Source: Thomasclavelia spiroformis
GTDB lineage: Bacteria > Bacillota_I > Bacilli_A > Erysipelotrichales > Coprobacillaceae
DNA length: 64,000 nucleotides
Strand: one strand, 5' to 3'
Assembly: GCF_018369555.1 (NCBI RefSeq)
Contig: NZ_JAGZCC010000002.1
Part shown: piece after piece, positions 1-64,000 of the stretch
Position numbering within the stretch: position 1 is the stretch's first letter
How the letters are laid out: every line of letters starts with the position of its first letter
Program-made: the position numbers and the translations under genes
Notes under the pieces: model-generated
Database searches by the model: none
Seen by the model: the letters and a program-made list of their open reading frames with translations, nothing else
Told to the model about the DNA's origin: nothing

Positions 1-7656: not shown

Positions 7657-9753
7657 ATGAAAAAAGATATTACAAAATTATTTGGGGAATTGGTTTTTGA
7701 TGAAGAAACGATGGAAAAAAGATTACCAAAAGACACATTTAAAGAATTACAAAAAACATTAAAAGAATCTAAACCATTAAATATTAAAATTGCTAATGCT
7801 GTAGCAAATGCAATGAAAGATTGGGCAATTGAACATGGGGTAACTCATTATACACATTGGTTTCAACCGATGACAGGGGTAACGGCAGAAAAACATGATA
7901 GCTTTATCAATGTTAAGAAAAACGGAAAAATGATTTTAGAATTTTCTGGAAAAGAGTTAATCAAAGGTGAACCTGATGCTTCATCATTTCCAAACGGAGG
8001 ATTAAGAGCAACCTTTGAAGCTCGTGGTTATACAGCATGGGATCCTACATCATATGCATTTATTAAAAATAATGTGTTATGTATTCCAACAGCATTTTGT
8101 TCATATTCTGGTCATGCTTTGGATAAAAAAACACCATTATTAAGAAGTATGGAAGCAATTCAAAAACAAGCAATGCGAATTTTAAAATTGTTTGGAAATA
8201 ATGATGTTGTTTCTGTTAAAACAACAGTGGGACCAGAACAAGAATATTTTTTAGTCGATAAAAAATATTATGAACAAAGAAAAGATTTAATTTATACAGG
8301 ACGTACTTTATTTGGTGCACCATCACCAAAAGGGCAAGAAATGGAAGATCATTATTTTGGAACAATTAAATCAAGAGTACAAGCATTTATGAATGACTTA
8401 AATGTTGAATTGTGGAAATTAGGTATTTTTGCTAAAACTGAACATAATGAGGTAGCACCGGCTCAGCATGAATTAGCACCAATTTTTTCAACAACTAATA
8501 TTGCAACAGATCATAATCAATTAATAATGGAGTTGATTCAACGTACTGCTAAAAAACATGATCTAGTAGCTTTACTACATGAAAAACCATTTGCAGGAAT
8601 CAATGGCAGTGGGAAACATAATAACTGGTCAATTTCTACAGATTCTGGTGTTAATTTATTAGAACCAGGAGAAACTCCATATGAAAATGCACAATTTTTA
8701 TTATTCTTATGTGCAATTTTAAAAGCGGCTGATGAGCATCAAGATTTATTAAGATTATCAGTTGCTACAGCTGGAAATGATCATCGTTTGGGTGCAAATG
8801 AAGCACCACCAGCAATTATTTCTGTATTTTTAGGTGATGAATTAACAGAAATCTTAGAAGCAATTGAAGAAGATCGAGCATACGATGGAAAAGTTAAGGA
8901 ATTAATGAAAATAGGGGCACATGTATTACCTAAGTTTACAAAAGATGCAACTGATCGTAATCGTACTTCCCCATTTGCTTTTACTGGTAATAAATTTGAG
9001 TTTAGGATGCCAGGTTCTAGTTCTTCGATTGCAGGATGTAATATTGTTTTAAATACTGTAATTGCTGATGAATTAAAAGAATTTGCAGATATTTTAGAAA
9101 ATAGTAATGATTTTTCATCTGCATTACATGAATTGATTCAAAAGACAATTAAGGAACATAAAAGAATTATTTTTAATGGAAATGGATATGATCAAGCATG
9201 GATTGAAGAAGCTAAAAAACGTGGTTTATTAAATTTAAAAACTACTCCTGATGCTTTACCATATTTTATTAAAGAAGAAAACCGTGAATTATTTAAAAGA
9301 CATCATGTTTTTGATGATGAAGAAATTTATTCACGTTATGAAATCTTAATGGAAGAATATGTCAAAATATTAAATATTGAAGCTTTAACAATGGTAAATA
9401 TGTCAAAAAAAGAAATCTTACCAGCAATAAGTAATTACACTAAACAACTTGCAGATACAATTTTATCAAAACAACAAGTATTACCAACTAATAAAAGTTT
9501 ATATGAACAAGAAATTCTTGAACAAACTACAATATTACTAAATCAAGCCTATGAAACAACATTAAAATTAGAAGAAAATCTAAAACAAGCACAAGAAATA
9601 GATGATTTTGAAAAACAAGCATTATTTTATAAAGATAATATTATTATCAAAATGAATGAATTAAGAGTTGCTTGTGATAAATTAGAAACTTTAACTGATG
9701 AAAAATTATGGCCATTTCCAACATACGGAAAATTATTGTTTGGTATTTTATAA
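7657..9753 (+). CDS. glnN: Glutamine synthetase type III (GlnN)
   Basis: 698 aa, the characteristic GSIII length and N-terminal domain. Strong RBS AAAAGGGGG. First gene of a tightly spaced 4-gene operon. Confidence 0.8.
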   Translation: MKKDITKLFGELVFDEETMEKRLPKDTFKELQKTLKESKPLNIKIANAVANAMKDWAIEHGVTHYTHWFQPMTGVTAEKHDSFINVKKNGKMILEFSGKELIKGEPDASSFPNGGLRATFEARGYTAWDPTSYAFIKNNVLCIPTAFCSYSGHALDKKTPLLRSMEAIQKQAMRILKLFGNNDVVSVKTTVGPEQEYFLVDKKYYEQRKDLIYTGRTLFGAPSPKGQEMEDHYFGTIKSRVQAFMNDLNVELWKLGIFAKTEHNEVAPAQHELAPIFSTTNIATDHNQLIMELIQRTAKKHDLVALLHEKPFAGINGSGKHNNWSISTDSGVNLLEPGETPYENAQFLLFLCAILKAADEHQDLLRLSVATAGNDHRLGANEAPPAIISVFLGDELTEILEAIEEDRAYDGKVKELMKIGAHVLPKFTKDATDRNRTSPFAFTGNKFEFRMPGSSSSIAGCNIVLNTVIADELKEFADILENSNDFSSALHELIQKTIKEHKRIIFNGNGYDQAWIEEAKKRGLLNLKTTPDALPYFIKEENRELFKRHHVFDDEEIYSRYEILMEEYVKILNIEALTMVNMSKKEILPAISNYTKQLADTILSKQQVLPTNKSLYEQEILEQTTILLNQAYETTLKLEENLKQAQEIDDFEKQALFYKDNIIIKMNELRVACDKLETLTDEKLWPFPTYGKLLFGIL

Positions 9754-9767
9754 GAGGGGGAAATTAT

Positions 9768-11348
9768 ATGTGTTCAATAATGGGCTATTATGGCAAGTGT
9801 ATATCACATGAAGAATTCTTGAAAGGGTTCAATCAGACCCTTTCAAGAGGGCCTGATGCTACTAAAGTTGTTGAAATAGATCAATGTGTGTTGGGATTTC
9901 ATCGCTTATCGATTATGGGAATTGATCAAAGAGGGATGCAACCTTTTAAATATAAAAATAATTATCTTGTTTGTAATGGGGAAATTTATAGATTTCGTAA
10001 AATTAAAGAGGAGTTAATAAAAAAAGGAATTAATTTTAGTAGCGAAAGTGATTGTGAAATATTACTACCATTTTATGAACAAAAAGGTGTAGAAATGTTT
10101 AAAGAGCTTGACGGCGAGTTTGCATTAATTATTTATGAAGAAAATTCTAAACAATTAATTGCTGCAAGAGATCCAATTGGAATTAGACCACTATTTTATG
10201 GGTATGATAAAGATAAGCAAATTATTTTTGCATCTGAAGCTAAAAACTTAGTTGGATTATGTGATAAAATCTATCCTTTTCCTCCAGGACACTATTATAA
10301 AGATGGCCAATTTATTTGTTACTTAGATATAACTAAAGTAACAAAATGTTATCAAGATGATATAGATACAGTTTGTACTAATATTCATGATTTATTAATA
10401 GCGGGAATAAAAAAACGTTTGGATGCTGATGTACCAATTGGTTTTTTATTAAGCGGAGGATTAGATTCATCATTAGTATGTGCAGTTTCATCAAAACTTT
10501 TAAATAAACCAATTCATACTTTTGCAATTGGAATGAGCGAAGATGCGATTGATTTAAAATATGCTCGTGAAGTCGCAAATTATATCAACAGCAAACACAC
10601 CGAAGTAATTATTACCAAAGAAGATGTTATTAACTCCTTAGAAACAGTTATTTCAATATTAGGTACTTATGATATTACAACAATTCGTGCTTCGATAGGG
10701 ATGTATCTTATTTGTAAATATATTCATGAACATACAGATATTCGTGTATTGTTAACCGGTGAAGTTTCTGATGAATTATTTGGATATAAGTATACTGACT
10801 TTGCCCCGGATGCTAAGGCTTTTTTAAATGAAGCTAAAAAACGAGTTAGTGAATTATATATGTATGATGTTTTAAGAGCAGATCGTTGTATTAGTGTTAA
10901 TTCACTTGAAGCAAGGGTTCCTTTTGGTGATTTGGCTTTTGTTAAATATGTTATGCATATTGATCCACACATGAAAATGAATGTTTATGGTAAAGGGAAA
11001 TATTTATTAAGACGAGCTTTTGATAAAGGATATTTACCAAGACATATTTTAATGAGAGAAAAGGCGGCTTTTTCCGATGCTGTTGGTCATTCGTTAAGCG
11101 ATGAATTAAAACGTTATGCTAATTTAAAATATACAGATCAAGAGTTTGAAGAAAAAAAGAAACGGTATCAAGATATTGAGCCATTTACAAAAGAAGCATT
11201 ATTATATCGAGAAATATTTGAAAAATATTATCCTCATCAAGTCCATATGATTAAAGACTATTGGATGCCAAATAAAAAGTGGCCAGGATGTACAGTTGAT
11301 GACCCATCAGCTAGAGTACTTTCTAATTATGGGGATAGTGGGAAATAG
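9768..11348 (+). CDS. asnB: Asparagine synthetase (glutamine-hydrolysing), AsnB
   Basis: N-terminal Met-Cys (MCSIMGYYG) nucleophile. PP-loop SGGLDSS. The start was moved to the ATG at 9768 (RBS AGAGGGGG), because the longer ORF would overlap glnN. Confidence 0.85.
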   Translation: MCSIMGYYGKCISHEEFLKGFNQTLSRGPDATKVVEIDQCVLGFHRLSIMGIDQRGMQPFKYKNNYLVCNGEIYRFRKIKEELIKKGINFSSESDCEILLPFYEQKGVEMFKELDGEFALIIYEENSKQLIAARDPIGIRPLFYGYDKDKQIIFASEAKNLVGLCDKIYPFPPGHYYKDGQFICYLDITKVTKCYQDDIDTVCTNIHDLLIAGIKKRLDADVPIGFLLSGGLDSSLVCAVSSKLLNKPIHTFAIGMSEDAIDLKYAREVANYINSKHTEVIITKEDVINSLETVISILGTYDITTIRASIGMYLICKYIHEHTDIRVLLTGEVSDELFGYKYTDFAPDAKAFLNEAKKRVSELYMYDVLRADRCISVNSLEARVPFGDLAFVKYVMHIDPHMKMNVYGKGKYLLRRAFDKGYLPRHILMREKAAFSDAVGHSLSDELKRYANLKYTDQEFEEKKKRYQDIEPFTKEALLYREIFEKYYPHQVHMIKDYWMPNKKWPGCTVDDPSARVLSNYGDSGK

Positions 11349-11361
11349 AAAGGTTGAGATT

Positions 11362-14300
11362 ATGGAAGATAGAAATCTAAAGATGCAATTGCTAAATGAA
11401 CATGATGCTTGTGGAATTGGTGCAGTTGTAAACATAGATGGAAGAAAGGATTATACAGTTGTTGATCGAGCTTTACAAATTGTCGAGAAATTGGAACATC
11501 GAGCAGGAAAAGATGCTAGTGGTAAAGTTGGTGATGGAGTAGGAATTCTTCTTCAAATTTCTCATCATTTTTTTAAAAAAGTTACTGCTTTACAAAATAT
11601 AAATTTAAATGATGAAAATAATTATGGAATTGGGATGTTCTTTTTACCTCAAGATGAAGTTAAAAGGAATATTGCACTTAAAATATTTGAAGATATTGTA
11701 AAAAATAAAGAAGTAAAATTTTTGGGATGGCGTAATGTTCCTTATCATGATGAAATACTTGGTCAAAATGCTAAAGAGTGTATGCCTTATATAATGCAAT
11801 GTTTTGTTGAAAGACCTAAACAGATTGAAAAAGACATCGAGTTTGAACGCTTATTATATAAAATTAGACGTGAATTCGAACAATTAAATCTAGAAACATA
11901 TATTTGTTCTTTGTCAGCTAAAACAATTGTCTATAAAGGGATGTTTTTAGTTGAACAATTACGATTATTTTATGATGATTTACAAGATCATGATTATCAT
12001 AGTGCAATTGCTCTTGTACATTCTCGTTTTTCTACTAATACTACACCTAGTTGGCAAAGAGCACATCCAAATCGAATGATTGCTCATAACGGGGAAATTA
12101 ATACTATTCATGGTAATAGTCATCGTATGTTAGCACGTAAAGATATTTTAAAATCTCAATTCTATGATGATCAATATTCGATTGTTAATATTCAAGGCTC
12201 AGATTCTGCAATTTTAGATAATGCTTTAGAGTATTTATATATAAATGGAATACCTTTAGAAAAAGCAATAATGCTAATGATTCCAGAACCATGGAAAAAT
12301 GAAGAAATAGCTCAAGATAAAAAAGACTTTTATCACTATTATGCGACAATGATGGAACCTTGGGATGGACCAGCTGCAATTTTATTTTCTGATGGAAATA
12401 AAATGGGAGCAATTTTAGATCGAAATGGTTTAAGACCAGCTCGTTATTATATCTTAGATGATCAAACTTTAATTTTATCTTCAGAAGTAGGAGTATTAGA
12501 TATTCCTGAAGAAAAAATCATTTGTAAAAATAGATTAGAGCCTGGAAAGATGCTTTTAGTAGATACTATAAATAAAAAAATTATTAGTGATGAAGAATGT
12601 AAAAATTTATATGCTAAAAAACAACCATATGGAAAATGGCTAAATTCATATTTATTGCATTTAAAAAACTTAACAGTACATAATAAAGCATCATATCTTG
12701 ATCAAAATCAAAGAGATATTTTATATAAAGTTTTTGGTTATACTTATGAAGATGTTAAAGATATTATTTTACCAATGGCACAAAACAAAAAAGAATCATT
12801 AGCAGCTATGGGAACTGATATACCATTAGCTATGTTAAGTAAGTGTCATCCTCGTTTATTTCATTATTTTAAACAACAATTTGCTCAAGTAACTAATCCA
12901 CCAATTGATGCATTAAGAGAAGATGTTGTAGTAGATACGACTGTATATTTAGGATCACAAGGTAATTTATTGCAAGATCAAGCTAAAAACTGTCAAGTTT
13001 TAGAAATTAATAATCCTATTCTTGATCGATTAGATATTGATAAAATAAAACAATTAAATCAAGAAGGTTTTTGTAGTAAAGTAATCTCGCTATCATTTTC
13101 AAAGAAAATAACATTACAAAAGGCATTAGATGATTTGTTTGTAAAATGTGACAAAGCATATATAGATGGTGTTAATATCTTTATTTTATCCGATCGAGAT
13201 GTTGCTTATGATCAACTCATTATTCCTTCGTTACTTGCAGTTTCTGCTCTAGAACATCATTTTATCAATACTAAAAAAGAAACTAATGTATCAATTGTTT
13301 TAGAAAGTGGTGAACCTCGAGATGTGCATCAATTTGCATGTTTATTAGGATATGGGGCTAAAGCAATTTATCCATATTTAGCTCATGAATGTATCCATGA
13401 AATGATTCAAGAAAATATTTTGGAAAAAGAAGAAAATCAAGCAATTGAAGATTATAATCAGGCAATAGTTCATGGAGTTGTAAAGATTGCATCTAAAATG
13501 GGAATATCAACTTTACAATCATATCAATCAGCTCAAATTTTTGAAACAGTTGGAATTAAACAAGAAGTAATTGATAAATATTTTACTAATACTATCAATT
13601 GTATTGGAAAAATCGGTTTAGAAGAAATCGAAGCAGATATTCGCTATTATCATAATTATGCTTACGATTCTTCAAAACTATCAACTTTTGCTTCATTAAA
13701 CAGTTTAGGATTTCATAAATATCGTAAAGGAAAAGATAAAGAAATTCATTTATATAATCCTGAAACAATAGTTATGCTCCAAAGGGCTACTCAAAATAAT
13801 GATTATGAATTATTTAAATTATATTCAAAACAACTAAATCAACAAGATAAACCATATACAATTAGACAACTTTTAGATTTTGATTTTTCAAAAAGAAAAG
13901 CAATATCTATAGATGAAGTAGAAAGTATTGAATCAATTGTAAAAAGATTCAAAACCGGAGCTATGTCATATGGTTCAATTTCAAAAGAAGCACATGAATG
14001 CATGGCTATTGCCATGAATAAATTAGGTGGAAAATCAAATTCTGGTGAAGGTGGTGAAGAAATAGAACGCCTTTATGGAAAAGCTAATAGTGCAATTAAA
14101 CAAGTTGCTAGCGGTCGTTTTGGAGTAACTAGTGAATATCTTGTAAGTGCAAAAGAAATTCAAATAAAAATGGCACAAGGAGCAAAGCCAGGTGAGGGTG
14201 GACATTTACCAGGAAAAAAAGTCTATCCTTGGATTGCTAAAACACGATATTCAACACCCGGAGTATCTTTAATCTCACCACCACCACATCATGATATTTA

Positions 14301-15864
14301 TTCAATTGAAGATTTAGCACAACTAATTTATGATTTAAAAAACGCTAATCGTGAGGCACGAATTTCAGTTAAATTAGTTTCTAAAAATGGTGTAGGTACA
14401 GTAGCTTGTGGAGTAGCAAAAGCAGGAGCTGAAGTTATTTTAATTTCAGGATATGATGGAGGAACCGGAGCAGCAAATCAAAGTTCAATTCACCATGCTG
14501 GATTACCTTGGGAAATTGGTTTATTACAAACCCATCAGACATTAGTAGAAAATAATTTACGAACACGAGTGGTATTAGAAACTGATGGAAAATTAATGAC
14601 GGGTCGTGATGTTGCAATTGCAACATTATTAGGAGCTGAGGAATTTGGTTTTGCTACTGCACCACTAGTTACCATGGGATGTATCATGATGCGAGTTTGT
14701 AATTTAGATACTTGTCCAGTTGGCATTGCAACTCAAAACAAAGAGCTTAGAAAAAGATTTAAAGGTAAACCGGAATATGTAATGAATTTCATGATTTTTA
14801 TAGCTAGTGAGTTACGAGAAATTATGGCTAGTCTTGGTTTTAGAACAATTGAAGAAATGGTTGGTCATCTTGATTGTTTAAAAGTTAAAGATAAGATTGG
14901 TCAAGATATTGATTTAAAAGCAATTTTAAATCAAAAAGCTTATCCTGTTCATTTTAAAAAACAAGATATTTATCAATTTGAATTAGAAAATAAATTAGAT
15001 ATGAAAGAAATCTTACCACGTTTTAAAGATGCATTGAATAGAGGGACAAAACATCAAGAAACAATTCATGTTTCTAGTCTTGATCGAAGTGTTGGAACAC
15101 TATTTGGTAGTGAGGTTACTAAAAAATATCAGCAAAAACTAAACGATGATACTTTTACCATTAATTGTATCGGTGGTGCCGGTCAATCATTTGGAGCATT
15201 TTTACCTAAAGGAATTACGATGAATTTAGTGGGTGATGCCAATGATTATTTTGGAAAAGGTTTATCAGGAGGGCATTTAGCGATATATCCTAATTCTAAA
15301 GCTAAATATAATAGTCATGATAATGTAATTATAGGAAATGTAGCTTTATATGGGGCAACATCTGGTGAGGTTTATGTAAATGGTCTTGCCGGAGAGCGAT
15401 TTGCGGTAAGAAATTCTGGAGCAATTGCAATTGTAGAAGGGTGTGGAGATCATGGTTTAGAATATATGACAGGTGGAAAAGTTGTAATTCTTGGTAAAAC
15501 AGGTAAAAATTTAGCAGCCGGAATGAGCGGAGGAATTGCATATGTTTTAGATCAGGATAACGATTTAGATAAACGGTTAAATAAAGAAATGGTCTTGATG
15601 GAAGAAGTTACTAATAGTCAAGATCAAGCAGAATTATATGATTTGATTAATAAACACTTTAAGGCAACAGCTTCATCTTTTGCTAAAACAATCTTAAATG
15701 ACTATGCAAATTGGTTGCCTTGTTTTAAAAAGCTTGTACCAAAAGATTATCAAAAAATTATGACAATAATCAAAGAATATGAAGATAGAGGCTATCCACT
15801 TGAAGTAGCAAAACTTGAAGCGTTCAATAGAATTCACGGAATAAAGGAGGAATATCATGGCTAA
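11362..15864 (+). CDS. gltB: Glutamate synthase large subunit (GltB)
   Basis: The Cys of DACGIG is the amidotransferase N-terminal nucleophile. About 1500 aa with FMN, Fe-S and C-terminal GXXG-repeat domains. The start was moved to the ATG at 11362, which has an RBS. Confidence 0.85.
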   Translation: MEDRNLKMQLLNEHDACGIGAVVNIDGRKDYTVVDRALQIVEKLEHRAGKDASGKVGDGVGILLQISHHFFKKVTALQNINLNDENNYGIGMFFLPQDEVKRNIALKIFEDIVKNKEVKFLGWRNVPYHDEILGQNAKECMPYIMQCFVERPKQIEKDIEFERLLYKIRREFEQLNLETYICSLSAKTIVYKGMFLVEQLRLFYDDLQDHDYHSAIALVHSRFSTNTTPSWQRAHPNRMIAHNGEINTIHGNSHRMLARKDILKSQFYDDQYSIVNIQGSDSAILDNALEYLYINGIPLEKAIMLMIPEPWKNEEIAQDKKDFYHYYATMMEPWDGPAAILFSDGNKMGAILDRNGLRPARYYILDDQTLILSSEVGVLDIPEEKIICKNRLEPGKMLLVDTINKKIISDEECKNLYAKKQPYGKWLNSYLLHLKNLTVHNKASYLDQNQRDILYKVFGYTYEDVKDIILPMAQNKKESLAAMGTDIPLAMLSKCHPRLFHYFKQQFAQVTNPPIDALREDVVVDTTVYLGSQGNLLQDQAKNCQVLEINNPILDRLDIDKIKQLNQEGFCSKVISLSFSKKITLQKALDDLFVKCDKAYIDGVNIFILSDRDVAYDQLIIPSLLAVSALEHHFINTKKETNVSIVLESGEPRDVHQFACLLGYGAKAIYPYLAHECIHEMIQENILEKEENQAIEDYNQAIVHGVVKIASKMGISTLQSYQSAQIFETVGIKQEVIDKYFTNTINCIGKIGLEEIEADIRYYHNYAYDSSKLSTFASLNSLGFHKYRKGKDKEIHLYNPETIVMLQRATQNNDYELFKLYSKQLNQQDKPYTIRQLLDFDFSKRKAISIDEVESIESIVKRFKTGAMSYGSISKEAHECMAIAMNKLGGKSNSGEGGEEIERLYGKANSAIKQVASGRFGVTSEYLVSAKEIQIKMAQGAKPGEGGHLPGKKVYPWIAKTRYSTPGVSLISPPPHHDIYSIEDLAQLIYDLKNANREARISVKLVSKNGVGTVACGVAKAGAEVILISGYDGGTGAANQSSIHHAGLPWEIGLLQTHQTLVENNLRTRVVLETDGKLMTGRDVAIATLLGAEEFGFATAPLVTMGCIMMRVCNLDTCPVGIATQNKELRKRFKGKPEYVMNFMIFIASELREIMASLGFRTIEEMVGHLDCLKVKDKIGQDIDLKAILNQKAYPVHFKKQDIYQFELENKLDMKEILPRFKDALNRGTKHQETIHVSSLDRSVGTLFGSEVTKKYQQKLNDDTFTINCIGGAGQSFGAFLPKGITMNLVGDANDYFGKGLSGGHLAIYPNSKAKYNSHDNVIIGNVALYGATSGEVYVNGLAGERFAVRNSGAIAIVEGCGDHGLEYMTGGKVVILGKTGKNLAAGMSGGIAYVLDQDNDLDKRLNKEMVLMEEVTNSQDQAELYDLINKHFKATASSFAKTILNDYANWLPCFKKLVPKDYQKIMTIIKEYEDRGYPLEVAKLEAFNRIHGIKEEYHG

Positions 15865-17317
15865 ACCAACAGGGTTTTTAGAATATCAACGTGTTGATAA
15901 TTTTTCCATTAAACCACAAAAGCGAATTTTAAATTTCGATGAATTTCATCAGTCTTTAAATCCATCATTAAGGAAACAACAAGGTGCACGTTGTATGAAT
16001 TGTGGAGTACCTTTTTGTCAATCTGCCATTTCTATAAAAGGAACAGTTTCAGGGTGCCCCTTACATAATTTAATTCCTGAATGGAATGATGAAATATATC
16101 GTGGTAATGAAAAACAAGCACTAGCAAGATTATTAAAAACAAATTGTTTTCCTGAATTTACAGGCCGTGTTTGTCCTGCTTTATGTGAAAAAGCTTGTGT
16201 ATGTGGATTGAATGATGATCCTGTTACAATTAAGGATAATGAATTATATGTCATTGAAACAGCTTTTAAAAATGGTCTAATTAAAGCCAATTTACCAAGT
16301 TTTCGTACATGTAAAAAGGTTGCAGTAATTGGAAGTGGTCCAGCTGGTTTAACAGTTGCATATCAATTAAATCAAAAAGGTCATGAAGTTACTGTTTATG
16401 AAAAAGAAGATCGTTTAGGTGGCTTGTTAATGTATGGAATTCCAAATATGAAACTTGATAAAAAAATAATTGAACGACGTATTCAATTAATGAAAGAAGA
16501 AGGAATTACTTTTATTACCAATAAAAATGTTGGTGTTGATCTTACAAAAGAAGAATTATTGTTGGACTATGATGCGATAGTTTTATGCTGTGGAGCCAAA
16601 CAAGCTCGTGATTTAAAAGTACCTGGTCGAAATAGCAAAGGAATACATTTAGCAGTTGATTTTCTTGCATCAACAACTAAAGCCTTGCTTGATAATACTT
16701 ATGAAAAAGGAAATTATATTAGTGCTAAAGATAAACATGTAGTTGTTGTCGGTGGTGGTGATACAGGAAATGATTGTGTTGCTACGGCTATTCGTCATGG
16801 TTGTATCTCAGTAACACAGTTGGAAATGATGCCACAATTGCCTTCGACAAGAACAAAAGAAGAGCCATGGCCACAATGGCCTCACGTTAATAAAATTGAT
16901 TATGGTCAAGAAGAAAGTATGGAAATATTTCATCATGATCCACGTCTTTATAAAACAACTGTTAAAGAATGTATTGATGAAAAAGGACAACTTAAAGCAG
17001 TAAAAATTGTTAATATTGAAATTAATAATGGTAAGATAATTGAAGTTGAAGGTAGTCAAAAAATTATCAAAGCAGATTTATTGTTAATTGCTGCTGGTTT
17101 TACTGGTATTGATTTAGAATTAAAAAATACTTTTAATTTACAAACTACTGCTAAAAATACTATTGCAACTAAACAATTTTCTTATCAAACAACTGATGAT
17201 AAAATTTTTGTTGCTGGAGATAGTCGTCGTGGTCAATCGTTAGTTGTATGGGCGATTATGGAAGGTAATGAATGTGCTAATGAAGTAAATGAATATTTAA
17301 TGAAAGATTTTGATTAA
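15857..17317 (+). CDS. gltD: Glutamate synthase small subunit (GltD), NADPH-dependent
   Basis: 486 aa, Cys clusters for Fe-S, two Rossmann GXGXXG motifs (VIGSGPAG, VVGGGDTG). Overlaps gltB by 8 nt. Confidence 0.85.
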   Translation: MAKPTGFLEYQRVDNFSIKPQKRILNFDEFHQSLNPSLRKQQGARCMNCGVPFCQSAISIKGTVSGCPLHNLIPEWNDEIYRGNEKQALARLLKTNCFPEFTGRVCPALCEKACVCGLNDDPVTIKDNELYVIETAFKNGLIKANLPSFRTCKKVAVIGSGPAGLTVAYQLNQKGHEVTVYEKEDRLGGLLMYGIPNMKLDKKIIERRIQLMKEEGITFITNKNVGVDLTKEELLLDYDAIVLCCGAKQARDLKVPGRNSKGIHLAVDFLASTTKALLDNTYEKGNYISAKDKHVVVVGGGDTGNDCVATAIRHGCISVTQLEMMPQLPSTRTKEEPWPQWPHVNKIDYGQEESMEIFHHDPRLYKTTVKECIDEKGQLKAVKIVNIEINNGKIIEVEGSQKIIKADLLLIAAGFTGIDLELKNTFNLQTTAKNTIATKQFSYQTTDDKIFVAGDSRRGQSLVVWAIMEGNECANEVNEYLMKDFD

Positions 17318-17319
17318 AA

Positions 17320-17349
17320 GAATTAACGATTAAAGTTAATTCTTTTTTG
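17320..17349 (+). terminator. Intrinsic terminator AAGAATTAAC..GTTAATTCTT plus T6
   Basis: 10-bp perfect stem with a T-run, directly after gltD. Confidence 0.6.
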
Positions 17350-17398
17350 TTATAAGATTCTTTTTTTGGTAAAATAAATATAAAGGGTGAATGAATAA

Positions 17399-18919
17399 AT
17401 GAAACAAGATAAACGAATATATATGGCAATTGATTTAAAGTCGTTTTATGCATCAGTTGAATGTGTTGAAAGAAATCTTGATCCTTTAACAACTAATCTT
17501 GTTGTTGCTGACGTAAGTCGTAGTGAAAAAACAATTTGTTTAGCAGTATCACCATCATTAAAAAAATATGGAATTCCAGGAAGAGCAAGATTATTTGAAG
17601 TAATTCAAAAGGTCAAAGAAATAAATCAACAAAGAAAAAATAAACTAGGTAATAAAAAATTTACTGGTGAATCATATGATGATAATTTACTTAGTCAAGA
17701 TCCAAACTTATCATTATCATATATTATTGCAACACCACGAATGGCTTTTTATATTGAATATAGTACTAAAATTTATGAAATTTACTTAAAATATGTTTCT
17801 GCAGATGATATGCATGTTTATTCAATTGATGAGGTTTTTATTGATATTACCCCATACCTTAAAGTTTATAATGTAAAACCACGAGAATTTGCAAAAATGA
17901 TTATTTTAGATGTTTTAAAAACTACTGGTATTACTGCTACTGCTGGTATTGGAACAAATTTATATTTGTGTAAAATTGCTATGGATATAGTTGCTAAACA
18001 TACAAAAGCAGATCAAGATGGTGTTAGAATAGCTCAGTTAGATGAGATGATGTATCGAAAATATCTTTGGTATCATCAGCCAATTACTGATTTTTGGAGA
18101 GTCGGCAAAGGCTATCAAAATAAATTAAAAAAAGTTGGCTTATATACAATGGGAGATATTGCGAAATGTTCAATTGGTAAAGAGGATGAATATTATAATG
18201 AAGATTTACTTTATGATTTATTTGGCATTAATGCTGAATTATTAATTGATCATGCTTGGGGCTATGAACCATGTACGATTAATGATATTAAAGGCTATAA
18301 ACCAGAAAATAATAGTATTGGTAGTGGCCAAGTTTTAGATTCACCATATGATTTTAATAAAGCAAAATTAGTTGTAAAAGAAATGCTTGATTTACTGTCA
18401 TTAAGTTTAGTTGAAAAAAGATTAGTTACTGATCAAATTGTTTTAACTGTTGGTTATGATATAAAAAATCTTTCAAAATATAAATATTATCAAGGCGTAA
18501 TTACAACTGATTATTATGGTAGAAAAATACCTAAACATGCTCATGGAACTGTAAATCTTAAAGAAAAAACAGACTCTGTAAAATTAATTACTGATGCTGT
18601 AATGAAGTTATATGATAAGATTGTTGATAAAAAATTAACGATAAAAAGAATTAACATTTCAGCTAATCATGTTGTAAGTGAAACAACATTAACCAATCAA
18701 AAAACAATTGAACAATTAGATTTATTTACTGATTATGAAGCTTTAAAAAAGCAACATGAAAAAGAATCAATAGAATTATTAAAAGAAAAAAAGTTACAGC
18801 AAGCAACATTACAAATCAAAAAGAAATATGGTAAAAATGCAATCTTAAAAGGAATGAATCTTAAAGAAGGTGCTACAACAATTGAACGTAATAAAACAAT
18901 AGGTGGTCATAAAGCGTAA
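17399..18919 (+). CDS. Y-family (translesion) DNA polymerase, UmuC/YqjW-like
   Basis: N-terminal IDLKSFYASVE motif (the Y-family IMPB/MUCB/SAMB signature). 506 aa. Confidence 0.75.
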   Translation: MKQDKRIYMAIDLKSFYASVECVERNLDPLTTNLVVADVSRSEKTICLAVSPSLKKYGIPGRARLFEVIQKVKEINQQRKNKLGNKKFTGESYDDNLLSQDPNLSLSYIIATPRMAFYIEYSTKIYEIYLKYVSADDMHVYSIDEVFIDITPYLKVYNVKPREFAKMIILDVLKTTGITATAGIGTNLYLCKIAMDIVAKHTKADQDGVRIAQLDEMMYRKYLWYHQPITDFWRVGKGYQNKLKKVGLYTMGDIAKCSIGKEDEYYNEDLLYDLFGINAELLIDHAWGYEPCTINDIKGYKPENNSIGSGQVLDSPYDFNKAKLVVKEMLDLLSLSLVEKRLVTDQIVLTVGYDIKNLSKYKYYQGVITTDYYGRKIPKHAHGTVNLKEKTDSVKLITDAVMKLYDKIVDKKLTIKRINISANHVVSETTLTNQKTIEQLDLFTDYEALKKQHEKESIELLKEKKLQQATLQIKKKYGKNAILKGMNLKEGATTIERNKTIGGHKA

Positions 18920-18929
18920 AGGAGAAATA

Positions 18930-19340
18930 ATGAAAAAAGATATTCATAATTATGATGATATTATAAATCTACCTCACCATATATCATCAAAACATCCACA
19001 AATGAAAATAATTGATCGTGCTGCTCAATTTGCTCCATTTGCAGCCTTAACAGGTCATAAAGAATCAATCAATGAAGCTAGTCGAATCACTGATTTAAAA
19101 AAAGAATTAGATGAAAATCAAAAAGAAATACTGAATAATAAGTTAAACTATATTGTATTAAACCTTGATAAATCACATGAAATAAAGATAACTTATTTTC
19201 AAAGCGATTCAAAAAAAAGAGGTGGAAAATATGTTACGGTTGTAACTAGTGTAAAGAAGATTGATGAATATAATAGAGTGTTGGTTTTAAATAATGGAAT
19301 GAAAATAAATATTGATGATTTATATCAGCTTGAATGGTAA
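18930..19340 (+). CDS. YolD-like protein (UmuD-analogue partner of Y-family polymerases in Firmicutes)
   Basis: 136-aa protein immediately downstream of and overlapping the polymerase gene, the typical yqjW-yqjX/uvrX-yolD arrangement. Start moved to the ATG at 18930 (RBS AAGGAG). Confidence 0.5.
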   Translation: MKKDIHNYDDIINLPHHISSKHPQMKIIDRAAQFAPFAALTGHKESINEASRITDLKKELDENQKEILNNKLNYIVLNLDKSHEIKITYFQSDSKKRGGKYVTVVTSVKKIDEYNRVLVLNNGMKINIDDLYQLEW

Positions 19341-19645
19341 AAATAATTATAGAATCTTAAAAAAATATGTGTTATAATAGTTTTAGAAATAAGTAAATAC
19401 TAGGTTGTTAAATTTTTGACTATTATTTCATAGGTTTTTTTGTTGGTGTAGGTGTTGCTTTTGATATTAATAAGAGAAATATAGTTAAATAAATCGTGTA
19501 AGGATTATACTAGTATTTACTTTTATTTAATTTATTGATTTTATAAGTAGTTTAAAATAATTTGGTTTAGATAGGTTGGAAGAGTAATCTTTCAATTTTT
19601 TATTTTAATCACTGTAGTATTATTGTAAATAAATAACAGTTTATG

Positions 19646-19728
19646 TGACATTTGTCATATAAAAATGTTACATATCACACATTACTAATCAAACTAATAA
19701 TCATATAATAATCATGTAAGCGATTTCT
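19646..19728 (+). promoter_or_regulatory. fruA control region: GTGACATTTGTCATATAAAAATGTTACATATCACAC (19646-19680) shares the core TGTCATATAAAAAT with the PTS operator. Perfect -10 TATAAT at 19704-19709. Candidate cre TGTAAGCGATTTCT at 19715-19728.
   Basis: cre matches the TGWAANCGNTNWCA consensus at 13 of 14 positions and lies just downstream of the -10. Confidence 0.45.
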
Positions 19729-19747
19729 AAGAAAGGAAAGGGAAAAT

Positions 19748-22700
19748 ATGATAAAGAAATTATTAAGTTTTGTATTAGTTTTTTCATTGTTTTTTACAAA
19801 CCTAACGTTTGTAAATGCATCTAATATGCCAGATGAAAAAACTAATGTTCCTGATGGAACATTTGAAAGCAAATTAGAAGCAAAAGAGTTATTTGACTTT
19901 GTTTCTAAGAGTAATGGTGAAGTTACATCAAATGAAGATGGTATAGTGTTGAGTAAAAATGCTGATGCTGATCATCATGCTTTATTAAATAAAGGAGATA
20001 AATACAAAAGCTTTATTTATGAAGGAGATGTAAAACTTATTGATGGAATTAGTGCAGGATTAGTAATAGGAGTTGCAGATCAAGAAAATGTTGCTAATTC
20101 GTGGTATGCGATTAATTTTAATACTGAAGAGACATTAAATCGTGCTCGATTATTTAAAGTAGAAAATGATGTTACAAATTACGCTTACATAACAAGTGAT
20201 GAAGCTAGTTTAATTGATTTTAGTGATACAGTTCATATGTATATTGAATTTGATGAAATAGGTAATTATGTTTTTAAGTTATCAAATAACGTTACTAATG
20301 AAGTTATTAAAACAGGTAAAGTTGATAATTGGAGTGGTGGATATATAGGATTATTGACATTTGATAGTAGTGCTATATTTAGTAATATTAAAATTACAGA
20401 TACAAGTAATTCTGATAATTTAAAGACAAACTTAGATGGTATTAAAGAAAATGATAATTATCGAATTAGTGATATTGGAATTACAGGAAATTCTAATGGT
20501 GTAAATGATGTGTTTTTGTTAAGTGAAACAGATGGAGATAATTTTGTTTATGAAGCAGATGTTAAGTTTAATGAACGTTGTGGTGCAGCATCATTAGTGT
20601 TTAGAGCAAGTGAAGATTTAAATAATAAAAGTATGTATGTAGCAAATATTAATGGTGCTAGCGGAGAAGTAAGATTATTTAAATTTGGACAAGATGACAA
20701 TTATGATTTAGCTAGATCACAGTTTATAGCATTAGATGAAAATGATGAGTATCATTTAAAAATAACTGTTATTGATAAACATATTGTTTATTATATCAAT
20801 GGTCAACTTGTAATAAATACTGCTGATTATACAATGAATGATCGTAATGAGGATTCTCATTATGGACAAAATGATGCTCTTACAAGTGGTAAATTTGGTT
20901 TACTTACTTGGAATGGCAATGTAACATATCAAAATATTGAATACACGCCTATAGATGATACTAATTCACCTCAATTAGATAATTTGAGTGTTGAAAGTAT
21001 TAATGGTAAAGTTGATAAACAAATTGCATTTTCTAAAGGTCAATATGTTTACATTACATATGTTACAAACAGTACTACAGCAGTAAGTTTAATTCCAGAA
21101 ATTAAAAATGATAGTGAAATTGTTGCGACTGATGAAAATGGAGAAATTGTCGATATTAATAATTTACCAGTTACCAAGGATTTACAAACTTATACATTAA
21201 CAGTAAGAAACGGAAATTCAAAAGTTTTATATCGAATCCGTGTTCATCGTATGCAAGTTGATGAATCATACTATAACGAAGATTATCGTGGTCAATATCA
21301 CTATTCCGTAAAAGATGGATGGGGTAATGATCCTAATGGAATGGTATATTATAAAGGAAAATATCATTTATTTTACCAATACTATGATTCACCAAATTGG
21401 GGACCAATGCATTGGGCTCATGCGACAAGTACAGATTTGATTCATTGGGAAGAACAGTCAATTCAATTTTATCCAGATGAATATGGAACAATGTATTCAG
21501 GATGTGCAGTAATTGCTAATCATGAAACAGCACCAGCAATATTTAACGAAGGTGAAGAAGGACTTGTATTCTTTATTACTTCTAATGGTGGTAATGGTGG
21601 CGATATTCAAAAAATTACTGCAGCATATAGTAAAGACGGTGAAACTTTCCATAAATATGATGAAGGAAAAGTCTTAATTAATTGGACAGATGATTCTTTA
21701 AAAAATACTGCATTTAGAGATCCAAAAGTATTTAGATATGAAAATAAATGGTTTATGGTAATCGCTGGAGGACCATTAAGAATATATTCATCAGATGATT
21801 TAGTTAATTGGCAAGTTGAATCAGTTTATGGAGATTTACATACAGAATGTCCGGATTTATATCCATTAGTAGTTAAAGATGAAAATAATCAAGAAACTGG
21901 CGAAGTTAAATGGGTTTTAGACCGTGGGGGAAGAAAATATAAAATAGGTGATTTTAAACAAGTTAATGGTAACTGGTCTTTTGTTCCTGATGAGCAATAT
22001 GCAAGTACTAATGCTGGTGGAATGGGAAATGAAGATAATGATGGAATCATGAACTTTGGTCCTGATTCATATGCAGCAATGACATATTATATGGGGGATT
22101 TTGGAACTGCAGATAATTTTAAAGCTCAAGATATTATTGCAATAAATTGGATGAATACTTGGGACAGTGGTTTTAATAATGCAATACCTAATGCTAATGG
22201 TAATACTATTTTTAACGGAACATTTAATTTACAATTAAAATTAGGAATCAAGAAGGATAGTTATGGGAAATATTATTTAACTCAAACACCAATTGATGAA
22301 TATAAAACATTAAGAGATGAAGCAAATAAAGTTGAATTAAATGACATTACTATTAATGAAACAAATAATCCATTAAATAATTTTAGTGGTGATAATTATG
22401 AAATTGTTGCAAATTTAAAACCAGATAGTACATGTAGTGAAGTAGGTTTTAAAGTTAGAACAGGTTATGATCAAGAAACAGTTATTAAATATAATCTAGA
22501 AAATAAACAGTTAACTATTGATCGTTTAAAATCAGGAGTTATCGTTGTTGAAGGTGAACGACTTAATGTATGTAGTCAAAATGTTGAATTGAATGCTGAT
22601 GGTTCAATTGATTTACATATTTATGTTGATCGCAGTTCTGTAGAAGTATTTACAAATGATTATACAGTTGCAGGAGCAATGCAAATTTTTGCTAGTCCAG

Positions 22701-24727
22701 TAAGTAAGGGTTTAAGTGTCTATAGTATTGATGGTAATGCTACTGGAAATATTACAATATATCCAATGAAAACAATTTGGACAGATAAATTAACACCAAC
22801 TAAACCTCTATCTGTAGGAATTGATAAAACTAATATTAATGGCTATGTAGGTGATGAATTTACATTAAATAGTTGGGTTTCACCAGCTGAATTATCTCAA
22901 GATTTAATTTATACAGTTGATAATAATGATGTTATTTCTTTAGAACAAGATGGTAGTCAAGCTGCATTAAAAGCATTGAAAGCTGGTGAGGCAACAATCA
23001 CTGTTGCAGCAAAACAAAATCCAAATATTACAAAAGAATGTCTTGTTCATATTTATGAAAATAATTTTAAAACAAATTTAAGTGATTTTGAAGCTGTAGC
23101 TGGTAACTGGTATGTTGATGATGAAACATATGTTGCATCTTATAATGACAACGGCTTCATGTTTGCAAATAAAATTAGTACAAATAAATTTAAATATGAA
23201 ATAGATGCTACATATCAAACAGGTATATTAAATTTTATTTTCCAATCACAAACAAAAAATGTATGGAATGGATGTTATTCATTACAATTAAATGGAAATA
23301 CCGTACGTTTGTTTGATTTTAAAGATGATTATACATTTACAAGTACAAATAACCTAGTAATAGCACCTGATAACAAATATCATATAGAAATTAATGTCGA
23401 TGGTAATAAAATTGTTGCTTTAGTAAATGGTGTAGAATATATAAATCATGTAATTAGTGAATCTGATCGTCAATATGATGAAGGTTATGTAGGTTTAGGA
23501 ATATATAATACAAATGCTAAATATCAAAATTTCTATATTACAACAGATACACCAATAACTCAAATAACATCTAAAATACCAGATTTATACCCAGTTATTA
23601 ATGCTGATTTAGAAGATATCAAAGCACTTTTACCAACAATGGTAACTGTTGCTGGAGATGATAATTTAAATAAAAAAGAAATGGCAGAAATTATGTGGGA
23701 TTTAGATATAATTGATGTTAATGTACCAGGTACTTATAGTGTAACAGGAACAATTGCAAATGGTGTTACAACAACTGTAAAAGTAATAACTCGTTCGAAT
23801 AAAGCGTTAGCTGATTTGGTGGCTAAAACATATAATGAAAAAGATTATACATCAAATAGCTATAAAGAATATTTATTAGCACTAGATAGTGCAAAAGAGG
23901 TATTGAATACTGATGATAGTAGTCAAAAAGAAATTGATACAGCATATTTAAATTTACAATTAGCTATTGAAAATTTAATTCCTATCAATAGTATTAATAA
24001 AACAGCTTTAAAGATTGCTCTAGATTTAGCAAATGCAATTACTGATAAAGATTTAGCTAATGTTGTCCCAGTAGTAGTTAATGAATTCAAACAAGCAAGA
24101 GATAAGGCTAATGAAGTATATAATGATGCAAATGCTAGTCAAGATGAAGTAGATGCAGCATTTGATCGACTTGCTAGTATTATGCAAAAATTAGAATTCT
24201 TCAAAGGAGATAAAACAGCCTTAAAAGCATTCATTGATAAAGTAAGTGATTTAGAAGGTGCTAAATATACAGAAGCTACATGGACACCATTTGAAACTGA
24301 GTTAAATGAAGCAATTGTTGTATATGAAGATGAAAATGCAATGCAAGAAGAAGTAAACAATGCATACAATGAATTAGTTACAGCCTTCTTGAAGCTAAGA
24401 TTAATTCCAGATAAGAGTTTATTAGAAGACTTAATTAATCAAGCTAATGGATTAAACAGTGCAAATTATACCAAAGCAACATTTGATGGCTTAACAAAAG
24501 CCTTAAATGAAGCTAAAGCAGTATTTGTTAATCCAAATGCAACACAAGTTGAAGTAGATAATGCAAAAGCTGAATTAGAAAAAGCAATGGCAAACTTACA
24601 AACAGTAAATAATGGTGATACAACTGTAAGTGTAAAAACAGGTGATGAAAGCTTAGTAGGAATGTTTGCAGGAATTACTTTATTAAGTATTGCTGGATAT
24701 GCATTGTTAAGAAGAAAAGAAGATTAA
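19748..24727 (+). CDS. fruA: Cell-wall-anchored GH32 beta-fructofuranosidase (fructanase/levanase/inulinase, FruA-like). Signal peptide, three ConA/LamG-like domains, GH32 catalytic and beta-sandwich domains, Big_2 domain, FIVAR repeats, SVKTGDES sorting signal.
   Basis: GH32 motifs WGNDPNG (nucleophile), FRDPKVF, ECPDLY. 1659 aa. The C-terminal 250 aa are about 80% identical to the GH92 C-terminus. Confidence 0.85.
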   Translation: MIKKLLSFVLVFSLFFTNLTFVNASNMPDEKTNVPDGTFESKLEAKELFDFVSKSNGEVTSNEDGIVLSKNADADHHALLNKGDKYKSFIYEGDVKLIDGISAGLVIGVADQENVANSWYAINFNTEETLNRARLFKVENDVTNYAYITSDEASLIDFSDTVHMYIEFDEIGNYVFKLSNNVTNEVIKTGKVDNWSGGYIGLLTFDSSAIFSNIKITDTSNSDNLKTNLDGIKENDNYRISDIGITGNSNGVNDVFLLSETDGDNFVYEADVKFNERCGAASLVFRASEDLNNKSMYVANINGASGEVRLFKFGQDDNYDLARSQFIALDENDEYHLKITVIDKHIVYYINGQLVINTADYTMNDRNEDSHYGQNDALTSGKFGLLTWNGNVTYQNIEYTPIDDTNSPQLDNLSVESINGKVDKQIAFSKGQYVYITYVTNSTTAVSLIPEIKNDSEIVATDENGEIVDINNLPVTKDLQTYTLTVRNGNSKVLYRIRVHRMQVDESYYNEDYRGQYHYSVKDGWGNDPNGMVYYKGKYHLFYQYYDSPNWGPMHWAHATSTDLIHWEEQSIQFYPDEYGTMYSGCAVIANHETAPAIFNEGEEGLVFFITSNGGNGGDIQKITAAYSKDGETFHKYDEGKVLINWTDDSLKNTAFRDPKVFRYENKWFMVIAGGPLRIYSSDDLVNWQVESVYGDLHTECPDLYPLVVKDENNQETGEVKWVLDRGGRKYKIGDFKQVNGNWSFVPDEQYASTNAGGMGNEDNDGIMNFGPDSYAAMTYYMGDFGTADNFKAQDIIAINWMNTWDSGFNNAIPNANGNTIFNGTFNLQLKLGIKKDSYGKYYLTQTPIDEYKTLRDEANKVELNDITINETNNPLNNFSGDNYEIVANLKPDSTCSEVGFKVRTGYDQETVIKYNLENKQLTIDRLKSGVIVVEGERLNVCSQNVELNADGSIDLHIYVDRSSVEVFTNDYTVAGAMQIFASPVSKGLSVYSIDGNATGNITIYPMKTIWTDKLTPTKPLSVGIDKTNINGYVGDEFTLNSWVSPAELSQDLIYTVDNNDVISLEQDGSQAALKALKAGEATITVAAKQNPNITKECLVHIYENNFKTNLSDFEAVAGNWYVDDETYVASYNDNGFMFANKISTNKFKYEIDATYQTGILNFIFQSQTKNVWNGCYSLQLNGNTVRLFDFKDDYTFTSTNNLVIAPDNKYHIEINVDGNKIVALVNGVEYINHVISESDRQYDEGYVGLGIYNTNAKYQNFYITTDTPITQITSKIPDLYPVINADLEDIKALLPTMVTVAGDDNLNKKEMAEIMWDLDIIDVNVPGTYSVTGTIANGVTTTVKVITRSNKALADLVAKTYNEKDYTSNSYKEYLLALDSAKEVLNTDDSSQKEIDTAYLNLQLAIENLIPINSINKTALKIALDLANAITDKDLANVVPVVVNEFKQARDKANEVYNDANASQDEVDAAFDRLASIMQKLEFFKGDKTALKAFIDKVSDLEGAKYTEATWTPFETELNEAIVVYEDENAMQEEVNNAYNELVTAFLKLRLIPDKSLLEDLINQANGLNSANYTKATFDGLTKALNEAKAVFVNPNATQVEVDNAKAELEKAMANLQTVNNGDTTVSVKTGDESLVGMFAGITLLSIAGYALLRRKED

Positions 24728-24745
24728 TAAAAATTAATATAATTG

Positions 24746-24786
24746 GATGTTTTCTTAATTGAAAGAAGACGTCCTTTTTTGATATT
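24746..24786 (+). terminator. Putative terminator GGATGTTTTCTT..AAGAAGACGTCC plus T6
   Basis: Imperfect 11-bp stem followed by TTTTTT. Confidence 0.4.
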
Positions 24787-24848
24787 TTGAATTATTAGTT
24801 TAATATTGTAAATAGTCATGATAAAATGATGGTATTAAAGGAGGAATA

Positions 24849-25802
24849 GTGTTGGGATTGAATAGAAAAATTTATTTATCAATTATAATTTTATTTGCTT
24901 TAATAATTTTTGTTATTGGCTATTTATTTTATGCTGTACCAATATCTAATCATAAAGTATTTGGGGTTACATATATGACGATGAATAATCCTTTTTATGA
25001 AATAATTAATAATGAGTTAGAGAAAAATATTGAGAAAAATGGAGATCGATTAATTACGTTAGATCCTCAATTAGATATTAATAAACAAAATGAACAGATT
25101 TATTCATTTATTGAACAAAAAGTAGATGGTATATTTATTAATCCAATTGATGCTAAAAAAATTGAGCCAGCTTTAAAAGCGGCTAAAAAAGCACATATTC
25201 CAATTATTACAGTTGATGCACCGGTTATTAATAAGGATTTAGTCAATTGTACAGTAGTTTCGAATAATTATAATGCGGGTGTACAATGTGCAAAAGATAT
25301 GATGAGTAAACTGAAAAGTGCCAATATAGTGTTATTAAAACATACAACTGCACTTTCTGCTAAAGAAAGAATAGATGGTTTTTTAGATACAATTGATGAT
25401 TATCCAGAGTATAAAATTATTAATCAAGGAGAATGTAAGGGACAATTGGAAAAAGCAATGCCGGTTATGAAAAGAATTTTAAAAGAGACACCGGAAGTTG
25501 ATGTTGTAATGGCATTAAATGATCCTAGTGCTTTAGGAGCGCTAGCGGCGTTAGAATCAATGGGATATAATGATGTCAGGGTATATGGAGTTGATGGGAC
25601 ACCGGATATTAAATCATTAATTGGAGAAAGTCCATTGGTAGCTGGAACAGTAGCGCAATCACCGATTTCAATAGGTAAGATAGCAGCAAAAAATATGTAT
25701 GATTTATTATCTGGTAAAGAAATTGGTTCAAATATTATAACTCCAGTAGAGCTTATTACTAAAGAGAATATCGCACAGTTTAATAAAACGGGGTGGCAAT
25801 AA
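24849..25802 (+). CDS. Membrane-anchored type I (RbsB/LacI-like) periplasmic sugar-binding protein; sensor SBP, LevQ/LevT-analogue
   Basis: GTG start with RBS AAGGAGGAA. N-terminal TM. Peripla_BP_1-like motifs. No partner ABC permease or ATPase nearby. Confidence 0.65.
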   Translation: MLGLNRKIYLSIIILFALIIFVIGYLFYAVPISNHKVFGVTYMTMNNPFYEIINNELEKNIEKNGDRLITLDPQLDINKQNEQIYSFIEQKVDGIFINPIDAKKIEPALKAAKKAHIPIITVDAPVINKDLVNCTVVSNNYNAGVQCAKDMMSKLKSANIVLLKHTTALSAKERIDGFLDTIDDYPEYKIINQGECKGQLEKAMPVMKRILKETPEVDVVMALNDPSALGALAALESMGYNDVRVYGVDGTPDIKSLIGESPLVAGTVAQSPISIGKIAAKNMYDLLSGKEIGSNIITPVELITKENIAQFNKTGWQ

Positions 25803-27109
25803 TGAATAAAAACTATTTTCAGTCTTTATCGTCAGTTAGATACTTAATGGTTTTATTGAATTTAATAATTATTGTATTTTATGGATTTGTTTTTTTGTTT
25901 ACTACAAAGTATATAATTACTAATCAGTTATCAAGAAATTTTTTGGATACTGTTAATAGTATTCCTAGAAATCCTTTTTTTGTGTTTTTTGTTTCGATTT
26001 CATTATATCTTATACTTGTTTTTATGATTTATTATCATAATGAAAATAAAATTATAAATAGTAAATTACATATTTTTTATAATATCATAGAGTTAGTTAT
26101 TTGTTTTGTTATAATTTATTTATTAAATATGAGTTATAATGGAATTATTTTATTGGTATTTAGTGATTGTATTTATCATTTTAAAAATGAAAAAACAAAA
26201 TGGTTTTTATTAGCAGTAGTAATAATATATTTAATTTCCAATTATGATATTTTCTCAATGTTTATTTCTATTCCTGATCCTCAGGCTTATTTTGAAGCTT
26301 GTGAAGCATCAATTACGGGGATGTTAATGGTAAGTAAAAATTTACTAGAGACATTAAATATTGTATTATTTGTTACTTCTACAGTGTTATATATTGCTGA
26401 TCAAATTCAAGAAAACGAAAATATCTCTAAAGAATTAGATATGATTAATCAGGTTAATCAAGAGTTACAAAATTATGCTGCTGTCACTGAAAAAATTGGC
26501 GAAAATAATGAAAGAAAAAGACTTGCACGTGAAATACACGATACTTTAGGACATGCATTAACAGGAATTGCGGCAGGAATTGATGCATGTATTGCAATGA
26601 TCGATATTAATCCTCAAGCAACTAAACAACAACTCCAGCTTGTTTCGAAAGTTGTTCGTCAAGGAATTAGTGATGTCCGTAATTCTTTAAATAAATTACG
26701 TCCTGGGGCTTTAGAGACTAATAGTTTCAAAGGGGCTATTGAAACTATGATTGATGAATTTGTAAATTTGAGTGATTTGGTTATTAATTTGGATTATCAA
26801 ATTGATAAACTTGATTTAGAAAACACTACTGAAGATATTTTATTTCGAATAATCCAAGAAAGTATAACTAATGCAATGCGTCATGGAAGGGCAAAATGTA
26901 TTAATATTGAAATTTTTGAACATGATAGTTTGCTATGTTTAAAAATAAAAGATAATGGAATTGGTTGTGAAGAAATTCATTATGGATTTGGTCTAAAGCA
27001 AATGGCAGAAAGAGTTGCGATTATTAATGGAGAAGTTACATTTGATGGACATGATGGTTTTTTAACAGAAGTTAAAATTCCAATAAAAAGAGGTGAAAGA
27101 TATGATTAA
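25802..27109 (+). CDS. Membrane histidine kinase, NarL/DesK-type (HisKA_3 plus HATPase), with about 6 N-terminal TM helices
   Basis: H-box EIHDTLGH. HATPase N and G boxes. Start ATG overlaps the SBP stop (TAATG). Confidence 0.75.
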   Translation: MNKNYFQSLSSVRYLMVLLNLIIIVFYGFVFLFTTKYIITNQLSRNFLDTVNSIPRNPFFVFFVSISLYLILVFMIYYHNENKIINSKLHIFYNIIELVICFVIIYLLNMSYNGIILLVFSDCIYHFKNEKTKWFLLAVVIIYLISNYDIFSMFISIPDPQAYFEACEASITGMLMVSKNLLETLNIVLFVTSTVLYIADQIQENENISKELDMINQVNQELQNYAAVTEKIGENNERKRLAREIHDTLGHALTGIAAGIDACIAMIDINPQATKQQLQLVSKVVRQGISDVRNSLNKLRPGALETNSFKGAIETMIDEFVNLSDLVINLDYQIDKLDLENTTEDILFRIIQESITNAMRHGRAKCINIEIFEHDSLLCLKIKDNGIGCEEIHYGFGLKQMAERVAIINGEVTFDGHDGFLTEVKIPIKRGERYD

Positions 27110-27776
27110 AGTTGTTGTAGCAGATGATCAGGAATTGATAAGAGAATCACTAAAAATTGTTTTAGGAACGCATGAAGATATTCAGGTTGTTAGTATTGCT
27201 GCTGATGGATTAGAAGTTTTAGATATTTTAAAAAGGGAAGCAGTTGATGTGATTTTAATGGATATTCGTATGCCACGGATGGATGGGGTTATTTGTACTA
27301 AAGCTGTTAAAGAACAGTATCCTAATACTAAAATTATTATTTTAACAACTTTTGATGATGATGATTTTGTATTTAGTGCTTTGAAATATGGTGCAAGTGG
27401 ATATTTGTTGAAAGGTGTGGGTATGGATGAGTTATATCAAGCAATTTTAACAGTTTATCGTGGCGGTGGAATGATTAATCCTAATATTGCTACAAAAGTT
27501 TTTGGAATGTTTTCTAAAATGACACAAAATAATTATTCTATTCAAGTTGATGAGACAAATATTGATGAAATTAGTAAACCGGAATGGAAAGTTATTCAGC
27601 AAGTTGGTTATGGTTTTTCAAACAAAGAAATTGCTCAAAAATTATATTTATCAGAAGGAACAGTTAGAAATTATTTAAGTTCAATTCTTTCCAAATTAAA
27701 TTTAAGAGATCGTACACAATTAGCAATTTGGGCTGTGCAAACTGGGCAGACAACAAAGGGTATTGATAATGAATAA
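27102..27776 (+). CDS. Response regulator, NarL/LuxR family (REC plus GerE HTH)
   Basis: VVVADDQ..D57-like DIRMP motif. C-terminal LuxR HTH (KEIAQKLYLSEGTVRNYLSSILSKL). Start set to the ATG at 27102 (RBS AGAGGTGA). Confidence 0.8.
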   Translation: MIKVVVADDQELIRESLKIVLGTHEDIQVVSIAADGLEVLDILKREAVDVILMDIRMPRMDGVICTKAVKEQYPNTKIIILTTFDDDDFVFSALKYGASGYLLKGVGMDELYQAILTVYRGGGMINPNIATKVFGMFSKMTQNNYSIQVDETNIDEISKPEWKVIQQVGYGFSNKEIAQKLYLSEGTVRNYLSSILSKLNLRDRTQLAIWAVQTGQTTKGIDNE

Positions 27777-29058
27777 AAAAATAATTAGTTTATTTATTTT
27801 AGTGATTTGTGTTGTTATAGCAGTTATTTATCGACCAGAAAAGATTACTATAAAATTAGGTGTTTTTTCTGGTAGTAATTGGGATGTTCCAAGTGGTGAA
27901 AGTAATCAGATTGTCGATAATGCAATTAAAATATTTGAAAAAGCTCATCCTAATGTCGATGTTGAATATGAAAGTGGTATTTTAAAAGCAGATTATTCAT
28001 CATGGTTATCAGATAAGATTTTAACTGGGGCTACGCCGGATGTTTATATTATTTTAGAAGAAGATTTCAGTTTATTAAATTCAATGGGGGCATTAAAAAA
28101 TCTTAACTCATATATGCTTAAAGACAAAAATTTCGATAAACAAGAATATTATAAAAGTGTTTTAGAAGCTGGAACGTATAATGGGTATCAATATGCATTA
28201 CCATATGAATGTGATCCAACCTTGATGTTTGTAAATAAGACACTGTTACAAAAAGAAGGAATTGAAATACCTGTTAATGATTGGACATTAGATGATTTTT
28301 ATAAGATATGTCAAAAAGTAACGCAAGATAGTAATAATGATGGAATTATTGATCAATATGGTTGCTATGATTATGATTGGTTGGATTCTATATATAGCCA
28401 TGGCATTAAAATATTTAATGATGAAGGAACTAAATGTGACTTAAGTCAAGATAACATAAAAGAATCAATATCGTTTGTTCAAAAGATAAATAATTTAAAT
28501 CAAGGACATATTGTTAGTAGTGATGAATTTGATAAAGGCCAGGTGGCTTTTTCACCAATGCCTCTTTCTCAGTATCGAACATATCAGCCATATCCTTGGA
28601 AAATAAAAAAATACTCACGTTTTGAATGGGATTGTGTAAAAATGCCTACACATAGTAAAAGTGTTGAAAATAGTGAGGTTTCAACTTTGCTAATGGGAAT
28701 TTCTTCACGTAGTAAGCATGATAGTTTAGCATGGGATTTGCTTAAAACTCTTACATATAATCAACAAAGTCAGCTTAAATTAGTTGAATGTTCTCAAGGC
28801 TTATCACCGTTAAAAACAGTTGTTGAATCAAAGACAACAATTGACTTATTAAAAGAAGAGTCCGGGGAAAGTCAAGTTAATTTAAATTTACTTAACGATG
28901 TGATGGAAAATACAACAAGTCATGGTAAATTTAAAAAATATGAATCGGCTCTAGAGCTTATTAATACAAGAGTAGATCAAATTATTTTAAATAATGATGA
29001 TTTAGATACTTCATTGACAAAATTACAAAAGGAATTGAATCAATATCTTAAAGAGTAG
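27763..29058 (+). CDS. Extracellular solute-binding protein family 1 (MalE-like), membrane-anchored; second sensor SBP
   Basis: N-terminal TM and SBP_bac_1-like sequence. Overlaps the RR gene by 14 nt. No cognate permease genes. Confidence 0.6.
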   Translation: MIMNKKIISLFILVICVVIAVIYRPEKITIKLGVFSGSNWDVPSGESNQIVDNAIKIFEKAHPNVDVEYESGILKADYSSWLSDKILTGATPDVYIILEEDFSLLNSMGALKNLNSYMLKDKNFDKQEYYKSVLEAGTYNGYQYALPYECDPTLMFVNKTLLQKEGIEIPVNDWTLDDFYKICQKVTQDSNNDGIIDQYGCYDYDWLDSIYSHGIKIFNDEGTKCDLSQDNIKESISFVQKINNLNQGHIVSSDEFDKGQVAFSPMPLSQYRTYQPYPWKIKKYSRFEWDCVKMPTHSKSVENSEVSTLLMGISSRSKHDSLAWDLLKTLTYNQQSQLKLVECSQGLSPLKTVVESKTTIDLLKEESGESQVNLNLLNDVMENTTSHGKFKKYESALELINTRVDQIILNNDDLDTSLTKLQKELNQYLKE

Positions 29059-29078
29059 CGCTAGCTACTTTTTTTTTG
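29055..29078 (+). terminator. Terminator AGTAGC-GCTA-GCTACT plus T9
   Basis: 6-bp stem, 4-nt loop, 9 T. Confidence 0.5.
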
Positions 29079-29133
29079 TGACAAATGTCATATAAAAATA
29101 TGACATTTCACAGATGGAATGTAAACGCTTAGA
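29078..29133 (+). promoter_or_regulatory. PTS operon control region: 34-bp near-palindrome GTGACAAATGTCATAT-AAAA-ATATGACATTTCAC (29078-29111), plus candidate cre TGTAAACGCTTAGA (29120-29133)
   Basis: Inverted repeat arms ATGTCATAT and ATATGACAT. The core TGTCATATAAAAAT is shared with the fruA upstream region and with 53146-53159. cre matches at 13 of 14 positions. Confidence 0.5.
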
Positions 29134-29174
29134 TGTTAAAATAAATGTGTCTTAAGAAGGAAGGGGGAAAGATA

Positions 29175-39186: not shown

Positions 39187-39936
39187 ATGAATAATAATTT
39201 ATATGATATGATTTTTAAAAGAAAGTCGTTTCATTTATTTAGAAACATTGGTAATGAACATATTACAGAAGATGAATTAAAAGAAATTGAAATTGAGTTT
39301 AATAATTTTAAACCATTAGTTGAAGATATTAAAGTAAAAATAGTTAAAGATTCTACAACTTGTAAAAGAGGTCAAGAGTATTGCATACTTTTATATTCTG
39401 AAAAGAAAGATAATTATTTACAAAACATAGGATATATTGGCGAACAACTAGATTTATATTTAGTATCTAAAAATATTGGTACACTTTGGTTTGGCATTGG
39501 AAAAGTAGAAGAAAAGCAATTAGATGGACTAGATTTTGTAATAATGATAGCTATCGCAAAGATTGATTCAGAAGAAAAATTTAGAAAAAATATGTATAAA
39601 AGTAAAAGAAAAGAATTATCTGAAATTTGGAATGGAGATTATTATTTAGATGTAGCAAATGTTGTAAGATTTACTCCAAGTGCTTGTAATACTCAGCCGT
39701 GGCTTGTAGAATCTTCTGAAAAAGAACTTAAAGTTTATAGATATAGAAAACCTGGAAAAAGAGGAATAATGCCTGCAAATATGGTTAAATACTATAATCA
39801 GATAGATATTGGTATTTTCTTATGTTTTGTAGAATTATGTTTAAGTAAAAATAATATCAAATTTGAAAAAACATTATATATAGAAGAAGATGTAGATAAT
39901 GAGAAAAATTTAACTGATATATATAAAATCAAATAA
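39187..39936 (+). CDS. Nitroreductase-family protein
   Basis: N-terminal IFKRKSFHLF resembles the nitroreductase R-R-S-x-R-x-F motif. 249 aa. Confidence 0.45.
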   Translation: MNNNLYDMIFKRKSFHLFRNIGNEHITEDELKEIEIEFNNFKPLVEDIKVKIVKDSTTCKRGQEYCILLYSEKKDNYLQNIGYIGEQLDLYLVSKNIGTLWFGIGKVEEKQLDGLDFVIMIAIAKIDSEEKFRKNMYKSKRKELSEIWNGDYYLDVANVVRFTPSACNTQPWLVESSEKELKVYRYRKPGKRGIMPANMVKYYNQIDIGIFLCFVELCLSKNNIKFEKTLYIEEDVDNEKNLTDIYKIK

Positions 39937-39960
39937 ATTAGAATTTACGGAGGCCATCTT

Positions 39961-40389
39961 ATGATTAGAGCATTTAAAGAAAGTGACTTGTCCGCTATTA
40001 TGAAGATATGGCTTGATACAAATATCAAAACACACCACTTTATTTCTGAAGAATATTGGACAAATAATTATGACTTGGTAAAAGAAATGTTACCCAAGGC
40101 AGAAATATATGTGTATGAAGATGAGATTACAAATCGAATTGACGGATTTATCGGATTAACGAATAGTTATATTGCAGGGCTTTTTGTGAAGGATACTGCT
40201 CAATCGAAAGGAATTGGAAAACAATTATTAGACTATGCAAAAAGTATAAAATCAGAAATGAGTTTAAGTGTTTACCAAGAGAATATAGGTGCAGTACATT
40301 TTTATAAGCGTGAACAATTTCAAATTCAATCTAAGAGTGTTGATGATAACACAAATGTAAATGAGTTAATTATGACTTGGAACAAATAG
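39961..40389 (+). CDS. GNAT family N-acetyltransferase
   Basis: 142 aa. Acetyl-CoA motif QSKGIGKQLL. Confidence 0.7.
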   Translation: MIRAFKESDLSAIMKIWLDTNIKTHHFISEEYWTNNYDLVKEMLPKAEIYVYEDEITNRIDGFIGLTNSYIAGLFVKDTAQSKGIGKQLLDYAKSIKSEMSLSVYQENIGAVHFYKREQFQIQSKSVDDNTNVNELIMTWNK

Positions 40390-40804
40390 ACAACTTCCAG
40401 TTTATAGAGCAAATGATAAAAGAAAATTTGTAGTAATGACAAATGTTAATTTGCGTTGTTTGTAGCAACGGTGGTTTTGATATTTAATAGTTGTATCAAA
40501 ACAAAGAGGTACAAGTTATATTGAATGAAAATATTAAAAAATTATGGAAGGCAAAAGGATTATTACAAGAAACAAAACAATTACAAAAATTTCAATATGC
40601 AAAATTTATAAAGCTATAAGAATTTACTGTATATTATATCATTCTAGAGCATCTTGATAGCAAGAAAAAGGGGTATACTTTTATGAGCGTATGCCTTTTT
40701 GATTGGAAAAATTTATTAATTAACAATATCAAAAATCTATATTGTTTTTGTAAAAAAAAGGTTGAAAATGAATTTCAAACCTTAAAAAGTTATTTCGTTA
40801 CAAT

Positions 40805-41332
40805 CTATTTTCTTTTTTCAATTTCTATTACATATGGCGCATTTTGTTTATTCATCATTTTATATAATGCTACATTATATGATTGATGATCTAAATTACT
40901 AACATATTCATCCACTTTAACGCTTTCTTTTTTACCCTCATCATGACCAATGTAAACAACGATATAAAGATGACCATCTTTATTTAAATATTTAACCGCT
41001 TTATCAATAGCGATAAGTGTAGTATCTACCATTGTTGTGATACGATGATCACCTTGAGGTAAATAGCCTAAATTAAATATACCGATATCATAACTGTTAA
41101 TATATTTATCAAAATTTTCATGACTATCTAAAATAAGTTCAACATTATTTATACCTTTAATTAATTCTTTAGTATTTTTTAAAGCTAATTCTTGAATATC
41201 AAAACTATATACTTTTTTAGATACTTTACTTAAAGTTAAAGTATCATTTCCATTACCCATAGTAAAATCAATTGCTGTAGTATAAGTATCATTTAATATT
41301 TTATTTTTTACATACTCAGTCATCGTTTTCAT
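40805..41332 (-). CDS. SAM-dependent methyltransferase, putative rRNA methylase (YtqB-like)
   Basis: DFTMGNGNDT SAM-binding motif. 175 aa. Confidence 0.6.
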   Translation of the reverse strand: MKTMTEYVKNKILNDTYTTAIDFTMGNGNDTLTLSKVSKKVYSFDIQELALKNTKELIKGINNVELILDSHENFDKYINSYDIGIFNLGYLPQGDHRITTMVDTTLIAIDKAVKYLNKDGHLYIVVYIGHDEGKKESVKVDEYVSNLDHQSYNVALYKMMNKQNAPYVIEIEKRK

Positions 41333-41459
41333 ATAAACCTCTTAATTTCATCATTATTTTTAAAATATCTTAAATTTTATCATCTTATATTTTAATACAT
41401 AAGGTAGTTAAACAGTATCAAAGTAATTGTGATTTTTAAAAGAAGGATATTATAGTATA

Positions 41460-42416
41460 TTATTCATAATTTTTTTGAACAATACTAATTTCTCCAGAAT
41501 TTAATGTATATTCTTGCTTGTCACATTTAACAATAAGATTACCTAAGTTATTAATGTCTTTAGCGATTCCGTTATATATTTGACCTTTATATTTAAATTC
41601 AATTTTTTTATTTAAAATGCAAGAAGCATCTTTATATTCATTTAAGACATTATTAAAATCTTCATTCATAATTTTAAATATCTCATTTACAATCATCGCA
41701 ATAACTTTATTGCGATTAATATTTTCAATTCCTAGTGAAGTAGCTTTATCTAAAAGCTCCTCAGGAAATTGTTTAGTAGAAACATTTATCCCAATTCCAA
41801 TAATAATTGCTTCAATCATGCCGCTTTCAAAATCACTAATAGCTTCAGTTAAAATTCCACATATTTTTTTACCTTGATAATAAAGATCATTGACCCATTT
41901 TATCTTTGTATCAATGCCACATAACTTTTTTATTACTCGTTTAACAGCAACAGCACTTTGAATTGTAATTAATGTTGCATCATTAAATGTTTGATTATAT
42001 CTAAGCAATAAACTCATATATATGCCCTGTTTTTCAGGAGAATAAAAATTACGATTAAATCTTCCTCTACCAGCACTTTGATGTTCAGCAACAATTAAAG
42101 CATAATCAACATGATTATCAACAGCAAATTTTTTCATTTGAGTATTTGTCGAATCGATTGTTTTATATGCATAAACATCCATTTTTTTATCTAGATAACA
42201 ACTAATTGCTTCACTAGATAAAATATCATTATTATCTAATAACATGTATCCTTTATTAGTAGAGGCTTCAATATTATAGCCTTCTTCTTTTAGTTTCTTG
42301 ATAACTTTACAAATTGACATTCTGCTAACATTTAATTGTTTAGCTAATTCTTGACCGGAAATATAAGTATTTCTATTTTTTTCTAATATTTTTAAGACAC
42401 CACTTTTTAATATCAT
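41460..42416 (-). CDS. birA: Bifunctional biotin--[acetyl-CoA-carboxylase] ligase and biotin operon repressor
   Basis: N-terminal HTH, central GRGRFNR biotin-binding loop. 318 aa. Confidence 0.8.
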   Translation of the reverse strand: MILKSGVLKILEKNRNTYISGQELAKQLNVSRMSICKVIKKLKEEGYNIEASTNKGYMLLDNNDILSSEAISCYLDKKMDVYAYKTIDSTNTQMKKFAVDNHVDYALIVAEHQSAGRGRFNRNFYSPEKQGIYMSLLLRYNQTFNDATLITIQSAVAVKRVIKKLCGIDTKIKWVNDLYYQGKKICGILTEAISDFESGMIEAIIIGIGINVSTKQFPEELLDKATSLGIENINRNKVIAMIVNEIFKIMNEDFNNVLNEYKDASCILNKKIEFKYKGQIYNGIAKDINNLGNLIVKCDKQEYTLNSGEISIVQKNYE

Positions 42417-42471
42417 TTAAACCACCTCAATTTTAAGATAACAAATCATATAAAAAACAGCATTAAGCTGT

Positions 42472-43419
42472 TTAGTGAAACATATCTTTTTTAATAAAAA
42501 TAATTGTAGCAATAATACATGCAATGATAGCAACAATAGTAGGGAACCACCATTGCGGAATTGGTAATCCAGAAACATTCATACCATAAAAACTAAAAAT
42601 AATATTTGGAATAGACATTACAATAGTAATAACAGTAAGAACTTTCATAACAATATTTAGATTATTTGAAATAACAGACGCAAAAGCATCCATAGTTCCA
42701 GATAAAATATTAGAATAAATGTTACACATTTCAATTGCCTGATGTATTTCGATTAAAACGTCTTCTAATAAATCCTGATCTTCATCATATAGTTTAATAG
42801 TTTTACCACGCATTATTTTATTTAAAGTTATTTCATCTGTTTTTAAAGAAGTAGAAAAGTAAACCAAGGATTTTTCTAATCCTAACATTTGAATTAATTC
42901 TTTATTTTGCATAGATTTATGTAAACTTTGTTCAGTTCTAAGTGAAATGCGATCAATTTGTCTTAAATAGATTAAATAGCGTTGTGAAATTCTTAATAAT
43001 AAAAGCAATAAAAATCTAGTTTTTAAAGTTGTATTAATACCACGCACTTTACCTTGGACCATATCATCGATACATAGATTATCATATAAAGAGATTGTGA
43101 TGACATATCCTTTCATGATAATTATCCCTAAAGGGAGCGTTGTATATTGAAGTACATTTTTATCAAAAGCAACTTTATCATCTTCAGCACTAGGATAATC
43201 GACGATTACTAATTTTTGATTATAATCTTCATCATAATCGATATGTGAACTTTCTTCAGGGTCCAATGAAGAATTTATAAATTCAGGTAAAACACCCATT
43301 TCTTCAATTAAGAATTTTTTTTCTTCTTCATTTGGCGATACTACATTGATCCAACAACCTATTTCAGGAGTTGAGATTTTTTTTGTTACATTATCATAAG
43401 TTTTGTAAAATTCAATCAT
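42472..43419 (-). CDS. corA: CorA family magnesium/cobalt transporter
   Basis: C-terminal YGMN motif (FYGMNVSGLP) and two TM helices. Confidence 0.8.
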   Translation of the reverse strand: MIEFYKTYDNVTKKISTPEIGCWINVVSPNEEEKKFLIEEMGVLPEFINSSLDPEESSHIDYDEDYNQKLVIVDYPSAEDDKVAFDKNVLQYTTLPLGIIIMKGYVITISLYDNLCIDDMVQGKVRGINTTLKTRFLLLLLLRISQRYLIYLRQIDRISLRTEQSLHKSMQNKELIQMLGLEKSLVYFSTSLKTDEITLNKIMRGKTIKLYDEDQDLLEDVLIEIHQAIEMCNIYSNILSGTMDAFASVISNNLNIVMKVLTVITIVMSIPNIIFSFYGMNVSGLPIPQWWFPTIVAIIACIIATIIFIKKDMFH

Positions 43420-43571
43420 ATTAGCCTCCTTGTTTCAGGAGACTAGTTACTATGTCTCCTGAATTTATTATTTAATTGTTTAAAATATTCCTGCTCGGGC
43501 TCAGGGGACATAATAACACCTTCTTTCAGCAAAATATTATAGCACAAATTATTCATTTTTTCTAAAAAAAT

Positions 43572-44930
43572 TTAATTATTTAAGTTAGTAATTGAATATT
43601 TTGTATTAGCAGATATCTTTTTGTTTTTTAATAAAATAAAATAAATAAAACATAACGAGATAATAGTTAAAATGATTTGAGCTATTGGATAGGCAAGCCA
43701 TATACCTGTTAATTTTAAAATATTGGAAAAATAAATTAGACATCCTGGAATTATTATACATGGTTCAAGATAGACAATGATTGATGAAAATAAAGTTCTT
43801 TCTGTAGCATAAAATAAAGCACATGATAAACGATTATTTCCAATAAAAGGAAATGATAATGCAGTTATTATTAATGCTTTACGACATTCATCATAGATAC
43901 CATTGTCAACATTAAATAATGAGGTTAATGTATTTGGAAAAATAATTACTAGGATGGTTAATGTAATAGAGATAATAAAAGATATAGAAATTGCTTTTTT
44001 ATAAATATATTTAATTAATAGCGGTTCTTTACAACCGTGATAATAACTTAATAATGGTTGGATACCATCTCCAATTCCTTGTAAGAATAATTGGATTGAT
44101 GATAGTACATAACTGATGATAGAAAAGATGGTTAATGCATCATTACCACCGTAGTGAATACACATCCAGTTAGTAATCACAGTAATGATACAAGGGATGA
44201 GAGTTTGACCAAAAGGAGAAATCCCGATTGTTAAAATTTTTTTAATAGTTATTAAATTAGGAATATAATCAGTTAAGTTCAATTCTTTTAGCTTAAAATA
44301 GATCAGCATAATAGCCCCGCTAAATGCAACGAATCCTTGAGCAATAATTGTTGCTAATGCAGCCCCATGCAAACCAAGTTGCATTTTATATACAAATACG
44401 TAGTCTAAAATAATATTAACAATTAAGCCACTACTCATACTAATAGTTGCATAAATAGTTTTACCTTGGTTTCTTAATAGAGGATTAATGCCATTTCCAA
44501 TTATCGGTAGAATCCCGCCAATTAAAATAACATGAATATATTCATAAGCACCATTGTAAACATTTCCTTTAGCCCCTAAAAAAAATAATAAGTCACTTAC
44601 AAAATAATTTAAAATAATTGGTAAAATTATGCCACTAGCTAGTAATAAAGAACAAGTAACGCCAATTGTTTTATGCATTTGTTTTATTTTATTTTGACCA
44701 TTATAGTATGAATAGCTAACGGCACCGCCAATTCCAAGTCCAATTGCAGTAGCGTTTAAAATTACTTGAATTGGATAAGCAATATTAATTGCCGCCAAAG
44801 CACTGTCATTTACAGCATTTGCCACAAATAAACCATCAATGATCGAATAAAAACCACTAAGTAACATTGTAATCATTGATGGTATTACATATTTATAAAA
44901 TTTTTGATTAATTATTTTTTTATTCATCAT
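43572..44930 (-). CDS. MATE family efflux transporter
   Basis: 12-TM protein with MATE features. The start was chosen at MMNKK (RBS AGGAAG) rather than the upstream MRYK. Confidence 0.7.
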   Translation of the reverse strand: MMNKKIINQKFYKYVIPSMITMLLSGFYSIIDGLFVANAVNDSALAAINIAYPIQVILNATAIGLGIGGAVSYSYYNGQNKIKQMHKTIGVTCSLLLASGIILPIILNYFVSDLLFFLGAKGNVYNGAYEYIHVILIGGILPIIGNGINPLLRNQGKTIYATISMSSGLIVNIILDYVFVYKMQLGLHGAALATIIAQGFVAFSGAIMLIYFKLKELNLTDYIPNLITIKKILTIGISPFGQTLIPCIITVITNWMCIHYGGNDALTIFSIISYVLSSIQLFLQGIGDGIQPLLSYYHGCKEPLLIKYIYKKAISISFIISITLTILVIIFPNTLTSLFNVDNGIYDECRKALIITALSFPFIGNNRLSCALFYATERTLFSSIIVYLEPCIIIPGCLIYFSNILKLTGIWLAYPIAQIILTIISLCFIYFILLKNKKISANTKYSITNLNN

Positions 44931-44983
44931 ACCACTTCCTTTATATCGCAAGTATAAAGGTTGGTGTTAGACAAAGGTCAAGA

Positions 44984-45763
44984 TTATTTATTAATTATTG
45001 GTAAATAAATTTCAGCATAATAATTTTTTTTATCGTGATAAAAAGTTAAGGGGATTTCTTTAACTAGAAAATATGATTCATAGCTTAAGTTATAAATTTT
45101 AGCATATTCATGAAGTCTTTCGACTATATTTTTATTGATGGTTTTATTGTCCATAGCACAGGTCATATGAATGCATTTAGTTAAATTAATAGTTTGAAGA
45201 TCTAACGATAATTGTAATTCTTTAGCAATGTCGGTTTCTAAAGTTACATAGGTAGCTTGTTGGTTTAATGCATGGTCATATTTTTTAAAAATAGAACATA
45301 AAACAAATTCATCGGTAGTAATGTGTCTAATTTTGTGAGTAAAAAATTCATCACTATTCTTGCTTTCAAATAAGATGTATGAAATGGGAAATGTCATTAT
45401 TTCGATATTTTTATCTTTTTTGATTTGATGGTATAGTGATTGAATATAGTTGATTTTTTTTAGTAATTGTTGTTCGTATAAGATTCTTCTTTCAACTTTG
45501 GTTTTTTGCATTTCTACTAATTGATATGCTTGAATTGGATCTGGATTTTGGTATAATTTTTGGATTTCAATAATTGAAAAATCTAAGTGACGATAGTAAA
45601 TGATATCTAAAAGTTCTAGAACATTTTTTAAAGTATATACACGATAATTATTATGGGGATTAGTAGTGGGGTGAACTAATCCTTTTTTTTCATAGAAACG
45701 AATGGCATCATTTGTTAGACCTAATAATTTACTTATTTGTGAGATTGTGTATGTTTTATTCAT
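44984..45763 (-). CDS. MerR family transcriptional regulator with a C-terminal effector-binding domain (BmrR/TipA-like)
   Basis: N-terminal YTISQISKLLGLTNDAIRFYEKKGL MerR HTH. Adjacent to the MATE pump. Confidence 0.75.
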   Translation of the reverse strand: MNKTYTISQISKLLGLTNDAIRFYEKKGLVHPTTNPHNNYRVYTLKNVLELLDIIYYRHLDFSIIEIQKLYQNPDPIQAYQLVEMQKTKVERRILYEQQLLKKINYIQSLYHQIKKDKNIEIMTFPISYILFESKNSDEFFTHKIRHITTDEFVLCSIFKKYDHALNQQATYVTLETDIAKELQLSLDLQTINLTKCIHMTCAMDNKTINKNIVERLHEYAKIYNLSYESYFLVKEIPLTFYHDKKNYYAEIYLPIINK

Positions 45764-45822
45764 ATTAAACTCCTTTTAAAATATAATAATTAAAAAACAT
45801 GATTCTATTGTGAAACATGTTT

Positions 45823-46653
45823 TTAGTTACTGTTAATTAACAGTTTTATTTTTTTATTATTACCTTGGATATCACCTAAATAGAAAGAAACGACAAACCC
45901 AATTATAGCAAAAATAATACAGATTAAAGAATGAATATTCATTTGTAATGTGCAACTTTCATTAAGGACATTAGGGATAATTGATAAAAATAAACCAAAA
46001 ATAATCGAAAATGTCATGGTATAAAATTTTGTAATTAATTTGTTTATTATAAATGAAATTACTATTACACCAATAATTAATCCAAAACCAGCAGGAATAA
46101 GAATAGAAAGATCAAAATTAGCTAAAGAACTTACATATAATTCATATAATCCTAGAGTAGATAAAATAACAGCACTATCAACTCCAGGAACAATTGATGA
46201 TCCTGCAACAGCGATTCCTAGTATTATTGATTGAAATAAATTTGGATTAGTAATTGGTAGAAATAGATTGCTATTAAAAGAAAATATACTTAAACCTAGA
46301 ATTGTAGTGATAATAATAACAAGATAATATTTATTTGAAAAACCCTCTTTTTTTACTTCTTTATAAAATAGTGGAATTGTACCTATTACTAAACCTAAAA
46401 ATGTAAATCTTGTCCAAGCTTCAAAATTATTTAATAAAAAATCAACTATTTTACTAAAAATTATTGCTCCCATTCCAAATCCTATACATAATGGAAGTAA
46501 AAATAAAATATTTTTTTTAAAATTTTTAAACAATGTTGCAAAGGCATTAATAGTCTTTTGATATAATCCCAAAATAACCAATAATACACTTCCGCTTAAA
46601 CCTGGGGCAATTCCACCGATACCGACAATTAATCCTTTTAAAAAAGTAATCAT
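45823..46653 (-). CDS. DUF368 family membrane protein (PopT-like candidate undecaprenyl-phosphate translocase)
   Basis: Polytopic. N-terminal GIAPGLSGS motif typical of DUF368. Confidence 0.55.
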   Translation of the reverse strand: MITFLKGLIVGIGGIAPGLSGSVLLVILGLYQKTINAFATLFKNFKKNILFLLPLCIGFGMGAIIFSKIVDFLLNNFEAWTRFTFLGLVIGTIPLFYKEVKKEGFSNKYYLVIIITTILGLSIFSFNSNLFLPITNPNLFQSIILGIAVAGSSIVPGVDSAVILSTLGLYELYVSSLANFDLSILIPAGFGLIIGVIVISFIINKLITKFYTMTFSIIFGLFLSIIPNVLNESCTLQMNIHSLICIIFAIIGFVVSFYLGDIQGNNKKIKLLINSN

Positions 46654-46879
46654 TTATTTTCCTCCACTTTATTTTAAATATCTAAATTTAGCTTATATGA
46701 TAGCTTAGATTAATTAATTTTACAACATATCAATCTTAATATTGTATTAAGTTATTTTAATGTTTATGTTAAGATTTTACTAATATATTATTATCCAAAA
46801 ATATTTAATCATAAAAATGTAATATTGACAAAATATTTATCATATGATAAATTATTGTTATATAATCAAACTATTGATT

Positions 46880-47106
46880 GGGAGATAAAACATTGAACGT
46901 GCTTATAGAGAGTCTAGGATGGTGGAATCTAGATAGAAATACGGCTTTGGTAAATGGACCCATGAAGGCAAAAGGGAAAGATGATTCAAGTATCTTTTGA
47001 CGTTTAGCTTACGTTATAAAGCTAGAATGTGATAGCATTTTTTAACCGTAAGGTGGCATAGCAGATTTTTACATCTGTCCTTTTAGGGCAGATGTTTTTT
47101 GTTTAA
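46880..47106 (+). promoter_or_regulatory. Structured 5' leader with T-box-like features (Stem I with AGAGAG, candidate UGGA specifier, AAGGTGGCA T-box-like sequence) ending in an intrinsic terminator (47071-47101)
   Basis: Long-range pairing GAACGT (46895) with ACGTTT (47001). Terminator CATCTGTCC..GGGCAGATG plus T6. Upstream -35 TTGACA at 46825. Confidence 0.4.
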
Positions 47107-47198
47107 AGGGGGATAATATTATGAAATTAGATAGACGATGGTGTGGCTATAATTAAATTTATAAACAAATATATAATTATAGAAAAGGGGTAAGTAAA

Positions 47199-48176
47199 AT
47201 GAAAAAAATATTTAAGTTGATGATTGTGTGTGTGTTAACGTTAGGAGTTTTAACTGGATGTGGTAATAGTAGTGATGGTAATTTAAAGGAAGTAGCGATT
47301 ATTCAATATGTTGAACATACTTCTTTAAATATAATCAAAGATGCTTTTGATAAGCAGATGGAAAAATTAGGGTATAAACAAGGTGAAAATATTAATTATA
47401 CATTTAAAAATGCTCAGGGTGATGCAAATATTGCCCCTTCAATTATTCAAGGTTTTCAAGCTAGTAAAAAAGATTGTGTGGTAGCAATTGCTACTCCTGT
47501 TGCAATGTCAGCAGCAGTGATGGCTAAAGATACACCGGTTGTTTTTGCGGCAGTAACTGATCCCATCAGTGCAGGGTTAACTTCATCATTAAAAAAACCA
47601 GATAAAAATATTACTGGTACTAGTGATGAGATTCAAGTAGATAAGATTTTAAGTAAGGCATTAGAAATTAATCCAGAAATGAAAACATTAGGGGTCATTT
47701 ATAATAAAGGTGAAGCTAACTCGGTTACAAATATAAATAAAGCTAAGTCATTTTGTGAAAAAAATAATATTACTTTAGTAGAAGGAACAATTAGTGCTGT
47801 TAATGAAATTCAAAGTGCAATTGATGTTCTAGTAAGTAAAAGCGATGCAATTTTTGCACCTAATGATAATATGGTAGCAAGTGCGATGGATATTGTTTCA
47901 AAAACATGTATAGATGCTAAAGTACCATTGTATGTAGGGGCTGATTCAATGGTACAAGATGGTGGATTTTTAAGTGTTGGAATTAATTATGAGACTTTAG
48001 GTAAGGAAACTGCTAATATGGTTGATAAGGTTTTAAAAGGTAATAAAGTAGAAGATATTCCAGTTAAGGTTTTTAAAGATAATTTGAGTATTTATGTAAA
48101 TAAAGATGTATTAAATCAACTTGAAATTAATTTACCTAATAGTATAAAAAATGATAAATCATATATAGAAATGTAG
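47199..48176 (+). CDS. ABC transporter substrate-binding lipoprotein (COG2984 family)
   Basis: Lipobox LTGC. 325 aa. Confidence 0.75.
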   Translation: MKKIFKLMIVCVLTLGVLTGCGNSSDGNLKEVAIIQYVEHTSLNIIKDAFDKQMEKLGYKQGENINYTFKNAQGDANIAPSIIQGFQASKKDCVVAIATPVAMSAAVMAKDTPVVFAAVTDPISAGLTSSLKKPDKNITGTSDEIQVDKILSKALEINPEMKTLGVIYNKGEANSVTNINKAKSFCEKNNITLVEGTISAVNEIQSAIDVLVSKSDAIFAPNDNMVASAMDIVSKTCIDAKVPLYVGADSMVQDGGFLSVGINYETLGKETANMVDKVLKGNKVEDIPVKVFKDNLSIYVNKDVLNQLEINLPNSIKNDKSYIEM

Positions 48177-48185
48177 AGGGTATTT

Positions 48186-49055
48186 ATGAGTCAAGTAGTT
48201 ATTTTAGGAGCATTAGAATTAGGGGGAATATTTGCGGTTTTATCACTAGGTTTATATATTAGTTATAAAGTGTTAAATATTCCAGATTTAACAGTTGATG
48301 GAAGTTTTACTTTAGGAACAGCTATAAGTGCTGTATTTACGATGAATTCAATGCCGTATTTTGGTATTTTAGCTTCATTTGTTTTTGGAATTATTGCGGG
48401 AATGGTGACGGGGTTATTAATTACAAAGTTGAAAATTATGCCATTATTATCTGGAATTCTTACAATGACAGGTCTGTATTCAATTAATCTAATGATTATG
48501 AATAATACGCCAACTATTTCTTTGTTTGATCAAACTACTATTTTTAGTAGTTTGAATAATATTACACCATATGGTAAGTTGATTGTTATTTACGTGATTG
48601 TAATTTTAATAGTTATTGTTTTAAACTTATTTTTAAAAACACAATTAGGATTATCACTTCGTGCTTGTGGTGATAATGAAGCAATGGTTAGAGCTAGTTC
48701 AATTGATACTGATAAAATGAAAGTATTAGGGTTAGCACTTGCAAACGGGTTTGTTTCAATGAGTGGAGCAATATTTGCACAGCACCAAAGCTTTGCCGAT
48801 GTTAATAGTGGTATTGGGATGATGGTTATTGGTCTGGCTAGTATTATTGTTGGAACGACTTTTATTAAAAAGGAAAAGATTATTTTTCAATTAATAGCAG
48901 TTGTTTTTGGGGCTATTTTCTATCGTGCAATTTTAACTGTTGCTTTACAGTTAGGCCTACCTTCAGGATATTTAAAATTACTTTCAGCTATACTAGTTAT
49001 CATTGCGATTGCTTCAACAAATGGGGCATTTAAAAGGAAAAAAAGGAGAAAATAG
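48186..49055 (+). CDS. ABC transporter permease (COG4120 family)
   Basis: Polytopic, 289 aa, follows the SBP gene. Confidence 0.75.
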   Translation: MSQVVILGALELGGIFAVLSLGLYISYKVLNIPDLTVDGSFTLGTAISAVFTMNSMPYFGILASFVFGIIAGMVTGLLITKLKIMPLLSGILTMTGLYSINLMIMNNTPTISLFDQTTIFSSLNNITPYGKLIVIYVIVILIVIVLNLFLKTQLGLSLRACGDNEAMVRASSIDTDKMKVLGLALANGFVSMSGAIFAQHQSFADVNSGIGMMVIGLASIIVGTTFIKKEKIIFQLIAVVFGAIFYRAILTVALQLGLPSGYLKLLSAILVIIAIASTNGAFKRKKRRK

Positions 49056-49057
49056 TT

Positions 49058-49843
49058 ATGTTGGAACTAAAGAATGTTTCGGTTGTTTTTAATGAAGGAA
49101 CTGTTAATGAAAAAGTTGCTCTCAATGATATTAGTTTAAAATTAAATACTGGTGATTTTGTTACAATTATTGGGAGTAATGGAGCAGGAAAATCAACATT
49201 ATTTCAGGCTATTTCAGGAGCAATAGAAACAAAAAGTGGATCAATTTTATTAAATGATCGAAATATTACATTTGAACCTGAGTATAAACGTTCTCGGGTG
49301 ATTGGAAGATTATTTCAAGACCCATTAAAAGGAACCGCTCCTAATATGACAATTGAAGAAAATCTTCATCTTTCTAATCAACGTGGTAAGCATTTTAGCT
49401 TGAATTTAATGTCGCATCGCTATCGTGATACTTTTAAAAAGGCTTTAAAAGAATTGGATTTAGGGTTAGAAGATCGTTTGGAAACAAAAGTAGGATTATT
49501 ATCGGGTGGACAAAGACAGGCACTTACTTTATTAATGGCTACTTTAGTAACTCCTGAGCTACTTTTATTAGATGAACATACGGCTGCTTTGGACCCTAAA
49601 ACAGCCAAAAAAGTATTAGAATTATCTAAAAAAATAGTAAATGAGCATAATATTACAACATTAATGATTACTCATAATATGGAAGATGCATTAAAATATG
49701 GTAATAAAACAATGATTATGAAGGATGGAAGAATTATTGCTTTGATTGAAGGTGAAAAAAGAGAAAAGATGACGATAGATGAATTAATTCACCTATATTC
49801 TACTTCATCTAATGAATATAGTGATAAAGTATTATTAAGATAG
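49058..49843 (+). CDS. ABC transporter ATP-binding protein (COG1101 family)
   Basis: Walker A GSNGAGKST, signature LSGGQRQ, Walker B LLLDE. Confidence 0.85.
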   Translation: MLELKNVSVVFNEGTVNEKVALNDISLKLNTGDFVTIIGSNGAGKSTLFQAISGAIETKSGSILLNDRNITFEPEYKRSRVIGRLFQDPLKGTAPNMTIEENLHLSNQRGKHFSLNLMSHRYRDTFKKALKELDLGLEDRLETKVGLLSGGQRQALTLLMATLVTPELLLLDEHTAALDPKTAKKVLELSKKIVNEHNITTLMITHNMEDALKYGNKTMIMKDGRIIALIEGEKREKMTIDELIHLYSTSSNEYSDKVLLR

Positions 49844-49854
49844 GATGACTTTTT

Positions 49855-49906
49855 CCAGAAGATAGATAAAATTATGGTTTATCTGCTTCTGGTTTTATTT
49901 TTATAA
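49855..49906 (+). terminator. Intrinsic terminator CCAGAAG..CTTCTGG plus T-run
   Basis: 7-bp stem with an inner AGATAAA..TTATCT hairpin, then TTTTATTTTT. Confidence 0.55.
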
Positions 49907-50284
49907 GTAAGATAGTTGAAAATGTCTGTTGGATTGATACTTTAAAAGATGATGAAAGCTATGCATAGATGTCTTAAAAAAGTCTGAGTAAAATTTAGAA
50001 AATGAATGATTTTAGAAATATCATGTTTTTTTTTGATTGCTACAGTTAGGTTATCACGGAGTTTTTAATGGTTGAAGCTTTGTTTTATACATGAAATGAT
50101 GTAGATAGATAACTATTATTTTATAATAAAAAATCGATTTTAATAATTTTTTTATTTTGTTTGATGAAAAGTATTATTAAGTTAAAGATGATACTACATT
50201 AATTTAATGTTGATAAGCTTGTCTCTGTCTTTTGTTATAGCCTATAATATTAACAAAGAATTATTTTTGATTAGGGGGATAGTA

Positions 50285-64000: not shown

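Follow-up and report, generated by a model that had tools for sequence, protein, structure and literature searches.

NarL and NarP of Escherichia coli act at heptamers in a 7-2-7 arrangement, which are bound by a dimer of GerE-type helix-turn-helix (HTH) domains, a geometry of NarL-family dimers that is said to have been described by Darwin and co-workers in 1997. UhpA, a further NarL-family activator in E. coli, switches on the sugar-phosphate transporter gene uhpT from a strong upstream site and a weaker site by the -35 region. For Streptococcus mutans, Wen and Burne reportedly gave the dyad upstream of fruA in 2002 as ATGACA(TC)TGTCAT. The S. mutans system that acts on this gene, LevQRST, responds to fructose or mannose by activating fruA and levDEFG (Zeng, Das & Burne 2011, PMC3043104). 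The same paper, citing Zeng et al. 2006, states that LevR, once purified, bound both promoter regions (fruA and levD) in vitro and that activation requires all four Lev components; it also mentions cre sites at fruA (PMC3043104). A second paper, citing Wen & Burne 2002, places the fruA dyad at -72/-59 and describes it as required for expression (PMC9241797).

The DNA analysed here, a stretch of 64,000 nucleotides referred to below as the window, carries a locus of the same kind on its plus strand. It starts with a gene for a FruA-like secreted GH32 fructan hydrolase of 1659 aa (19748..24727; Pfam Glyco_hydro_32N/C, FIVAR and Big_4), followed by the sensor operon, whose first gene encodes a LevT-like membrane-anchored sugar-binding protein (24849..25802; Peripla_BP_4 by Pfam, with an N-terminal hydrophobic anchor). 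Next are the genes for a LevS-like histidine kinase (25793..27109; HisKA_3 and HATPase_c by Pfam, with a multi-pass membrane N-terminus), a LevR-like regulator of the NarL/FixJ family (27102..27776, ORF from 27093; receiver and GerE HTH by Pfam) and a LevQ-like membrane-anchored solute-binding protein (27763..29058; SBP_bac_1/8 by Pfam, with an N-terminal anchor). A mannose-type PTS operon then begins with a levD-like EIIA gene and continues with levEFG-like genes for EIIB, EIIC and EIID (29613..31814; Pfam). In translation the kinase has several hydrophobic segments and no large external domain, and it is 42% identical to its S. mutans counterpart. The regulator, which we propose as the protein that binds the boxes described below, is 67% identical to that of the S. 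mutans lev locus over 224 residues, and its nearest solved structures are LiaR/VraR, DesR, DevR and NarL. By NCBIfam similarity the kinase is UhpB-like, below the cut-off, and no curated or equivalog NCBIfam model scored above the cut-off for any of the four sensor components. Gene order and Pfam revealed no ABC permease or ATPase gene adjoining the binding-protein genes of the sensor cluster; as in LevQRST, a binding protein-kinase-regulator-binding protein cluster without a cognate ABC permease stands beside its target operon. The cluster proteins are 89-99% identical to those of T. cocleata.

Several further genes of the window deserve mention. The place that levX occupies in S. mutans is taken here by an 89-aa ORF (31829-32098) with a weak Rce1-like match. 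A gene for a Cof-type HAD sugar phosphatase (32095-32952) comes after the PTS operon, and a 568-aa ORF without an NCBIfam match (32954-34660) also lies after the PTS genes. The C-terminal FIVAR/Ig-like part of the GH32 protein has counterparts of 38-69% identity encoded at 5333-6244 and 63577-63996, probably in other surface proteins with the same anchoring or repeat module.

The sensor operon ends in an intrinsic terminator on the plus strand (29050..29077; stem 29050-29073 and a T-run), which was called once by the terminator scan against 0.0 in shuffles and is also present in the RNA fold. It is followed by the levD promoter. Box 1 (29078..29091) is a perfect 14-bp dyad, GTGACAAATGTCAT, with 7-2-7 geometry, which spans about -71 to -58 relative to the predicted transcription start. 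The dyad is kept in front of the EIIA genes of relatives and of S. mutans. Inverted half-sites 2 bp apart, next to a gene for a receiver plus GerE regulator, are what a dimer site of the NarL/FixJ family would present. Box 2 (29101..29116, plus strand) is degenerate; in it TGACATTTCACA (29101-29112) runs into CAGATG, its centre lies near -42.5 from the predicted start, and it overlaps the -35 region. It is the sole zero-mismatch match to TGACANNNNNCAGATG in the window. The -35-like hexamer ATGGAA (29114..29119, plus strand) is weak, agreeing with TTGACA at 3/6 positions, and is spaced by 17 bp from an extended -10, TGtTAAAAT (29134..29142, plus strand), from which a start at about 29149 is predicted. 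The promoter scan called no canonical sigma-70 promoter on the plus strand, and the missing canonical -35 fits the expectation for an activator-dependent promoter. The levD-like gene for PTS EIIA(Man) extends over 29175..29597 on the plus strand, with the ribosome-binding site (RBS) GGAAGGGGG at 29159-29167. Although the ORF opens at 29145, the true start is probably the ATG at 29175 (MKYVVLVSHGEFA...), because the ATG at 29145 has no RBS and lies upstream of the predicted transcription start, and because the Pfam EIIA domain starts only at residue 14 of the long ORF.

A promoter of like construction precedes the GH32 gene. Here box 1, GTGACATTTGTCAT (19645..19658), is again a perfect dyad at about -71 to -58 from the predicted start and is identical in T. 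cocleata. Box 2, TTACATATCACA (19668..19679, plus strand), stands 22 bp after box 1; it is weak, and is degraded further in T. cocleata. The promoter geometry gives a -35-like hexamer ATTACT (19681-19686) and a -10 TATAAT (19704..19709, plus strand) that begins 36 nt after the start of box 2, with a predicted transcription start at about 19716. The offset of 36 nt from box 2 to the -10 is the same at levD and at fruA. Dyads are found upstream of both the levD-like and the fruA-like gene, as in LevQRST; their placement at -71/-58, as well as the centre of box 2 near -42.5, depends on starts predicted from the conserved -10, and on these predicted starts box 2 would occupy a class-II-like activator position. 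The region upstream of the sensor operon (24728-24848) has only an extended -10 promoter (TGaTAAAAT) and no autoregulatory box. In some relatives, however, the sensor operon has the exact dyad about 100 bp in front of its first gene (L006 5745, L017 875 and L050 6484), implying autoregulation there.

Cre-like (CcpA) boxes accompany the regulator boxes in both promoters. At levD the sequence TGTAAACGCTTAGA (29120..29133) fills the spacer between -35 and -10 and differs by one mismatch from TGWAANCGNTNWCA, while the neighbouring inverted repeat itself does not match TGWAANCGNTNWCA; at fruA the box TGTAAGCGATTTCT (19715..19728), also with one mismatch, lies at about the predicted transcription start. 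One-mismatch matches to TGWAANCGNTNWCA are expected 4.5 times per window and are weak evidence alone. A cre-like sequence occupies the same -35/-10 spacer position in the levD promoters of Catenibacterium, Stoquefichus, Bulleidia and S. mutans, which, with the boxes inside both promoters of the window, suggests conserved catabolite repression.

A sequence-only reading of this DNA had seen in 29078-29111 a 34-bp near-perfect inverted repeat and had proposed it as the operator of the adjacent LuxR-type regulator, common to the GH32 gene. The repeat, GTGACAAATGTCATATAAAAATATGACATTTCAC, does exist, and was correctly placed between the terminator of the second binding-protein gene (SBP2) and the RBS of the PTS EIIA gene. 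Its complementary core is perfect (11 nt, a 4-nt loop and 11 nt; 29083-29093 / 29098-29108), and "near-perfect" is a fair description of the whole because the outer GTGA/TCAC pairs form only with a 2-nt bulge. A search for perfect inverted repeats (arms ≥11 nt, loops ≤8 nt) found 13 positions in the window, compared with 0.9 in dinucleotide shuffles; the repeat is therefore non-random, though such repeats are not rare in the window, where most of the others are terminator-like. What did not hold was its treatment as a single unit, since it is made of two adjoining boxes 22 bp apart. At that distance TGTCAT, the right half-site of box 1, is brought opposite ATGACA, the left half-site of box 2, and the 34-bp palindrome is thus a geometric by-product of their arrangement. 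It is absent from most relatives, which carry three boxes, and the extended complementarity is not conserved. The conserved putative functional unit is the 14-bp dyad RTGACAWWTGTCAY together with a degenerate promoter-proximal box, and not the 34-bp palindrome. Judged by its setting, a promoter whose -35 is poor, the element resembles the site of an activator and not a repressor-type operator.

An inverted repeat between two operons could also act as a nucleic-acid hairpin, that is, as a second terminator, an attenuator or an RNA-stability element between the sensor and PTS operons. The repeat comes directly after the terminator of the sensor operon, and the RNA fold of 29040-29125 yields two strong hairpins (-27.9 kcal/mol, z = -6.6), the second of which is the inverted repeat. 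Its stem, however, is AT-rich and is followed by CACAGAUGG with no U-tract, so that the G+C-rich stem and T-run of a Rho-independent terminator are both lacking, and the terminator scan called 29050-29073 only. Because a good terminator precedes it and the predicted levD start comes only after it, the repeat is probably barely transcribed. Nor is the long stem conserved, as the closest relative has a 23-bp insertion in the loop, most relatives have the three-box form and the fruA copy pairs poorly. Conservation instead affects the base identity of TGACA/TGTCA and the distance to the -10, with no compensatory changes, which is the signature of a protein site. Rfam covariance models gave no match at the gathering score anywhere in the window. 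We consider an RNA role for the repeat very improbable, and the LevR-type site is retained as the preferred interpretation.

The similarity between the levD and fruA upstream regions spans the full 34 bp (levD, GTGACAAATGTCATATAAAAATATGACATTTCACA; fruA, GTGACATTTGTCATATAAAAATGTTACATATCACA). As the earlier reading had noted, an exact second copy of the 14-mer TGTCATATAAAAAT precedes the GH32 gene (19653-19666). A third copy, which it had placed at 53146-53159, was not borne out: the sequence concerned lies at 53147-53160 and has one mismatch (TGTCATATAAAAAA), for which 0.53 matches are expected by chance. It is a lone half-site without a partner, 22 bp past the stop codon of a Cof-type phosphatase gene, and was set aside as within chance. 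A one-mismatch dyad at 40437-40448 (TGACAAATGTTA; 1.5 expected) was also rejected, as it lacks a proximal box and a -10 at the right offsets and falls past the end of the gene at 39961-40389. The surroundings of the 53-kb half-site form a stretch of 600 bp with no long ORF and no Rfam match (53126-53728), which contains a perfect 24-bp palindrome, GGGTACCTAAATATTTAGGTACCC, at 53244-53267 and an inverted repeat, GTGTCAAAAA...TTTTTGACAC, at 53274-53299, the latter terminator-like with a T-run after it on the minus strand.

With an AT-rich window, a 14-mer composed mostly of A/T and a third "copy" explained by chance, the repeat might be regarded as an accidental AT-rich palindrome or a generic UP-like promoter element with no specific function. 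The exact dyad TGACAWWTGTCA argues against this, as it occurs twice in the 64-kb window compared with 0.02 expected, at the levD and fruA promoters only. We extended the count to a comparison set of 80 loci carrying homologues of the second binding protein, one genome per species. The window and these 80 related loci (1.52 Mb) hold 52 exact dyads, 49 of which lie outside long ORFs even though long ORFs make up 86.5% of the sequence; the other three fall in spurious ORFs within GC-rich spacers between SBP2 and EIIA, so effectively all are intergenic. They keep fixed distances from a conserved -10, and the motif is conserved from Negativicutes to Streptococcus. The dyad counts and the fixed -10 distances effectively refute the chance reading.

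The genes behind these dyads are of a restricted kind. Most dyads lie 58-112 bp upstream of EIIA, 102 bp upstream of GH32 or about 90-215 bp upstream of a Peripla_BP_4-type gene, which is either an extra copy or the first gene of the sensor operon (L006, L017, L048 and L050). Pfam analysis of eight downstream genes returned a mannose-type PTS EIIB, an ABC ATPase, Peripla_BP_4 proteins and one Cof-type phosphatase. All downstream genes that were identified encode sugar transporters, GH32 enzymes or sugar phosphatases and adjoin the conserved binding protein-kinase-regulator-binding protein cluster. Upstream of GH32 genes, dyads with one mismatch were present in T. saccharogumia, a related MAG and Anaerostipes faecalis (L017, L018 and L031). 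The four-gene cluster was present in all 80 loci wherever the contig was long enough, usually with a PTS operon after it, although the co-occurrence of dyad and regulator is partly built into the sample because the loci were fetched via the sensor cluster. The targets of the dyad vary among loci (PTS, ABC transporter, GH32 and phosphatase), and the four-component cluster is their constant neighbour.

In many Lachnospiraceae the sensor cluster and dyad adjoin genes for ribose-type ABC transporters in place of the PTS. Dyads stand about 90-200 bp upstream of Peripla_BP_4 genes in eight Lachnospiraceae loci (L027, L039, L041, L055-L057, L067 and L078), and upstream of an ABC ATPase gene in L040. 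The promoters of L027, L039, L055, L056 and L067 have two boxes, with a GTTACA-type proximal box 22 bp after the dyad, as at fruA of the window. In Anaerostipes sp. 992a a Cof-type phosphatase gene (L042 6090-6983) has the exact dyad 81 bp in front of it. A phosphatase of sugar phosphates, which recalls SppA of S. mutans, may therefore belong to the regulon.

Many regulator families recognise palindromes of such a size, and the dyad could in principle be bound by another factor, such as a sugar repressor of the DeoR, LacI or GntR type or a global regulator encoded elsewhere. The locus sample is biased towards genomes with the sensor cluster, and fruA of S. mutans is also under the DeoR-type repressor SppR (PMC13454231). 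The boxes of SppR/GlcR, however, are ACTTA-type direct repeats, unlike the dyad (PMC13454231). In S. mutans, expression of fruA needs the dyad, which marks it as the site of an activator (PMC9241797), and the promoter regions in question are bound by LevR (PMC3043104). The target genes differ between loci while the four-component cluster stays, and Pfam and NCBIfam found no other regulator gene in the cluster of the window. The invariance of the dyad is paralleled by that of the regulator HTH, in which LSEGT(V/I)RNYLS(S/T)ILSKLNLRDRTQLAIWAVQTG is near-identical across nine taxa from Negativicutes to Streptococcus. The 7-2-7 geometry, moreover, fits dimers of the NarL family. Recognition by a different factor is hence improbable in our judgement, if somewhat less so than an RNA hairpin. 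With a probability of roughly 0.85, we take the element to be a LevR-type activator site, the cis-acting element through which the neighbouring NarL/LuxR-type regulator, itself orthologous to LevR of S. mutans, exerts its control. The earlier proposal of an operator for the neighbouring LuxR-type regulator, common to the GH32 gene, thereby gains strong comparative support and that of homology to S. mutans LevQRST, although its 34-bp unit and its site at 53146 were wrong.

Alignment of the regions upstream of EIIA brought out two conserved elements, the 14-bp dyad and a proximal TGACA-N5-CAGATG. The dyad has the consensus RTGACA-WW-TGTCAY over 20 unique sites, and in the proximal box TGACA and CAGATG hardly vary among 34 unique relatives. 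The motif TGnTAnnnT begins 33 nt after the start of the proximal box in 31/31 loci where it was found. The distance from the distal dyad to the proximal box falls into classes: 22-23 bp in five loci, the window included, 32 bp in one and 44-46 bp in 24, the last class having a third, degenerate box in between. This grammar stays the same in Erysipelotrichales, Lachnospiraceae, Oscillospiraceae-like genomes, Negativicutes and Enterococcus. Between the window (29092-29093) and T. cocleata (L001 11332-11354; protein identity about 90%) the difference is a clean 23-bp indel that corresponds exactly to the middle box, and box number thus seems to change by whole units. Two-box promoters were also seen in Catenibacterium and one Lachnospiraceae MAG. 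Occupancy of the proximal box by a full dimer is uncertain, because its right half, CAGATG, is unlike a TGTCA half-site.

From the observed sequence features, their conservation and spacing, and the orthology to the S. mutans system, we infer a scheme of binding, phosphorylation requirement, start sites, activation mechanism and inducer. A four-component sugar sensor would consist of the regulator, a histidine kinase in the membrane and two binding proteins anchored there. On sensing of extracellular fructose or mannose, a phosphorylated regulator dimer would settle on box 1 (7-2-7, centre at about -64.5), and a second dimer, probably cooperatively, on the degenerate box 2 two helical turns downstream (centre at about -42.5). 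As box 2 overlaps the poor -35, the bound regulator is likely to recruit RNA polymerase to a promoter that otherwise has an extended -10 alone. The same two-box module would drive the GH32 fructanase gene, giving a small fructan/fructose regulon of two promoters, and the cre-like box in each promoter probably adds catabolite repression.

The analysis provides a concrete candidate operator and promoter layout for a fructan/fructose locus of a gut Erysipelotrichaceae bacterium. The LevQRST circuit of S. mutans, usually cast as an oral-streptococcal peculiarity, appears to be widespread in gut Bacillota and to have a recognisable DNA signature. In uncultured gut species, sugar transporters and hydrolases that respond to extracellular fructose or mannose could be predicted from RTGACAWWTGTCAY at its fixed spacing from an extended -10. 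Our literature searches returned nothing relevant on the dyad sequence, the system or the operator outside streptococci. A bolder generalisation, to which we give rather little credence, is that the LevR-type grammar forms a pan-Bacillota code (one or more 7-2-7 dyads at intervals of 21-24 bp; a degenerate box near -42; an extended -10 whose offset is constant at 36 nt; and in many cases a cre inside the promoter) that has been re-wired to PTS, ABC, GH32 or phosphatase genes in different gut lineages and is undescribed outside S. mutans in the literature searched. If that were true, exact deletions of one box (22-23 bp), such as that in the window, may tune the induction threshold, and the 34-bp palindrome would be the scar of a one-box deletion that may permit a tighter tetramer of two dimers. 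The finding as such is expected from homology and raises no new question, and the cross-phylum grammar with its two- and three-box variants is a modest extension of a known system.

Comparison with the NarL/NarP sites reveals the same inverted heptamers 2 bp apart (tATGACA-AA-TGTCATa) and a regulator of the same family; the half-site, in contrast, is TGACA and not TACYYMT, and a sugar would be sensed via accessory binding proteins where NarL and NarP respond to nitrate. The proposed layout of a strong upstream site and a weak -35-proximal site is shared with UhpA, as is a kinase of UhpB-like type (below the NCBIfam cut-off), whereas the motif is another one and the accessory sensor of UhpA is the membrane protein UhpC in place of two solute-binding proteins. 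The cre-like sites are separate elements that adjoin the boxes in both promoters.

The lev locus of S. mutans itself (L081) was recovered by scanning metagenome contigs for a published UA159 primer, and three published UA159 primers match it exactly and in the right order. It has the gene order of the window, namely a binding protein, a HisKA_3 kinase, a NarL-type regulator, a second binding protein and mannose-type PTS EIIABCD, corresponding to levT-S-R-Q and then levDEFG, and a mannose-type PTS and a GH32 fructanase are the common targets, predicted ones in the case of the window. Its levD promoter reads TGACAAATGTCA, 21 bp, TGACATTTGTCA, 24 bp, TGACAAATGACACTG, a cre-like sequence and TAAAAT at offset 36. 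The TGACAWWTGTCA dyads, the proximal box and the -10 offset are those of the window, in a three-box version; the levD promoter of the window has two boxes 22 bp apart, while S. mutans and most relatives have three. The whole lev-like locus of Enterococcus pseudoavium (L004) is nearer to those of Erysipelotrichaceae than to those of streptococci, and no Streptococcus was among the best 120 matches to its LevQ-like protein, which suggests horizontal transfer of the locus. The dyads of the window are predicted at -71/-58, compared with the -72/-59 reported for S. mutans fruA (PMC9241797). Unlike in S. mutans, the fruA gene of the window directly precedes the sensor operon, and its host is not a streptococcus but a Thomasclavelia-like gut bacterium of the Erysipelotrichaceae. 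As far as sequence can test membership, the locus is one that displays every feature of a LevQRST regulon.
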